A DNA stretch of 64,000 nucleotides from Oopsacas minuta (lineage: Eukaryota; Animalia; Porifera). How positions within the stretch are numbered: the first letter of the stretch is position 1; the number at the start of each line of letters is the position of its first letter. Of the stretch, positions 1 to 64,000 are shown one piece after another. A program made the position numbers and the translations under genes. The DNA lies in assembly GCA_024704765.1 (NCBI GenBank), contig JAKMXF010000353.1:62001-126000 (forward strand). Reading direction: 5' to 3'. The notes beneath the pieces were generated by a model, which saw nothing but the letters and a program-made list of their open reading frames with translations, made no database searches and had not been told where the DNA came from.

Positions 1-343
1 GCACCTGATTACTAGCATATTTATTAATCTCCAGTAACCAATGCTTCACGTTATCAAACGATTCCCTATCTGTGACGTCATATACCACGATGATACCGTG
101 AGCACCTCTGTAGTACGATGAAGTTATCGTCCTGAATCGTTCCTGTCCAGCTGTGTCCCAAATTTGTAGTTTCACGGTCTTATTGTCGAGTGTCAGTGTT
201 TTTATTTTGAAGTCGACACCGATAGTTGAGATATACGAGTCAGAGAAGGTGTCGTCTGCAAAACGTAGCAGTAAACTGCTTTTCCCAACGCCGGAGTCAC
301 CGATGAGAAGAACTTTGAAAAGATAGTCGTATTCGCCGCTCAT
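1..343 (-). CDS. RAB1: Rab1-family small GTPase, 5' part (runs off the window edge; not in the ORF track)
   Basis: ATG at 343; translation [49 protein letters not shown]...[35 protein letters not shown] has the G1-G3 motifs and Rab1 signature; no intron in the 114 visible codons. Confidence 0.96.
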
Positions 344-1080
344 AGTTATTAGCTAGATAAATAAATTAATAGAATCAACACCCGCTTATATCAAACACGG
401 ATATATCGAAGTTATTATCATGATCCCTTCTGCGTTTTCGCCGGATAACGACTTCTGCCCTGGGCAACTGCCCCCTATACTTACCTGACACATTAAAGTG
501 GCAGACAAAAGTGTATTTATGCACAGACAGTGGGGTTGCCATTTATGGAAGAGCATGTGTAATCAAACTCGAATTAATAGGGATAAATATTTCTGGAAAT
601 TCCTAATACATGCCAACTGTCAGTAGTAGTCTCATCCCAGACGCCCCCTGGTACCCCAAACAGGCCTCTATATTAGCACTCGTCCCGCAGAAGTACATAA
701 TAAATACAGCATTCCATAGCGATATTCTGGTTACTATGTATACTCCATTAATCTCGAGTGCATATATATATATATAGCGATACGTTACAAAAATGACGTA
801 ATATATTATACCATATTGAAACTATTATTTACAAGAGAATCTGTATACTATAAATAGAATTGGAACTATGATTAGTTCCGTATACAGAGATTTGTGTATA
901 TTTGTTCAAATATTCAAGGCTACATGGCGTCATTGAACTTACGCGACACATCACAGCCTCTGAAAAGTGGCACTAGTCTAATAGTCTGCATTTTGTTCCA
1001 CAATAATTCCTAGAAAATTGTGTCGGTATCCACCACTTAAGTGTCACAATTTATCCATTTTTATTAATTTACATATGTAG

Positions 1081-4000
1081 GCGATTATTGACAAATCTCC
1101 CCGAGAACCTCAAAGAGAGGTCTCAGAGCCCCCCGTAAATCTACACCAATGTTTAGATGCCTTTTCAAGAGAGGAGGAGTTAGGGGGAGATGAAATGTGG
1201 TAAGTTCAGACACCCTTGCTAATTTTATAATTGAATTAACTATATAAGGCCCTGTTAATAAGAATCTTGTTTCATCTCCGTATGACATCCCTCTAAGCAT
1301 GCAGGGGAGGAAGCATTCCATATTTCATTATTTATGACGTCCTCATAAGATAAAGTGTCCAATTCATGGAAATATTTCAATGAAACAAATTCCAACTAAC
1401 AGCAGCCTTATATACGTATTTTCACACCTGTATATTAGGTATTGTAAGAAATGTGAAGACCTACGATCAGCTACTAAGAAATTAGAGATATTCAGATTAC
1501 CCCCATTTCTTGTGAGTTAATTTAATAATACGATAAAAGGAGTACATAACACCTTCTAAAGGGGTGTCTTGGGACCCGAATATGGTAGCCTCCACAACCG
1601 GTGCCTCTGGAAACGGGGGAACTTCTGGAACGAAGTTAAAATCAATACAGCCAACTCCTAATTTCATACAAATGAACCTTCACAAACCGGGTTACATTGT
1701 GTGTACATACTTAGATTACTGTGGGCCCTCTCTAATTGTCCACTTCGAACCCCATTGTCTACTGATAGACAATTAGAGAGGACCCACTGCTTGTATAATT
1801 GTCGGTAACACACCGCTGGGTGTCAAATGTGATAGTTATATGATTATTTAAAATATAGATAATTCACTTGAAAAGATTTCAATTCTCCAACGGACGTTGG
1901 GCCAAATCTCAAATTCCAGTAACTTTCCCGTTTGAGAATCTCCAACCAGTACCAAATGATGGAGAACAAGCTAATGCACCCCAGCAACCAAACTCTGAGA
2001 TTAGAATGTTGGAAGCTACTAATGATGAAATTACACCTATTGGTGATGGTAATATATTTTCTTATTTTTTGACACCTTTCAATAACTCATCCGTTCCCAA
2101 CCTATTCCACACACTGACCCCTGTGCCAATTCTAAAATATTATGTAGACTACACCTTGGGAACGCTGCTTGAGTTTGGGGCAGGACCATCTATAGTCAGT
2201 CCCGCAAGGAGTGGCGTTCATTAAATGAGATGCTAACCTATTTTCTAAATATTTGTGTCTTTACAGATAACGCTGAGATGAACACAAAACCAGCAAAACT
2301 CTCACCTATAGAACTCCAACCAATAGAAGATCACACCTCAAGAAATAAAGTCTACGATCTATACGCTATGACGGTGAGTAATTAAACTGTACTCCGCTAA
2401 TAGGGTCACATCGGACCAGACCAATTTGGCCCCATTAACCAGTGGCTCTATTAAGCAGAGTCTACTGTGATTATGTTTATAAATATTCTAAATTCCTTAG
2501 ACACACTATGGTTACCTAGGAGGAGGCCATTATGTATCATTCGCGAAAAGTAATCAAGACAATAATTGGTATTATTACAATGATTCTTCGTGTAAAGTGA
2601 GTTACTATTATTTATTGCTCTCTGCTACTCAGCAGGACTGTATTGATAAGTCTTTAGGTGTCAAATTGGGCTCACTAGCGTCGATGGGGACATGTACCAC
2701 CCACAAATTTTACCGCTAATAAGTACACAGGCGACCATTTCGTCATATCAGACATTCTGGGTCTCTGATATTTATTCCAGTGGGGCTCACAAGGTGTCAA
2801 TTCCTGTCCACATTGGGTACGGTCAGACAACAATTGACCCTTGCGGACTATTATAAATATTGAAATAATAAATGAAGGCAGATATATATATAAAGGTGTG
2901 AATTAGTAATCTAACTCCCTTAAAATCTGAGCAATCAATTCGCTTACTCGTTCTTCTTCAAGATCAGTCCTATCTCTTGTTTTATTTTGACATAATCTTT
3001 TAACACCCCCAGGTGTGAAAATATTATATTTCACACATTCCTGAGTGATCGCGCGCTTTAATTTTAGATATTCTAATTCCTGAGTTGGTGTCAATTTCTC
3101 TTGATTCGGTAATGACTTCATTTCGGTTGGTTCCAGTTCCAATTTGAATGTTTCACCCGGTTTGAACTCTGCGTTTTCATTGGTTACATCAGTTTCACAT
3201 TTAGTTCCATTTGTGATATCTTTAGTTCCAGTTTGTTCTTCTAATTGATTTTCTGAAATATTAAATGTTTCGTTTAAGTTAACATTCTTTAATGCAGTAT
3301 TGGTTGCTAGGTCGGATAATGTAATATCTTCACTAGAAAGTACAGAGTCATGGTCTGGATCAGAACTATACTCAGATTCAGTTCTGGTTTCCTAAAAGAA
3401 GCAAAAAGGTGTGAAAATATTATTAATCATATGGTAAATCATGCAAACAGAGATTGGAAAATATCAAAATTGAATTCTACATAACTGATTACCCCTAATA
3501 GCCGTTGAAACGATATTCAAGCATCATTTTGAGTTCGGCCCAAAATGTGTGAAAATTGATTATTCATATGATTAATATTTATATTTACACACCTCAACAA
3601 CCAATGGAATTACATGTTACAGGGGATCCCAAATAGGAAATTTAATATTTTTGTTATTCAAACTTGTAAATTATACCAAATAAGTTTGCTGAGAAAGATT
3701 TTCAACCACATTCCTTACAGTATCCTAGCAACGAGACACAATAACATACACCTGCATAACCTCGTGTTCATTCTGTAAATAATATACTCACATCATCTTA
3801 TTATTGTTGTTTTTGTTGTTACAAAAATCAATTCATACACAACCATAAATACACAAGATTATCCCTAGCAACCAATTCCTATATCAACTATTCAAATATT
3901 CTTCTAATAACCAATCAAATGGCAGAAAGATATCCAATAGCCCCTCAAGTTGTCGACCCCATAGAGACACACATCAACTACACAATAGATGGTCTCATAG

Positions 4001-7000
4001 GGCTACTGAATGTACGCAGAGTTCAGTTGCTGGAGAAAGTCCGTAACATACGTGAGGAGAAGAGAGCCTCAGAGATCACGAGACAACAAATGATCGACCA
4101 ACTGATAGAAGCACAGGTACACCTCCAAGAAGACATAAGAGAAAATCCCCTCCAGTCGATGCACGAGAGAATTGTACGAGAAATGGAGGACAAATTACGA
4201 GACCTGCAAAATAATATCCCCGTAGAGACCCGATTAAAGTGGAAGTGTGACACACGTGACCTAGAAACGAGCATTTCCCGTCTAGGAGAGATTGTACTTG
4301 TACCAGTAGGAGTACCAGATTATGCTAAATTCCAAACTTCCACTGTTGCTACTGGGGAGGAAGGTATAGGTCCTGGCGAGTTGATTGCTCCATACGGTGT
4401 AGCTATACATGAAGATACACACCAAATATTCGTAGCTAATAGTTGCCATAACAGAGTAGAGATATTCTCTGATACAGGAGAGTACCTCAATCAGCTGGGT
4501 GTAGGACAGGAGTATACGCCATACGGTATAGCTATACACAGAGAGAATGTGTATGTCAGCTACGTGGGAGATCACACTATTAACCAATTGACACTAACTG
4601 ACATGAGTATTGTTAGGAAGATAGGAGGTAAGGGATCAAACAACGGACAATTCAAATATCCTAGACAACTAACAACAGATCCCATTGGTCACGTGTTTAT
4701 AGCAGATGGTGGTAACAACAGAATCAGTATACACGACACAGACCTGAACCATCTCCGTAACATTACTCATCAGTCAATGTCAGGACCAGTTGATGTTAAA
4801 GTGTCACGTGACCGCGTGTACGTACTGTGTCCATCTAACAACCCGTGTATGCACGTGCTAACCCTAGAGGGAGACAAGCTACACTCCCTCATTACCAAAG
4901 GACAAGGAATGGATGTGTTATGCCCTGTCTTCTTCTGTCTAGATCCACTTAACAACTTTGTTATTAGCGATAGATACTCTCACTCAATTCGGGTATTCTC
5001 TCCAGAAGGCAATCTCCTACACACTATAGGAACAGAGGGACACCAACAAGGAATGTTCTATAAACCCCAAGGAATAGCTATAACTCCAAACGGGAGATTA
5101 GTTAGTGTATCAGGGAATGAGAACTACCCTCTACAAATATATTACTAATTTGTTTGTTAGTTTGTTTGTTGTTATTTATTTAATTAAAACTCACACTTTT
5201 CTGGTTTTCCAACTTCTTTTCATTAATCTTTTCCGTGTTAAAATATAATTGTCTTATTTTAGACTTAACGTGTTGGTATTTAACATTCCTTTGCATACGT
5301 TTGGTTGCTAGTTGAGTTGCACACACACTTGTTACTAAAGATGGAAAATTTGTTGTTTTACCCAAACATTCCATTCTCGAGGTGTGTTTCCAGGGAATTG
5401 TTGTTGTTGTTGATGTTGTCTTTCGCGAAATTGCTTGTTTTCCCGTTTTAGTTATGCGTGTTTTGCTAAGCGATCGGTTGCTATGGCAATGCTCTAGTTT
5501 AAACAATTCTGAGAATTCCTGTCCCTCTTTCAAATCTTCAAAATCTATAATTAGTAACAAATTAATATTTTCCGAGCAAAATATACTCAAATTTTGAATG
5601 AGAAATGTAGCCAGAAATTGCCCAATAGGGCTTAGACCAAGTACCCCTATGGGAACTAAAAACACCTTTTAGACATCTGTTAATGAGAAACTTGTTTCAG
5701 CTCCCCTAATGTCTATCTAAGCATGCAGCTGGGAAGGCAGCAATTCATGGAAAAACCCAATGACTCTACTTCTAAATACACTGAGTCCTCTCTAATTGTC
5801 CACCAGTGGTCAATAGGGTCCGAAACGGACAATTAGAGAGGACATACTGATGTTAATTAAGCGTGTTAAAGGAGGTCTGTGGATATAAATCACTATTATT
5901 CACCCGTTAGTTAGTAAATATATTGTGTAATTGAATTTCCAATAATGACACTATTCATGTGACAGATAAACTTGATGCGGGCGGTGGAGCTGAAACAAGT
6001 TTACAACCAACAGTGGCCCTTGTATAACTTACAATTTTGTGGCAGTTGAGCATTCTCCAATTCAATTAATAGCTCATTTTTGGCGGGTAACTTAAATCTG
6101 TCACGTGACCGAATACAGCTAACAGCTGATTTAGGAATTGAGGTGTCAATCCTTGATTTTGCGGCTGTTATTCTCTTAGTGTGATTAGCCATGTGAGAAT
6201 CTATCAGCTGATGTGTATATTTGTTGTATGCGACAGGTGTGAAAGGATTCATTTTCAGTTTAAGTTGTTCATCTTTGGAAATTGGTCTCATTCGTATTTG
6301 CGGCATTTTTGTAAAAACTAAAATATAGATTTGGGAAAAGCTGCTTTAATATGAATTATTCTCCCAGACCGGACCAGGGAGAGTAACCTCACCCCCCAGA
6401 GGGGATTCACAATACATATGTTCACCTGCTGTAATATCCTAAAAATATTAAAATAATCCTACATTCCATTCTACTAATAATAGAACAAGCTAATTAACCA
6501 ATCAATTCTAAGCATTTACTTCCTATCATTTCTCTATACGTTTCCGCTTGTTCAATTTCTTCAGAAACCCTGCATTCTGACTGGTCAGGTAGACACATGC
6601 TCTTCTCACAGCTGTTTCAGTCAGTCTAGGCCTATAATGACGTTTCTTTAGAATTTTACGGATCGACTTGTAGACCGCTCTTCTGTTTTTGTTTAGACGG
6701 ATTCGAGTGTGCATCGTTTTGGGACGTTTGGAATGTTTAGGTCGTTTGAGTGACAACACGATTCCACCTTCGGAATGTGGTTTGATACCAATAGTCTTCC
6801 TTGGGACGCTGCCACTGAATTTCTGTGAGTGTTTGTTAGTTAAATTATTGGGTTCTTTTGAAAATCGGAATTTTCCACTTTGAACAATAAATTTAGAGTT
6901 TCTACGTAGAATACTCCATTGTACGTCTTGAGACATTTTATGCTAATTCAGAAATTGGGATTTGAATTACAATAAACATTTAACACCTGTCATATCTGAG

Positions 7001-7699
7001 CTCGAGGGAGCTGATAATTCCTTCGAAATAACCAAGGAAGTTATATGTTTTGCTTTGACAATTTGGGACCATGTTTGTATAATATCAGACTTGGATATAG
7101 GCGGGTAATTCAATATATCCGTGTTGGATATAACTGGAGTTAACTGGAGTTAACTGGAGTTGGCTGTAGTTTACTTTTCTTTGAAAGAAAACTAAGGAAT
7201 TTATACACAAATATGATAATTCTGCCAAGCGAATGAAAATGAGAATACAGCCTATTTTGGGCAGATAGCAAGCTGGTATAGTTTCACTGGGATCCATAGG
7301 GTCCATATAATGTTTTAATAACGGTCGTGAACCGCTAGTTTAAACGGCCCACTTCAATACACGTACCATGGGGCCTATAGCCGTATAGCCGATAAGAACC
7401 TTGTGACACTAGTAGCGGTCCTAGGAGAGCAAACAGGGCATTTCCCCTTGAGTGATACCCTTAAAATACAAGAGGGCAATTTTACGAGACCGAATTTTGA
7501 GTAAATTTCTTATTTTTAGCGAACAGGAGAAGAAAAGGTAGCAAAAGAGCCGGCATACCTGTTATTCTATAAACAACAGGGAGAACTCAATATTGACAAA
7601 ATTAGTGGGGATCTTCATAATTTCGAAGATGAACCTGACAGTGATGACGAAACAGAAGAGAAAGCTGATCACCCTAGACCCAAGTGTTTTCCGATGTAA
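1081..7699 (+). CDS. USP32: USP32-like ubiquitin-specific protease, 3' part; exons 1081-1199, 1439-1511, 1859-2048, 2267-2373, 2501-2596, 7520-7699; 5' exons not found in the window
   Basis: All junctions are GT-AG and phase-compatible. Spliced protein reads PVNLHQCLDAFSREEELGGDEMWYCKKCEDLRSATKKLEIFRLPPFLIIHLKRFQFSNGRWAKSQ...YDLYAMTTHYGYLGGGHYVSFAK...WYYYNDSSCK|RTGEEKVAKEPAYLLFYKQQG...KCFPM*, covering the USP His box and terminal AYLLFY box, and resembling the USP32/USP6 C-terminus. Confidence 0.88.
1721..1787. repeat. Hairpin/MITE-like repeat (CCTCTCTAATTGTC...GACAATTAGAGAGG) in a USP32 intron
   Basis: 14-bp perfect inverted repeat at 1727-1740 and 1768-1781; the same arms recur at 5785-5843 and near 16918-16975. 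Confidence 0.75.
2903..6306 (-). CDS. SPATA7: SPATA7-like ciliary protein, 370 aa; exons 6306-6033, 5544-5195, 3391-2903
   Basis: Exon 1 HQLIDSHMANHTKRITAAKSRIDTSIPKS resembles the SPATA7 N-terminal block. Exon 3 QELEYLKLKRAITQECVKYNIFT...RL...DLEEERVSELIAQILREL resembles its C-terminal block. Phases match (274+350+489 = 1113 nt). Family call is by motif recognition, not a search. Confidence 0.75.
3919..5148 (+). CDS. Intronless NHL-repeat beta-propeller protein with N-terminal coiled coil (TRIM-like, no RING or B-box), 409 aa
   Basis: Repeats such as PYGVAIHEDTHQIFVANSCHNRVEIF, FKYPRQLTTDPIGHVFIADGGNNRISIH and FYKPQGIAITPNGRLV are NHL blades; the N-terminal ~110 aa are helical. Confidence 0.9.
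   Translation: MAERYPIAPQVVDPIETHINYTIDGLIGLLNVRRVQLLEKVRNIREEKRASEITRQQMIDQLIEAQVHLQEDIRENPLQSMHERIVREMEDKLRDLQNNIPVETRLKWKCDTRDLETSISRLGEIVLVPVGVPDYAKFQTSTVATGEEGIGPGELIAPYGVAIHEDTHQIFVANSCHNRVEIFSDTGEYLNQLGVGQEYTPYGIAIHRENVYVSYVGDHTINQLTLTDMSIVRKIGGKGSNNGQFKYPRQLTTDPIGHVFIADGGNNRISIHDTDLNHLRNITHQSMSGPVDVKVSRDRVYVLCPSNNPCMHVLTLEGDKLHSLITKGQGMDVLCPVFFCLDPLNNFVISDRYSHSIRVFSPEGNLLHTIGTEGHQQGMFYKPQGIAITPNGRLVSVSGNENYPLQIYY
5668..6012. mobile_element. Dispersed non-autonomous element with subterminal inverted repeats (AAACTTGTTTCAGCTCC) and an internal 17-bp hairpin, in SPATA7 intron 1
   Basis: Near-identical inverted copy at 16749-17133; inverted repeats at 5688-5704 and 5986-6002; hairpin at 5785-5843. 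Confidence 0.8.
6526..6936 (-). CDS. RPL28: 60S ribosomal protein L28 (eL28), intronless, 136 aa
   Basis: MSQDVQWSILRRNSKFIV...FSKEPNNLTNKHSQKFSG...RKTIGI...YRPRLTETAVRRA follows the eL28 pattern (QW..R..S.F...EPNNL...YRP.L...A.RRA). Confidence 0.93.
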   Translation of the reverse strand: MSQDVQWSILRRNSKFIVQSGKFRFSKEPNNLTNKHSQKFSGSVPRKTIGIKPHSEGGIVLSLKRPKHSKRPKTMHTRIRLNKNRRAVYKSIRKILKKRHYRPRLTETAVRRACVYLTSQNAGFLKKLNKRKRIEK

Positions 7700-7936
7700 C
7701 ACAAACAACAACAAACATTTGTAGATATCTTTTATAAGTCTATAATGCTTGTATGTATAAAATTGAAATCTTAAGTTCTTTTAGCTAATAGTGATTAGAC
7801 CAATTATGATAGTTTATTATTTCCTCAAATTTTTGGGGAGGTCTCACTGGGAGGGTCTCTGGTCAGCCCCGGGTCTGCGTGATCCTACGAATCGCCTGGG
7901 GAATTTGGTCGCCCGTGGCGGCCATTCTAGATATTA

Positions 7937-8173
7937 TACAAGACTGTGGAATTGATATATCGAAGCTTAAGGAACCGTGATAATTACTCCGATATAACCG
8001 ATAAAAAATACAATAAACTCCCGTCAGATCTAACACTGATAAATCGAATACCCGCGGATATCGAATTTCTGCAAATAAGGTCCCAAAACGTCAAAGTAAC
8101 AAATATTCCATTAGTTATATTGAAGTGATTATCACGGCTCCCTTGAGCTTAGATATGACAGGAGTTGATTGTA
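7937..8173. mobile_element. Tc1/pogo-like MITE family member (TA-flanked CARTCAACTCC end)
   Basis: Inverted arms ATATCGAAGCTTAAGGAACCGTGATAAT and ATTATCACGGCTCCCTTGAGCTTAGATAT; related end fragments near 6990-7030, 12245-12310, 27585-27625, 29508-29550 and 38435-38490. Confidence 0.65.
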
Positions 8174-8338
8174 CAGCGATTTTTCTAAATAAGAACTGTT
8201 ATGATAGAATATTAATAATATAAAACAAACTACAGAAGTGAACGTGTGAATATAAATGTAAATCAAACTATATTACAAAAGTCAAAACAAGCAAACAAAC
8301 AAACAAACACACACACACCACACGCTAAAACAACAAAC

Positions 8339-11300
8339 TCACACAACATCAATGCTAAATGGACTCCCATAAATGTGTCCTGGTTCATCTTCATCACCCC
8401 ATAATAGTTCTAATATATAGTTCCCTTTCTCTGTAGCTACAAATGAAACTGACATTGTGCCATCTTCATTTTTCATTAAGGACATTTCTGCTTTAGTTCT
8501 GCCTGATAATCTGGCACGTAGAGGCCCAGGTCCTGCCCCCTCTCCTAATAAATTGTAATGTCTCAGAAAGGTGTTATAATGTGTATATTCAATTAAATTA
8601 TAGATAAACCCTCGAATCTGATAGGGTGACACATTTTGACACCAATCTCAGAGAGTTGAGAGATATCGTTTAGAAATTATAACAAGTTCCTAGATACGAA
8701 ATACTCCACAAATATGCACAGTTTCAAGTTTGTAACTCTTATAAGTTCCTCAATAAATTCGAATAAACAAACAAACAAACAAATAAACTAACAACTAACC
8801 AGCTAATATTTTATAACTCGTCAGTTGGTTTACTTTAACTTCCTTCTCAAACCCAACAGCTGTAACTTTCTTCGTATCTCTAATAGCTATTCCTATCACA
8901 TGTGCAATGAATGGTGACCCGCTTATATGTTGTCCACCCCATGTAGCTTGTATAGTATAGTCCCCCGGGGCAACAGGAAGGTATTTCACCTTCATGACAC
9001 CGTCTGAAGGGGTGATAACTATTGGGCCAGCTGGGTAGGGTCCTAGTACAGACACGGATAGCGGACCTGGTCCTGCATCTTCATCAATGTGTACCTAAAC
9101 AGTTAACAAAAACATAAATAGAAGTGTTTTTTTGAGGCTATATTAAATAATTAATACAAACCTCGAATTCTGCGGGAACATTGACCTCTCCTTGGACAAT
9201 TCCGTCCCCTGTAGTGGTACATAAGGTCCCGTCAGACACCCTACTCTCTCCTAGCACCTCAACACCCATGGGGAATCCTGGTATATCACAATCTCCCCAT
9301 CTGAGATGGATATCATAGTGTCCAGCGTCTCTGTAAAAACGAATAAGATAATTTCCTTTACTACACTACAGTATCCATGGTAACAATATGGATCCCATGG
9401 GGCAACTATATGTAAGTCAGTGGGTCTGTTTCATGGGAAATTGGTCTACTCAATGGGACCATATTGGACAATGGATAGTCTACTGTCGTCAGTGGTCATA
9501 TCCATGTTCAGTTAAATATGTATCAAGTATCCATAGTCCACTAATACAATTCTAACCTGCATGTATATGTAACGGTAATACTAGAATCCTCCGCTTCCTC
9601 TGCAACTATCCTTGGCTTCGTTGGCCCAGCTATCTTTATAGACAGAGGGCCAGCACCCGCGCCTGAGATAGGAATAACCTGGATACGAAGTGGTTCATTG
9701 GTATTTCCTCCTTTCAAACCATCACCTTCTAATTTGAGCTTTGAAACATCATTTTTGGTTTCTCCACCAATATTGACAAGGAATGGCGATCCTACAGATC
9801 CATCATCCATGGTTAATTTTCTTATACTCACATAGGAGGAGGAAATTTTTGCGAAAACAGTAGCCTATATCTGAAATTATAATTAGCCAGAGGTGTGAAA
9901 ATATGATTAATCATATTTGGTTCAGTTTACCACAAAAAAACACCATTTATCAGCTGGCATAAAGTGTCGGTATATGTATGAAGGTGTGAAAATATACATG
10001 TATAAATTTACATACCAGCTATATGAGCTTCTGCCCAGATAATCTTAACCTTATACTGTCCAGGTGAAGTTGGATGGTAGCTGACATAAATTATCTTATC
10101 CTCTTCTATCATTTCTATCGGTTCAGCTTTGCTTGGACCAAGAATATGCACTCTTAGACGAGCGACTACTGCCTCTGGACCACACCGTATGACAAAGTTA
10201 CATGTTTCACCTGTAAACAAAATAATAAACAACAATAAATCACATTATTAGCCATACATAATATCAAACCCCTCCAGTCTGATTGGTGAATACATTTTGT
10301 CACCTTTTCGCAGGGTTGTGTGAATATTTCCGTTAGATATTTATAAATTTCAAAATGACACCATTTTCACACATACACGTGCCAAATTTTAGCCTCACCC
10401 CTTGCTGGGGTGTTAAGTTATATCTTTTTAAAATATGAATATTTTATCACCTGTATTTCCACTAATAAGCCCCATTCCATCAGCTGTACATTTGTCAGTA
10501 AACTCAGCAAAATCCACTTGGTTATAGTAAGGTGACTTAGGAATGTGTTGTCCTGCAACCTAGATACAGAAATGGAGAATTGACACGAATACTAATAGAC
10601 ACTGAATTCGTCCGCTCTATCCGGTGTTCGTATTATCGACTGTATGAAGAAATAAAGAGGTGTTAAGAACTGGAACTAAGTGATTAACGTACAGTAGACA
10701 TCGCTTAATAGGGTCGCTTTGGGACTATACATTTTTTGCCATATTAATCAGAGTCTACTGTATTTACAAAACAAAACACAAACACAAACACAAACACAAA
10801 CAACCTTAATTTCAATTGTGTATTCGCCAGCAACTTTAGGCGTAAACTCAACACGAATCCTGTCACCTGATTGGCTAATATCAGTAGAATTAGGCCCAGA
10901 TGGACCGATAACATTCACGGTTACATCAGAGGGGATCAAATCTGTTCCTGAGATTTGGAACCAAGTTTTCTCGCGTGTCCTCAGGGTTCCTGTGAGTCCG
11001 GGACCTTCGGCTTTGCATCGGTGACTCGTGCCGGCGTCCGCTGGAAGGGGTCCCTGAAGGTCTGACCCAGTAGCTACTTGATTAAGGTCAGAGAGGAGAT
11101 CATCTAATGAGCTTGCAGTCTCAGAAACGGGAGGGGGAATTGGTTTGGGTGGGGGAATAACTGCTGGAGGTGGAGGTTTATTCGGTGATTTGATTGGTTG
11201 AGAGGGATAGGCTGATCGCTCTGGGATAGGAGGGCCTATAAATAGGAGAAAATATATTAACTTTCCAAAGGTAATCCCGAGAAATTAGTAAAAGGTTAGG

Positions 11301-12211
11301 TAGTATGTTCCCATCACAAACTATTAACATACCAAGCAGTGTAGCTACTGGAGTTATAGTAGTACCCGTCAGTTTATTAGGTCCTCTTTCAAACTGTCTC
11401 TTGAGAGCTGAAACCGATATGAAACCTTCGGTATCCTGACCAGATGTAGCCATACCCCCTTGAGCACTTGCACGACCTATAGCCCGTGCTTTTTCAGTCT
11501 TAGAGGCCACGCGGGGGGGCGAAACCTTACTGGATTTGACATTTACTGTAACTCCTTTGTGTGGAGGCTTAGGAGGGGGATTAGAGAGGACATCAGATGG
11601 TGGAGGAGGGGGCAGATCCTCGAGCTTGTTAGGTGACCCTAAAATCAAAATCTCAAATAACCGTTCGTGAAGAATATTTAAAGTAAATAATCGTGTTATA
11701 CATTTGAAAGTGTCAGAATCGAATTATACGTCCCTGATTACCCTCATTAGCAAGTGGAAGCTAATCTCTAGGATAATTTTGAAATATTTACAAAAAGGTG
11801 TGAAAATATGATTAATCATATGATAAATGTGTGTATAAGCACTGAATACAGTGTATTGACCAATAGAATTGCAGTCCATATGCACTCCATCAGAATCAAT
11901 TTTATGCTTTTATGGCTAATTGCCAAAACCTATAATCTGATTGGGCAAAATATGTGTAAGATATTGCTTAAAATGAAAATTATAATCCATCAACATATGT
12001 ATATGTAAATTTGTTGTTATTTACCTTTAGAGAAGGTGACAACACTCTCAAACATATCACTCTGGTCAGGTGCGGGAGGGAGATCAAAGGAATCTAACAG
12101 CTCATCAGAGGGTGCGGGAGGAGGGGGCGGGGGGTCTGAAAAATCTTGTCCTATCATTTCTAGCTCAGCTAGGAGTTTCTCTGTTTCTGTGCCTAAGTCA
12201 CTTTCTGTCAT
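8339..12211 (-). CDS. 710-aa protein: proline-rich N-terminus with LD-type motifs plus five filamin (Ig-like) repeats and no CH actin-binding domain; exons 12211-12025, 11638-11333, 11235-10805, 10559-10451, 10210-10016, 9791-9557, 9330-9162, 9094-8800, 8544-8339
   Basis: Nine GT-AG exons total 2133 nt in frame. Filamin hallmarks include CKAEGPGL, VEFTPKVAGEYTIEIKVAGQHIPKSPY, YHPTSPGQYKVKIIWAEAHIAGSPF and YLPVAPGDYTIQATWGGQHISGSPF. An AG at about 12218 suggests a further upstream exon may exist. Confidence 0.85.
10690..10762. mobile_element. Tiny TA-flanked MITE with CAGTAGAC terminal inverted repeats, in a filamin-gene intron
   Basis: TACAGTAGAC (10690-10699) ... GTCTACTGTA (10753-10762); related copies near 2395-2470 and 24730-24841. 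Confidence 0.75.
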
Positions 12212-13186
12212 TACAATCTAAATACAGATTAGGTGTGAAAATATACATATAGAGTTAACTCCTGTCATATCGAAGCTCAAGAGACCGTGATAATTACTTC
12301 GATATGACCAATGAAATATGTTACTTAGAACCATATTTGTATAATTCACACTCCGATAAAACAGGAGTTGATGTGGCTTTGAGATTTGTGCCACATTGCC
12401 TAATAGGCTGCCAAAAGCGACACAATACACAGTTTGATTATCGTATAAACCTGAATATTCTCAAAATTGATGCTTCAACCACTTCACATGACCATACCGC
12501 GTAAACTATAACCTCAAAATGGCAAAAATGTAAGTCAGAGTGTCTTCTTCCCGAAAAAGTATGTCTCACGACACCCAGTGACACACATGGGGTCCATGAC
12601 CACTTGACACCCTCTGAGCCCCTGGATTTGATAAAAAACCTTTCAATGATGTGTCCACCGAAAACGAGAATAACGCGCGATAACTTTGGAGGTTGAATGA
12701 TTGACATAGTTTCACACTTAAGACACAATATTGATCTGCTAATGAATGCATATAATGTAATCCAATTATAGTGGCATCAAATGTGGCACAGTAGTGGCAT
12801 GAATTCTTATTAGTTACTGTCTTTTTGGTAATTTGGCTTCCAGCTATTTATAGCATGATTATGGCAATATTAACCATCTGCCACGTCTGAACACAATTTG
12901 ATAAGAAGTGTCAGATATTCATTCTACCCAATCGCCTCGTTTTTGGCGGGATATCTCACTTCTCGGAAGTAGACAACTTTAGGAAGTGGTGGAGTATATC
13001 ATAAAGTGTCGCGCTGTAACCGACACAACTTAAGGGGTCTATGAACACTGGTCGTGAATCACTGGTGTACAAACAAGCAAGTAAATAAGACAGTTTGTCC
13101 AAGTAAAATGAAAAAATTTATACAAAGCATGCAAATGTAAAATCTAAATAAACACAACACTACTCAATTCTTATTTACAAAACAAG

Positions 13187-13642
13187 TCAAATCCAGACAG
13201 GATAATTCCTCTGCTTTGGTAGAATACCAGTTTTGACTCCGGCGTCTTTCCATGCTAGTATGATCTTATCCAACACCTTTCTTGTAGCTTCCTGACACTC
13301 AATCGGGACAAATACCCCTGATTCATATTCGCATACTCCATTCACAATCCTGAAAGCGTCCCCAACGACATTATCCGGTATGACTTCAAAATCAAACAAG
13401 TAATAAAACGCGAGACGATGAAGGTCCCCGCCAAATTTTTCGGGCCCTTCCATCTGCATAAGGGTATTTACGTCCATCAAGGCCGTGTAGCCTGATTTAC
13501 ACTTACGGCCGTTTAGAAACCACTGTTTCTGACCATTAATCTCATATACGATACATCCAACATATGAATTGTCCGAATTGAAGCTGTGAGAAGCACATGA
13601 GAGATGCATAGTGTCAAGTGGCTTTTCTGGGCATTCAGCCAT
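13187..13642 (-). CDS. Intronless 151-aa protein of unknown function
   Basis: Real ATG with a TATATAAATATATA box just upstream, protein-like composition, GC higher than the flanks; no family recognised. Confidence 0.7.
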   Translation of the reverse strand: MAECPEKPLDTMHLSCASHSFNSDNSYVGCIVYEINGQKQWFLNGRKCKSGYTALMDVNTLMQMEGPEKFGGDLHRLAFYYLFDFEVIPDNVVGDAFRIVNGVCEYESGVFVPIECQEATRKVLDKIILAWKDAGVKTGILPKQRNYPVWI

Positions 13643-14922
13643 TTGTATGTGTTATATATTTATATAAGCTATAAATATCAACAAGCTTATTTGTTTATTT
13701 AGAATATGTAAGGGATCACAGGATCTCAAAATTGGTATCGCAGTCTATGGGAGTGTCCACAGTCCACTGAAAGTGTTAAAAATGTCGGGATTAAAAGCTA
13801 AGTGGTCGTTATGTAGAAGTGGCAGCTGTAGACACATATTGCCAACACTGGAAATCGCCTTAGTATCCCAGGGTTATTTATACCCACATGCATATTCTAG
13901 GGAATTTGTCAATATTGGGCGATTCTTACTTCATTTTAGGGATCCCAAAATTACAGTTGGAACCGTTGAGGGTACACAGTTGAGTAACTTCAATGACGTA
14001 CATTTGAATTTCGCCGTGTGTACAAAATCCTAACTGAAACCATTCACAAATACTCATTGAATTGTCTCATTAAAGTAAACAAATATGTTTGTTTACAACT
14101 TCACGTGTGAGACAATCTATTGTTTACAGTGCATAGTAGGAATTGTTGTCTTTAATTCTGATAATATGGACATAGCCAGAACTAAATATGGAAATATAAA
14201 TGTCAATTACTAAATATAGTGGCAGTTTAGTGGCAGTTTAGTGGCATTATAAGAATCCTGTTCACAAATCTTAGAAGTGTACTATTACATACAGAAAACT
14301 TGTATTCGGGCGAGACGGTTGGTCATCATTTCTTAGAGTAAGATATCGCTTCCATATTGAGTTAGAGTTTAAGAGACTTATGTGTCAATTTTCAGCTGGT
14401 GACGCCTGCCAAATCTGCAATCAACCCCGATCAATACAGACCCTTGTTTATGACAAGAATCATGCATAAGTGATTAAAATTACTCTGATAAATACAGGTT
14501 GCTAGGGTCGGAATTATTAGCAGGCCCAACGTAATTATAAATATGCTAGCACTAATTTTTACACATTCTGTGGACCCCTCCCATAGAGTGCAATACAAAT
14601 TGTGAGATCTTGTGGACCCCATGATGATGTCCGTGTATCACCAATGGGTCCATGACGCCAGGTTGAGATACCTGGATTATACAAAAAAGGTGTCAATATT
14701 GAATAAAAATCTTAGAATACTTTTAACTATATAAGGTGATGAAAGTGGCCTTTATGAAATTAGAGGAACATTTTGAAGAATTCAAATAGTTTTGTCATAA
14801 TGCCCACAATTCCAAAGAATAAAATGATAATATATAAACTCTCAAAGAAAGCCAGAAGCCAATGACACAAAAGAAATTAAACTCAAATATTATGCCACCG
14901 AAAAGTGTCAGCTACGTGACAC

Positions 14923-14930
14923 TATATAAA
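14923..14930 (+). promoter_or_regulatory. Putative TATA box of the MBL-fold gene
   Basis: TATATAAA about 33-40 nt upstream of the ATG at 14963. Confidence 0.45.
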
Positions 14931-14962
14931 CAAACCACTTTCCAAAATTGGTAAAATTGAGA

Positions 14963-15997
14963 ATGCAGAACTTACTTCAGATAATTTTGTTGTTGACAAC
15001 ATTATCCGCTTTTGGAAATGCTATTCAAATCGTGGACATCAACCTGGACGATACACAGCCCCAATATGTCCAAAACCTCGGTCTTATGCCAAACCCAGAT
15101 TCCTATCTTCACATTTACGCGTTACCCGTTGGTGACGGAGACTCCACTCTGATCCAGTGCCCTGGCGGCGATCTAATAGTGATCGACATGGGTACCAATT
15201 CGGCTGGTTCAGGATGGTCTCCTTATCAAGTCAAAACTTGGTTGGGTAATAATATAAACTTCATAAGCACGATTGTTGTCACGAAAGCGAGTAAAGATCA
15301 CTACAATTATCTTCCAACTGTACTCAAAGACAATATGAATATGAACCGTATCATTTTAGGAGGGAAGAGTTCAGACTACACAGGCAATGAATTCGTAACT
15401 TGGGTGAACCAAAGGGCACACGTTAGAGAATATGTGAATAATCAAATCCCTTGTATAACTAATTGTAAGACAGATCCACCCCAGTGTCAAGGTAGTAACG
15501 GGACAGTAAAATTCAGATTTTTAGGGGCGAATCTTGGATCGGATGCGGCGGGCAGGAGTATACTATTACAGCTGTCTGTTGGTAACAGTTTTAAACTATT
15601 TTTCCCAGGGGATTTCCAAGGAACAGATATTGAGGATTTGGTTATGAATGAATGGATTTGGATGGGAAGTTCGATTGAATCGACACATTACAAGATGTCA
15701 AACAGAGGTACTGGACAGAACTCAAACAATTTCGAATTTCTGAAGGCAATACGTCCCAAATACGCTTTCACAAGCAGTCGCTATCCGAGTAAATCATACG
15801 GACCGGAGTGTAGCACAATAAACCGACTTCTCTCCGTTGGAACGATTGGAAAACGGTCAAATTCTGGTAGATACGCTTGCTACAACTCAAATGCAAAAGC
15901 TACGATGCAGTATGATAATTGGGTATATGACATTTACACAACATCACCGTATCCCAGTCAGATTGAAATTCTTCAAATTGATGTCCCCATATATTAA
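14963..15997 (+). CDS. Secreted ComEC/Rec2-type metallo-beta-lactamase-fold protein with degenerate metal site, intronless, 344 aa
   Basis: First ATG is at 14963 (the ORF track starts at a TTG). Signal peptide MQNLLQIILLLTTLSAFGNA. ComEC-type motifs appear in order: LPVGDGDSTLIQ, IVIDMG, VVTKASKDHY, RSILLQL, FFPGD, YKMSNRG, IRPKYAFTS...YGP. Confidence 0.82.
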   Translation: MQNLLQIILLLTTLSAFGNAIQIVDINLDDTQPQYVQNLGLMPNPDSYLHIYALPVGDGDSTLIQCPGGDLIVIDMGTNSAGSGWSPYQVKTWLGNNINFISTIVVTKASKDHYNYLPTVLKDNMNMNRIILGGKSSDYTGNEFVTWVNQRAHVREYVNNQIPCITNCKTDPPQCQGSNGTVKFRFLGANLGSDAAGRSILLQLSVGNSFKLFFPGDFQGTDIEDLVMNEWIWMGSSIESTHYKMSNRGTGQNSNNFEFLKAIRPKYAFTSSRYPSKSYGPECSTINRLLSVGTIGKRSNSGRYACYNSNAKATMQYDNWVYDIYTTSPYPSQIEILQIDVPIY

Positions 15998-16748
15998 CAA
16001 TTTTCACACCTTGTGTTCATTTTTGATACCACATTATTTTGTCACTAGTAAACTGTGTTTGCATACTTCATTAAACTCCAATAGATGTAGTGTATTTTTG
16101 AATAAGGGGTTTTCGTCCGAACCAAAAACTCTTTTCGGAATTTCTGTGAGATTTATTAAGACAATCAGGATTTGTTTGTCAGATTAAATGGGCATTTCTT
16201 TCGGGTATAATTTTTAGTTTTGGCGCCTTAAATTTGTCCAAATTCTAAATATAGTAACAACTATGAGAAATGCTTAACAGATAATTAATAGCAAAAATAA
16301 CCTGTAATTGTTTTCTGTATATATTCGCCGGTAAAAATGTGTAAATATAACAGCCCAAGGGTGTTGACAAGTGGAACCATAAACAGCAATAAACATTGAA
16401 TTATTGTATTCAAATCTTGATAACATCTGCTGGCATTCAATCGCGAGACAATAGGCCACTTTCCAACCATATGGCCACTATTAGAGCCACATTATCAATG
16501 AGATTAGTAATCATAGAAATGTGTTTATGAGAACTTTGAATAAATGTAATACACTATTCACCTGATCCTCATGTCAACTACTAATGATTACCCAAACTAT
16601 GATATGCTTTTCAAATCGGGCTTCGATCGACTTTATATTGAAACCATATCGAAAATACGACGTATCTGCCGCCATATGGCTGATACAGGCTTCATAGAAT
16701 GGTATTACGTGAGTTTAGAAAGGTAGTAATAGGAATTGATAAGGCCAA

Positions 16749-17133
16749 TGTTGGTTGTAAACTTGTTTCAGCTCCACCGCCCGCATCAAGTTTATCTGTC
16801 ACATGAATAGTGTCATTATTGGAAATTCAATTACACAATATATTTACTAACTAACGGGTGAATAATAGTGATTTATATCCACAGACCTCCTTTAACACGC
16901 TTAATTAACATCAGTATGTCCTCTCTAATTGTCCGTTTCGGACCCTATTGACCACTGGTGGACAATTAGAGAGGAACAACCGTATTTGGAAGTAGAGTCA
17001 TTGAAATATTTCATGAATTGAACACTTTGTATTTATGATAACTCACAAAATAATGAATTGCTGCCTTCCCAGCTGCATGCTTAGATAGACATTAGGGGAG
17101 CTGAAACAAGTTTCTCATTAACAGATGTCTAAA
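16749..17133. mobile_element. Second, inverted copy of the element at 5668-6012
   Basis: About 230 nt (16749-16975) is the near-exact reverse complement of 5785-6012, and 17055-17133 matches 5668-5745. Confidence 0.8.
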
Positions 17134-17671
17134 GATTTGGTAATATTGTTAAGTTCTACCTTCCAAGGATTTCTGGATTATTTTACAGAAATTCAGGGAA
17201 GAATTATGATTTGAGAATTCAATACAAATTCTGTGCTTTTTTTCCAAAATAATCAGTGAAGTTTATATTCTCTTGTAACTGGGACTGTGAGTTAAATGTG
17301 GGGACTTTGTGGAGGTACGGGGGGGGGCAGTCCCTATGGACATGACCTGTGTTTCCCCAAAGCTCGTTAATCACGTCATTTTCGCGATAATAATATCTAG
17401 CTGCGCTAAAATGAAGACTCCATGCATAGGGTAAGAATGTGTATAAGCAACAGAGGCCCCACTCAATCCTAATGAACGCGAAATATCCTATGGGAGCAAG
17501 CCCCTACCAATAGTGACGAACACCCTCGGGGCAGATTTTGTATGTCAAAATGGGTCCCTTGTTGTTATGTTTAATCGAACGTATTAACTTACTAACACCA
17601 CACAGATTAATATATTACATCAGAGATATTACAATAGAAAATATTAAGATTCTTGCAAATAATGAATTATT

Positions 17672-19909
17672 CTAATTTTCACTGTCCTGTCTTTGTTCCT
17701 CGGATAACCGTGCTTCCAATGCTGCCATGTCTTTCATTAGCGTTTCCAGATTCTCTTTCAAATGAATATTTTTCGTCATCTCTTCCTCAAGGGCCCTTTG
17801 AACTTTACGGAACGATTCGTCTTTGTACTCGTCGTCTTCGGGTATTACGAAATTCAAAAGTTTTCTAGAGACAGATTTATTAGGAGTTGGGCTAGTAACC
17901 TTAGGATTTAAATCTGCTTTATGACTGACAACATATGTCTTAATTATGGATTCCTTTCGTAGCAAATCGTTATTAAGGGCGGAATTTGAATCTTCTAAGT
18001 GGCTGCATTTTTCTTCAAGAATCCATTTCTGTTGCTGAATGGTTGTAAGTCTATCGATCAAATCCTTGGTCTCTTCTTGTATAGGAGTCTCATTGAGGGT
18101 CAAATTGGAGCTGGATTTATTCCAGGACAGAGCGCTGTCACAATTCCGTCCAATCGACACGGACTCTTGCTCGTCGCCCATACTCTCTGTAAAACTTGTC
18201 TGTCTTAGCTCGCTCATTTGTTCTTGGAATTTCTGGCAACGTTTTTGTTCATGTAAAAGTTGCTTTTTGAGTTCTTTTATCATTAAAAGATTTCTCTTTT
18301 CTCCGATTCTGAAACTTAACTTCAGTTCTTCTTTCTCCTGACCGAATTTAAGAATGAATCTTTCCTTCTCATCTACAGTTTGTGACAATTCTGACACTTC
18401 TTCATTCAGAACTCCAACCTCCGATTCATGAATCGCCCTTACTTCTTTAATTTCTTTCTCTAAAACACTTTTCGTTTCTGAGATGCCATTTTCAAGGGAA
18501 GCGATTTTACTCTCCAATTCCTCTCTCTGAATTTCGAGTTTTTTGACAGTTCTCTCTTGGTTCAGACGAACCTCAAGTTGTTCCTTAAGGTCCCGGATTT
18601 GTGTTTCCAGTCGAACTCTTTCATCTTGGTATTCAGCAATCATAATCTCATTGGATCGATTTTTCTCATTCAATTTCCCGAATAAGTCCTCAATTCTAAT
18701 CTGGTTTTCAATGGATTGTTCGTCTAACATTGCCTTACGACTGTCAGCGAGTTTTTGAGCTTGCCCGTAATCACACTGCAATCTATGTAGGTCGCTATTT
18801 GCCTTAGAAATTTCATCTTGTAACACACCCACCTTATCAATATTACTTTTCAACTCGTCTTGGAGGGTTTGATTCTCTTCGCCTCGTTGGCTGAGGCTTT
18901 GACGTAATTTTTCAGTGTGTTCGATTGCTGATTTCAGTTTTTCATCTATCGTGTTTTTCTCGGTATTCAACGCGGCGATCGTTTCTGTCTCTTTTTTGGA
19001 ATCTCTTCGAAATTTTTGACGTTCGCTTTTTAGAGTTTCAAATTCTTTGACAGTTTCTGGGTCGACTAGCGCAACTTTTGAGCGCATTTTTTCTAATTCC
19101 TGTTCTAATGCAATTACTTTGCCGCTTGAATTTAGTGTAATTAGTTCTTGTTTCAAATCTGATTCGGTCAATTTTTCGCGGGAAATATTCAATTCTTTTT
19201 TCAGATTCTGAGTTTCAGTTTGAGAATTTTCTAGTTTCAGTTTCAGTTCATATTGAACTAATTCTTTCTCATTTTGCAGAGCTATAATTAGTTCTTGTTT
19301 ATGTTCAGTTTTTAACTCCAATTGTTTGACTTGTCCCTGCAATTCCGATACTAAATCGTCATATTTTTGTTTACTTTCAGTCAGCTGTTTAGTCAACACC
19401 CTATTCTCTTCAGTTTGTGTTGCGACTTTTAATTCCAATTCAGTGTTCCCTGTTGCTTCGGAATCGCCATCCTTTTGAAATGAACTTTTTAAGACCGCAT
19501 TTTCCGCTCTCAAATGCAATAATTCTTCCTCCAAAACTTTGAATTCCTCGACAGTACCTCGACCGTCTTTGGAAAGGCTCTTTTTCAATTTATCATTCTC
19601 CTCCATGGCATTGGCGAGCTCGTTCAGAAGGGTTTGATTCTGTTGTGTCGCGTTTTGTTCGAATTCTGTCACAGTAGCATGCATTCTATCGTAATCATCT
19701 TGTAACACCTGAACATCTTTAGCTTTCTTACTCCTACTGATCGCCCGATTAGCTCTCTCACACTCCCTGTCAAGCTGAGAAGTCTTTTCCTTCAACCCTT
19801 TGTTCTCTTCAGTTATTCGTACTATCTTATCTCTTAAATCATAGTTCTCAGTCCGTAGCTGTAACAGGTTCCCCTGCATACGCATCAATTCTTCTTCCTT
19901 CACTTCCAT
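17672..19909 (-). CDS. GRIPAP1: GRIP1-associated protein 1 (GRASP-1) homolog, intronless coiled-coil protein, 745 aa
   Basis: N-terminus EEELMRMQGNLLQLRTENYDL...AISRSKKAKDV and C-terminus RLTTIQQQKWILEEKCSHLE...LLRKESIIKTYV...LEEEMTKNIHL match the two conserved GRIPAP1 blocks. Confidence 0.87.
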   Translation of the reverse strand: MEVKEEELMRMQGNLLQLRTENYDLRDKIVRITEENKGLKEKTSQLDRECERANRAISRSKKAKDVQVLQDDYDRMHATVTEFEQNATQQNQTLLNELANAMEENDKLKKSLSKDGRGTVEEFKVLEEELLHLRAENAVLKSSFQKDGDSEATGNTELELKVATQTEENRVLTKQLTESKQKYDDLVSELQGQVKQLELKTEHKQELIIALQNEKELVQYELKLKLENSQTETQNLKKELNISREKLTESDLKQELITLNSSGKVIALEQELEKMRSKVALVDPETVKEFETLKSERQKFRRDSKKETETIAALNTEKNTIDEKLKSAIEHTEKLRQSLSQRGEENQTLQDELKSNIDKVGVLQDEISKANSDLHRLQCDYGQAQKLADSRKAMLDEQSIENQIRIEDLFGKLNEKNRSNEIMIAEYQDERVRLETQIRDLKEQLEVRLNQERTVKKLEIQREELESKIASLENGISETKSVLEKEIKEVRAIHESEVGVLNEEVSELSQTVDEKERFILKFGQEKEELKLSFRIGEKRNLLMIKELKKQLLHEQKRCQKFQEQMSELRQTSFTESMGDEQESVSIGRNCDSALSWNKSSSNLTLNETPIQEETKDLIDRLTTIQQQKWILEEKCSHLEDSNSALNNDLLRKESIIKTYVVSHKADLNPKVTSPTPNKSVSRKLLNFVIPEDDEYKDESFRKVQRALEEEMTKNIHLKENLETLMKDMAALEARLSEEQRQDSEN

Positions 19910-20888
19910 TATACATACGCTAAAAATAGTACGTACTTGTATCTTAGTGTGTATGTCTTATACAAATAGTCAGCTATTTGGCTGGACTCCTACATTGGAC
20001 TCCGCCATAATACAAAGTATAGGTATGGTATGCATGACGTAATCCTTGACACTCTGACTCGTAAGCTTCGATACGCAAATGCAAATTTGTCCAAGGTTGC
20101 TATTCATGAATAATGTCTAATGAATGAAAACTAAAATTAACTTTGAATGAGTAGTACGTATTATCAGAGGTCTACCTTACACGAGAAGATATTATGGAGA
20201 GAGTATAATATCCACCAAGCGAAGTTGCAGATATACAATTATATTATATAGCTAGAAGCGAAGTGTTGTACACACCGCGAACACTTGTTGTCCGCTAAAT
20301 GCACCCATGGAACCTCATGTATACCTTTAGTAGAACATTGATATCCCCAAAAGGTTATGCAACCACTGGGAAATGTTCAAAAAGACATAATTGCCTACAA
20401 TTCTACTGCCGACAAATAGATATGTTGTCTCAATGCAAACCAATAAACCACAGTGTGTTACGCAATAGGAACAGTGCTGTTCGGATTAGCGAGGTGTAAT
20501 ATGTTATGTTAATAATATGAGGTGTGGGACGTGATAAATCTAGGAAAATTATCTAACAAATTTTCTCTGAGAAAAGGTGACAAGTGTGTCCATGTATCGG
20601 GAAACAAAATTATATTAACTGAGTGTGTGCCTTGTCCGAAGTACAAAGGCCAGATCTAACTGGAGAATGTATAATAAAACAAGAAGCGAAGTTAAGATAT
20701 ACGAGATGTTATTATAGCTACAAGCGAACACCTCTTGTCCGTAGGAAGCGCCCTTCGGAAACCTCATGAATAACAATAAAAATAGATAACAAGATATATG
20801 TATATCGGTAGCTTAGCCTGTACTTAATCTGCTCTGCTTGACAACCATTGAATACAATTGATATTTAGGAAAGCTTTAATAGATTTAA

Positions 20889-22103
20889 TTAACAGAAAAT
20901 GTGTAATCTAAATTTAGTATAAGAAGAAGTACAAATAATTTTGTTATCATTAGTGACTACAATACTCCAAGGTGTGATTCTCTTGTCCTCTTCCTGAGTA
21001 TCTCCCAGTGTGTGTAACAGAGATCCTTCCTGAGAGAATACTTTTATGTTTGCAGCATAACAGTCACCCATGATAATATTCTGTTTCTTATCGAAACAGA
21101 ATGAATAGCAACCTCTAACTTGTTCATTACCCTGTTTACCCCATGAAATAAATGATCGGAGCTTTTCACCAGTACTATTGAATACATGTAGACACGGATT
21201 GTCTGTAAAGCTCAGAACGTAAACCTTATTGTCAAGGAATTTTAGGGCAGATGGTTCCGTCATTGTGCTGTGTGTAATGTATTGTTTGTGTTTCAGTTGA
21301 GGTGTCATAACAACAACTCTGTTGTTATAAGTATCTGTAATAAATACATCCTTGTTAGGAGCAATGGTGATGCTATTAGGATAATCGAACTCTCTTTTAC
21401 CAGATCCTGTCTCTCCTACTTTAGTTATTAGATTGAAATTGGGTAATTTATACCGGAATATGCAATGTTGCCATGTGTCAGTGATATAAACATCCTCACC
21501 ACTTATTGCTATACCTGATGGTGCATGAACCTGTCCCTCACAGAATCTATTAATGAATTCTCCTCTGATAGAGAATACACAGATACTACCATAACCACCT
21601 GCTACGTAGATACGCTGAGATGTTTCATCATAAGCTATACCTCTAGCAATCAATCTCTCCCCTACTGATATTGAAGGCTGTAGGAGTGCGGGGTAGTTAG
21701 GAGTTGAAATGATTTCCCTCTCTACCAGTTGTCCTAACACAGAGATAGCTTCCTCCAGCTTTTGAGCGTTACAGTCAAACAGCACTTCTGTTTCCTTCAC
21801 CTTAACCTCCAGTTGCTTAATCTTTGTCTCGATGTCCTTCATTATGTTTTCTCTCGTGGAGTGTAGCAGGTTCTGCTTCATCCCTGCTTGGAGATTAGTT
21901 TTAGCGTTGGACAGCTCTTCTAGACTATTAATGCGAACTGTTTCTGCAGCTTGTCTGTCCTTCTGTTTCTGTCTGAACTCGTTGATGAGCTGTACTCGTC
22001 TATCGTTGAGACAAAGTACCAGACGGTCGAATGTGTTGTTAATACTTGCCTCTGTCGGGTCCATGACGAGAGGAGCTTCTAATTCTGGATATCTTGCAGC
22101 CAT
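20889..22103 (-). CDS. Second intronless coiled-coil plus NHL-repeat protein, 404 aa from the likely ATG at 22103
   Basis: Start MAARYPELEAPLVMDP parallels MAERYPIAPQVVDP of the 3919 gene; NHL blades PSGIAISGEDVYITD and FDYPNSITIAPNKDVFITDTYNNRV. Confidence 0.88.
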   Translation of the reverse strand: MAARYPELEAPLVMDPTEASINNTFDRLVLCLNDRRVQLINEFRQKQKDRQAAETVRINSLEELSNAKTNLQAGMKQNLLHSTRENIMKDIETKIKQLEVKVKETEVLFDCNAQKLEEAISVLGQLVEREIISTPNYPALLQPSISVGERLIARGIAYDETSQRIYVAGGYGSICVFSIRGEFINRFCEGQVHAPSGIAISGEDVYITDTWQHCIFRYKLPNFNLITKVGETGSGKREFDYPNSITIAPNKDVFITDTYNNRVVVMTPQLKHKQYITHSTMTEPSALKFLDNKVYVLSFTDNPCLHVFNSTGEKLRSFISWGKQGNEQVRGCYSFCFDKKQNIIMGDCYAANIKVFSQEGSLLHTLGDTQEEDKRITPWSIVVTNDNKIICTSSYTKFRLHIFC

Positions 22104-22556
22104 TTGTGTAGAATTGGTTGAGTAGATAAATCGCATTACTTATAGAAGAGATAGTAACCCGTACAGCTGGTAGAGTCTCGTGTGTAATAGATACAGATTA
22201 ATTGTATTTGTGTCTGTAAGCAGATTTATGAAGTTCTCTCACGGGATTGAAAGTTATTACTTGTATTCTGTAATAGTTTATTCGTTCAGACAGATTATTA
22301 TAACCTTTTAACCTCATGCTATTAATCTTCTAAGAAATTAATAATTCTTACAACATCTGTGTACTCAGAGGGTATCACCTTTACTTCGAAATATTCTTCA
22401 ATTAGTTAAGAATTTTGTATTAATAATTGGAGTTATTGCAACTTATCAAACTTCTTTTACGAATTCGGAGATTGAAATATCCGAAAATTTGTAAAAGTTG
22501 ATAAGTTTGTTTACACATAAAAACCATCAATAACAACAAAATGACAGAAGAAGTAC

Positions 22557-22589
<33 letters not shown>

Positions 22590-22694
22590 CTAAACGAATA
22601 AAAATATAGATATACAGAATGAAGGGAGATTATCTAAGAATTATCAGAACTAAAGATTAGGTCTCTACTAATGCTATATACTATATGGAATATA

Positions 22695-25600
22695 TTAGTA
22701 TTGAGGGTTTATGTCTCTACGGTAATGTTTTATATTCTGGAGAGCGCTCCTAGCGGCCTCCAACTCGCGTTCTTTTTTCGCGATTTCTGACATCATCTCG
22801 AGTTCCTTTTTGAACGCGTCACGATCGCCACTCGGGTTGTTCGGGTCCCCAATTGTCTCCATCGTCACTTTCGCCTCTAGGGCCGCGTCGACAAGCGTAT
22901 CGGTTGCTTTTTTAACTTCTAATCCTGCGCGTCGTAGCCGTAAATTCTTCTCGGAGTTCGGATCGGCTTTCACTCGACAGGCCATCAATAACTGTGCTGT
23001 ATGTTTCGCAATTGCCTTGGCAGAAGCTACTAGCCTATCTTGACTTTCTGGCACTGTACTTGTAACACACGCATTGGCTGCTTCACAAAGCTCCGAGGTC
23101 GAACGAGCGACCTGTTTGGCAGCACCCACGAGGCCCTCTGACCAAATACTATTCTCATCTACTACACCCGATTTCATCCGTCCTTGTTTAACTAACTCAT
23201 GCTGTGCGTCCGTGGCTGCTTGCACGAGCGCACGTGTAGCACGAGCTATCGCCTTCGCAGCGTGTAAGATCGCCTCCTCAAACTTCATCTCGCCACTCAA
23301 CTCTGGGAGATCACGAGAAATTGGTCGAGCTTCTGCCAATTTTTTAGCTGCCATATCAATAGCAGCAGCAGCTAACAGCAGCTCTCTCTCCGCCATAACA
23401 GCTGGATTGTCTGGGTGCGCGTATCCAAGATGTTCCTTGATGGCCTCTGCTACCTACACGGGGTGTTAATCAATTCCCTAGTTACTAGATAGGCATAAGG
23501 AATGCATACCTGTACTATTTCGGCAATACTATGCGCTACGTCATGTGATAAATTCCTCAATTGGGCCTGACTATCTTTCCTTCCAGTCCCACTCTTTACA
23601 AACTCTAGAAGAGCTGTATAATGAATTGCAGCCTCTCTGCCACTAGTTTGACACCTTGCCCTCAGTTCTGGGTTATCAACACCATGAGCTACTGATTTTA
23701 CAATTGGTAATAAGCTTGTAACTGCATTCCTTCCGTCATTAGCTGCTGCTGTCAATTCTTCTTGCTTCTGAGATCCTTGAAATATATGTGAGTTCATCTT
23801 ATGTTTTTGTTTGTTTGTTTGTTTGTTTACTTGTTTTTTTGATTGTTTGGTTGATTGTGTGTTTGTTTACTTGCTTGTTTGTTTGTATGCATGTATATTT
23901 GTTTGTATGTTTGTTAGTTTATTTGTTTTCCTGTTAATCATTTTGTTTGTTTACATGTTTACTAACCTGGTAATACAGCTCTAGCAGTTCTAGCAGTAGC
24001 CTTAGTAAGCTCTTTAGAACAATTCAACATTTCCTCAGGTGATCCTCTCTTAGTTGGCTGTGCTTTGGATTCATATTCCCCTAGAGATTGGGCAATAGCC
24101 TCAATAGCTGTCTCTAATGCTCTCTGACTTCGTCCTGCTTCGTCTTCTACGCTAGTTATAGTCTTCATTAGTGAGGTTACACTAGTTACCATACTCTTAG
24201 CTGCATCCTAATACAGATAAAGTATAACAGAATGGGTAGAGGGTCTTTTAAGAGAAATTGTGAGTTACATTTCCGACGCTCAATCAATGATAAATCATAC
24301 AAAACAATCTGAAAGTGGGGGCAACTACATCGTAAGGTTCCTTCAGCAACTTCCGGTTGCCTGTGTGCCCCAAATTATCCAGCTGATGGCAAAAGGTGTC
24401 AGGTGGATATTAGAACACAAATTGGTATTTATCCAAGAACAAATTCGAATACATTAAATTTACCTTTAACTTCAACATCTGTGCATCTGTCCTACTCTTC
24501 CCGCTAGCATTTTTCGTAGCCTCTAGTAAAGTTCCCATAGCTATAGCTACATCCTTAACCGCGTTCAGTAGAAGGATCTGGGCTTCTGGATCGTCTTCTG
24601 TCAAAGCCGAAGCGGCTAGCTTGGAATAGTCCGCGAGTTGTTGGACGTGTGTCTCACATTTGAGGGCAGTTTTTGATAGCTCATCCTAGAGAGTTATGGG
24701 AAAATGTATGAAATTCTCACCTAAATTCATACCCAGTAGACAACGCTTAATAGAGCGACCGGTTAATCGGGTCACTTGTCCAGAAATCGGATCAAATTGG
24801 CCTGGTCCCAATGTGACCATAGTCAGCAGAGTCTACTGTGCTACAAAATGTCGATTGAACTGAAGTCATATTTGTTGCGAAAAGTTATGCTAGAATTACG
24901 TAATTAGGATAATAACAGTCAAATATTTTCAAAGAAAATAAAATAACATTAAGTAACTATCAAAACAACAATAACAACAAATTTTACGAAACCCCAAGAA
25001 AAATATTATCTGTTTATCCTTTCCAGAACTGAAACTATGGACTTCACATATTATCGGGGTTTCGTATACAAATAATAGGTGTGAAAATGTGTAAACAAAA
25101 GTGTGAACTATGCAACAAACCTGTGTAGCCTGTACAGATGAAACGAGTCGCTTCGTTTCTTCCACCAACTTCTGACAACTCCCTAAAAGTCCTTCTTTAT
25201 GCTTACCGAAAGACTCTTTGCTTTCGGGATTCAGTGTCTTCGCATTAGCGAACATAACAGTAGTCTCAAGATCTCCAACTACTCCTTGGATTACTGATAT
25301 AGCATTGATACAGGCCTGTGTTCCTTTGGAGCCTGCTTGGAGTGCTGTCATTACCAAGTTTACCTGGAGATATGTTGGTGTGTATTATTTCATACTTTGT
25401 ATAACGACACACCAGTGCGTGTTAGAAGGTCAAGTTGTTTGTTAGTTTGTTTATTAGTTGTTTACTAACCTTCTCAATAACTCCCCTCACACTATTAGTA
25501 TGAGATTTCCTAGCTTGAGGGTCGTTAGGCAGATTAGAATAGATACTGGCGTGCTTAACAAAGTCTATACATTCACTACCCAGCTTAGCTACTGATCGTT

Positions 25601-28600
25601 TAATGCGTAGAGATACTTCTTCTGTTTCTGCTAGCTTGACTGCTTTGCGAGCATTGTTAGACATGTTCGTGTACGTCTCTGATAATTGGGTTACAATCTT
25701 GATCATCTCACCCTGATCCCCACCTGTCTTCCCTACAATAGAATACATATGGTATGTGAAAATGGTTCAGAACGTGTAACTAACACAAACGGCGTGCTAA
25801 TGCTACACAGTTTCTGCCAAATCCCCAGTTTGTGAAGGTTAAACTGGACAATAAAATATATTTTCTCAAAATATATGAAAAAGTGTTAAAGCAAAGTTTG
25901 GACATTACCTAAACTCTCTTGTGCCAGCTTAGCAACCACTTTGGCACCTTGGAATATACCATCTTGACACTTAATATAATCTTCATCCTCCAATTCTCCT
26001 GGTATAGCCTCGTCCAATTTTTCTACTGCTTTGAACATGTTTTCAGAAGCGTTGTAATATGGATCAGATGGTCTTTGTATTGTGAGTGTTAATTCGGTTA
26101 TAGCTTGTGACATCGAGTCAGCTGACTGATCTAGCTCCGCGCATGTGTCTTTGGCTGATTTGTTACCCCCAGATTCTTTGGCAGCCATTACTAGTTGCAG
26201 TGCGGCCTCTGTTAGAGTTTTTGATTGTTCAAGGATCGATTGTTGGTCTGTTGATGAACTGACACGCGATGCCATACCGATTGAAAAGTTCGCGAAACTT
26301 GTAAAATGACTTGTCTAAAAGGTGTGACAATTATGAATATATGGACAGGAGCGGTTCAAGGATCAGGCAGACCCGTGGAACCCAAATGTGACACCTTTAT
26401 AGCACGATAGATTCCACTTAATTGCCACAAAACGATCCGAAAAGTGTCCCCGGTCCACTAAAAATGGTTCAATAACCAACTTACAAGATTTGTAACTGAG
26501 TGTCCAAGGTTCTCGGCTTCTCCTTTAGCAGCTACTGTGACAGGGAGAATTAGCTCAGAGATCTGTTCGATAGTGTTCAACAGCTGATCTCTGAATCCAG
26601 CGAGAGAATGCTCCTGTCTAGGAGGCAGGTTTTGCTGCATACCCTCCAATGTGGCTCGATCTATGTCCCCAATGGTTCTATTCAAAATCCCTAAATGGTA
26701 AAGAGAGATTTATGAAATGTGTTTGTTAAAACCCTCCAATCTGATTGGTTTAACTTTAAAAATACTACAAGTATTTCCTGTCAATAGGCGCAATAGATTT
26801 CTCAGGACATCGAATAACCCGATTAGAATCTTAATTCTCCAAGAATGGTCGAATAGTTTTGGTGCATACCTGAAGCTTTTTGACATTCCTTTTGACCAGG
26901 TGAGTTGTTACGAATAGCATTAACAAGATTCCTAATAGAATCTGTCAGAGATTTAGAATGTTGAGCTAATAACTGCCACAAATTCTGATCATCTGGATGT
27001 AACACCAATGTTTTAGAGGTTCCAATTAAGCTTGTGGAATTAGAAACCATATTCCGACCTGACAAGAGAATTGGTACCATGGCGTCATGAGCCTAATTAG
27101 AGGAGTAAACATAAATATTTTCGTAAGACACCAGGGGTGGTCACATGGGAACCACGACCACCCTTTCGACAGTGAGTAACGAGTGAAGACCCCTCATGAT
27201 TAATTCGTGTTCGCTTTCAGAGCCATTTGACAGATTCAGGACTATATATCCATATTTGCGAAGAATAACTCCCACTGGGGAAATATTCGAGTGAATACGG
27301 TACAAACCTGTGGACTGATTCTTGCAGGGACACTAGCAAACTCCACTGAAGATGCAAAGGTAGTAAGAGCCTCTACAGCCTCAAGAAGAGGCTTAGTACT
27401 CTCGGAACATGCTTCTCTTTTTTCTGGAGTTAAGTTAGAGCTTAACTCTTTGATCTTCTTAACAAGATTACCAGTTGAGTTAGCGACCTATATGCACAGT
27501 ATAAATGTACGAACAGGCGGAATAGTTTTTGCGTCAAATCGCACGAGAAAATGTATAGATAAATATATAAGATGTAATTACAGTTAGCTCCCGTTATATC
27601 GAAGCTTAAGGCGCTGCGATAATTATTACTTACATCTTTAGCACTATTCATAAAGTGTTTCTTTGCAACAGGATTGATAGTTTTACTTGAAGCACTCTTA
27701 CAAACTGTACACAGATGACTTGTGTGTTTAGCTATAGTAGTGGCACTAGCAAGGACCTGTTGCTGGCTACAGGCCGGGTTAAGAAGCGTCTGACACGCGA
27801 GGGAGATTGAGTGCTGTGCCCTGGCGAACTGTCCTTGGTCCACGAGCCCTGGGATTGCAAGATCGGATCGCGGATCGGATACACCGACGAGATAAGCCGC
27901 GTGTCCGGAGAATTCAGTTATAGTTATCACGCTAGAGGATAAGTTCCTAATGCTCTCACAGAATTTATCATGATTCCCTTCTCTAGTACTTGTTGATATA
28001 CCAGTAACGGATTCGTTTAGAATATTACTCTTGTCTATTACTGTCTCAAGACAATCGAAAAAGCTGGCCTCATTAACAGGTTCCTAATGAATACATACAT
28101 TAAGAAATATCTCAAAATACAGCATATGCTGACATTATTAGGGTAAATACAGTTAGTGGTGATGCGAGGGGGGAAATTCCTGAGACCGCTCCTGAAAACA
28201 GAGAGGACATTACAATGCAAATACAAATCCATACACCCTACCAGAACCAATTGAATGTACATATGCTTAATTGCCAAAAACCTACGATCTTATTATCCTA
28301 AAATGAAAGGCGTGAAAATATACACATGAGAAAAATTTTAAATGTCAGGTGTACACTAGAGGTCAATACGTGTGCACATGCCAAATTTAGTGTCTTAATC
28401 TCTAAAGGTGGGAACAGAAGATAGTACTATACTCAGAACAGTAAACATTGTCCTAGCCTGAGTATTTGACACCTTTCAATATCCCCAGGGGAGTGTTCAG
28501 AGGTCAAATCCATCCCAGGAAGGAAAGTACCTGTACCATAAACCCCTGTAATTCCTACCCCTTCCTCTTGGAAGGTGTTATGTGACAATTACAAGGTGTT

Positions 28601-31600
28601 ACCGACACCAATACACACCTTAGGATCATCCAATACTGATGCAACCATCTGTATATTCCTCAGAGCAGTATCACACTCCTTCTGACCAGGAGCAGAGCTT
28701 GTACAAACATTAATAAGAGTATTTATACTGTCTGTCACCAGTCTAGCTGCTGCTGCTAGCATGTGTTTAGCATTGGGTGCGTTAGGATCTGCTGCTAAAG
28801 CTTTAGCGGCTAGCAATAGTTTTGTACTAAAATAGAAATATCAAGAATAATTACAGTCGACATAAGCGGGTATTTCGGTAGAACAGGAGTTGACTGAACC
28901 TTGATATAGATATTGTCTTGAGATAGCCTAACATCTCTTGTTGACTCTCTGCATCAGAACTACAGCTAGCTAGCTGTAATCCTGCTATCAGTAGCTCTTC
29001 ATACCTCTTGCTTATTAGAGTAGCAGATGCTGCTAGTTCCTCTGATGAACCTAAATGAAGTACACAAACAATTAGAGTTTGTAAACAACAAACAACAATA
29101 ATATTTAGGGAGGTAGTGGACATTTTCACCCCATCTCCCTCAAGGAGAGGAGATAATTCGACAATGTTCTTACCTTTAGATCCAACGAGCTGGGAAGCAG
29201 CTGCATTCAAATTAGCAGCAGCTTGGCTCAGATTATTCTGTAGAGCCTGGTAAGACTGATCGGGCTTCTGTCCGAATATCGAACTTTTAGGATCGATCTG
29301 CTGACTGGCCCTAGCGATGTCCTTGAGGGCTTGGTCCACGTGTTTGGGGCCTGGTAGACAGGAGACAACTTGGTTGAGGGATTGTGACACACCGCGAGCT
29401 GCTTGTGCTAGTCGAGTTTGTTTATTCGGCAAGTTTGGATTGTCTACTGCTGCTTTAGCCTCAGCTAAAAGTAAGTTAACAATATAACAAATGTGTGTGT
29501 GTACGTACAGTCAACTCCTGTTATATCTAAGCTCAAGAGACCGTGATAATCAGTTTGATAAAACAGATTAAATATATGCTACTTCGACGGTTTGTGACCA
29601 TATTTGTACAATTTCACGCTTCGATAACAGCTGGCATTTGAATATATCCGTGTTAGATGTGACGGGGAGTTGACAATATAATACAAGTTCGTTTCCCATC
29701 TGCCTAGTGTAACACTATTCGACGTTCCGAAACTCACCGATGAGTAAAACGCTTTGGTCCATAACCTTCTTCGCAGCTGACAGAAGTTCATCTTGGTGTT
29801 GTTTGTCCTGATCTCCGGCGGCCACCCCCCTGACAGAGGAGGCAAGCACCCTCAGAGCATTAGCCGTATCTCTAGCTGCTATTCCTGTATATGATTCGTT
29901 GCCCTGATTTGCTGCAGTTAAGAGTTGGGCCATGCTAGCACCAACTGTTTTAGATGTGGATCCTAGTTCCTCAGCACATTCCTTTGCTGATTCCCCTGGC
30001 AACGGGAGGAGTTTGCCAGCTGCTGCAATTTTCTGTGCTTCAACTAGATCCTAATAAATAAACAAGTAAACAAGTAAACAAATAAATACACAAATGAATA
30101 AATGAACAAATGAATGAACAGTCGAAATAAACCATTCTAGAAATTTTGGAATAAAATACACAAGAAGTTTGAAAATATGATTAATACAATAACAACACTA
30201 ATGAAAATCGCACAAATGTGTGAAACCCCAGGTGCATAACTACACTCCATAGTGCACCCATAGTCCAAGAAAATTGGACCCATATATCATACGATACACA
30301 ACAAAATCACTCACCTTTCCCAATCCTCTGATAACATCCAGTGCAGAATCTATTTCAAGAGAACCACAAACCTCAGCAGCTCTCCCTACAGCCGTCCTCA
30401 GCTCGTGTATAGCAGAAGCCGTGGCTTTTGCGAAGTTACCCAGCTGCATAGCGGCTGCTTGATCCCCGATAGTAGGGACAGCTGCTTTGGAGGTGGATAT
30501 CATCTTACCAGCTGGTTGTAACATAGATTGACTAGCATTTATTAGACCTGTTGATTGTAAATAGGAAGGTTATATGTTTGTTTGTTTGTTTGTTTGTTTG
30601 TCACTCACCAAGTTGAGCAGAGGGACTATCAGGATTAGACATAGTAGTCTTAACAGCCTGCACTAATCTTGCAATATTATCAGCTACAACTTTACAATTA
30701 GCAATCAGCTGTTGCTGACTAGCTGAATTCCTATTGGTTGCTTCAGCTCCCTGGGCAGCTGCTATACATTGTGTACATACAGCAGCTGTTTGTTTAGCTG
30801 CTACTTCTAGTTTACGAATAACCTTCCTTTTGATTGCCTAAAGGTGTGAATATAGTCATATATTATTGACTCCATATCTACGAAATCTTTAGCAACATTT
30901 TGAATTGTTTCCCAAAGGTGTGATATATGATTAATCATATGATGAACAATTATACCTGTGAGGCTACTGAAGTAGTGATACTCCTCAGATCCTCAGCAGC
31001 CTTCTTCAAAGCTTCTTGAGCATTGGGGTCCTTCAGGTTCCGAGCGGACTCACTCCCAGCGGATACCATTTTAGCAGTAGCTGCTGCCAGCTGTTTTGCT
31101 GCGTCTAGAAGTCTTTGACTAGCTGATGCATCGCTCTGTTTAGACGCATCCGTCTACATGGAAATAATAATACAAACATGGAAGGTGTGGTAATATGAGT
31201 AATTTATAGATACTCGTGTGCTGACAATTCTTAGTATTTTCACCAGAGGAAACCTGTAGAGCTATAACACACCTGCAGAGCTTTAATGAGTTCGCTAGTA
31301 GCTTGAGCTAGTCCTTGTGCTTGTTTAACCATTTGTCCAGCGTTAGGAACGGAAGAGAAGAAGTTATCATGTGCTGCTAGTATCGCCTCACAGACCTCAT
31401 CATATTGTCCACCCCCTTGTCCCATACCATGACTGATATAGTCTATCAGCTCTTTGAGAGCGGTGCTAACATTGCCAGCGGATTTTCCTAGAGACCCGAG
31501 GGCTGCTTCATCTTGAGTACACCCCTTCTGAGCTAATTCTACTAGCTTATCTACACAATAGGCTACTGCCTTGCAGGCTTCTATTAGTTGTTCCTAGGTG

Positions 31601-34600
31601 ATTGTATATGCATATAAATTGTTGGTTGTTTACTTGTTTGTGTACGTACAACTAACCTGACATAGAGGACTATCAATACAAGGTACCAACACCTTAGTAC
31701 AAGTAACCAGCTGTTGTGTAGCACTAGCAGTATCTTTAGCTCCCTGAACTACATCAGCTGTTAGACTGGGATCATCACACTTAGTAGCCACGTTCTTTGC
31801 CTGCCCAATCAATTCTGTAGTTGCTGTCCCCACATGTTTAGCAAGGGCTATTATCCGTTCTTGTGTATTGGGGTCCACTTCACTCTCTCCTACGTGTTTA
31901 AGGAGATTGCCCCCTCGGTTCCCGACATCACCTGCGGTGTCTAGAAGAGGTTTGTGGTGTCCTGTGAAAGGAGGACGTGCCTAAGAAGGTGTGATGATGT
32001 TATTAATTCCATCAGTTTGTATATTTTGATAAATTAAGTAGAATTCAGAAATATCTGGAACGACTCAAAAACTGAAATTTTGAGGAATAAAAAAATTGAC
32101 CAGGAACAGAACCGTCAAATAAAACGTAACACCCTCGGTGGGGTTCGAACCGGGGCATCACCTGTTGGAGGAATTTCCCAGTAGCACTAGATAAATCCTG
32201 TGCAGCCTTCAGTAGGTTAGAGCCATCTTGTCCCTCATAGGCCAAGAGGGCTGCTATCATCCTCCCGCTCTTACTGAGCTCTGTAAGATTGCTTGTTATT
32301 GTAGTAACAGCTGATCCAACAGCTGTGTAGTCTACCTCTGATACCTCACGTGTCATTGTAAGTACAGATGATGTAGCAGCTAGAAAGTAATTGAATTAAA
32401 TTCCCAACAACCTCCATAAAGATCACAATTCGGACCATGGATCATGGAAAGGGAAGTGAACTCCACATTTTTAGGTAACACAGTATTGATGATTACCTAG
32501 CATTGCTGCTAACTGTGAATTCACATTCTGTTTAGAAACATCCATAGTGTTCTGCTTCCAAATAATAGAAGCGGAATCTCTTCCCAAAGCTGGAAGTTCA
32601 CTGGCTGTGTTCAGACTAGCGTTAACCTGAAAAGTATAAATAGAAGTTAAGTAGGCTCAGCAAAGAACCAACCAAACAAACAAACCTGGACCAGTTTGTC
32701 CATAGCTTTATCAATATTAGCAATGAGGGCCTGTTGTGCTTGAGTGAGAGCTCCTGGATCAGCACCCCAGGGGGCCATATGTCCATAACCTGGGACCCTA
32801 CTCGTCTGAAGGTGTTGGGGACCATCCATATGACCCCGAGAAGGGTCCCCTCCTGTCCTAGAGAATCCAGCAACTCCATCTCCTGCCAGGTTCCTCTGAT
32901 CTACGTGTTGCCTCGACTAGGTGTGAAATTATGTATAATATTTAGAAATATCAAATAGTCGTGAAGTCACATTGTCTTGTGGATTATTAATGCGGGTTCC
33001 ACTGTATAATCCATGGTCCGGTGAGGCGATAAGGAGAGGGTAACTAACCTGATCAACTAACTGCATCTGTGTAGCCAGCCTTGGAGCAATATTATCCTCA
33101 ATCATTGTAACTTCATCATCTACGTCATGTATAAACTTCTCTGAAGCTTTCTTCTTTTTAAGAATGATATCAATATACCCGGCGATCAGCTGGGAAATCG
33201 TCTCTCCCTCTGAGGTCTGTACGGAGTAAAATGAATCATGATATTCCCCAAAATCTAGTGTGAATGAGTTCGGAGATGCCGCCCATCTTTTTACAGTAGT
33301 CAGAGGCCAAGTTGTCATTACATCTTTAGTTATCTCGTCAACTCGCATTATGCTATCTCTTGTTATTCCTATAGAGGAGAATGTTTGTTTGTTTGTTTGT
33401 TTGTTATTAGATTATGTAAATTTTCGCTAGCTTGTTTACCAGTTTGTTACAGTGCCACTTACCCAACAATCTCGGTACTAATCTATTCCTAGCCTTCATC
33501 TTCTCTTTAACAAGAAAGAATGTGACACCATAAGTTTTAAGCGCCCTACACAGCTGTATGAATCTAAATTTAGCATCCATTTCCTTTAGTCCGTAATAGT
33601 GCTTCCATTCCTGAGCTATTAGTCTCTCTATTGTCCTTGCTTTAGCGTATTCTTTGGGGAGTATGAAGGGGAGGTTACGGATTAAGTAAGCTGGTTTGTG
33701 CTTCTCTTCGTCATAGTCACCACTCATAATCTAGATAACATAATATAGAGTAAATCAGCTGTTCCCACCACCTGGTACACCCGGTTTCATCTCGATACAA
33801 GCGGAGTAAAAGCAGGGACAGTGGAACCTCGTTAATATGAACACCAACGGACCTTCGCTCAGAGTTCGTATTAACAGGCATAGCGAACTTTCTGTGTTAA
33901 ATACATTAACGAGAGACACAGTATACACTTAGCTCTGATTTATATAAAAAAATTCCAATTACCTGCAGTTGTAGCGCAGCAAATTTGACTGCTTCATCCT
34001 TAGTACACGGATGTGTTCCTTCTACAATATCCTTCTGACTCTGTACATATAGCAAGCCTAGCTGAACTGGGTCATTTCCATCAACATTTTTGTCAGTGAA
34101 ATAATATCGTTTCCTCAAAACTACAACTTCCTTCTCATCGACTCCCTGGTCTCTTAAACTCTTGTCAGAGCTCAGCCATTTGAGTTCATCGTCTGTGTGT
34201 AGTTTCTGTTTCATTTGTGCCATTTTCTTAGCGTTTCTCATTGAAGGACGTTCTTTCGTGAATTTACCTTCTTCATCCTAAAATTATAATTTTTCTGTAA
34301 AAGTTTGAGAGAAAATATACATAAACAAGTGTTTCTATCTATTTATGATCTCAGCGGGGTTCACATAATCTCACCATTTGTGAGAGGGCTACGAGGTTGG
34401 GGGCCGGGGAAAATTGTTGGGGTGAGATTCTGGAATTTAAGGAAAGAATTGACGAATATATGAGCGATGGGAACTAAACTATTATACAATAAGCTGAATA
34501 AAATAATAAACAACAAACAAACAAGTAAATAAACAAACTTACCTTGACAATAAATGAGAACTCCTCAGGATTATTCAATCCATATCTGGCGCATACTGTC

Positions 34601-34953
34601 TTTACCAGATCCTTAACATTCAAACTGTCATCAACAATAATAGTACGAATAGTCATGTCTAATGTCTCCACGCGTAACGGCCTTTTCTTCGTACGATAAT
34701 CGAGAACGGCATTGTTCTCTAACTGATAGAATTCTAGGGCCCGTGCGGATTCCAGCCAGGTCCCGAACCGGGGGTCAAGATCGTCTAACTTCAACAGACC
34801 GTAGTCATTCACGCTATCGCCAGGTTCGACTGAATCTGGGACTTTTTCTCGGATTTGTCGGCACACATCAAATACTGTCATTTGTGTGTCGAATTCTTGT
34901 TTAGTGACCTTGCTGCTACGAGCAATGGTGATTTTGAGCGATAGCTTACCCAT
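22695..34953 (-). CDS. TLN: Full-length talin, 27 exons, 2539 aa (FERM F0-F3, rod R1-R13, I/LWEQ, dimerisation helix)
   Basis: Exons: 34953-34543, 34277-33963, 33730-33463, 33368-33049, 32916-32686, 32626-32497, 32379-32162, 31980-31657, 31593-31273, 31153-30956, 30837-30609, 30547-30315, 30050-29738, 29464-29174, 29050-28900, 28826-28619, 28083-27634, 27487-27308, 27092-26870, 26690-26485, 26314-25909, 25732-25470, 25363-25121, 24685-24464, 24207-23967, 23775-23510, 23453-22695. All are GT-AG and phase-consistent, total 7620 nt. F3 motif KRWAASPNSFTLDFG...QLIAGYIDIILKKKK and I/LWEQ motif WSEGLVGAAKQVA are present. Confidence 0.97.
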
Positions 34954-36333
34954 GGCAACCACGCTCTGGTATTGGAATGTGTATTACACAACTAATTAGC
35001 AACGCAGAATAAATAGCAGTAAATAACAAAATTATTTATATCGAAGACAAGAATTATAACACAGGTATAGCTTAAACTGATAAATCGACAACAATAAACA
35101 AACAGCAAACAAACAATAAACAAACAACAAACAAACAAACAAACAAACAAACAAACAAACAAATAAACGCTAAATAAATAAAGAGTTCAAACATTACGTA
35201 ACGCTACAAGTAGAGGGACGAGGATGGTATGGGGAGTATGACAGCCCAATTCTGTATTAGTAAATTGGAAAAGCTTGATACAATGAGAGGGTCTCAGCAT
35301 TCAGGCAATTTTGCGTTACGTAACGTCTGAAACGGTCATTACACAAACAAACAAACAAGGCAAGTACCTCATTCAAATATAACTGACACAGTAAATAACA
35401 AAAATCAACAACAATCACCAGCTATGAGACTATTTATTATATCATTGACGTCAATAACATCAACAAACAATAAACCAGGAAGTACAAGCTAGGATAAGGT
35501 TATGATAAATCTATGCATCTATAGCATTGCTACTATAAATTGTGTTAACTTTTGTTTATGAAAATATGTTACAAAGTAAACAAATACCCATTTACTGTGA
35601 GGGAGGATTTTGGACCCTTAGACACCAGTAGGGGCCGTGTAAATACTCACACACCATGTTCCCATATGCAAATGTATTACCCAGTTGTCATAGTTGCCTC
35701 TAAGATAAGTGGCCACCCCTGAGGGAGGGGGCGAGTAGACAAGGGTGCAAATATTCGAGGATAGAATTGGACAATAAATCGCATCAAAAAACTGGCTACA
35801 ACATTTACCTATTTTATGAAATATACTGGCTTCTTATATAGAAAATAGTTATGAAAGTCTATGAGAAATATTGCGATGGTTTCTATCAATTCTAATTATG
35901 AACTTTAATTAAAGTATTGAACATTCCTTTCCTTGTTGCCATAGAAGCCAGTGAGGAATGTAGATTAATATAGAGATAGACATAATATTTTGACCAATAA
36001 GATTGCGTTGTTAAACGTTTTGGCCTCTGCTCTGGGGGGAGGTCATAAATATGCCGGGGGAGAGTACAGAGGTCGAATCTACAAGTTTGTGTATTAATAG
36101 TCCTTATAGAGTGCAAACTCCACAAACGGTGAAGCATTTTTCGGAGTCCCTGACACCAGTTTGTGGAGGTACCTGTGGGTCAAGTCAGTGGGTACACAAT
36201 CGATAGACAGATATTCTTGACCCCTGGTGTTACGTTAAAGGACCTGTTACTCTTCCGTAGCTCCAAAAATGAACAGAAATCATAGAAATAAAATATCACA
36301 AATCCACACAAAAATATTTACAAATCAAAAAAT

Positions 36334-37529
36334 TTATAATTTGGTAATTTGTGGTTGACTCAAATTTGAGCTATCCCTCTTGGCATCTGACAACCTTGGC
36401 AACCGAGATGCCATCAAAGTATGTTGATATTCTTCATAAGGATTACCTTGTATACAAATAGCTTGGAACTCTTCCTGCCGGATTGTTTGAGAGGCGAAGT
36501 CGATGTCATTATTCGCGATGGATAAACATGTCAAATTTGGCAGTGTGGATAAATCCGTGTCAATGGATTTCAAGAGATTATTATCCAGACATAACAACTG
36601 TAGATTAATCAACTTCGAAATGGCGGTCGGTAAATGTGTGATTTTATTATTAACAAGCGATAACACCTCCAAACGTGTTAATTTGAATATACACTCAGGA
36701 ATAGCTGTTAACATATTTGAGCCTAGATACAGTCTAGTAACGGAGTAAAGGAATGCAAAATATGTACCGGTATCTATAGCGGTCTCTGTCAATTTATTAT
36801 AAGTCAAATTAAGAGACTCCAATTTTGAGAGCTTCATCAAATCGAATAATTTCGAAAGATTCGCCAATTGGCATTTGGAAATAACTAAAGACTTTAGGCC
36901 GCTTAGAACTCCGATTTCTAACTGCATTTTGGGTAGAGATAAATTGACGTTTACGATCTCCAGGGTGTGAAGGAAACGTTTTAAACTCCAGAGATACGTA
37001 AGTGAGTGTAAATTCGAACTTGTGACACGTACGGATGTACACATCCTGAATTTTGCGGGGAGATATGTTATCTTAACTCTTTGTTTGTCTTGGAGGATTG
37101 TTAATATTTTTTGGTGAGATAATGTGTGTACTGATTCGTCATCTAGTGATAGGATCTGATCTCCTTCAGTGAGACCTGCGATCTGTGAAATACTTCCTCT
37201 TGTTACTTTCTTAAGTACTGATATCAGGATAGTGTCCCCGTCACTGTATTGAGCCTAGGAATAGATAGTTTGTTTGTCTGTTTGTTTGTTTGTTTGTTTG
37301 TTTGTTTGTTTACCTGTATATTTCTGAGTGAGAACCCCCATTTAGCATCACTACTTGCCCCTCTATCTAACTCTACATTCCTAACGCGTAATAACAGTGG
37401 GAGACGTCCATACTCGGGTGGACTAAAGAATGATCGTCTATCTGTCGGGGATAGATGGTTATTAAGATCAAGGATCTGTTTCTTGGAAAATGAATCTGAT
37501 TGTCCAATTTTACCTCGACTGGCTGACAT
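36334..37529 (-). CDS. PDZ domain followed by leucine-rich repeats, 378 aa; exons 37529-37314 and 37254-36334
   Basis: Spliced N-terminus VELDRGASSDAKWGFSLRNIQ|AQYSDGDTILISVLKKVTRGSISQIAGLTEGDQILSLDDESVHTLSHQKILTILQ is a PDZ pattern (GF-L loop, G.A..AGL..GD.IL). It is followed by LxxLxLxxN repeats (LESLNLTYNKL, VTRLYLGSNML, LEVLSLVNNKI, LQLLCLDNNLL, LTCLSIANNDI). Confidence 0.82.
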
Positions 37530-37872
37530 AATATATCTAATTATGAATAAGATTCTAAGAACATGCCGAATATAAGCAGCATCCTCGGGAAACCCGTTCT
37601 CTTCAATTCCTGTATATTTATACCGGTTATAAGAACATGTATTGCAGCTCCAAAGGGTGTTCTTATAACCGGTATACACATTGTAATCAAATTCGTATAT
37701 TGAGGAACTGGTAAGAGCTACAAACTTGAAACTCGGCAATAGAGTGTCTAATAAAACTTCATCAAATCACTCAAATATTTGTGATATTTCTAAACTCTCA
37801 GTAAAAAGTTGGCAACCGTTGGGTTAAATGGAATGTAAAAAATGGCCTCATAAAATAAAGTATAAAATATAT

Positions 37873-39346
37873 TTAAAACTTCAACCAATCTTTTAAATAC
37901 AGACAACTATTAGGAGAAATATTACCTACATCTTGACACCTATCAATTAGCGAACACATAACACAAGGTGTGAAAGTAATACCAGCTGGTAACTGCTTTG
38001 TCAATTTAATTTCCTTAGCTCGATACTTAAATATCTCTGTTACACTCCCGTTGTCAAGAGGAATAACTAATATATCCAATTCAAGTTTGCCTTCATCATG
38101 TAAAGCTTGTAATACTAAATCAAGCCTTCCCTTGGTAACGCGAAAGGACAATGGAATGTGTGCGGCTTTCATAGCTAAAATATCTTCACTTGAGAAATAT
38201 TTATGTGTATTGTCTTTGAGCTGTCCAAGTAACAGTTTATGCATATGTAGGAATAACACGTCTAGCTCATCCATGGTTAATGGCTTTTCCCGATTAATGA
38301 GAGATGGATCAGGGTCGAAATTTGAAAGTAGGTAGACCTTGGATCGGACCCCTGTGACGTCAGGGAGTTTTATCGATTGTGCTAATCCCTGTTTCTCTAA
38401 ATATTTTAGAATCTTTGTAACCTAAATATAAATACAATCAACTCCTGTTATATCTGAGCTCAAGGGACCGTGATAATTACTTCGATATGCCCAATAGGAT
38501 ATATGTTACTTTGACGGTTTGTGACTGTATTCGACGAAGTAGGCGGCAAAACCTGGGGGGCGATGTCCGATTGGACCAATTATTGGACTCTCTGACACCA
38601 GCTGAAAAGGTGTAGAAATGGCATGACTAGATATCTAGAAATAATGTGGCCAAACAGTGATAAATGCCAAATTTCAACACGATAGCTCTCCCTTTTTAAT
38701 CTCCGTGTACAGCTCAACCTCGTCGGGACCTGTCAAAAGCGTCCGTATAATCTAGGTCCTTATACATAGCAGGATAGGACCGGCGAGACCAGAGGGACAA
38801 GTCTAGATAATCGAGGTTCTTACCTGTACTTGTGGCAGACTCGTTTTCCTTCTTACATCTATACTAACCATCCCTTTACCTTTAACAGATTCTAAAGTCT
38901 TATATACTAACATCTGTTCGACATCTAGTGAACGGAGCTCTGTATTTAGTTCCGCATTCAAGTTTATTATTTCTTTTAATCTGTTTTAACAAGTAAATAA
39001 TAAACTCCAACCCGACAAACTGTTAAAAAGGTGTGAAAATATGATTAATCTTATGATAAATAACAATTGAGTAACAACTAACAAGACAGCTTTACCTGTA
39101 TACCAAAGTTGACCCTTGTTTACAAAGTTCTAGTTTCCCATTCGCTAGTAGTTTATTTATGACTTTCATTCGGATGGTAGGGGCCAGATCTGGTTGATCC
39201 TCTCGTATGTGTCGCTCTGTGATTCCCTTGAGATTCTCGTGACACAATTCTAACACCCTTTTCTCTAGCATGTTTAGAATTTCAGGATTATCTTCTTGGA
39301 TTTCTGAGATTATCTCGTTTTTAAATGATATTTTTGCTACTGCCAT
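37873..39346 (-). CDS. POLR3F: RNA polymerase III subunit RPC6/C34, 318 aa; exons 39346-39096, 38980-38824, 38421-37873
   Basis: INKLLANGKLELCKQGSTLVYR, EQMLVYKTLE...KG, and the C-terminal Fe-S motif PCVMCSLIDRC...ISPNSCLYLKDWLKF; phases sum to 957 nt. Confidence 0.92.
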
Positions 39347-39871
39347 TCACAGATATATTCTAACTACTGAAGTGAAGCTATATTTGCAATATCAATGATG
39401 GTGGAGTATTCGAATAGGGAATTTCGAAAAAGTTGAGATTTTTCAAAAAATTTGTAATTTGTAAACATTTGAAAAATTATGTCTTACATTATTTACAAAA
39501 AATTTCAAAAATCTCACGTATTTTAATTTTGCTGCGTCATCAACACCTTGTCACTTTTTCAAAAAGAATAATTCACAATTTTTCAGGAACTGGTAAGAGC
39601 TACAAACTTGAAACTGCCACGGAGTGTTGCCAGATTACGAACAAACTATATTACACGTGTATTAATAAGTACCCATAGCAAGCACCTTCAATATTCTCTA
39701 GACGAATATAACAGATTACGAGAAATACATAGTTGTGCGACAATTTCAAAATTGCATACCGTAAATCCATTCCTTGACAACGGACAAACAAACAAACAGA
39801 GAAACAACAATTGAGATTTAATCTAGATCTTGTAAGAAATCCTTTAAGTAAATAAACTTCTAGATAACAAC

Positions 39872-41359
39872 TTATAGTAAAATTACAAATATTTCAAGAT
39901 CAACCCCATCATCTCTTATAAATTCTTCTTTTAAGATAGGGATATCAGCAATATCTTCACTGCTACCACCTTTCTGCTTTATTTCTATGATACCACTTTT
40001 AGATTCCCACGTGACATTGGGGACGCTAGGGCTAAATATACGAAATATGAATTTGACTTTGACTTTATATAATTCCTGGCGTGGGTAACGAATACTTATT
40101 GAGCCATATTTTGAAACCCTTAAGGTGAAGTTAAACTCATCAACTTGAAATTCCTGCTGCTGGCCATTTTGGAATCGGTAAGAGAAATAATTGTAATAGC
40201 TGGAGGATCTACCATCAACCACCTTCTCAATTCTCCATTCTAATTTAGAGGAATTTGTGATGGAAAATAGCGCAGCTAATTGTCGTTCAATAGTTTCGTT
40301 CTGCTTGTTAATCATTTCGCTCTGTTGCATAACAATCTCTTCCATAGCACTGAGTTTCAATTCTGTGTGTTCAGTCCTCTTCTCCTTCAAATGTTGATTG
40401 AGTTTCTTCCTCTTGATTAGTCCTACTTCACACTTGTACTTTATAAACGGACACTCTACCTTCTTCTCTACACACTCCTCCTCTAGGTGTTGTGCCATGT
40501 CCTCACGATAAGCCACTGTGCCACATTCTAGTTCACATGTCAGTCGTATCTTGGGACACTCTTCTAGATGGTTAGGCATAGCACAAGCTTTGAAATCTTT
40601 CTGGCAATGTTTACATGGTATTTTACGTTGTACACACATTGTATTTACATGTATATCGAGTTCATCACGTGGTAGCTCTATTCCACATCCTAGTTTGCAT
40701 TTCTCTACCACACGACCACAATCTTTCTTTAGGTGTTGTGCCATATCCTCGCGACACATCACTGTGCCACATTTTTGTTCACATGTCATTCGTATTTTCG
40801 GGCATTTTTTGAGGTGGTTAGACATGTCACAAACTCTAAAATCTTTCTTGCAATGCTCACAAGATATTTGACGAAAATTACACTTCTCGCTGACATGTAT
40901 TTTTAGCTCATGACGTGATAACACTATCTTACATTCTAGTTTGCATTTCTCATAAACATGTCTACACACATCAAGATGGTTCTCACATTCTCCTAGTGTT
41001 CCTAGCCATTCACAACCACGCTTTTGTAAGGGACACGAGCATTTGAGAGAGAGGACTGTGTCCCTCACGTGTGTATTAGGACTGGTTTGCTCATAGCTAC
41101 GATACGAGATGTATAATTCTTCATGATTCCTACAACACTCACAAAATTGTTCCCCACTAGTTGATATGCAAGCCTCTCTTAGTATTCCCTTACAACGTTT
41201 ACAAACAAGGAGTGCAATCTCTCTGTGCGTCAATTTTTCAGTTAGAATATCCTTCCTATAACCTCGATATTCTCCTTCCTTTCCTTGGACTCGACACAAA
41301 TCCCTCCCTATTTCGGATACGAGTTGTTTTGTATTCCCTTCAACACGCTTAGTTGCCAT
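39872..41359 (-). CDS. TRAF-like protein copy 1, intact, 495 aa: degenerate RING, TRAF zinc fingers, coiled coil, divergent MATH-like domain
   Basis: CKRCKGILREACISTSGEQFCECC; CSCPLQKRGCEWLGTLGECENHLDVC; repeated C-x3-C-x11/12-H-x3-C fingers; VECPFIKYKCEV; C-terminal LEWRI...FIRDDGVDLEIFV. Confidence 0.9.
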   Translation of the reverse strand: MATKRVEGNTKQLVSEIGRDLCRVQGKEGEYRGYRKDILTEKLTHREIALLVCKRCKGILREACISTSGEQFCECCRNHEELYISYRSYEQTSPNTHVRDTVLSLKCSCPLQKRGCEWLGTLGECENHLDVCRHVYEKCKLECKIVLSRHELKIHVSEKCNFRQISCEHCKKDFRVCDMSNHLKKCPKIRMTCEQKCGTVMCREDMAQHLKKDCGRVVEKCKLGCGIELPRDELDIHVNTMCVQRKIPCKHCQKDFKACAMPNHLEECPKIRLTCELECGTVAYREDMAQHLEEECVEKKVECPFIKYKCEVGLIKRKKLNQHLKEKRTEHTELKLSAMEEIVMQQSEMINKQNETIERQLAALFSITNSSKLEWRIEKVVDGRSSSYYNYFSYRFQNGQQQEFQVDEFNFTLRVSKYGSISIRYPRQELYKVKVKFIFRIFSPSVPNVTWESKSGIIEIKQKGGSSEDIADIPILKEEFIRDDGVDLEIFVILL

Positions 41360-41981
41360 TTCTTACTTTCAATTCACTTTTTTTAACATAAATACATTAT
41401 ACTTAATATACCTCGGGGTATCACATGGAAATAGTAACCAGATACACACGTTAGTGCCTATACTATATATGTTACAACTCTATTTTTACCAATTATTCGT
41501 ACGATAGAGAGCTCTCTAAAATAGGATTAACATAACTTTCGGGGCATAAAGCCAAAAATTCAGTTGTAGCATTTCCCCTTAATGTTATGGTATAGGGCGC
41601 CGAACGCGAACCTTCTAACAGTTTGAACTATCCCCCGGGTTCCGTGCATTGTGTGAAAATTAAATATTCCTTCAGCTTAGTTCTTCATTCTAATTTAGTG
41701 GTATACATTAGCTAAGTACTGAGATGAATCTATCAGAGATGATGGGAATGATCTTGAAATATTATACAGGTGTCTAAAGGTGTGAAATATTCATATAGGT
41801 ACAAGTAGATGTCACTAAGAGTACACATGCCAAATTTGGTGTCTTAATCTCTTAAGGTGTTAATAGTGAGCGAGTACATGTATACTATGTCAACCATTTA
41901 GAACTGAGCCACTGTACTAATAGTGTTTGTTGGTACAATAATAATTATCAATCTAAAATCTACATCGTTACTTGTGCTAAA

Positions 41982-43505
41982 TTATTTACAAAATACAAAT
42001 AATTCGAGTTCGATCTCGTCATCTCTGACAAAATCAGGCTTAACTTCAGATTTGGGGAATCTAACAACTTCCCTTTTGAGTTTAGAACTCTGATAATCTT
42101 TTTTGTTCACCTCTATCATTTCACCTTTAAAATCCTTTGTGCCTTTTGGGTTGCTATGACAAACCAGACGAGCTACGAATTCAGCTATGAAAGGCCATTT
42201 TAGTGAAAAATAACCCCATCCATCCTTAGGGAGGAATAAAATCTGTATTGAATCAGCATCGCAAGAAAACTGAATTTCAAAATTATATCCATCAATTTGA
42301 GATTGTTTTTTAACTGTAGGATGATTGGAACCCAATTTATAACATATGCTGTCTATTCGCCATTCTACTTTAGCAGCTCTAGCGATTGTAAATAAAGTTC
42401 GCTTCAAATCTCCAGCTTCAGTTTCTAACACTTGAACTGTGTGAGTAAGTAGTTTCACTTCATTACTCTGTTGCATAATAATCTCTTCCATAGCACTGAG
42501 TTTCAATTCTGTGTGTTCAGTCCTCTTCTCCTTCAAATGTTGATTGAGTTTCTTCCTCTTGATTAGTCCTACTTCACACTTGTACTTTATAAACGGACAC
42601 TCTACCTTCTTCTCAACACACTCCTCCTCTAGGTGTTGTGCCATGTCCTCACGATAAGCCACTGTGCCACATTCTAGTTCACATGTCAGTCGTATCTTGG
42701 GACACTCTTCTAGATGGTTAGGCATAGCACAAGCTTTGGAATCTTTCTGGCAATGTCTACATGGTATTTTACGTTGTACACACATTGTATTTACATGTAT
42801 ATCGAGTTCATCACGTGGTAGCTCTATTCCACATCCTAGTTTGCATTTCTCTACCACACGACCACAATCTTTCTTTAGGTGTTGTGCCATATCCTCGCGA
42901 CACATCACTGTGCCACATTTTTGTTCACATGTCATTCGTATTTTCGGGCATTTTTTGAGGTGGTTAGACATGTCACAAACTCTGAAACCTTTCTTGCAAT
43001 GCTCACAAGATATTTCACGAAATGTACACTCTTCTCTTATATGTATGGATAGCTCATGACATGGTAACACTATATCACATCCTAGTTTGCATTTCTCATG
43101 AACATGACTACACAAATGAAGATGGTTCTCACATTCTGCCAGAGTTCCTAGCCATTCACAACCACGCTTTTGTAAGGGACATGAGCACTTGAGTGAGTTG
43201 ACAGTGTTCCTCACGTGTATATTCGGACTTATTTGTTCATACCTAGGGTATACGTTGCCAACTTCTTCATGATTCCTACAACACTCACAAAATTGTTCCC
43301 CACTAGTTGATATGCAAGCCTTCCTCATAATTCCCTTACAACGTTTACAAACCAAGAGTGCAATCTCTCTGTGTGTCAATTTTTCAGTTAGAATATCCTT
43401 CCTATAACCTCGGTATTCTCCTACCTTTCCTTGGACTCGACACAAATCCCTCCCTATTTCAGCTACGAGTTGTTTTGTATTCCCTTCAACACGCTTAGTT
43501 GCCAT
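41982..43505 (-). CDS. TRAF-like protein copy 2, intact, 507 aa
   Basis: N-terminal ~345 aa near-identical to copy 1; MATH-like C-terminus VEWRI...LKWPFIAEFVARLV...FVRDDEIELELFV. Confidence 0.9.
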   Translation of the reverse strand: MATKRVEGNTKQLVAEIGRDLCRVQGKVGEYRGYRKDILTEKLTHREIALLVCKRCKGIMRKACISTSGEQFCECCRNHEEVGNVYPRYEQISPNIHVRNTVNSLKCSCPLQKRGCEWLGTLAECENHLHLCSHVHEKCKLGCDIVLPCHELSIHIREECTFREISCEHCKKGFRVCDMSNHLKKCPKIRMTCEQKCGTVMCREDMAQHLKKDCGRVVEKCKLGCGIELPRDELDIHVNTMCVQRKIPCRHCQKDSKACAMPNHLEECPKIRLTCELECGTVAYREDMAQHLEEECVEKKVECPFIKYKCEVGLIKRKKLNQHLKEKRTEHTELKLSAMEEIIMQQSNEVKLLTHTVQVLETEAGDLKRTLFTIARAAKVEWRIDSICYKLGSNHPTVKKQSQIDGYNFEIQFSCDADSIQILFLPKDGWGYFSLKWPFIAEFVARLVCHSNPKGTKDFKGEMIEVNKKDYQSSKLKREVVRFPKSEVKPDFVRDDEIELELFVFCK

Positions 43506-44133
43506 TTCTTACTTTCGATTCACTTTTTTAACATAAATACATTATACTTAATATACCTCGGGGTATCACATGGAAATAGTAACCAGATACACACGTTAGT
43601 GCCTATACTATATATGTTACAACTCTATTTTTACCAAGTATTCATACGATAGAGAACTCTCTAAATAAGATGATCATAACTTTCGGGGCATAAAGCCAAA
43701 AATTCAGTTGTAGCATTTCCCCTTAATGTTATGGTATAGGGCGCCAGACGCGAACCTTCTAACAGCTTGAACTATCCCCCGAGTTCCGTGCATTGTGTGA
43801 AAACTAAATATTCCCTCGGCGTAATTCTTCATTCTAATTTAGTGGTATACATTGGCTAAGTACTGAGATGAATCTATCAGAGATGATGGGAATGATCTTG
43901 AAATATTTCGTAATCATAAATATACAAATCTGTTTACTAGATAATTGACTATTTGCTCAAAGTATGTATACATGTATATTTGTTAATATAATAAAATCTC
44001 AAATGTATTTTGAGCACATGACGTGGTAACACTAGCTCACAGTCTTGTTATCTACTGTATTATTGAATACCAAGTAATTAACTAACAGCAATATACATAT
44101 GTATTAATAACAGGTAAATAGTAATAAATATGT

Positions 44134-45415
44134 TTAAAGTAAAGTTACAAATATTTCAAGATCTATATCTCTGGTGAATTCTTTTCTTGCAGGGATTGTA
44201 GCAATAACATAACTTTCGCTACCTTTTGCTTTATTTCTATTATATTACTTTTAGATTCCCAAATGACATCAGGCTTGCTAGGACTAATAATACGAAATAT
44301 AAATTTGACTTTGACTTTAGATAATTCCTGTCGCGGGTAATTGATATATGTATATTGAGCCATGAATTAGCTGTAAAATAAAGTTAAACCTATCAACTTG
44401 AAATTGTTGGGAAGTTGAGTGATTGTAATCTGTCATAGAATTTACCACGTTTTGAATTCTCCATTCTAACTTAGTGGTATTGGTGATGGAAAGTAGCGTT
44501 TTAAATTGTCCGTTCTGTTTAGTAATCATTTCGCTCTGTTGCATAACAATCTCTTCCATAGCACTGAGTTTCAATTCTGTGTGTTCAGTCCTCTTCTCCT
44601 CCAAATGTTGATTGAGTTCCTTCCTCTTGATTAGTCCTACTTCACACTTGTACTTTATAAACGGACACTCTACCTTCTTCTCTACACACTCCTTCTCTAG
44701 GTGTCGTGCTATGTCCTCACGATAAGCCACTGTGCCACATCCTAGTTCACATGATAGTGGCATTTTTTGCACTTTTTATTGTGGTAAAACATTTCACACG
44801 CTTTGAAATCTATGTGACAGTACTCACAAGGTATCATTCGTCGTACGCACTCATCATTCACATGCATACCGAGCTCATCACGAGGTAGCTCTATTCTACA
44901 TCCTAGTTTGCAATGCTCTATCACACGACGACAAAGAGATATCACAAACTTTGAAATCATGCTTACAATGCTCACAGGGTATTTTACGATACAAACACGT
45001 TTCTTTCATATCAATATTGAGCTCATGACGTGGTAACCCTATTTCATATCCTAGTTTGCATTTCTCATGAACATAGCCGCACACATTGAGATGGTTCTCA
45101 CATTCTCCTAGTGTTCCAAGCCATTCACAACCTCGATTATACGAGGGACACGAAGACTTGAGTGAGAGGACTGTTTTACTTACATGTGCATTTTGGTGTT
45201 TCTGTTCCCCCTTTCTGGTACAACAGGAACAAAATTCATTGACAACGCTTACAAACCAGGAGTGCAAGCACTCTTTCTGACATATTTTCAGTTATAATAT
45301 CTGTTCTATAACCTAGAGATTTTCCTCCCTCTGCTCTGACTAAATACAATTCCCTCGCTATTTCGGGCACGTTCTCATCTGGTTCTTGATAAATTTCAAC
45401 ACGCTTAGCTGCCAT
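44134..45415 (-). pseudogene. TRAF-like copy 3, frameshifted and internally deleted
   Basis: ATG at 45415 (MAAKRVE) and terminal DLEIFVTLL* at 44134; homology is split over at least four ORF-track fragments in different frames. Confidence 0.85.
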
Positions 45416-46377
45416 TTCTTACAAAAATACACTTCTTGGTATATTGTTAATTATTCGCCCAGGGTATCTCATGAAAATAGTAACCAGATACTTCAGTTCC
45501 TAGTCTACTATATTCCCATATATTTATATGATTATATCGCTATATACATTTTCAGTGTTTGTCTATCACCCCGATGATCGTTCCTGGAGAATGAACACAA
45601 ATTAGAATGAAAATACGCCATACAACATCGAAAAGGTACTATCCCAAAAATAACTAATCTAATTATCATTTTGTAGACCAATAAAACCTATATCAACAGT
45701 TTGGGGCATTGTTTAAACAATGTCCAGGAAAAAAACTGATCAACACAATAATAGACGGGCTACACACATAAGATTATTCTCAAACTAGTAATACTCAAAG
45801 AGGTGTTCATCGTGGGAACGATCATCTCCCGTTAGATAAACTCAATTTTCATGGGTAGATGAATTTGTTGACATTATTGATTCTAAGCTTGGAAGGTATT
45901 TATGTAGATCAGACGTATATACTAGTAAAATACACCTTGTAGCTGAATTACATTGATTATATGGGGAAATTATGACAATATTTGTGGGTTGCCATATCAG
46001 ATGCAGGAAGTGGAGCTGAATCATGTTTTCACTAACAGTAACAGAGGTCTAATATAATAACGTCTAAGTGATGAGCTGATTAACCGTAGCTAATAAATAC
46101 TCTACAAATTCTGTATATTTGTATGCATTAACAGATAACCTCTGATGCTGTGAATTTATCCACAGCCTTAAGTGCCTGATTACAAACACAACGTGATACT
46201 CACTTATCTCTAACTAATTATTAATTCATTGATTGATTAGATATGTTGAAATAGCGGATTTGTCTTTTGGAGATGATTCACAATTATTATTATTATTATG
46301 CCAGTCATTACGATATCTCATTACAATCTTTATGTATTGAATTGATTTATAACCAAGCAATGAATGTATTATAAGAA

Positions 46378-48330
46378 ATGGCAACTGAATCCGTGGAATA
46401 TCTCGAACCCGAGATAGGTAAATCTTTGTGTCGAGTCAGAAGACAAAATGGAAATTTGGGTGGTTATAGGACAGATCTTTTGGTTGAAAATATTTCAAAG
46501 ACAGATATGGCTGCATTGGTTTGTAAGCGTTGCCAAGGAATCTTAAGAAAGGCATATTTTTCGGCTACTAGCGGCGAGCATTTTTGTAAATGTTGTAAGA
46601 ATTTGCTGGAACCAGCAGAGCCAAACGAACAAGTGAGGAAAATAGTCCACTCACTGAAAAGCTCGTGTCCTTTATACGACAGAGGTTGTGAAGGAATAGG
46701 AAAGCTGGGAAAATGTGCGAAGCATCTCACTATATGTGAGTTTGTTTATGAACAATGCGAACTAGGCTGTGAGATAGTGTTACCACGTCATGAGCTCAAA
46801 ATACATATGAGAGAACATTGTGCACAACGTGAAATTACCTGTGAGTATTGTGATCAATATTTCAAAGTGTGTGATATGGGTTACCATATGAATCAGTGTG
46901 ACAAAATGCAACTAACAAGTGAGCTGGGATGTGACACAGCGATGTGTCGTGAGGATATGGCACAACACTTAGAGAAATATTGTCGTCGTGTGATAGAGCA
47001 TTGCAAACTAGGTTGTGGAATTGAGTTACCACGTGATGAGCTCGAGATGCATATGAATAATGAGTGTGTACAACATATGATACCTTGTAAGCATTGTAAG
47101 AGAGATTTCAAAGTTTGTGACATGCGTAACCATTTGGAAGAGTGCCCAAAAATGCTACTAAATTGTGAACTAAAATGTGGCACAGTGATGTGTCGCGAGG
47201 ATATGCCACATCATTTAGAGAAAGATTGTGGTCGTGTGATAGAGCATTGCAAACTATACTGTGGAATAGTGTTACCACGTGAGGAACTGAAAATTCATAT
47301 GAAGGAAAAGTGTGAATATCGTAAAGTAGCATGTGAGGATTGCAAGAAAGATTTCGAATTTTGTGATATGTTAATACACCAACCAAAATGTCCAAAGGTT
47401 CGACTGAAATGTAAAGAAGGATGTGGCACAACCGTGGATCGTGAGGATATGGCACAACATCTAGAGAAAGATTGTGGTCGTGTGGTAAGGAGATGCAAAC
47501 TAAGATATGGAAAAATAGTACCACGTGATGAACTCAATATTCATATGAAGGAAAAGTGTGTACAACGTATGATACCTTGTGAGCATTGTAACATAGATTT
47601 CAAAGCTTGTAACATGTCTAACCACAATAAAAAGTGCAAAAAAATGCCACTATCTTGTGAATTAGGATGTGGCACAACGGTGAGTCGCGAGAAAATGGCA
47701 AAACACATAGGGGAAGAATGTGTAGAGAAGAAGGTAGAGTGTCCGTTTATAAAGTACAAGTGTGAAGTAGGACTAATCAAGAGGAAGAAACTCAATCAAC
47801 ATTTGGAGGAGAAGAGGACTGAACACACAGAATTGAAACTCAGTGCTATGGAAGAGATTGTTATGCAACAGAGCGAAATGATTAGAAAATTTTCTAACAG
47901 ATTTACAGCACTTTGTTCCATCACCAAAACCACTAAACTCAAATGGAAAATTGGAAATATAAGAAATAATTTATCCTCCAACCTTTCTTTAACTTCTCCA
48001 CTATATGAAGTTGCTGGATTCAAATTCAATTTCAATTTATCGAGTTATGCCTCTATAAATATTCATTTCCCAAACCAGGAAACGTCCAAATTTGCTTCTG
48101 GCAAACTAAACTGGCCTTTCAAAGCAAAATTTCTATTTCGTTTGATTTGTCATAACGATCCAAATGGCACATTGGAATATAGAAGCAGAATTGAAATAAA
48201 GCAGAAAGATTGCAATAAATCTGGATACATCAGTGATCCTGTTGCTCAAATAAATGCTGAACATGCAACTAATATGTACTATATGATAGATGGAGGGATT
48301 GATCTGGAGATATTTGTAATTTTACAATAA
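46378..48330 (+). CDS. TRAF-like protein copy 4, intact, 650 aa, four ~84-aa triple-zinc-finger modules
   Basis: Uninterrupted ORF with the same architecture; MATH-like end LKWKI...LNWPFKAKFLFRLI...IDGGIDLEIFVILQ. Confidence 0.9.
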   Translation: MATESVEYLEPEIGKSLCRVRRQNGNLGGYRTDLLVENISKTDMAALVCKRCQGILRKAYFSATSGEHFCKCCKNLLEPAEPNEQVRKIVHSLKSSCPLYDRGCEGIGKLGKCAKHLTICEFVYEQCELGCEIVLPRHELKIHMREHCAQREITCEYCDQYFKVCDMGYHMNQCDKMQLTSELGCDTAMCREDMAQHLEKYCRRVIEHCKLGCGIELPRDELEMHMNNECVQHMIPCKHCKRDFKVCDMRNHLEECPKMLLNCELKCGTVMCREDMPHHLEKDCGRVIEHCKLYCGIVLPREELKIHMKEKCEYRKVACEDCKKDFEFCDMLIHQPKCPKVRLKCKEGCGTTVDREDMAQHLEKDCGRVVRRCKLRYGKIVPRDELNIHMKEKCVQRMIPCEHCNIDFKACNMSNHNKKCKKMPLSCELGCGTTVSREKMAKHIGEECVEKKVECPFIKYKCEVGLIKRKKLNQHLEEKRTEHTELKLSAMEEIVMQQSEMIRKFSNRFTALCSITKTTKLKWKIGNIRNNLSSNLSLTSPLYEVAGFKFNFNLSSYASINIHFPNQETSKFASGKLNWPFKAKFLFRLICHNDPNGTLEYRSRIEIKQKDCNKSGYISDPVAQINAEHATNMYYMIDGGIDLEIFVILQ

Positions 48331-48636
48331 ACGTATTTGTTTAGTGAAAATACCATCAAAATATTTGTTGTAATTTGTGAATATTTCTTATGTGTATTAC
48401 TATAATAATTCGCTAATTATTTTAGGATGTTTATTAGGTGTTAAATAAGTATTCGCCCAAATGTGAGCCATTAAGTCGTTCTATTCTGACCAAGTAAACC
48501 GATTACATGATACCCCATAGACTATGAGGGTCAGGTATCCAACTAGATTTATCCAGCATTGCTAGGCACTAAAGTAAATATAATGTTACCCCAAGTATTT
48601 ATAATCAAGAAATGATTTGATAATGAATTTTATGAA

Positions 48637-49948
48637 ATGGCTGAGAAGTCCTTTGAAAATGAATCAAATGATCCAGAATTATTAATAGACGCAAAACAAC
48701 TATTCCTACCCCAGATAGGAAGGGAGTTGTGTCGAGTCAGAGATTCGGACGTAATAGGCCCTAGGCACTACTCTGACATTGGAAGGGCAGTTGACAAGTT
48801 TAGTTCCCAATCTTCAAACGACAACCGGATAGTTCACTTAAGCAAACAGGGTTCGGGAGAAGGACACGTAATCCGAGCAGATTCCCTTAATATAGGAGGG
48901 AGCCTAGGATGCAGATATAAATCAGACAGAGGAGAATTTCGAGGTTATAGGCAAGATATCCTAAAAGAAAATTTATCCAAAAGAGAGAGTACATTCCTGT
49001 TATGTAATCGTTGTAAAGGAATTATGAGAGAGGCCTGCATATCATCTAACGGGGAACAATTTCGTGAGTGTTGTAGGAAACTCAGGCCACGTGACCTGTA
49101 TGAATATACTAGCCTGAATACACACGTCAGGAACACAATCCTCTCACTCAAGTGCTCATGTACTTCACACTTGTGCTTTATAAACGGACACTCTATCATC
49201 TTTTCAACACACTCCTCCTTTAGGTGTCGGGCCATGTCCTCACGACAAGCCACTGTGCCACATCCTAGTTCACATTTTAGTGGCATTGCGGGACACTTTC
49301 AATCAACATTTGGAGGAGAAGAGGACTGAACACACAGAATTAAAACTCAGTGCTTTGGAAGAGATTGTTATGCAACAGTGCGAAATGATTAATGAACAGG
49401 GTGGAATTAATGATAAACAAAACGAATTGATATCGAAACAGGGCAAGGAGATAGAGGAACAAAAAGATTTGATTTCGAAACAGAAAGAGACATTAAATGA
49501 ACAAAAGGATTTGAATTCTAAACATAGAGAAAGGATTACAACACTACGTGCCGTCACTAAAACCACAATTGAAGCATGGAGAATTGAAAACTTGCGAGGT
49601 ATTTTATTCTTGAACTCACCACCATCTTATAAACCTTTTGAAGTTGTTGGTTTTAAACTCAATGTAGGCTTTTCAGATACTGTCTCAATAAGTATGCATT
49701 TCCCACCTCAGGTAGTCTCTCAAACTAATAAACTAGAATGGCCTTTCAGGGCAATATTTGCAATTCGTTTGCTATGTCATATCAAGCCTTCTGATACCTG
49801 GGAATTCAGAAGTAAATTGATTGAAGTAAAGCATAAAGATTATACTAAGAAGCAGTACAGTTGTAAAATAGTTGAAATACCTGCAAATAATGGAATCTTT
49901 CTCAGAGATGGAGGAATTGATCTTCAAATATTTGTAATTTTACAATAA
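48637..49948 (+). pseudogene. TRAF-like copy 5, rearranged: zinc-finger block deleted and a ~135-bp remnant inverted
   Basis: Forward N-terminus to ...LSLKCSC, then 49161-49297 encodes ECPAMPLKCELGCGTVACREDMARHLKEECVEKMIECPFIKHKCEV on the minus strand, then the forward coiled coil and MATH-like end resume. Confidence 0.85.
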
Positions 49949-50282
49949 ATGAAGTTGTTTACTGGAAATACCATCCAATATTTGTTATAATATTTACAAT
50001 ATTTTGTTTGCTAATTTTATATATTATCAAATTTTATTGTTGTTTGAAATAATTACATATTTCCTCAACTATGAGCGAAGAAAATCTCGTACGATTCCGG
50101 CCAAGTGAACTGATTGTACTTTCCGAATAGACTCTGGGTAACGGGCCGTTTAACCTTATGAATTTATCCACAGCCTTAAGTGTCTGATTACAAACTCAAC
50201 ATGATACTCTAAATAATGAATATGTTCATTGATAGATTAGATATTTTGAAATGGCGGATTTGTCTTTTGGAGATGATTCACA

Positions 50283-50328
<46 letters not shown>
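50283..50328. repeat. (ATT)n microsatellite upstream of TRAF copy 6
   Basis: About 15 ATT units; the paralogous flank upstream of copy 4 (about 46282-46298) has only about 5. Confidence 0.9.
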
Positions 50329-50329
<1 letters not shown>

Positions 50330-50445
50330 GCCAGTCATTACGATATCTCAGTACAATCTTCATCACTAAAGTATTTTGTTACAAATTTAAGGTTAAACTC
50401 AAATGATATATAATAAGAAATGAACTGCTAATATAATAATATGAA

Positions 50446-52383
50446 ATGGCTGAGAAGTCTATTGGAGGGGCACCGGAATTATTAATAGACCTAGAACAAC
50501 CACTCCTACCAGAGATAGGAAGAGAATTATGTCGAGTCAGAGTCAGAGATTCAGACGTTAAAGGCAAACAGGGTTCGGGAGAAGCACACGTAATCCGAAC
50601 AGATTCCCTAAATATGGGAGGGATCCCAGGGACCACAGGATATAAATCAGACAGAGAAGAATTTCGAGGTTATGGGAGAGATATTCTAACAGAAAATTTA
50701 GCGGAAAGAGAGAGTACATTCCTGTTATGTAATCGTTGTAAAGGAATTATGAGAGAGGCTTGCATATCAACTAACGGAGACAATTTTGTGAGTGTTGTAG
50801 GAAACGTGAAGAATTTTACAACTTGTATGAAAGCTATGAACAAACATTCCGAATACACATGTGAGGAACACAATCCTCTCTCTCAAGTGCTCGTGTCCTT
50901 TACTAGAACGGGGCTGTGAGTGGCTAGGAACACTAGGAGAATGTGAGAACCATCTTGATGTGTGTAGTCATGTTCATGAGAAATGTAAACTATACTGTGG
51001 AATAGTGTTACCACGTGAGGAACTGAAAATTCATATGAAGGAAAAGTGTGAATATCGTAAAGTAGCATGTGAGGATTGCAAGAAAGATTTCGAATTTTGT
51101 GATATGTTAATACACCAACCAAAATGTCCAAAGGTTCGACTGAAATGTAAAGAAGGATGTGGCACAACCGTGGATCGTGAGGATATGGCACAACATCTAG
51201 AGAAAGATTGTGGTCGTGTGGTAGAGAAATGCAAACTAGGATGTGGAAAAATAGTACCACATGATGAGCTCAATATGCATGTGAATGAAAAGTGTTTACA
51301 ACGAATGATTACATGTGAGTACTGTCATATAGATTTCAAAGCTTGTGATATGTTTCAGCACCAGGCAAATGTCCAAAGGTTCGACTGAAATGTGTAAAAG
51401 GATGTGACACAACATTGGATCGCGAGAAAATGGCACATCATCTAGAGAAAGATTGTGGCCGTGTGATAGAGAATTGCAAACTAGGATGTGGAAAGAAGCT
51501 ACCACGTGATGAGCTCAATATGCATGTGAATGAAAAGTGTTTAGAACGTATAATACCATGTGGGTACTGTCATATAGATTTCAAAGCTTATAACAAGTCT
51601 TACCACAATAAAAAGTGCAAAAAAATGCCAATATCATGTGAACTAGGATGTGGCATACTGGTGTGTCGTGAGGACATGGCACGACACATAGAGGAGGAAT
51701 GTGTAGAGAAGAAGGTAGAGTGTCCGTTTATACAGTACAAGTGTGAAGTAGGACTAATCAAGAGGAAGGAACTCAATCAACATTTGGAGGAGAAGAGGAC
51801 TGAACACACAGAATTGAAACTCAGTGCTATGGAAGAGATTGTTGTGCAACAGAGCGAAATGATTAATAAAAAGAACGAAAGAATTAATACACAGGATAAA
51901 ATGATTACTAAACAGGATAAAATGATTACTAAACAGGATAAAATGATTGCCAAACAGGATAAAATGATTGCTAAACAGAGTGAAAGAATTGCTATACAGA
52001 ACGAACAACTTAAAGCGCTATTTTCCAACGCCAATACCATTAAGTTAGAATGAAGAATTCCAAACGTGGTAAAATTTATAAAATATTGCACTCCCTCAAC
52101 TTCTCAACAATTTCGAGTTGATAGGTTTAACTTTACTTTAGAGCTAATATATGGCTCAATATACATTCATTACCCGCGACAGAAATTATCTAAAGTCAAA
52201 GTACATTTTATATTTCGTATTATTAGCCCTAGCAACTCTGATGCCATTTGGGAAACTAAAAGTAATATAATAGTAATAAAGCAGAAAAGTGGCGAAAGAT
52301 ATGGTATTGCTAAAATCCCTCCAAGAGAAGAATTCATCAGAGATAATGGTATAGATCTTGAAATATTTGTAACTTTACTCTAA
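50446..52383 (+). pseudogene. TRAF-like copy 6, with frameshifts and a premature TGA at 52051-52053
   Basis: Homology is spread over ORFs 50446-50919, 50861-51388, 51415-52053 and 52066-52383; AAGTTAGAATGA stands where paralogs have ...GAATGG (Trp). Confidence 0.85.
51892..51975 (+). repeat. Four tandem 21-bp repeats encoding QDKMI(T/A)K in the coiled coil of TRAF copy 6
   Basis: CAGGATAAAATGATT(A/G)C(T/C)AAA x4. Confidence 0.9.
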
Positions 52384-54931
52384 ACAAAGTTATTACTAGT
52401 TACCAGTTGTTAATACATATGAATATTGCTGTTAGTTAATCTTCTATCTCTTGTATAGTTAATTCCTTACTCGGTATTGAATAATACAGTAGACTAAGCT
52501 TAATGCTAGCCTCGATAATCTGTTACTTTGTACCTAAAATAGAGTGATAACTGGAGACATTTGGATGCAAATTTCGTTGCTAACCTACCTTTCTGTATAT
52601 TTCTAAATTGTTCGATATTCCTTATATTTCCAAAGGAATTCTCAAAATATTTTCATTTCCCACTTTCGAAATATCGAACTGATATTTGCCGTATCTACTA
52701 TCAGGAAATTTTCTGCTATTTCGTATTGTATTGGAGATTTTAACAGATACTAATATTAGCCAAAAATTGTCTGATACACAACTTATCATTATCAGGATGT
52801 CATACTTACCAACCCTTTAAAACTATTTCCCTGGATGCATTTCTCAAAATCCCTGGGTCTTCCAAAAATTCCCTGGATTTCAAATATTCTATGTAAAAAC
52901 TATCAATTTTTCCCTCTTTTTAGAACACATCCAAAATTCAATATTTCCCTGGATTTTCCATTATTCCTTGGATTATACGTCAAATCACTGGAAAATCCAG
53001 AGATCCCTGAATGTTTGATAATTATGGAATATGTACAATAGAATATAGTTGTATTACATTACGTATAGCTGTAATTATATAACTTGATATTATTTATATT
53101 TTATACACTTTCTGTTACTATTATTCTATTTACTCTAGTAAAGATATCTCCAAATATTTATTAGTCTTAATTCAAGAAAAAGTTGAATAATTTCATTGCT
53201 AATTATTGTTGTTCAATTTTACAGCTCCTTGTAGCCACACTAATCCCCTGGAATAGGCTGTTACACCATAATCTTATTCGGATAAGACATAACTAACGGC
53301 CTGGCCTCAATTCCATATATACCTTTCTACAATACTAAATTGTATCCAATTCTATTGCAGACTAAAACATTATACTTAGTGGTTAGACCCTGTCACTTTA
53401 GCCCTGGATTTAGTTAGCCGAGTAACTATTAACCGCTCTTATCCGTTAAGCACAATGATATCATATATTTGGTAATAATATTGCCATTTCTTAGACAAGA
53501 TAAAAGGTTCAAATAGTCATCTTCATCTAGTTTAGGCGCAATTATGCGATGATGTGTTCATTTATACCACTCGAGTGTTTTCATTTTTTGTGGAACAACG
53601 ACAAGTAATATCCTAATTGATTTTAGATGTTTATTTTGTTCATTTACTTTACAATTAGGATTAATCCAAGTCCGACGATATCTTATTGGAAGAAGATTAC
53701 ACAATTTATAACTTGTACATGAAAACAATATATTTATGATAAGTTTACCTATGAATCAATCGAAAACAAATATCTTGACGGGTAATTGATTGACGCAAAT
53801 TTGTTGAATATTTATACCGTTAGGATGATTGGAAGGAAATATTTAAAAAATTGAATCTATATTATTAAATCTCAATTTGTTGTTTTTCCGTTGATTTTTA
53901 AATATATTGTTGTTTTATGAATAGGCTTACTATAAATAGCTACCCAGGGGGAACTAAGTACGCTGAATCCGAATTGCGTTTCCAAGGTTCTCATATATAA
54001 ATTTATTGTTGTTTTTACGAATATAAAGTAAACAAATTGTTGAAATATGTATTTATTAATTCAATTTTGCAATTTTATACTTTGCTAAGGTATAAAGTGC
54101 CGAGCTCCATGCGAACACAAAGTGTTCGCAAGCCCGAGCTCAAACAAGCAAAGCGGCTCGTATTTACAATTTTCATTGTTTTGATGAGTGAATTTGCTAT
54201 GATGTCATATTTTGAATTGAGCCTAAACTAAATGTAGGCCTGGGGTTTGAACTTTTAACTAGTCTATCTTGATGCCTTGAAGTTTTGAACCTAAAGAAGT
54301 TCAACTCCCAAACATTATACTAATATTTTCTTTTACTGTGGTGTATACAACTAGACTTGTTTTTATTGTGATTCGGAAAGGAATGACATCTCGTCACCGT
54401 TCTAGCACTTCCTTGTAACGTAAATTTCATCAATATTTTGATAAGTTTTGTATTTTGTGTCTTCAATTTTCTTTTATATACATCCCTATTATATTATAGT
54501 TTGATTATAATTATATTATTTCACTAAATATTTGGGCTTCTTATTGTACTCAGTGGTCTTTAATATTCATAGTTTTATAGAAAGTCTCACAGATCCTATC
54601 ACTTCGGATTGATGTAAACACAATCTCCCTTTGATTTTACCTTCTAATTTTGAATTTCTCTGGGAATTTGAAATTAATCAATAATTCATATCCAAATTCA
54701 CATAAATATGCTCATTTTGGTAGGTAAGATTGGAAATAGCCATCCATATTATTTCAAATGCCTGCGAAATTCAACTGTTCCTATGGAAATCTTAACAATT
54801 AGACAAATGGCAACATTGAATGTTCTTAGTTTCGAATTTTCATTCGAAGGAATGACAGGGTCAAGAAGTAACTGAAACAGAGCATTCGTTCGACTCAACT
54901 AGATACCTGTTCAGTTCGTTTGGTCCATTTT

Positions 54932-55300
54932 ACATACGATAGTTCTAGTTCATTAAAATTTCAATCAGAATAATCAAGTGATAAGTATTCTATTACAAGG
55001 TATCACCAATTAACATGAAGTGTTAAGTATATTGAAACGATGTGTATAAATGGACCATAAATCTTTTAAATACAACAATTTATCCAAATAACAAGAAGAA
55101 ATACAGCATTTATTAAAGGCAAATTTCTCATTGGATATTCATATTTCTATTACTAATAGTACTGCATGTTAGTAGACAACTACTGGAATTTAATAAGATA
55201 TTACGATTGCAACACCTGCTGTAGCCTTAGGAATTTTTAGCTATAATATAATTATACATACATAGCATAACATTTAATATCAGACAGATATGTAATTGAG
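54932..55300. repeat. Inverted duplicate of the bZIP gene flanks, lacking the CDS
   Basis: 54932-55122 is the reverse complement of 62137-62327; 55124 to about 55300 matches about 61470-61637. Confidence 0.9.
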
Positions 55301-56037
55301 ATTTAATAATACTTTCCACAGGTGCTAATCTAAGGCTACTGTTTTTTGGAAACTTGTTTCAGCTCCACCGCCTACATCTTATTTGGCTTCCGCATGAATA
55401 TTGTCATTATTGTCATCATTTCACCATTTACTCAAACTAGCTAATAGATCAATGTAAATGACTTTTTCTTCGTCCAGCATAGGATAATATCAAATTTGAC
55501 TTCAGTCATTTTCATATTTTTTATGGATGAACCAATTTTCCCGCTGATGCGTCACAAATCATGTCGCTTAAATGATAGGTTATGGTTCACTAACAACACT
55601 TAGTTTTGCATAATTTTGAGCTTAGAAATATTTAATACAAAATTATGAGAATTTGAATGAGACTAGACACTCAATTAATTATTGATACTAATAGAATGAT
55701 GCTATGTTTCTGGGATATTTGGACCTTTTCATAAATTATTGTTAAAGCAATGGTGAAAATTTAGTTAAACCTGATGTTAAAATGCTTTTTACTTAGGTTG
55801 TTTCTACGAAAAATTTCAGGAGTGCTTTAATTGATTCAGTTGTTCATGATATATTTACTATCATCATTGAACATTGGCGCAGCTAGGATCATGAGTCAGG
55901 GTGTGAAAGATGACGTCGTGGCTTTCATTCTCACCCGCCCCATACATTTCCTATTATGGTGGAGCAAAATCTGGGTAGGCACTATCCACTCACAAACTTA
56001 ATATTTGCTTAACTTTCATTTGGTAGAATATTTGATA

Positions 56038-56145
56038 ACCGAAGCTGGGGATATTCATTGGTATAGCCGCAAGTAGGACCATATTCTGAGGGCCACCAAA
56101 ATTGTCCTAGTTGCGCCTATGCCATTGAATATCCCCAGCTTCGGC
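56038..56145. mobile_element. ~108-bp TA-flanked MITE
   Basis: 19-bp perfect inverted repeat CCGAAGCTGGGGATATTCA (56039-56057) and TGAATATCCCCAGCTTCGG (56126-56144); TA on both sides. Confidence 0.75.
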
Positions 56146-58984
56146 TATGGAATATTGGAGAATATTTACTGTTTGAAGCAGATTGAAATATATCCGTCAA
56201 AATGATAACAACTGTTCAAAATTTGTGTGGAACTAATCACAATAAATTCTGATCTAAATTCTAACGAAGCACCCACATTACCATTGGCGTAAATCCGTTC
56301 GGAAAAGTAAGGGGGATGATGTATTATACTATAATTATCAATAAAGGTATAAATTCAAGATTTAGTAATTGTGGTGTCAGAAGTACACAAGGCTATCTAC
56401 AACTATAAAATGAAAATTCCATATATTTTTCTAAATGATATAAAATTATAAATATATTTAATATTATTATAGTTCTGTTACAAATACTCCAATTATACAA
56501 TTCTATTAACATAATTATGAAAAAGATTTGCTTTAAAAATACTCGGAATATACTCCTTTAGAGTGTCCTCGATCCTCTGACCCAAATGGGGGGAAATCCA
56601 CCACAAAAAGTAGGGGGATATATGTATGCAGCATCCTCCCACCCAAAAGTGGGGGAGATGATTGTATGGAGCATCCCCCAAGTAAAAAAAGTTGGGGATA
56701 TACGCCCATGCACATTACCTTACCCATCGATAATCCTCATATTACCCCACTTATGGTAATTACCCTGAGGGTTGGGAACCCCTGATCTGGTTTAATCAAT
56801 ACATATATTAATTTATATTCATGTAGATATCACGCTATCAATATCATGCTTTATGTTAATTACACCAGAGAGACTTATTGGATATTATTTAATCCAATTT
56901 ATGAAACGATGATCCATCTCTATTATGATGTAATTGATCTAAATTAGTGATAAAATGTTATTAATTATTAATTGTAGAATACTTGAATGTTTGACTTTAG
57001 ACTAGTTTCTTAACACTCCACACAAATTAAGACTAATAAAAGGAAATCAGCATAATAACAATCTACAAATGTAATTTTCGTTGTGTCCTAAAATTTTAAA
57101 CCTACTAATATTTAGAATTTATCAAGATCTATTCTAAAGAAGAACCAGACCTCTATGTGAATTACATACGTGTCTACATGTTTGGACAAAAATAAATCAT
57201 CGTTTTTATCAAGAAAATAAACAGAATCCAAAAAGATTTGACAAAATACATGGAACATGCTAAATCCGATTTCACACTAAATAAAACAACAATAACAAAG
57301 TAATATGTACTGTTGTTTTTATTTATACTGGTGCCCTTCGCTTGCTAGTTATAGAGCAAGTCTCTAACGATATTTTGAGATTTAGGTAATTTACACCACG
57401 GAAATAATTTGTATATTTACTTTATATTCATAAAAACAACAAATAAATATGTATACATATGATTAATTCTAAAGTGTGAAATAGGATTCAGCATATTCGA
57501 TATATTTAGTCAAGTTTTATTCAATTATGTTTACTTTCTTTTTTAACACTATAATTGCAATACATAGCTATACTACATCTCAGAATTGAGGAATTCGAAT
57601 TAATATAGCATTCCATAGATCCTTTCCTTGGTAACGAACAAACAAACAGACCATAAGCGTTGAATCCGGGGGAACTGTGGGGTCGAGCCCCCTCGTTTGG
57701 TAACAGCCCCATAAAGCTAATACGAAATATATCTGTGAGCCCCCTGATCGTCCATGTTGCCAGGAAGTTCGGCGCCCCTGAAACAATCAATAGTTTATTT
57801 TATTGAGAGTATAGGCCATAGTGTTTTGCTATACATAATGTCCAATAATTTCCACTAAATACCCCTTGGGATATAATACTCATAAACTCCAGTATTAATT
57901 ATATAACTAAAGGATATGTAGCTTTGAAAGTTACGCCTTAGAGGCTGACTGGATACTAATTTATTTAGAGAGGATTATCCATCTCTATTACCAATTAATC
58001 AAGTTATTTATCATTACAGAAATCCAGAATATTTGGCTAGTTTTTTTCTCACTAAAATTTTTACACATTATTTGATTTAGTTAGACTACTACCAGCTGCT
58101 ACCATAATTACTCTGGAGTTTTAAGTAACTTTCAACTGATAATTTATATCTTTTAAGGAAGTAATATTTTATTTGCAGTGAATGTTTAATACAAGTAAGA
58201 ACAACACAAAGCGCTGGTTCACTGTTAGAGTTCAGATATTCTTTTTAAGTTGACATCCACTACATCTGCTCATTCTGGTGTTCAAGAGACACAAAAATGA
58301 TCCAAGAAAATAATAAATTATGCAGAAATAATCATAGTTCATATTACGCAATAACTATGTAAGTTTCCCAATATTGTACATGACAATAAGTATTGCAAAA
58401 TACTCGAACTATGCGAATATACGTTCAGTTTGTGTGAGTATTCAGCTCAATTTCTTTGCGAATGTAAATATCTTGTTTATACAATGATTATTGTCGAATT
58501 CGAGAATGCTATATTCGATTCAACAGACGTAGGTACTAGCCATGAATGTGATCTTAGGTCGGAAATTGTGAAAATCAAACCTTCATATGAAATCACATTT
58601 TTAGCTGGAAATGAAATTTGGCCATTTTTGCATTTATTCATAGCAAGGTTGCCAATCCAAGCCAATCTAATGGATTATTATTGCCGATTGCTGCATTTTC
58701 TTTCAGAATTTTGTCGCGAAGATTTGGGAAACCCTATGAGAATTCCAATAAAGAGATCTTGTGGTAATGGGATGGGAATTGGAATTGAAATTCCGTTTCC
58801 ATCGAAACCGTTTCGACCTGCCCACTTTCCAAATATGTGCGTGTCTGGATCCGTCCACATTAGCACAATCATTGCATATGGGAATTGAATTGGATTGATG
58901 AAATTTTCTTCGATCAATATGTTTCAATCTATTGTTTGCTTTCGAAATATTGTCCAATATGAACATAATAGAAGAGGTCTAGGG

Positions 58985-60313
58985 CAGTATTCCGCAAAGT
59001 GAGGTCCGTATGATGATTTTAGGGGTCCGCAGAGGGTCCATGAGAGCATTTACTTTGATTAAATAAGCATCCAATGATATCCTTGGAAATATCCTCAATA
59101 TCTTTTTTGCTACGCAGATATTATTATCAGAAACCTCAGGCGCCCTTGTAAAATAAGATTAGGGCAGTTTATAGACTATTGCAATGAGTATAAAAGAGAA
59201 GTATTTGAAAATCATCCTGTTTCATTTCGATTTACAAACCAACTACGCTTCGTTTTATCTGCGTTTCATTGTATTTTCTAATATTTAACAAATCTGACGA
59301 CATACAGCTTAGATTAATATACTGTAATAAAATTGAGATGGCCTCAAGCGGAAAATGTTTCATTTCATATCAAATCCCGTATATACTATCCAACATACCT
59401 CAAATTTGGTTTTATCGAGTCAAGAGTTGATGTTTCAAAACCAGAATGTGTAATCTGCAGTGAAATAATTCTAATGATGTGATGAAACCATCCAAACTCA
59501 AACGTCACCAAGAATCAAAACACCCAAGTACATTGAAGCTGGAGATTCAATCTTTTGAGCGGAAAAGGTTACTTTATGTATCAAACAGACCCCTACGATT
59601 AAGGATTCTTTTAGCATGACAAATAAATATATCGAACTAGCGATCAAGGTTTCCTTTCATGTCAGTTTCAGTATTGCCAAGGCTTAAAAATCCCATAATA
59701 TTGGGGGAAGAGCTGATAAGACTTGTTGTATCGAAATGGTGTCCATACTCCAAGGCGATGAAGCAGCCAAGAAGATATAATTGATACCATTATCGGTGGA
59801 TACAGTAAGAGAAAAATCTACGGTAATGCTAGTGAAGAACAGTTAGTAAATGAAATTGGATATACAGATATCTGGATTAGCCCAAGGTAGGAAACTTGCA
59901 CCGACTCTAGCCACAGTAGCAATCAAAGACACAATTTTGCCATTTGCAACCACCTACTTTTCGGAAAATGCGTTCAGTGCTGTGACAATGATTAAAACAA
60001 AATCAAGATATAGATTGGATATCTACAATGATTTACGGATTGCACTCACTAAAATATCGCCCAATTTAATTTGAAAAATTGACAAATAGCATCCAAAGGC
60101 AAGGAAACCATTAATTACTAGGAACATATTACATTACGAGACATTTTCATTGTAATATCAAACATGACTTATATCACTTGATTGTTGTCTAAGAAAATAC
60201 ATAGATTGTAACCATAAAATTTGGAAAATACAACACAAACCAATTGTTAGGGGTCCGCAAGGTTCGAAATGGAACAAAAAGGGGTCCGTGTTTGAAAAAG
60301 GTTTCGAACACTG
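58985..60313 (+). mobile_element. Internally deleted hAT (Buster/Charlie-type) DNA transposon with decayed transposase
   Basis: Ends CAGTATTC... and ...GAACACTG; perfect 8-bp TSD GTCTAGGG at 58977-58984 and 60314-60321 (nnnTAnnn). Transposase fragments MKPSKLKRHQESKHP and ILPFATTYFSENAFSAVTMIKTKSRYRLDIYNDLRIAL. Confidence 0.92.
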
Positions 60314-60335
60314 GTCTAGGGCAGATAAAGGGCAT

Positions 60336-60496
60336 GGGCGTAGCCTGGGGGCGCCCAAAAATTCTCAGTATGCCCCTCCAAAATTATTGATTATATTAAT
60401 CACACCAAGGGATAGTGGGATACTGGATAGATTTTTAGAGGCTGAGCCCCTCTCAAATTCTGCAGTCCCTTGAAAAATCCTGTTGCTGCTACGCCC
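60336..60496. mobile_element. Short MITE with GGGCGTAGC terminal inverted repeats
   Basis: GGGCGTAGC (60336-60344) and GCTACGCCC (60488-60496), with AT on both sides. Confidence 0.6.
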
Positions 60497-61804
60497 ATGA
60501 TGAAGAGATAATCAGAAATCCCGAGGGCACTCTGTCCTCTGAAAAGAGATAGAGGCTAGCAAAAACACTGCTGTAAGTAGGGCATTTGGATCTTTCGATC
60601 AAAGATCGTGCGATCCGGATCTAGATTCTTTTTGAGGATCTGAAGAGGATCGTCGATCCATTTGTAAAAGTAGGATCGGGATCGGGATCGGATGGATAAT
60701 TTTCTGAAAAGATCCCAATCTTTCTAATATCTACAAGTAATAGTGCTGTTTCGCGCTATATTCTTAATTTAGACTGATTAACGAGCACAAGTTGTTAATA
60801 ACTCGAAACTTTCAATTCAATCCAAAAGGAAGATTAGAATAACAACGCACAGTCGAAACCTGTTTTTCGTACTTATCGGTTGTTTTAACTTTATGTATTT
60901 CTCAGATTGTGAATAATATTGGATTTACGTATATTCCCATCTTATTTTCAAACTACATCTGCCTGCAAATATCTGTTAGGAAATACCGGTTTCGGCAGTA
61001 TGTAGAATTAAAGTTGTTACTACTATATACTGACCATATTAAAGTGTAGAAGAGTGGCTAAAACTGTTTAAAACCAGTCATCTCTATTCAATTGCCATTA
61101 TAAATAAAGAGCTTCATTTAGTGCATTAAATTTTTACTTGAAGTGGCATATCAGAAACACTATCTGATTTCAACTTGTGAGAAAAATTTACTTATTAAAA
61201 CAGTGTGATATATATATATATACTATTAATTAGATCAGCTCCTTCTCAATCTATGCCATGGGGTAACTACTAGCCAGTGTGGTGGCTCGTGGAGCAAACT
61301 GTAAAGTAATGTATGAGAGCAATAACAAAAACAGTAAATTTATCTATACAGCAAAGAAATTAGATGAGATTGGGAATGGGAAATAATAAATAGACTTTTG
61401 TATTTTAAATATTATTTTACATGTTTTATTGCTTAACAGCATTGTGCCTCGAATTGTCGCACCACCTGCTTAATATTACATATCTGTCTGAGTATGTATG
61501 TATAATTATTAAATAGCTAAAAATTCCTAATGATACAGAATGCAGGAGTTGCAATCGTAATATCTTATTAGTTTCCAGTAGTTGTCTACTAACATGCAGT
61601 ACTATTAGTAATAGAAATATGAATATCCAATGAGAAAGTAATTTCGAGCTAAGTCTGGCATATTATTAATTAAAATGATTTAACCGAGTTTCGTTAATGA
61701 ATACCCATTAATAAGACTATAAATAATTGCAAATTGAATTAATTTAATAATAAAATTACAAACAAATATAAGGCTACGCGGGGAAGCTGCGCGCGCGTAC
61801 GTGA

Positions 61805-62137
61805 CTAATCCACTACGACAAATTCTCCATACTCATCATCTTCATCGCTGGAGTGGCTGTGTTTGATGAGATGATCTTTACTGCTATGCAAGTAGACAAC
61901 TTCTTGCTCCAGACAAATTAATTCATCTACCAGGATTGCGCGCAGCTCCAATAATCTCTCTAGTTCTGTTGCTTTTCGCATGCGGCTATCTTTGCGATAT
62001 TTTTTCATTTTAATTTTTCTCCTTAGTTTTTTTATTTCTTGCTGTTCAGGTTTGGAGACATTTTTGTATTTCAATTTCTTATTTAGATCTTTTATGTCAA
62101 GGCTTACTATTTCTGCTTCCGTCATATAGCTTGTCAT
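61805..62137 (-). CDS. Small Maf-like bZIP protein, intronless, 110 aa, atypical basic region
   Basis: MTEAEIVSLDIKDLNKKLK...EQQEIKKLRRKIKMKKYRKDSRMRK...LERLLELRAILVDELICLEQEVVYL aligns to the Maf extended homology region, basic region and leucine zipper; acidic tail. Confidence 0.78.
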   Translation of the reverse strand: MTSYMTEAEIVSLDIKDLNKKLKYKNVSKPEQQEIKKLRRKIKMKKYRKDSRMRKATELERLLELRAILVDELICLEQEVVYLHSSKDHLIKHSHSSDEDDEYGEFVVVD

Positions 62138-63653
62138 TGCCTTTAATAAATGCTGTATTTCTTCTTGTTATTTGGATAAATTGTTGTATTTAAAAGATTT
62201 ATGGTCCATTTATACACATCGTTTCAATATACTTAACACTTCATGTTAATTGGTGATACCTTGTAATAGAATACTTATCACTTGATTATTCTGATTGAAA
62301 TTTTAATGAACTAGAACTATCGTATGTTAATACTCTTTAAAATAATTATTGGAAATTACAAACCAATTCGAGAAAAGATTATTGAGCGTAATTTACCTAC
62401 ACTTATGGGATAGAAATACATAACAAAGTTCTTCAAACAAACAGACAAACAACAACAATTAAATCTCAATTGTTGTTTATTTGTTTGTCCGTTGTCAAGG
62501 AAAGGATTTACGGTATGCAATTTTGAAATTGTAGTATAACTATGTATTTATCGTGTTTATCAAGGAAGTAAATAGAATTCAATAAAACTTCACTAAATAT
62601 ATCGAACATGCTGAATCCGATTTCACACTTTTGGATTAATCATATGTACATTTTTGTTGTTTTTATCAATATATAAAGTAAACAAATTATCCAAATCTCA
62701 AAATATACGTACAGGCTTGCTCTAAATGGCTAACCAAGGATAATTAAGTAGGCTGAATCCGAATTTCACATTTTCAAGTTTCTCATATGTAATTTTATCG
62801 TTGTTTGAATGAATAGATATTTTACAAATTTCAAAATTGAGGTAGAATCATACTTTGAACGACTCTACTGGGGTAATCGAGTATGCTGAGTCCGAATATG
62901 GTATTGTAAACAACTTCTATATAATTAACTCTCAATTGTTGTTTGTTTGTTTGTTGGTTTGTTAGTTTGTCCGTTGATATGTCAATATATTGTTGTTTTT
63001 ATGAATATGCAGGAACCAATTAGCAATATCTCAAAATTTATGTAGATACTGGCACCCAACGACTACAAAAGGGGTTGATCCTACAAAATATGTCAAAAAT
63101 ATATGTGCCATATACGTATATTTGTGAATTACATTGTTTTAAATATATCTATATTGTAATACTTAAAGCGGCCGTCAATTTGGAGAATAATGAATACCTC
63201 GTGGTAATTTATAACAAAATGTAATTATACTATAGAAGATCCTCCGGCTTGAACTCGGTGCCAAACACATTTCTCAAATATACAAAACTGAATTATATCA
63301 AAAGATCACAGAAATATTATCGCGAACCACGCCCGCGAAATTTAAGTAGCGTGAAATTCACATAAAAAGTGGGGCGGCTCAGCTCAGGCCGCCCATGCCC
63401 GGCCGGCCCTGCATGTGGTTCAAATTTCAAACTCCTATCATGTATATTGGCTGAATAAGTGTGAAGTTTGCGGCGAAATAAATCGAGCACATTTAACATG
63501 TTATATTGATGTGACCAGTGCAGGTAAAGAGATGCCATTAGGACTACAGGGTGCGTCATAAGTTCTGCAACAAAATTGTACATTCAAACAATTTTCTCTA
63601 ATAGCATTAATATTTAAGCATAACTAAATAATATCGAAAGTATTTAGTATATA

Positions 63654-64000
63654 CAGGGTGGCTCTAAAGTTCTGATACAAACCATTTTGTATATAATGTT
63701 ATTTCAGCATGACCTACATTATTGATTCTCTATATATAATTAATACATACTATTAGGAAGAGATTGCCTAGTCATTTATTCAATATAATCACCCTTTTTG
63801 GAAATGACAGCCCTGAGTCTGTTCGGGAATCCTTCTACTGCGGCACGCAGAGTTTCTGGGGTATCTTCTCCCATTCTCGACACAAGGAAATCTTAGAGAG
63901 CTACCTGTGTTGTGTGACACAGAACAAGCCTTGTTTTCCAAGATAGACCATACAGAATAGTCCATGGGATTTAAATCGGGACTGTATTGTGGCCATTCAT
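63654..64000 (-). mobile_element. 3' end of a Tc1/mariner-superfamily transposon with frameshifted transposase C-terminus; runs off the window
   Basis: Minus strand encodes EWPQYSPDLNPMDYSVWSILENKAC and ...RAAVEGFPNRLRAVISKKGDYIE* (stop at 63776-63778); terminal TA-CAGGGTGGC at 63652-63662. Confidence 0.88.

What the first reader, a model, noticed from the sequence alone, without database searches (positions are those of the whole stretch)
2597..7519. Three-level nested genes: USP32 (+) contains SPATA7 (-), which contains an NHL gene (+); RPL28 (-) sits in the same intron
Seen: the USP32 His-box exon ends at SSCK|GTGAGT (2596). The obligatory terminal box (PAYLLFYKQQG...CFPM*) first appears 4.9 kb later at 7520, behind a TTTTTAG acceptor in the matching phase 0. 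That 4923-nt intron holds the complete RPL28 and a phase-consistent 3-exon SPATA7-like gene. SPATA7 intron 2 (3392-5194) holds the complete 1230-nt NHL CDS on the opposite strand. Established: single-level nested genes are known in animals, but two-level nesting with alternating strands is rare. Inference: the USP32 pre-mRNA must read through the NHL polyA site on its own strand and run antisense to a ribosomal-protein gene that is normally highly expressed, so transcription may be coupled or interfering.
Basis: partly seen in the sequence, partly recalled or inferred. Interest (0 to 1): 0.85.

Follow-up and report, generated by a model that had tools for sequence, protein, structure and literature searches.

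The report
Genes nested inside sponge USP32 gene
In the glass sponge Oopsacas minuta, the last intron of the USP32 gene holds a ribosomal-protein gene and a SPATA7-like gene that itself holds an NHL gene, and related sponges keep this layout; such nesting, even two levels deep, is already known in compact early-animal genomes, so the main news is that the public annotation cuts both host genes into pieces.

Summary
The window is Oopsacas minuta contig JAKMXF010000353.1.

- **USP32 junction.** The His-box exon ends at 2596 (NDSSCK|GTGAGT). The only conserved continuation is the exon at 7520-7699, which encodes AYLLFYKQQG, an acidic tail and the CaaX box CFPM.
- **Contents of the 4,923-nt intron.** It holds RPL28 (6936-6526, -) and a 370-aa SPATA7-like gene (-; exons 6306-6033, 5544-5195, 3391-2903). 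The 1,803-nt second intron of that gene holds an intact 409-aa NHL gene (3919-5148, +).
- **RNA.** None could be examined. The public runs found were DNA.
- **Comparative evidence.** Four other glass-sponge-like assemblies keep the same order and strands, with a GT donor, a pyrimidine-rich AG acceptor and a CaaX end at the USP32 junction. In three of them SPATA7 exons B and C lie only about 50-90 nt apart, with no NHL gene. So B and C belong to one gene, and the NHL gene, a member of a huge intronless family, looks like a later insertion.
- **Annotation.** NCBI splits USP32 and SPATA7, truncates USP32 at 2719 and misses a nested Rab1-like gene.
- **Novelty.** Nesting is common in glass sponges, and doubly nested genes were described in a ctenophore. 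Earlier notes of this scan (Dicer, VPS13) reached the same conclusion for this genome.

This is a real but ordinary case, useful mainly as an annotation correction.

The parts
1081..2596 (+). USP32 catalytic-domain exons inside the window: 1081-1199, 1439-1511, 1859-2048, 2267-2373 and 2501-2596 (the His box, ending NDSSCK)
   Evidence: The joined exons give an open frame with GT..AG introns of 127-347 nt. Pfam UCH matches 2501-2596. USP15 catalytic-core chains match at residues 295-324 of 349. All five exons are conserved in L003-L008.
2597..7519 (+). Last intron of USP32, 4,923 nt, GTGAGT...TTATTTTTAG, phase 0. It hosts three protein-coding units, one of them inside another.
   Evidence: The equivalent intron in the relatives is 3,763, 3,480, 3,873 and 2,425/2,441 nt, with a GT donor and a pyrimidine-rich AG acceptor.
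7520..7699 (+). Terminal USP32 exon: the last strand of the catalytic domain (AYLLFYKQQG), an acidic tail and the CaaX box CFPM, then the stop
   Evidence: It is 64-78% identical at the protein level in four other assemblies, each ending in CaaX (CPVM, CPLM, CPVF). dN/dS is about 0.1. A C-terminal CaaX box is a stated USP32 hallmark (PMC10485055).
6526..6936 (-). RPL28 (eL28), a complete single-exon gene of 136 aa, antisense to USP32
   Evidence: Pfam Ribosomal_L28e, E 5e-29. It is 79-92% identical in the relatives at the same position. dN/dS is 0.04. An ATTAAA signal lies at 6350 on the minus strand.
2903..6306 (-). SPATA7-like (HSD3) gene, 370 aa, three exons: 6306-6033, 5544-5195 and 3391-2903 (stop included). 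Antisense to USP32.
   Evidence: The joined frame is open. Pfam HSD3 matches exon A. The exon A|B junction equals the NCBI model LOD99_9197 and a Trinity transcript of a relative (P0008). The exon B|C junction has a conserved position and phase in five species, with a 50-90 nt intron in three of them. An AATAAA signal lies at 2776.
3392..5194 (-). SPATA7-like intron 2, 1,803 nt, GTGAGT...TTCTTTTAG, phase 0. It hosts the NHL gene.
   Evidence: Without the 1,558-bp NHL cassette the intron would be about 245 nt.
3919..5148 (+). Intronless NHL-repeat gene, 409 aa. It is antisense to its direct host SPATA7-like and on the same strand as USP32.
   Evidence: ORF. Pfam NHL, with no RING or B-box match. 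A positional counterpart exists in L003/L004 (66% aa identity, dN/dS 0.42). It belongs to a family with 894 hits at E<=1e-10. An ATTAAA signal lies at 5183.
3631..5188 (+). Duplicated NHL cassette: the gene with 288 bp of 5' flank and 40 bp of 3' flank. Its 3' end lies 6 nt from the donor of SPATA7 exon B.
   Evidence: It is 94% identical over 1,563 aligned bases to a second copy in an upstream USP32 intron (window -3328..-4888, i.e. L002 9539-11099).
1..343 (-). 5' part of a single-exon Rab1-like gene (203 aa; the rest lies upstream of the window). It is nested antisense in another USP32 intron and is absent from the NCBI gene list.
   Evidence: ORF at L002 5868-6479. Best solved relatives are Rab1A/Rab1B, E 7e-88. 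It is not among the called genes. It is conserved at the same place in all relatives, 90-94% aa identity.

Best explanation
This is a true, evolutionarily old nested-gene locus in the compact genome of the glass sponge Oopsacas minuta.

**The host.** One USP32 gene spans at least 18.7 kb, from about window -11,000 to 7,699 on the + strand. It has EF-hands, USP32_N, DUSP, UBL, a split UCH domain and a CaaX end.

**The last intron.** This intron (2597-7519) must be spliced out to join the His box to the final catalytic strand and the prenylation box. It contains two independent antisense transcription units: RPL28 and a three-exon SPATA7-like gene.

**The inner level.** In the lineage leading to O. 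minuta and one relative, a member of a massively expanded intronless NHL family entered the short second intron of the SPATA7-like gene, antisense to it. That produced the second level of nesting.

**Other nested genes.** O. minuta later copied the same 1.56-kb NHL cassette into an upstream USP32 intron. Another USP32 intron carries a Rab1-like gene.

**The annotation.** They cut USP32 into an 870-aa and a 572-aa gene, the latter ending by read-through at 2719. They cut SPATA7-like into a 207-aa and a 164-aa gene. The downstream halves were given 2-residue first exons.

**Shown and inferred.** Shown: gene content, splice signals, phases, conservation and purifying selection. Inferred: that the junctions are used in O. 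minuta mRNA, and that each nested gene has its own promoter and poly(A) site.
For: **USP32 identity.** The NCBI models at this locus carry USP32_N, EF-hand, DUSP, Ubiquitin_3 and UCH in the 870-aa piece and UCH in the 572-aa piece.

**One USP32 gene, not two.** The two pieces are adjacent exons about 84 nt apart in L007. They are 2.26 kb apart in O. minuta, where the gap holds the NHL duplicate.

**More sequence must follow the His box.** The His-box exon matches Pfam UCH only to position 235 of 254. It matches USP15 catalytic cores with 25 residues still to follow.

**The 7520 exon supplies it.** The exon encodes AYLLFYKQQG and a CaaX box. Human USP32 is described as the only deubiquitinase with a C-terminal CaaX box (PMC10485055).

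**The junction is conserved.** In all five genomes the His exon ends NDSSCK|GT. The last exon follows a pyrimidine-rich AG, reads (R/Q)T.E..V..EPAYLLFYKQQGELNI.KISG and ends in CaaX. RPL28 and SPATA7-like lie between them on the opposite strand. dN/dS of the last exon is about 0.1, with saturated dS.

**The NCBI tail is intronic.** The read-through tail (2597-2719) is not conserved in L003.

**SPATA7 exon C needs an upstream exon.** Coding conservation of exon C starts exactly at its acceptor, which is preceded by an in-frame stop, in every species. So exon C cannot start a gene. In L005, L006 and L007 it lies 50-90 nt after exon B, across a GT..AG intron that changes frame.

**Some transcript support.** Intron 1 splicing is seen in a Trinity transcript of a relative and in the NCBI model.

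**The NCBI first exons look ad hoc.** The first exons of the downstream halves are ATGCAG|GT at 3757 and ATGATG|GT at L002 9704, both inside NHL cassette flanks.

**The NHL gene.** The ORF is intact and has a positional counterpart in L003/L004 with dN/dS 0.42.
Against: - No RNA of O. minuta could be examined. Runs X1-X3 gave genomic contigs colinear with the window and no splice joints, and X5 is DNA-like from a relative. Use of the 2596^7520 and 5195^3391 junctions is therefore inferred.
- A second AYxLFY-like motif (SYLLFY, 2968) lies on the USP32 strand 370 nt after the His exon, with in-phase AG sites at 2931 and 2967.
- Exon C alone finds no full-length SPATA7 outside glass sponges. Only the N-terminal 55 residues tie the gene to the family.
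- O. minuta NHL paralogues form one clade that excludes the positional copy of L003. A single shared insertion is therefore not proven.
Confidence: 0.88

Rival explanations
1. The public annotation is right. USP32 ends by read-through at 2719. The SPATA7 N-part (5180-6291) and the 164-aa gene (2903-3757) are separate genes, nothing is nested, and the 7520 exon is a relic.
For: This is how GCA_024704765.1 is annotated. No RNA junction was seen here.
Against: - A USP domain ending at 2719 lacks its last strand.
- The read-through tail is not conserved.
- The 7520 exon is under purifying selection and keeps its acceptor and CaaX box in five genomes.
- Exon C has no conserved start codon, and it follows exon B across a 50-90 nt intron in three species.
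- The annotated first exons are 2 residues long and lie in NHL cassette flanks.
- The O. minuta annotation is reported to list only 83 nested genes, against 2,432 in A. vastus. The authors of that paper attribute low nested-gene counts in some genomes to the annotation method (PMC10282587).
Confidence: 0.04
2. USP32 mainly uses a nearer terminal exon at 2932-3003 or 2968-3003 (..SYLLFYFDIIF stop). This exon overlaps the 3' end of SPATA7 exon C in antisense, so the major USP32 transcript would not span the nested genes.
For: The strict motif occurs only twice in all six frames of the 64 kb. This copy is on the right strand, with in-phase AG sites at 2931 and 2967.
Against: - The motif and its stop are not kept in L003, which reads ..HFYFVYFSDTIF.. 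there.
- Its residual similarity is explained by lying antisense to conserved SPATA7 coding sequence.
- It lacks the KQQG and CaaX tail that every relative keeps at the distal exon.
- The 2931 acceptor has a weak pyrimidine tract.
- The 2967 acceptor would delete the 11-residue linker.
Confidence: 0.03
3. The outer nesting is real, but the innermost NHL copy is a decaying passenger of a mobile, multi-copy cassette rather than a working gene. The third level would then be structural only.
For: - The cassette is duplicated at 94% identity within the same USP32 gene. dN/dS between the two copies is 1.13.
- The family is very large, and summed contig depth over 3641-5232 is tens of times the flanking depth.
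- Species-specific clades point to fast turnover.
Against: - The window copy keeps its ATG and an uninterrupted 409-codon frame. The other copy is the one that has ATG changed to TTG.
- dN/dS against the positional copy in L003 is 0.42.
- An ATTAAA signal follows the stop.
Confidence: 0.12
4. The NHL genes in the SPATA7 intron of O. minuta and of the L003/L004 species arose by two independent insertions, or by gene conversion, rather than one shared ancestral insertion.
For: - 17 O. minuta paralogues (68-88% identical to the window copy) form a clade with support 0.95 that excludes the L003 positional copy (66%).
- NHL dS (0.54) is lower than that of the neighbouring genes (0.95-1.3).
Against: - The intron, the orientation and the placement are the same. 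The stop lies 47 nt (O. minuta) and 70 nt (L003) from the end of exon B.
- The target intron is only 50-90 nt long in the species without the insert.
Confidence: 0.2

Closest known systems
Nested intronic genes of glass sponges (Aphrocallistes vastus genome paper, PMC10282587)
   Same: Short, mostly single-exon genes lie inside introns of longer genes in a compact hexactinellid genome. Many are conserved between species. Automatic annotation misses them or splits the host.
   Different: That paper counts only 83 nested genes in the O. minuta annotation and does not describe this locus. Here the host is USP32, with five nested genes in three introns, one of them two levels deep.
Doubly nested intronic genes of the ctenophore Hormiphora californensis (PMC8527503)
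   Same: A nested gene lies inside the intron of another nested gene. Some nested genes run parallel to the outer host. That paper reports 484 such genes among 2,357 nested genes.
   Different: A different phylum. There the models rest on Iso-Seq. Here they rest on comparative genomics only.
Human USP32 (review PMC10485055)
   Same: EF-hands, DUSP, UBL, a USP catalytic domain and a C-terminal CaaX prenylation box.
   Different: Whether the human gene has any nested genes was not examined here. The sponge CaaX box is CFPM.
Host/nested transcriptional interference, e.g. mouse H13/Mcts2 (PMC13309782) and the mammalian host/nested pair survey (PMC11694760)
   Same: An active gene inside an intron may provoke premature polyadenylation or interference in the host. 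The co-oriented NHL gene with ATTAAA at 5183 could do this to USP32.
   Different: Nothing of the kind was measured here. It is only a possibility raised by the layout.

Membership tests
Nested intronic gene (host/nested pair) | The whole nested transcription unit lies within one intron of the host | tested here: met
   The coding parts of RPL28, SPATA7-like and NHL, and their candidate poly(A) signals, lie between 2597 and 7519. The same holds in four relatives. UTR ends are not known.
Nested intronic gene (host/nested pair) | The host intron is really spliced in mRNA of this species | not testable with these tools
   The only runs found were genomic. Support is indirect: conserved donor, acceptor, phase and coding selection.
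Doubly nested gene | A nested gene lies inside an intron of a gene that is itself nested | tested here: met
   NHL 3919-5148 lies in SPATA7-like intron 5194-3392, and that gene lies in USP32 intron 2597-7519. That exons B and C belong to one gene is shown by the 50-90 nt intron between them in L005, L006 and L007.
USP32 | EF-hand / USP32_N / DUSP / UBL in front of a USP (UCH) catalytic domain | tested here: met
   Precomputed Pfam hits on the two NCBI pieces. Exon colinearity with the relatives shows they are one gene.
USP32 | C-terminal CaaX prenylation box | tested here: met
   CFPM before the stop in O. minuta, and CPVM, CPLM or CPVF in the relatives. The feature is named in PMC10485055. 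Prenylation itself was not tested.
USP32 | Complete catalytic domain: His box followed by the terminal AYxLFY strand | tested here: met
   The joined exons read ...GGGHYVSFAK...NDSSCK RTGEEKVAKEPAYLLFYKQ. The 19 residues after the junction equal the 19 unmatched positions of the Pfam UCH profile. The joined protein itself could not be sent to Pfam.
SPATA7 / HSD3 (PF15244) | Match to the family profile above the gathering score | tested here: met
   Exon A scores 33.7 bits against a cut-off of 27, but matches only profile positions 18-74 of 416.
SPATA7 / HSD3 (PF15244) | Similarity over the rest of the protein (exons B and C) to SPATA7 of other animals | tested here: inconclusive
   Neither exon matches HSD3 even at E<=10. 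phmmer of exon C against 1.84 billion representatives finds only short glass-sponge fragments. No full-length non-sponge SPATA7 could be fetched, because of the length window of the search tool.
Ribosomal protein eL28 | Full-length match to Ribosomal_L28e | tested here: met
   E 5e-29, profile positions 1-110 of 115.
TRIM-NHL (the NCBI name 'TRIM71-like' for paralogues) | RING, B-box and coiled coil in front of the NHL propeller | tested here: not met
   Pfam finds only NHL-type matches in the 409-aa protein at E<=0.01, with no RING or B-box. It is an NHL-repeat protein, not a TRIM.
Rab1 | Best similarity to Rab1/Ypt1 among solved Rab proteins | tested here: met
   Rab1A E 7e-88, Rab1B 2e-86 and Ypt1 6e-79, against Rab35 3e-62.

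The most novel reading that the evidence does not exclude
The nest may be kept for a reason, not just tolerated. USP32 has carried RPL28, a SPATA7-like gene and a Rab1-like gene, all antisense, in the same introns across glass sponges whose synonymous sites are saturated. This could reflect regulatory coupling, for example antisense transcription of a highly expressed ribosomal-protein gene setting USP32 output. The later same-strand NHL insertion, with its own poly(A) signal, would then create a switch between full-length and truncated, inactive USP32.
Probability: 0.1. Interest if true: 0.55.

Novelty: new member of a known kind. Interest (0 to 1): 0.3.

Why it matters
**Corrected gene models in the O. 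minuta reference.**
- One full-length USP32 with its catalytic end and prenylation box, in place of a truncated pair.
- One 370-aa SPATA7-like gene, in place of two fragments.
- A missing Rab1-like gene.

Gene-content claims about this genome, such as lost or truncated genes, depend on such models.

**A dated example of how a second nesting level arises.** A 50-90 nt intron in three species became 1.6-1.8 kb in two species, by gaining a member of an expanding intronless family.

**What it does not change.** It does not alter what is known about nested genes in general.

Tried and rejected
1. **RNA evidence.** Depth was flat at about 100-250, there were no GT..AG joints, and depth peaked over repeats and the NHL family. 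No junction could be tested.
2. **The 59-aa last exon alone.** Against Pfam at E<=10 and against the PDB it gave nothing meaningful. It is too short, and the joined protein has no reference, so it was not sent to any tool.
3. **SPATA7 exon C alone.** phmmer against 1.84 billion representatives found only three short glass-sponge fragments and one spurious repeat protein.
4. **Profile searches.** Profiles of exons A+B and of exon C found only glass-sponge pieces and no transcript spanning B|C.
5. **Alternative terminal exon (SYLLFY at 2968).** Considered because the motif is otherwise unique in the window. Rejected as the main exon because it is not conserved.
6. **Rab identity.** My first guess, Rab35, was wrong. 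It is Rab1-like.
7. **NHL orthology from a family tree.** Not resolvable, because the clades are species-specific.
8. **Species names.** The species behind the ENA assemblies were not identified.


Full report
**Where the window comes from**

The 409-aa NHL protein is encoded, by exact match, on GCA_024704765.1 contig JAKMXF010000353.1. The Aphrocallistes vastus genome paper names accession JAKMXF01 as the Oopsacas minuta assembly (PMC10282587). Window position w equals record position w + 62,000. Loci L001 and L002 extend the view about 14.8 kb upstream.

**The observation**

- The USP exons in the window are 1081-1199, 1439-1511, 1859-2048, 2267-2373 and 2501-2596. They join into one open frame with GT..AG introns of 127-347 nt.
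- The last of these exons is the His box (...GGGHYVSFAK...NDSSCK), followed by GTGAGT at 2597. Pfam UCH matches it at profile positions 205-235 of 254. Solved USP15 catalytic cores match it at residues 295-324 of 349. So about 20-25 residues of the fold are still missing at 2596.
- The exon at 7520, behind TTATTTTTAG, supplies RTGEEKVAKEPAYLLFYKQQG, an acidic tail and CFPM before the stop.
- Inside the 4,923-nt gap lie three units:
  - RPL28 (136 aa; Pfam E 5e-29).
  - An NHL ORF (409 aa).
  - On the minus strand, a gene whose first exon matches the Pfam SPATA7/HSD3 family above its gathering score.
- I corrected one boundary. SPATA7-like exon A ends at 6033 and exon B starts at 5544, which gives a 370-aa protein.

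**What the public annotation says**

NCBI lists no nesting here.

- USP32 is two genes. One is an 870-aa piece with USP32_N, EF-hands, DUSP, UBL and the start of UCH. The other is a 572-aa piece with the rest of UCH, which ends by reading through the 2596 donor to a stop at 2719.
- SPATA7-like is also two genes, of 207 aa and 164 aa.
- The two downstream halves begin with 2-residue first exons: ATGCAG|GT at window 3757 and ATGATG|GT at L002 9704. Both lie in the flanks of NHL cassettes. This is what a gene finder that does not allow nesting would produce.
- The A. vastus paper reports 83 nested genes in the O. minuta annotation against 2,432 in A. vastus. It attributes low nested-gene counts in some genomes to the annotation method.

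**RNA**

The decisive test, junction reads, could not be done. The runs that hold this stretch (X1-X4) gave contigs colinear with the genome, with flat depth and no splice joints. X5 behaves like DNA of a close relative. All statements about splicing in O. minuta are therefore inferences.

**Comparative evidence for the USP32 junction**

A search with SPATA7 exon C found short proteins on large ENA contigs. These gave four more assemblies:

- L003/L004
- L005
- L006
- L007/L008

I take these to be other glass sponges. They share this microsynteny, and their proteins are close to those of O. minuta (RPL28 79-92% aa identity, Rab1-like 90-94%). Synonymous sites are saturated or nearly so, with RPL28 dS at least 1.3.

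In all of them the order and strands are the same:

1. USP last exon
2. RPL28, on the opposite strand
3. SPATA7-like exons A, B and C, on the opposite strand
4. USP His-box exon and the earlier USP exons
5. Rab1-like gene, on the opposite strand
6. Upstream USP32 exons

In every genome:

- The His exon ends NDSSCK followed by GT.
- The distal exon follows a pyrimidine-rich AG.
- It reads (R/Q)T.E..V..EPAYLLFYKQQGELNI.KISG.
- It ends in a CaaX box (CFPM, CPVM, CPLM or CPVF).

The intron is 4,923, 3,763, 3,480, 3,873 and 2,425/2,441 nt long. dN/dS of the exon is about 0.1. A review describes the C-terminal CaaX box as present only in USP32 among human deubiquitinases (PMC10485055). The NCBI read-through tail is not conserved. 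A tblastx comparison shows no further conserved block specific to the USP strand inside the intron. It also shows that the two annotated USP32 halves are neighbouring exons in L007.

**A possible rival exon**

A scan for the terminal-box motif gave a surprise. The strict motif [AS]Y[LIVM]LFY occurs only twice in all six frames of the 64 kb. One is at 7553. The other is at 2968, on the USP strand, antisense to the end of SPATA7 exon C, with in-phase AG sites at 2931 and 2967.

In L003 the corresponding stretch reads ..HFYFVYFSDTIF.. with no stop at that place. It also lacks the KQQG and CaaX tail. I treat it as a coincidence helped by conserved antisense coding sequence. Only RNA can exclude minor use.

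**Comparative evidence for SPATA7-like as one gene**

- Coding conservation of exon C begins exactly at its acceptor in all five species, reading ..ES(E/D)YSSDPDH.. or ..SEYSSDPDH... An in-frame stop lies just upstream and there is no conserved ATG. So exon C needs an upstream exon.
- In L005, L006 and L007 that exon is exon B, 50-90 nt away across a GT..AG intron that changes frame.
- In O. minuta and L003/L004 the same junction, phase 0 on both sides, is stretched to 1,803 nt and about 1,630 nt by an NHL gene on the opposite strand.
- Intron 1 splicing agrees with the NCBI model and with a Trinity transcript from a relative (P0008).
- dN/dS of exon C is 0.3-0.5.
- The family assignment rests on the N-terminal 55 residues only. 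Exons B and C find no SPATA7 outside glass sponges.

**The innermost gene**

- The NHL ORF belongs to a very large intronless family of about 405-409 aa. The search gave 894 hits at E<=1e-10. At least 17 are O. minuta paralogues at 68-88% identity, some named TRIM71-like by NCBI. The protein has no RING or B-box match.
- The 1,558-bp cassette 3631-5188 has a 94% identical copy in an upstream USP32 intron (window -3328..-4888). That copy is antisense to USP32 and has its ATG changed to TTG. dN/dS between the two copies is 1.13.
- Against the positional copy in L003, dN/dS is 0.42.
- The O. minuta paralogues form one clade that excludes the L003 copy. The shared position therefore argues for one old insertion, while the tree leaves gene conversion or a second insertion open.
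- The cassette ends 6 nt from the exon B donor, which is intact.

**How it most likely works**

USP32 is transcribed across at least 18.7 kb. Three of its introns carry five other genes:

- An NHL duplicate.
- A Rab1-like gene.
- RPL28.
- The SPATA7-like gene.
- Inside the SPATA7-like gene, NHL.

Four of the five are antisense to USP32, so their poly(A) signals are invisible to the polymerase that transcribes the host. Only NHL 3919-5148 is co-oriented with USP32. Its ATTAAA at 5183 could end some USP32 transcripts early, giving an enzyme without its last strand and lipid anchor. This is an inference from the layout and from work on mammalian host/nested pairs (PMC13309782 and PMC11694760). 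It was not measured.

**Comparison with what is known**

- Nested genes make up about 12% of genes in the glass sponge A. vastus, and many are conserved.
- In the ctenophore H. californensis, 484 of 2,357 nested genes are doubly nested, and many run parallel to the host.
- Two earlier follow-ups of this scan on the same genome, a Dicer gene with six nested genes and a VPS13 gene with five, reached the same verdict: the nesting is real, it is common in these genomes, and the annotation splits the hosts.

So this locus is a new member of a known kind.

**Verdict**

| Question | Answer |
|---|---|
| Observation | Confirmed |
| Structural reading | Strongly supported by conservation (confidence 0.88) |
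| RNA proof | Missing |
| Rarity claim | Not supported |
| Transcriptional coupling | Not tested |
| Interest | 0.3 |

The interest lies mainly in the annotation correction and in a clear example of a short intron capturing a gene.

Noticed in passing
window 1-343 (-), continuing upstream (L002 5868-6479 +): A complete single-exon Rab1-like gene (203 aa, ends in CC) lies antisense in another USP32 intron. It is missing from the NCBI gene list for this contig. It is conserved at the same place in all four relatives.
   Followed up: yes
L002 9539-11099 (window -3328..-4888, minus strand): A second copy of the 1.56-kb NHL cassette, 94% identical, sits between two USP32 exons that are only about 84 nt apart in L007. 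Its ATG is TTG. NCBI calls a 352-aa product from an internal ATG. dN/dS against the window copy is 1.13.
   Followed up: partly
window 2932-3003 (+): A SYLLFY motif followed by a stop lies antisense to the end of SPATA7 exon C. It is the only other strict USP terminal-box motif in all six frames of the 64 kb, and in-phase AG sites lie before it. It is not conserved in L003.
   Followed up: yes
window 5668-6018, 5779-5841 with 1727-1789, 3401-3439, 6972-7146: Dispersed repeats sit inside the introns. One is a 350-bp element (87% identical to 16743-17133) that inflates SPATA7 intron 1 from about 57 nt in L003 to 488 nt. There is also a short hairpin-like element shared with a USP32 intron, and a multi-copy element upstream of RPL28. 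Contig depth peaks over them.
   Followed up: partly
window 6291-6306 (-): The NCBI model of the SPATA7 N-part starts at the ATG at 6291 (MRPISK). The upstream ATG at 6306 (MPQIRMRP) is the one conserved in all relatives.
   Followed up: yes
window 20895-22103 (-): Another NHL-family ORF, 35% identical to the nested one.
   Followed up: no
L007 459-6859 and L008 468-6843: One relative has a tandem array of seven or eight Rab paralogues (51-61% identical to the Rab1-like gene) beside the filamin gene. The array is absent from the O. minuta window.
   Followed up: no
NHL 3919-5148 compared with L003 8366-9589: Synonymous divergence of the NHL pair (0.54) is well below that of the neighbouring RPL28 (1.3) and SPATA7 exon C (0.95) between the same two genomes. 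The cause is unexplained. Gene conversion, a later insertion or noise in the estimate are all possible.
   Followed up: partly
L006 2107-3285 (+): In a third relative a distant NHL-family gene (27% identical) lies among the filamin exons. This suggests the family enters introns repeatedly.
   Followed up: no

What the first reader, a model, noticed from the sequence alone, without database searches (positions are those of the whole stretch)
8339..12211. Unfamiliar adhesion-adaptor architecture: paxillin-type LD motifs and polyproline joined to five filamin repeats
Seen: the N-terminal ~250 aa are low-complexity and proline-rich. They carry an exact LD consensus SSLDDLLSDL (11084-11107), LD-like TEKLLAELE and SDELLDSF, and an ISVSALKRQFE segment. 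Five filamin Ig repeats follow, with no CH or LIM domain. Established: LDxLLxxL motifs of paxillin-family proteins bind the FAK FAT domain, the vinculin tail and talin R8; paxillin normally ends in LIM domains; filamin repeats bind integrin beta tails. Inference: a paxillin/filamin hybrid that could bridge integrin tails to talin, FAK or vinculin, lying about 10 kb from the talin gene. I do not recognise this architecture.
Basis: partly seen in the sequence, partly recalled or inferred. Interest (0 to 1): 0.75.

Follow-up and report, generated by a model that had tools for sequence, protein, structure and literature searches.

The report
Sponge filamin-repeat protein with LD motifs
A glass sponge gene encodes a protein that joins paxillin-style and proline-rich docking motifs to five filamin repeats without filamin's actin-binding head; the gene is real and strongly conserved in related sponge genomes, but its proposed role as an adhesion adaptor is still only inferred.

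Summary
Window 8339-12211 (minus strand) is a nine-exon gene of about 710 aa in a genome that matches the glass sponge Oopsacas minuta. About 236 N-terminal residues are disordered and 19% proline. Five Pfam filamin repeats follow and end at the stop codon. One uninterrupted exon (exon 3) encodes both the exact LD consensus (LDDLLSDL, 11084-11107) and most of filamin repeat 1, so the fusion is not a splicing-model artefact.

The whole gene, with the same intron phases, is present in five other unnamed sponge assemblies. Synonymous sites are saturated. dN/dS is 0.07-0.13 for the disordered part and 0.03-0.06 for the repeats. The LD block, an N-terminal LD-like helix, LPPPP-type motifs and a 28-residue block around ISVSALKRQFE are invariant or nearly so. 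SDELLDSF is not conserved.

No CH or LIM exon belongs to the gene. Canonical paxillin and CH-bearing filamins lie on other contigs. An exhaustive search of 1.84 billion proteins found no relative outside these sponges.

The adhesion-adaptor function (LD-binding domains, Ena/VASP, integrin tails) is inference; no binding was tested. The talin neighbourhood is only partly conserved synteny. I rate it a new, lineage-restricted combination of known modules, of moderate interest. The scan noted this same stretch twice before.

The parts
12025..12211 (-). Exon 1 (start codon 12211-12209; ends in phase 1)
   Evidence: ORF and donor AAAG|GTAAA. The Met aligns in six genomes while the residues before it differ. 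An in-frame TAG lies three codons upstream.
12152..12190 (-). N-terminal LD-like amphipathic helix, TETEKLLAELEMI (residues 8-20). It has E+6/L+7 like the 'inverse' LD class.
   Evidence: E9, T10, E11, L13, L14, A15, E16, L17, E18 and I20 are invariant in six genomes. The inverse LD class (LPP SLTSILADLE, CCDC158 DLKQLLQELR) is described in PMC7703752.
12110..12145 (-). Acidic-flanked polyproline, DFSDPPPPPPAP
   Evidence: D23, F24 and five prolines are invariant.
12065..12085 (-). DLPPAPD, an LPPxP-type proline motif
   Evidence: L44, P45, P46, A47 and P48 are invariant.
12026..12061 (-). SDMFESVVTFSK, a conserved strand-like motif of unknown partner
   Evidence: S51, D52, F54, E55, S56, V57, V58, T59 and F60 are invariant. 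The reading as a filamin-Ig ligand strand is speculation from memory and was not tested.
11333..11638 (-). Exon 2 (phase 1 at both ends)
   Evidence: The acceptor TTTAG|G and a phase-1 donor are conserved in the orthologues.
11598..11624 (-). LEDLPPPPP, a candidate class I EVH1 (Ena/VASP) ligand
   Evidence: K4, L5, D7, L8 and P10-P13 are invariant in five genomes. An Ena/VASP-type EVH1 gene exists in the genome (L023). Binding was not tested.
11346..11429 (-). Conserved 28-residue block EGFISVSALKRQFERGPNKLTGTTITPV
   Evidence: 23 of 28 residues are invariant. AF2 predicts a short helix at residues 75-83 with low confidence. No Pfam, PDB or paralogue match.
10805..11235 (-). Exon 3. One open exon encodes the Pro-rich linker, the LD motif and most of filamin repeat 1.
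   Evidence: Translation. Filamin PF00630 at residues 70-143, E = 5e-9. Orthologous single ORFs P0001 and P0002 carry both parts.
11075..11128 (-). LD motif VSETASSLDDLLSDLNQV (core LDDLLSDL at 11084-11107)
   Evidence: 16 of 17 columns (residues 36-52) are invariant in six genomes, against 21 of 35 before and 6 of 19 after. AF2 predicts a helix at residues 44-51, with pLDDT below 50.
10515..11020 (-). Filamin repeat 1 (end of exon 3 and start of exon 4, with intron 3)
9769..10496 (-). Filamin repeat 2 (exons 4-6: 10451-10559, 10016-10210, start of 9557-9791)
9249..9744 (-). Filamin repeat 3 (exons 6-7: 9557-9791, 9162-9330)
8897..9227 (-). Filamin repeat 4 (exons 7-8: 9162-9330, 8800-9094)
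   Evidence: The best PDB match is human FLNA Ig19-21, E = 7.5e-22.
8339..8869 (-). Filamin repeat 5 and the stop codon (exons 8-9: 8800-9094, 8339-8544)
   Evidence: The best PDB matches are FLNA Ig19/21 and Ig17. Ig24 dimerisation repeats match more weakly.

Best explanation
Shown:
- This is a single-copy, nine-exon gene of about 710 aa in a glass sponge genome that matches Oopsacas minuta.
- It encodes a disordered N-terminal part of about 236 residues packed with conserved short motifs. These are an N-terminal LD-like helix, three proline motifs, a conserved SALKRQFERG block and one exact LD motif.
- This part is fused in frame to five filamin Ig repeats that end at the C-terminus.
- The gene lacks the CH actin-binding head of filamin and the LIM domains of paxillin.
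- It is under strong purifying selection along its whole length.
- It is detectable only in Oopsacas and five related sponge assemblies.

Inferred mechanism: a non-actin-binding scaffold.
- The Ig repeats most resemble the ligand-binding rod-2 repeats of human filamin A. They would clamp beta-strand peptides of receptor tails or other partners.
- The N-terminal motifs would recruit helical-bundle LD-binding domains (FAK FAT, talin R8, the vinculin tail and similar) and EVH1, profilin or SH3 proteins such as Ena/VASP.
- The protein would thus assemble actin-regulatory and adhesion factors at the sites where its Ig repeats dock.
For: Gene model: GT-AG introns with matching phases. Splice sites and phases are the same in five orthologues, and the start Met is conserved.

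Fusion in one exon.

Five filamin repeats. Every repeat best matches human FLNA Ig19-21 or Ig16-17.

Orthologues with all exons: L014, L015, L016 and L020. L013 lacks only exon 9.

Selection: pS is 0.45-0.78. dN/dS is 0.07-0.13 for the N-terminus and 0.03-0.06 for the repeats.

Motif invariance.

No CH on the contig. There is no conserved upstream coding sequence except a separate gene whose orientation differs between genomes. No LIM on the contig.

Single copy; the closest paralogous repeats are at most 41% identical.

Candidate partners are encoded in the genome: a FAT domain, an Ena/VASP-type EVH1, integrin beta tails and talin.

LD motif definitions and the inverse class: PMC7703752.
Against: - No binding, localisation or expression data exist. 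Every partner is extrapolated from short-motif resemblance.
- LDxLLxxL occurs 4 times in the window's six-frame translation against 0.42 expected.
- PMC7703752 notes that nuclear export signals and LD motifs overlap.
- AF2 gives the LD helix a pLDDT below 50.
- One LD-like motif (SDELLDSF) is not conserved.
- The last repeat is not specially similar to the filamin dimerisation repeat, so the oligomeric state is unknown.
- A spliced full-length protein could not be searched or folded here.
Confidence: 0.5

Rival explanations
1. The protein is a CH-less filamin paralogue that modulates filamin networks or filamin ligands, for example by competing for receptor tails. The conserved N-terminal helices serve partners other than LD-binding domains: nuclear export, self-association, or intramolecular masking of its own Ig repeats. 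On this reading the resemblance to paxillin LD motifs is convergent or incidental.
For: - The repeats are bona fide filamin repeats closest to rod 2.
- The LD consensus has low specificity.
- LD motifs and nuclear export signals overlap (PMC7703752).
- The conserved strand-like FESVVTF and GVTVNV segments could be Ig ligands.
- There is no sequence similarity to paxillin beyond the motifs.
Against: - The main motif matches the full ten-residue LD core, carries acidic residues at +1, +2 and +6, and lies in a disordered, proline-flanked setting like paxillin LD2.
- It is the most conserved block of the linker.
- Polyproline EVH1-type motifs occur alongside LD or LD-like helices in adhesion proteins such as zyxin, LPP and RIAM (own knowledge).
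Confidence: 0.35
2. It is an ordinary short filamin isoform. CH-domain exons lie further upstream and are spliced on in some transcripts.
For: An AG lies just upstream of the ATG (12219-12218), so an upstream exon joining there cannot be excluded from DNA alone.
Against: - None of the 48 CH matches in the genome lies on this contig.
- The 5.5 kb upstream hold only one conserved coding element. It is a 151-aa ORF whose orientation relative to the gene differs between genomes.
- The Met is conserved at the same position in six genomes, and an in-frame stop lies three codons upstream in the window.
- CH-bearing filamins are separate genes on contigs C33 and C365.
Confidence: 0.03
3. It is a gene-model artefact: two adjacent genes, a proline-rich gene and a filamin-repeat gene, were read as one.
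For: Exons 1 and 2 have no domain hit, and no transcript evidence was available.
Against: - Exon 3 alone encodes the Pro-rich linker, the LD motif and filamin repeat 1 in one open frame. The same holds in the orthologous single ORFs P0001 and P0002.
- The exon 1-2-3 junctions keep phase 1 and GT/AG in all genomes.
- Order and spacing are conserved in six genomes.
Confidence: 0.02

Closest known systems
Paxillin family (paxillin, Hic-5, leupaxin)
   Same: Both have a disordered N-terminus that starts with an LD-type helix within the first 20 residues, followed by a proline-rich stretch and a further LD motif. The main motif LDDLLSDLNQV is close to the consensus LDxLLxxL.
   Different: There are no LIM domains and no Pfam Paxillin match. 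Only one or two LD motifs are conserved, against four or five in paxillin. The sponge's true paxillin (LD motifs plus four LIM domains) is a separate gene on contig C266.
Filamins (FLNA/B/C, Drosophila Cheerio including its short CH-less FLN90 isoform, Dictyostelium gelation factor)
   Same: Both have tandem filamin/ABP280 Ig repeats that run to the C-terminus. The repeats here are closest to the ligand-binding rod-2 repeats Ig16-21 of human FLNA.
   Different: There is no CH-CH actin-binding domain and there are only five repeats. It is a separate gene, not an internal-promoter isoform. It has a motif-rich N-terminus that no filamin has. Similarity of the last repeat to the Ig24 dimerisation repeat is not marked.
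Zyxin / LPP / migfilin (FBLIM1)
   Same: These are proline-rich adhesion adaptors with ActA-type EVH1 ligands and an LD-like or NES helix (the LPP LD motif is shown in PMC7703752). Migfilin is a filamin partner.
   Different: Those proteins end in LIM domains and bind filamin. This protein carries the filamin repeats itself.
RIAM / lamellipodin and DLC1 (non-paxillin proteins with talin R8-binding helices)
   Same: RIAM has an amphipathic helix at the extreme N-terminus followed by polyproline EVH1 and profilin ligands. DLC1 has an LD motif outside the paxillin family.
   Different: There are no RA-PH domains (RIAM) and no RhoGAP, START or SAM domains (DLC1). There is no sequence homology beyond the motif pattern. 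This comparison rests on my own knowledge, not on a test here.
Palladin / myotilin family
   Same: Both combine proline-rich FPPPP-type motifs with Ig-fold domains in an actin-associated scaffold.
   Different: The Ig domains of palladin are I-set, not filamin-type. Palladin has no LD motif.

Membership tests
Filamin (canonical actin cross-linker) | N-terminal tandem calponin-homology actin-binding domain | tested here: not met
   PF00307 gives 48 matches in the genome and none on contig C353. No conserved upstream exon within 5.5 kb. The start Met is conserved.
Filamin (canonical actin cross-linker) | Tandem filamin/ABP280 Ig repeats (PF00630) | tested here: met
   Five repeats, from exon-wise Pfam hits with E from 7e-3 down to 4e-10. 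PDB matches to FLNA, FLNB and FLNC repeats reach E = 7.5e-22.
Filamin (canonical actin cross-linker) | C-terminal repeat that dimerises (Ig24 type) | tested here: inconclusive
   Repeat 5 ends the protein. It matches Ig19, Ig21 and Ig17 (E from 1e-17 to 1e-10) better than the Ig24 structures 1v05, 3cnk and 2eed (E from 2e-4 to 2e-3).
Paxillin family | Several N-terminal LD motifs (LDxLLxxL) | tested here: met
   One exact, invariant LD motif and one invariant inverse-type LD-like helix at the N-terminus. A third candidate is not conserved.
Paxillin family | Four C-terminal LIM domains | tested here: not met
   No LIM match on contig C353. The protein ends in filamin repeat 5. The canonical paxillin with four LIM exons is at C266:56600-59600.
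Paxillin family | Sequence similarity to Pfam Paxillin (PF03535) | tested here: inconclusive
   No match in the whole genome. The same search also missed the canonical paxillin gene on C266 and rang in no control genome, so it has little power. The exon-wise Pfam scan shows no Paxillin hit.
LD-motif proteins (functional class of Alam et al., PMC7703752) | Ten-residue core x-L-D-x-L-L-x-x-L-x in an accessible, helix-prone, non-structural segment | tested here: met
   The core is SLDDLLSDLN. It is flanked by proline-rich, low-confidence sequence and predicted as an isolated helix at residues 44-51.
LD-motif proteins (functional class of Alam et al., PMC7703752) | Binding to an LD-binding domain (FAT, talin R8, vinculin tail, GIT, parvin) | not testable with these tools
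   No complex prediction or binding assay is available. The partner domains are present in the genome.
Class I EVH1 (Ena/VASP) ligands | [FLWY]PPPP core with acidic flanks | tested here: met
   EDLPPPPPSD has an invariant K-L-x-D-L-PPPP. DLPPAPD is invariant. The consensus is from my own knowledge.
Class I EVH1 (Ena/VASP) ligands | Binding to an Ena/VASP EVH1 domain | not testable with these tools
   An Ena/VASP-type EVH1 gene exists (L023).

The most novel reading that the evidence does not exclude
Glass sponges evolved their own adhesion and cytoskeleton hub. Its filamin repeats dock on integrin or other receptor tails. Its LD helices and LPPPP motifs recruit talin, FAK or vinculin and Ena/VASP, so it does the jobs of paxillin-type and zyxin-type adaptors with a different folded module. 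It might be self-regulated by its own conserved strand-like motif (FESVVTF) occupying an Ig groove. This would be a lineage-specific rewiring of the integrin adhesome in animals with syncytial tissues.
Probability: 0.25. Interest if true: 0.65.

Novelty: new variant of a known kind. Interest (0 to 1): 0.45.

Why it matters
LD motifs have been confirmed in very few proteins outside the paxillin family (PMC7703752). Filamin repeats are normally tied to an actin-binding head. A strongly constrained protein that joins the two shows that the integrin-adhesion toolkit was recombined in an early-branching animal lineage with unusual syncytial tissues.

It also offers defined peptides and domains for direct tests of how old LD-domain and EVH1-ligand recognition is.

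If the motifs do not bind the expected partners, the gene is still a clean example of a disordered region under dN/dS of about 0.1, with partners yet to be found.

Tried and rejected
- Pfam on exons 1 and 2: nothing.
- PDB profile search with the exon 2 alignment: only a chance hit, E = 0.44.
- ESM Atlas with exon 2: best score 0.79 to a 'CRBG1 fragment' cluster, within the range that shuffled sequences reach, so discarded.
- Pfam Paxillin on the genome: no match, and the controls were silent, so uninformative.
- The first LIM candidates I examined for paxillin turned out to be PINCH (L010) and abLIM (L011).
- The first WH1 candidates were Homer (L018) and WASP (L019). VASP_tetra scored below its cut-off.
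- JGI metagenome scans with the exon 3 and exon 2 profiles: no relatives.
- Word-index searches with the exon 3 and exon 2 profiles returned only the same sponge assemblies.
- Paper searches for the architecture, for Oopsacas plus filamin, and for the sample name BUSC20-1 found nothing relevant. The Oopsacas genome paper does not mention talin, paxillin or filamin.
- The idea that repeat 5 is an Ig24-type dimerisation repeat was not supported.
- The idea that talin adjacency signals functional coupling was rejected, because the synteny is only partial.
- The spliced, joined protein was deliberately never submitted. All searches and folds were done exon by exon, by reference. Full-length homology search, full-length folding and peptide-domain complex prediction were therefore left out.
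Full report
**What is there**

The stretch 8339-12211 holds a minus-strand gene. I modelled it by hand from the sequence as nine exons:
- exon 1: 12211-12025
- exon 2: 11638-11333
- exon 3: 11235-10805
- exon 4: 10559-10451
- exon 5: 10210-10016
- exon 6: 9791-9557
- exon 7: 9330-9162
- exon 8: 9094-8800
- exon 9: 8544-8339

All introns are GT-AG and their phases fit. The product is about 710 aa: 704 in-frame residues plus six split codons. The ATG at 12211 has an in-frame TAG three codons upstream.

The genome (G000) has 61,460,524 bases in 365 contigs. This agrees with the published assembly of 365 scaffolds, about 61 Mb and 36% G+C (PMC10280926).

**Domains**

I scanned the protein exon by exon. 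Pfam Filamin (PF00630) matches exons 3, 5, 6, 7, 8 and 9, and together these make five repeats. Exons 1 and 2 match nothing.

Against solved structures, every repeat is closest to human filamin A Ig19-21 (2j3s) and Ig16-17. The best E-value is 7.5e-22. The last repeat runs to the stop codon but is not specially similar to the Ig24 dimerisation repeats.

The first 234 counted residues are 18.8% proline. AF2 on the exon alignments predicts isolated short helices in otherwise unstructured sequence, all with low confidence:
- the LD core, residues 44-51 of exon 3
- residues 46-59 of exon 2
- residues 75-83 of exon 2

**The fusion is real**

Exon 3 is one open frame. It encodes the proline-rich linker, the exact LD consensus (SSLDDLLSDL; core at 11084-11107) and about 80% of filamin repeat 1. 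The architecture therefore does not depend on any splice prediction.

**Orthologues and constraint**

I searched exon 3 with exhaustive HMMER against 1.84 billion representative proteins. Only four hits covered the LD part or exceeded 70% identity. All four are single-exon ORFs called on ENA assemblies. The other 60 hits were generic filamin repeats at no more than 44% identity. None of the 60 carries an LD-like motif, and only one (P0049) has a short YPPPP run. Word-index searches added one more assembly for exon 3 and one short exon 2 fragment on a further contig that I did not fetch.

I fetched five contigs (L013-L016 and L020). They hold the whole gene in the same exon order. From exon 3 onward the AG/GT sites and phases are identical. 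The exon 1-2-3 junctions keep phase 1.

Synonymous sites are saturated (pS 0.45-0.78), so these are well-separated species. dN/dS is 0.07-0.13 for the disordered N-terminal part and 0.03-0.06 for the repeats.

Motif conservation across the genomes:

| Motif | Conservation |
|---|---|
| Start Met | aligned in all six |
| TETE[KQ]LLAELE.IGQ | near-invariant |
| DF-x-x-x-PPPPP | near-invariant |
| LPPAP | invariant |
| SD[MI]FESVVTF | near-invariant |
| KL.DLPPPP | invariant |
| EGF[IV]SVS.L.RQFE.GPN.LTGTTITPV | near-invariant |
| PPV[ST]ETASSLDDLLSDLNQ | near-invariant |

The LD block is invariant in 16 of 17 columns. The linker before it is invariant in 21 of 35 columns, and the linker after it in 6 of 19.

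It reads SDDPLDL in L020.

I take them for relatives of Oopsacas because they share 70-91% exon identity, intron positions and neighbouring genes (RPL28e, an HSD3/SPATA7-like gene, NHL, a 745-aa coiled-coil gene).

**What it is not**

None of the 48 CH matches in the genome lies on this contig. In the 5.5 kb upstream, the only coding sequence conserved with the orthologous loci is a 151-aa ORF (13187-13642). Its orientation relative to the gene differs between genomes, so it is a separate gene. No LIM domain lies on the contig.

The related canonical genes sit elsewhere:
- paxillin, with LD-type exons followed by four LIM exons, at C266:56600-59600
- PINCH and abLIM
- CH-bearing filamins on C33 and C365

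The gene is single-copy. The nearest paralogous repeats are at most 41% identical, and exon 2 has no paralogue. JGI metagenome scans with the exon 2 and exon 3 profiles found nothing. I found no paper describing this architecture.

**How it probably works (inference)**

The main motif fits the ten-residue LD core, and the N-terminal helix fits the 'inverse' LD class with E+6/L+7. Both are defined in PMC7703752. EDLPPPPPSD and DLPPAPD fit class I EVH1 ligands (my own knowledge).

The genome encodes candidate partners:
- a FAT domain
- an Ena/VASP-type EVH1 protein
- integrin beta tails
- talin

The repeats resemble the ligand-binding rod-2 repeats of filamin A. I therefore read the protein as a scaffold without its own actin-binding domain. 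The Ig repeats would dock on beta-strand ligands such as receptor tails. The N-terminal motifs would recruit LD-binding helical bundles and EVH1, profilin or SH3 proteins.

Several points weigh against this reading:
- None of it is tested.
- The LD consensus alone is weak evidence: it occurs 4 times in the window's six frames against 0.42 expected.
- LD motifs and nuclear export signals overlap.
- The predicted helices have low confidence.

The main rival is that the helices serve other partners or mask the protein's own Ig repeats.

**Talin neighbourhood**

Talin's I/LWEQ exon is at 22698-23396, on the same strand and 10.5 kb upstream. An NHL gene, a coiled-coil gene, an MBL-like gene and the 151-aa ORF lie between. 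L020 keeps talin 6.5 kb upstream. L014 keeps the NHL and coiled-coil genes. L013 and L015 have an LRR/EGF gene upstream instead. I read this as decaying synteny, not functional linkage.

**Limits**

The joined protein was never submitted. Full-length homology search, full-length folding and LD-peptide/partner complex prediction were therefore left out. The word-index search also sees only proteins of similar length to each exon. The claim of absence outside these sponges rests mainly on the exhaustive exon 3 search.

**Verdict**

- Observation: confirmed.
- Interpretation: partly supported. The architecture is real, conserved and undescribed; the function is still hypothetical.
- Novelty: a new, lineage-restricted combination of known modules.
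- Interest: moderate.

Noticed in passing
window 13187-13642 (-): A 151-aa ORF with no Pfam match is conserved (38-47% identity by tblastx) next to the gene in L014 and L015. There it lies in the opposite orientation relative to the filamin-repeat gene, which indicates a small local inversion between species.
   Followed up: partly
L020:9105-9983: In this orthologous locus an NHL-repeat gene sits inside the 2052-nt intron 4 of the filamin-repeat gene. The same intron is 60-240 nt in the window and the other four loci.
   Followed up: no
L015:8929-9377: This species has an extra intron of about 440 nt inside exon 2, at ...AIG|RA.... ATAG|GT is repeated at both ends. It looks like an intron gain.
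   Followed up: partly
L013:6119-6620: Exon 9, the second half of filamin repeat 5, is not detectable after exon 8 in this assembly. An array of about ten Rab-type GTPase genes starts at 6602. This could be a truncated gene, a rearrangement or a misassembly.
   Followed up: partly
window 10770-10804 and the same intron in L013-L016 and L020: Intron 3 begins with a (GTT)n or (GTTT)n G/T-rich simple repeat right at or after the donor in all six genomes, even though synonymous sites are saturated. Similar G/T-rich runs follow the exon 8 donor and the stop codon in the window. This may be a general feature of these genomes or a splicing signal.
   Followed up: partly
window 38571-38594 (+): A second exact LDxLLxxL match (VRLDQLLDSLTPAEKV, then a stop) lies at the end of an open frame on the plus strand. 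I did not examine it further.
   Followed up: no
L012 (G000:C266:55800-62000), minus strand: The canonical Oopsacas paxillin has LD-type exons (NPLDILEQQMAALEAL, GLNDLMASLEDIK, GELDNIVGTLQKD) that are further from the LDxLLxxL consensus than the motif in the filamin-repeat protein.
   Followed up: partly
window 17672-19909 (-): An intronless 745-aa coiled-coil ORF with no Pfam match. A syntenic ORF of matching length lies upstream of the gene in L014 (729 aa) and L020 (745 aa); I did not compare the sequences.
   Followed up: no
L023 (G000:C66:319500-322800), minus strand: An Ena/VASP-type gene: EVH1 exons, then a charged Q/E/R-rich repeat and a PPPPP stretch. The Pfam VASP tetramerisation domain was not found above its cut-off anywhere in the genome.
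   Followed up: partly

Follow-up and report, generated by a model that had tools for sequence, protein, structure and literature searches.

Hexaxilin-2 of the glass sponge Oopsacas minuta: a predicted metallo-beta-lactamase-fold protein with a depleted metal site and a probable axial-filament role

How does a gene without introns, whose product is predicted to adopt a fold of bacterial type, come to lie in the genome of a sponge, and what could its protein do once most of the ligands of its metal site are gone? These questions are raised by a locus at positions 14963-15997 of a 64,000-nucleotide stretch of Oopsacas minuta DNA (contig positions 62,001 to 126,000, forward strand), which is called the window below. 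A first-pass annotation, made from the sequence alone, had read the product as a secreted and catalytically dead ComEC-type protein derived from bacteria, and had proposed to compare it with the hexaxilins of the spicule axial filament.

The product of the open reading frame is, letter for letter, KAI6646802.1 of contig JAKMXF010000353.1 (GCA_024704765.1), and this protein has already been catalogued. Supplementary Data 1 of the hexaxilin study lists it as Oopsacas minuta, KAI6646802.1, 344 aa, Om_6646802, Hexaxilin-2 (Shimizu et al. 2024, Nat Commun 15:181, PMC10772126), and the source alignments of that study hold the identical protein. A word-based protein search returned the protein itself and nine relatives at 43-73% identity, and in nr it is 72% identical to the entry 'Hexaxilin-2 [Euplectella curvistellata]'. 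In a maximum-likelihood tree of 62 sequences the query falls within the hexaxilin-2 clade (SH-aLRT 98-99), with the hexaxilin clade supported at 99. The gene at 14963-15997 is O. minuta hexaxilin-2, which is already published and not a new finding; the earlier hunch about hexaxilin proved exact.

All that the first-pass annotation had observed in this gene, together with its non-catalytic structural reading, has also been published for the family. The link to the ComEC/COG2333 metallo-beta-lactamase (MBL) group through CDD, the substituted ligands and the probable loss of metal binding were reported, as were the six cysteines identical in all hexaxilins and a signal peptide of hexaxilin-1, predicted by Phobius at residues 1-19 (PMC10772126). 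Edman sequencing of insoluble material from the spicule silica of two species yielded hexaxilin-1, which was also immunolocalized to the axial filament, the authors conceding that the antibody may bind other proteins besides hexaxilin-1 (PMC10772126). High silicic acid raises hexaxilin-1, -2, -5b and -8 in Vazella pourtalesii (PMC10772126). Eight hexaxilin paralogue types are common to Hexasterophora, and distant hexaxilin-like relatives occur in demosponges, calcareous sponges, jellyfish, annelids, a brachiopod, a tunicate and a few protists (PMC10772126).

The closest counterparts are the orthologous hexaxilin-2 proteins of E. curvistellata (Ec_35669), V. pourtalesii (Vp_11014), Rossella fibulata (Rf_7250) and Aphrocallistes vastus (Av_491). 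They are of equal length, are 66-73% identical to the O. minuta protein over the full length, have the same six cysteines and form one well-supported clade with it. They also have its eroded motifs in common, that is, TK-x-S/N-x-DH, NRG and SGP/YGP, and the O. minuta protein differs from them in having Y279 and A109 where the orthologues have S and G. The hexaxilin-1 proteins of E. curvistellata and V. pourtalesii silica are more distant, at 40-46% identity. They have the same fold, cysteine framework and layout of signal peptide and propeptide, and they are slightly less eroded, reading NHG and N-x-T-x-DH.

The gene and its surroundings are made up as follows.

14963..15997, forward strand: hexaxilin-2 coding sequence, 344 codons and stop, single exon (KAI6646802.1 / Om_6646802)
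14923..14929, forward strand: TATA-like heptamer TATATAA, 34 nt 5' of the ATG, a candidate core promoter
15998..16340, forward strand: probable 3' UTR, from RNA-like depth in run X4 and poly(A)-type motifs; contig-level data, end approximate
16743..17133, no strand assigned: copy of a high-copy dispersed repeat, inverted relative to the copy at 5668-6018 and outside the gene
13187-13642, reverse strand: unannotated neighbour gene of 151 aa, no Pfam match
17672-19909, reverse strand: neighbour gene of 745 aa, no Pfam match

On the forward strand, the reading frame opens with the ATG at 14963, closes with the stop at 15995-15997 and gives a product of 344 aa. The annotated public gene measures 1035 bp, which 344x3+3 accounts for in full; the coding sequence is therefore a single exon without an intron, and joints within 14963-15997 were found in none of the four sequencing runs; the gene is intronless, as had been claimed. 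The TATA box that had been pointed out is present as well. However, two more copies of the heptamer stand at 14728 and 14831, which makes it, taken alone, weak evidence of a promoter. Poly(A)-type motifs follow the coding sequence, with ATTAAA at 16070 and 16183 and AATAAA at 16388. The base composition of the coding sequence (41% G+C versus 37% in the whole window) is ordinary and host-like.

The read depth of run X4 suggests that the gene is transcribed. Depth reaches thousands over 13187-13642 and 758-2756 over the hexaxilin coding sequence; beyond the stop it is about 480 up to about 16263, falls below 10 past 16340 and returns to high values at 17676, the start of the 745-aa gene. This pattern makes X4 look RNA-like and suggests a 3' UTR of about 270-340 nt, contig depth being a poor measure; one X4 contig of ordinary depth spans the upstream spacer too. 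The coding sequence is also constrained. Compared with the window, the contigs of runs X2-X4 show allelic differences at 19 of 1963 upstream bases and at 8 of 403 bases after the stop. Within the 1035 coding bases there is one difference, a T>C at 15067, which changes TAT to TAC at Tyr35 and is synonymous. Hexaxilin-2 is under purifying selection.

An uninterrupted frame and a fold of bacterial type could be taken to mean that a bacterial contaminant, or a very recent insertion, has entered the assembly. The observations at the locus exclude this. The gene sits on a contig of 160,821 bp among RPL28e, a gene with filamin repeats, the unannotated 151-aa gene, the 745-aa gene with a coiled-coil-like product, an NHL gene and talin, and in three DNA-like runs its depth equals that of its flanks. 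In another hexactinellid, hexaxilin-2 likewise adjoins talin and a counterpart of the 745-aa neighbour (747/745 aa, 65% identical over the full length), so that the locus is syntenic. The flanking repeat, too, places the gene in sponge DNA: as had been noticed before, the copies at 5668-6018 and 16743-17133 are complementary (96-100%), and in the DNA-like runs the second copy has a depth of 2,000-10,000 and many joints, as against 70-300 for the flanking single-copy DNA. Further hexaxilin paralogues have animal genes as neighbours at loci of their own, a Six homeobox gene and a kinesin gene among them. A second hexaxilin copy or pseudogene was also considered, and tblastn with ten hexaxilins matched only this gene in the window; matches at 8924-9121 on the reverse strand, at E values of about 3-4, lie within the filamin gene and were taken as chance.

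The protein seems to consist of three parts, which are given here with their coding coordinates.

14963..15022, forward strand: putative signal peptide, residues 1-20, with a hydrophobic core at 5-17 followed by G-N-A before the likely cut; judged by eye
15023..15082, forward strand: putative propeptide, residues 21-40, from alignment to the Edman-sequenced mature N-termini of hexaxilin-1
15083..15994, forward strand: MBL-fold globular domain, residues 41-344, with six cysteines and one N-x-T site (N179)

The N-terminus resembles a secretion signal and the protein looks secreted, in keeping with the signal peptide that had been proposed. Without the first 20 or so residues, the protein would have a mass of 36 kDa, a pI of 6.1 and a single N-x-T site. 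The mature protein may start still further in, at M41 (MPNPDSYLHIY...), to judge from the hexaxilin-1 ends FPAPDGNLHIY... and FPKSDGNLHI with which this segment aligns. The cysteines are residues 66, 164, 168, 175, 283 and 306. All six lie beyond the signal-like segment, as the first-pass annotation had stated for the mature part, and they are invariant in 30 of the 30 hexaxilins compared.

The resemblance to ComEC is weak by sequence and strong by fold. A Pfam scan of the protein matched no family even at an E value of 10, PF00753 (Lactamase_B) included; PF00753 does match the distant relative P0024 and the bacterial relatives. The NCBIfam profile TIGR00361 aligns over its positions 440-632 of 663 with an E value of 6.2e-5, its 21.3 bits falling far below the cut-off of 190, and the best sequence match to a ComEC entry in the PDB has an E value of 0.07. 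An AlphaFold2 model built on ten homologues has a mean pLDDT of 84.9 and a pTM of 0.85, with low confidence in the segment up to about residue 30. In the PDB, Foldseek ranks the Moorella glycerini ComEC beta-lactamase-like domain first (9ic4, E 4.7e-11), and VIA-align superposes 246 residues of the model, between 46 and 344, on this domain with a Z of 22.8 and an rmsd of 2.9 A. VIA-align places the pneumococcal phosphorylcholine esterase Pce/CbpE second, with a Z of 18.9, and the RNase J / CPSF73 group after it, at about 15; the Z for ComEC exceeds that of the next family by about 4 units. At least 189 PDB chains match at E <= 0.001 in Foldseek, those listed being MBL-fold proteins. On this model, hexaxilin-2 belongs to the metallo-beta-lactamase fold superfamily with its alpha-beta/beta-alpha sandwich, and the ComEC-type fold read from the letters is borne out by the structural matches and by the weak TIGR00361 match.

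Likeness of fold does not make the protein a competence factor. In the C-terminal domain of ComEC/Rec2 (9ic4, 30bt; TIGR00361, COG2333) the motifs, with the GDGD and Q-C-P blocks among them, follow one another as they do here. However, ComEC/Rec2 forms a polytopic channel in the membrane, measures about 700-800 aa and has kept its two-metal nuclease site intact, whereas hexaxilin-2 has no membrane domains: its MBL domain (46-344) is preceded only by the signal-like segment. It further differs in five extra cysteines, in an N-terminus of the secretion type and in the loss of five of the eight site residues. With a profile score below the cut-off, no fusion to a channel and metal ligands that are not intact, an assignment as ComEC/Rec2 competence protein was rejected.

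The state of the metal site was followed in an alignment of 62 sequences, comprising 30 hexaxilins, 8 hexaxilin-like proteins and 24 Pfam-MBL proteins, mostly bacterial. Eight positions are nearly invariant in the hexaxilin-like and Pfam-MBL sequences, namely H108, D/H110, D112, H113, D217, H247, H248 and the histidine of G-H-P. The O. minuta protein has the following at the corresponding motifs.

15281..15301, forward strand: remnant of MBL motif 2, T-K-A-S-K-D-H, residues 107-113; bacterial relatives read H-x-H/D-x-D-H
15608..15613, forward strand: retained GD, G216-D217, invariant in 62/62 sequences
15701..15709, forward strand: remnant of HHG, N247-R248-G249, both histidines gone
15797..15805, forward strand: remnant of YGHP, Y279-G280-P281, histidine missing

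In motif 2, K108 and S110 stand in place of the first two ligands and D112 and H113 are retained; in every one of the 32 bacterial and hexaxilin-like sequences position 108 is H and position 110 is D or H, and the two histidines of HHG are likewise present in 32/32. At the G-H-P histidine, the hexaxilins compared have a gap or a non-histidine residue. O. minuta hexaxilin-2 thus keeps three of the eight ligand positions (D112, H113, D217) and has lost five. The erosion described earlier, with TKASKDH at 107-113, NRG at 247-249, YGP at 279-281 and a conserved GD at 216-217, is found as described.

The other paralogues have not gone equally far. The hexaxilin-3 clade, recognized through Ec_7726, Av_158 and Om_6650172, keeps seven of the eight positions, with H-A-D-R-D-H and S-H-H-G, and is without only the HP histidine; hexaxilin-3 has been reported as the earliest-branching type (PMC10772126). 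Hexaxilin-5 retains H108, H113 and one H of HHG, while hexaxilin-1 and -7 retain H113, D/E112 and one H of HHG. The most eroded sites are those of the hexaxilin-2 clade and its sister clade. Throughout the hexaxilins H113 and D217 are invariant, and D/E112 is common. Ligand loss is graded across the hexaxilin paralogues, which is a small refinement of the published picture.

Outside the hexaxilins proper, the hexaxilin-like sequences have the full set of H-x-D/H-x-DH, HHG and HP, and these proteins are probably still metal enzymes; they have never been found in skeletons (PMC10772126). Together with hexaxilin-3 and the unlabelled metagenomic proteins P0023-P0027 and P0037, they are secreted-looking stand-alone MBL proteins of similar size. 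Five extra cysteines (164, 168, 175, 283 and 306), which are missing from the bacterial proteins, occur in most hexaxilin-like sequences. This combination of an intact site with the extra cysteines suggests that secretion and bracing by disulfides preceded the loss of the metal site. One could go further and imagine that hexaxilins joined the skeleton before they lost catalysis, that some of them may be active metallo-hydrolases in the silica deposition vesicle, and that the whole secreted eukaryotic family with its disulfides perhaps goes back to one ancient transfer of a stand-alone bacterial hydrolase of the ComEC type. As a whole, this scenario is speculative, and we regard it as doubtful.

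What, then, would a protein with such a site do? The explanation that best covers the data, to which we give a probability of roughly 85%, is that this is O. minuta hexaxilin-2, a secreted MBL-fold protein with a depleted metal site that has, by homology to hexaxilin-1, a non-catalytic role in the axial filament. By analogy, it would enter the secretory pathway and reach the silica deposition vesicle of the sclerosyncytium. The signal peptide and a short propeptide would be removed, and the mature protein, of about 34 kDa, would probably start near M41. This protein would fold into a rigid globule with up to three disulfides and would pack with its own kind, non-catalytically, into the proteinaceous axial filament. 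The filament would then fix the symmetry of one spicule class and nucleate the first silica; different spicule shapes are presumably patterned by the eight paralogue types. A filament role of hexaxilin-2 is put forward on the strength of its homology to hexaxilin-1, the only member that has been recovered from silica and localized (PMC10772126), and of the silicic-acid response in V. pourtalesii. The non-catalytic, structural reading that had been given to the gene agrees with the published one for hexaxilins, and the five of eight ligand positions that are lost are consistent with it.

It could also be imagined that hexaxilin-2 is not a filament subunit but acts elsewhere outside the cell, either as a binder of polyanions, DNA or phosphorylated matrix, or as a residual single-metal hydrolase using D112, H113 and D217. 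The retention of H113, D217 and D/E112 across hexaxilins hints at a pocket that may still be in use, the second-best structural neighbour is a secreted enzyme, the phosphorylcholine esterase Pce/CbpE with its Z of 18.9, and silica has yielded hexaxilin-1 only (PMC10772126). Against such a role, the five lost ligands include the pair of histidines in HHG and the one that opens motif 2, the protein matches hexaxilin-1 in overall length and in its framework of six cysteines, and in V. pourtalesii the gene responds to silicic acid as hexaxilin-1 does (PMC10772126). We therefore consider a secreted role outside the filament to be improbable and prefer the structural role in the filament.

The origin of the family is a separate matter. 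The gene had been called horizontally acquired and bacterial-derived, and as stated this is unsupported: the locus is syntenic, eight paralogue types are shared, and some members have introns. Hexaxilin-5b of O. minuta has three exons, and the homologues of Capitella and Oikopleura have several; O. minuta hexaxilin-7 is a single exon. The intronless state is common in the hexaxilins of the compact O. minuta genome and is no evidence of transfer. The existence of relatives with intact sites and the same cysteines, together with the introns of some family members, rules out a recent transfer, against which the host-like G+C content and the synteny also speak.

An ancient transfer is a different proposal. 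Here, a stand-alone MBL hydrolase of the ComEC type would have passed from a bacterium to an early eukaryote or animal and gained a signal peptide and disulfides, and the metal site would have been lost later in glass sponges. Several observations point in this direction. By language-model features, the nearest large clusters are bacterial stand-alone proteins of the ComEC/Rec2 family or MBL proteins, of 280-366 aa, and the best solved structural neighbour is bacterial ComEC. A stand-alone MBL protein of the Bryobacterales has the QCPGG-x-I-x-ID-x-G block, an intact site and 35% identity over residues 54-150. The best bacterial BLAST score, 107 bits, lies within the 87-123 of demosponge, cnidarian and protist matches, the eukaryotic distribution is patchy and choanoflagellates are without the family (PMC10772126). 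On the other side, our tree splits hexaxilins and hexaxilin-like proteins from the Pfam-MBL proteins, mostly bacterial (SH-aLRT 92), a split that, in an unrooted tree, shows neither nesting nor direction. The published tree is a polytomy, and its authors favour inheritance from a protist ancestor (PMC10772126). Since few of the non-hexaxilin sequences carry taxon names, the tree cannot settle donor or direction. Two alignment-based word searches brought up more hexaxilins, a handful of hexaxilin-like proteins and unlabelled MBL proteins, and the family alignment, run against bacterial and archaeal genomes, gave one confirmed locus, in a Bryobacterales metagenome-assembled genome, which is too few for an argument from transfer. 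That all eukaryotic members descend from an ancient bacterial gene is shown by neither this tree nor the published one, and we hold it to be the less likely course of events. The proposal concerns origin and is compatible with a function in the filament.

As an already catalogued member, the hexaxilin-2 gene adds nothing new to the story of the sponge skeleton. The value of the present analysis lies in an independent check of the published assignment, through fold, clade, synteny, constraint and likely transcription, and in a residue-level tally of the metal site across the hexaxilin paralogues. The comparison with demosponges gives the family its wider interest. Their axial-filament protein, silicatein, is likewise a hydrolase fold with an altered catalytic centre, in this case that of a cysteine protease of the cathepsin-L type. 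The two folds are unrelated and belong to different sponge classes, so that silicatein is an analogue of hexaxilin and not a homologue (PMC10772126). The hexaxilins thus show that unrelated proteins went into the silica skeletons of glass sponges and of demosponges, and this bears on the timing of the origin of animal skeletons as well as on bio-inspired silica synthesis.

Relatives of the hexaxilins with an intact metal site were found both in a bacterial genome and on metagenome scaffolds, at the following loci:

L003 2653-4368, stand-alone bacterial MBL protein of 571 aa, Bryobacterales MAG JBBROU010000106.1
L005 388-1593 and L006 1265-2665, hexaxilin-like proteins on metagenome scaffolds

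The Bryobacterales protein, which was the sole match among bacterial and archaeal genomes in a pattern scan, retains its metal site (SHADKDH, GGHHGA), carries a long C-terminal extension and has the block V-Q-C-P-G-G-E-I-I-L-I-D-C-G in common with the hexaxilins. The proteins of L005 and L006, together with the hexaxilin-like proteins P0023-P0027 and P0037, have signal-like N-termini and all the motifs H-x-D/H-x-DH, HHG and HP intact, and most of them display the hexaxilin cysteine pattern; P0023 has an additional long Cys-rich N-terminal extension. The coding density of their contigs is low and eukaryote-like.

Among the sequencing runs, the hexaxilin-2 coding sequence of O. minuta shows only one allelic substitution, the synonymous T>C at window position 15067 (Tyr35), while the substitution density of its flanks is 10-20 times higher. 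The surroundings of the gene contain the following features:

5668-6018 and 16743-17133, a dispersed repeat of about 390 bp, present twice in inverted orientation with 96-100% complementarity between the copies
13187-13642 (-), annotated gene for a 151-aa product, adjoining hexaxilin-2
17672-19909 (-), single-exon gene for a 745-aa protein, Glu/Lys/Leu-rich and coiled-coil-like

In the DNA-like runs, the right-hand repeat copy (16743-17133), which is the copy that the reads cover, reaches 10-35 times the depth of single-copy flanks and has many alternative joints, and this suggests a MITE-like element that is present in high copy number in O. minuta. The inverted pair encloses about 10.7 kb with four genes, a bracketing that is probably coincidental.

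Neither the 151-aa nor the 745-aa product has a Pfam match. The 151-aa gene reaches a depth of 4,000-12,000 in the RNA-like run X4, by far the highest, and its product may therefore be a small orphan protein with very high expression, encoded beside hexaxilin-2.

Hexaxilin-2 may also be linked to a hexaxilin-5-clade paralogue in three other glass-sponge assemblies, since the members of each pair compared are reported on contigs of equal size (P0030/P0006, P0032/P0002 and P0034/P0003; 1,641,220, 1,958,998 and 487,689 bp). In O. minuta, the two paralogues are on separate contigs. Across its whole length, the 745-aa protein shares 65% identity with the protein encoded next to hexaxilin-2 in another hexactinellid assembly, and its gene and hexaxilin-2 therefore form a syntenic pair.
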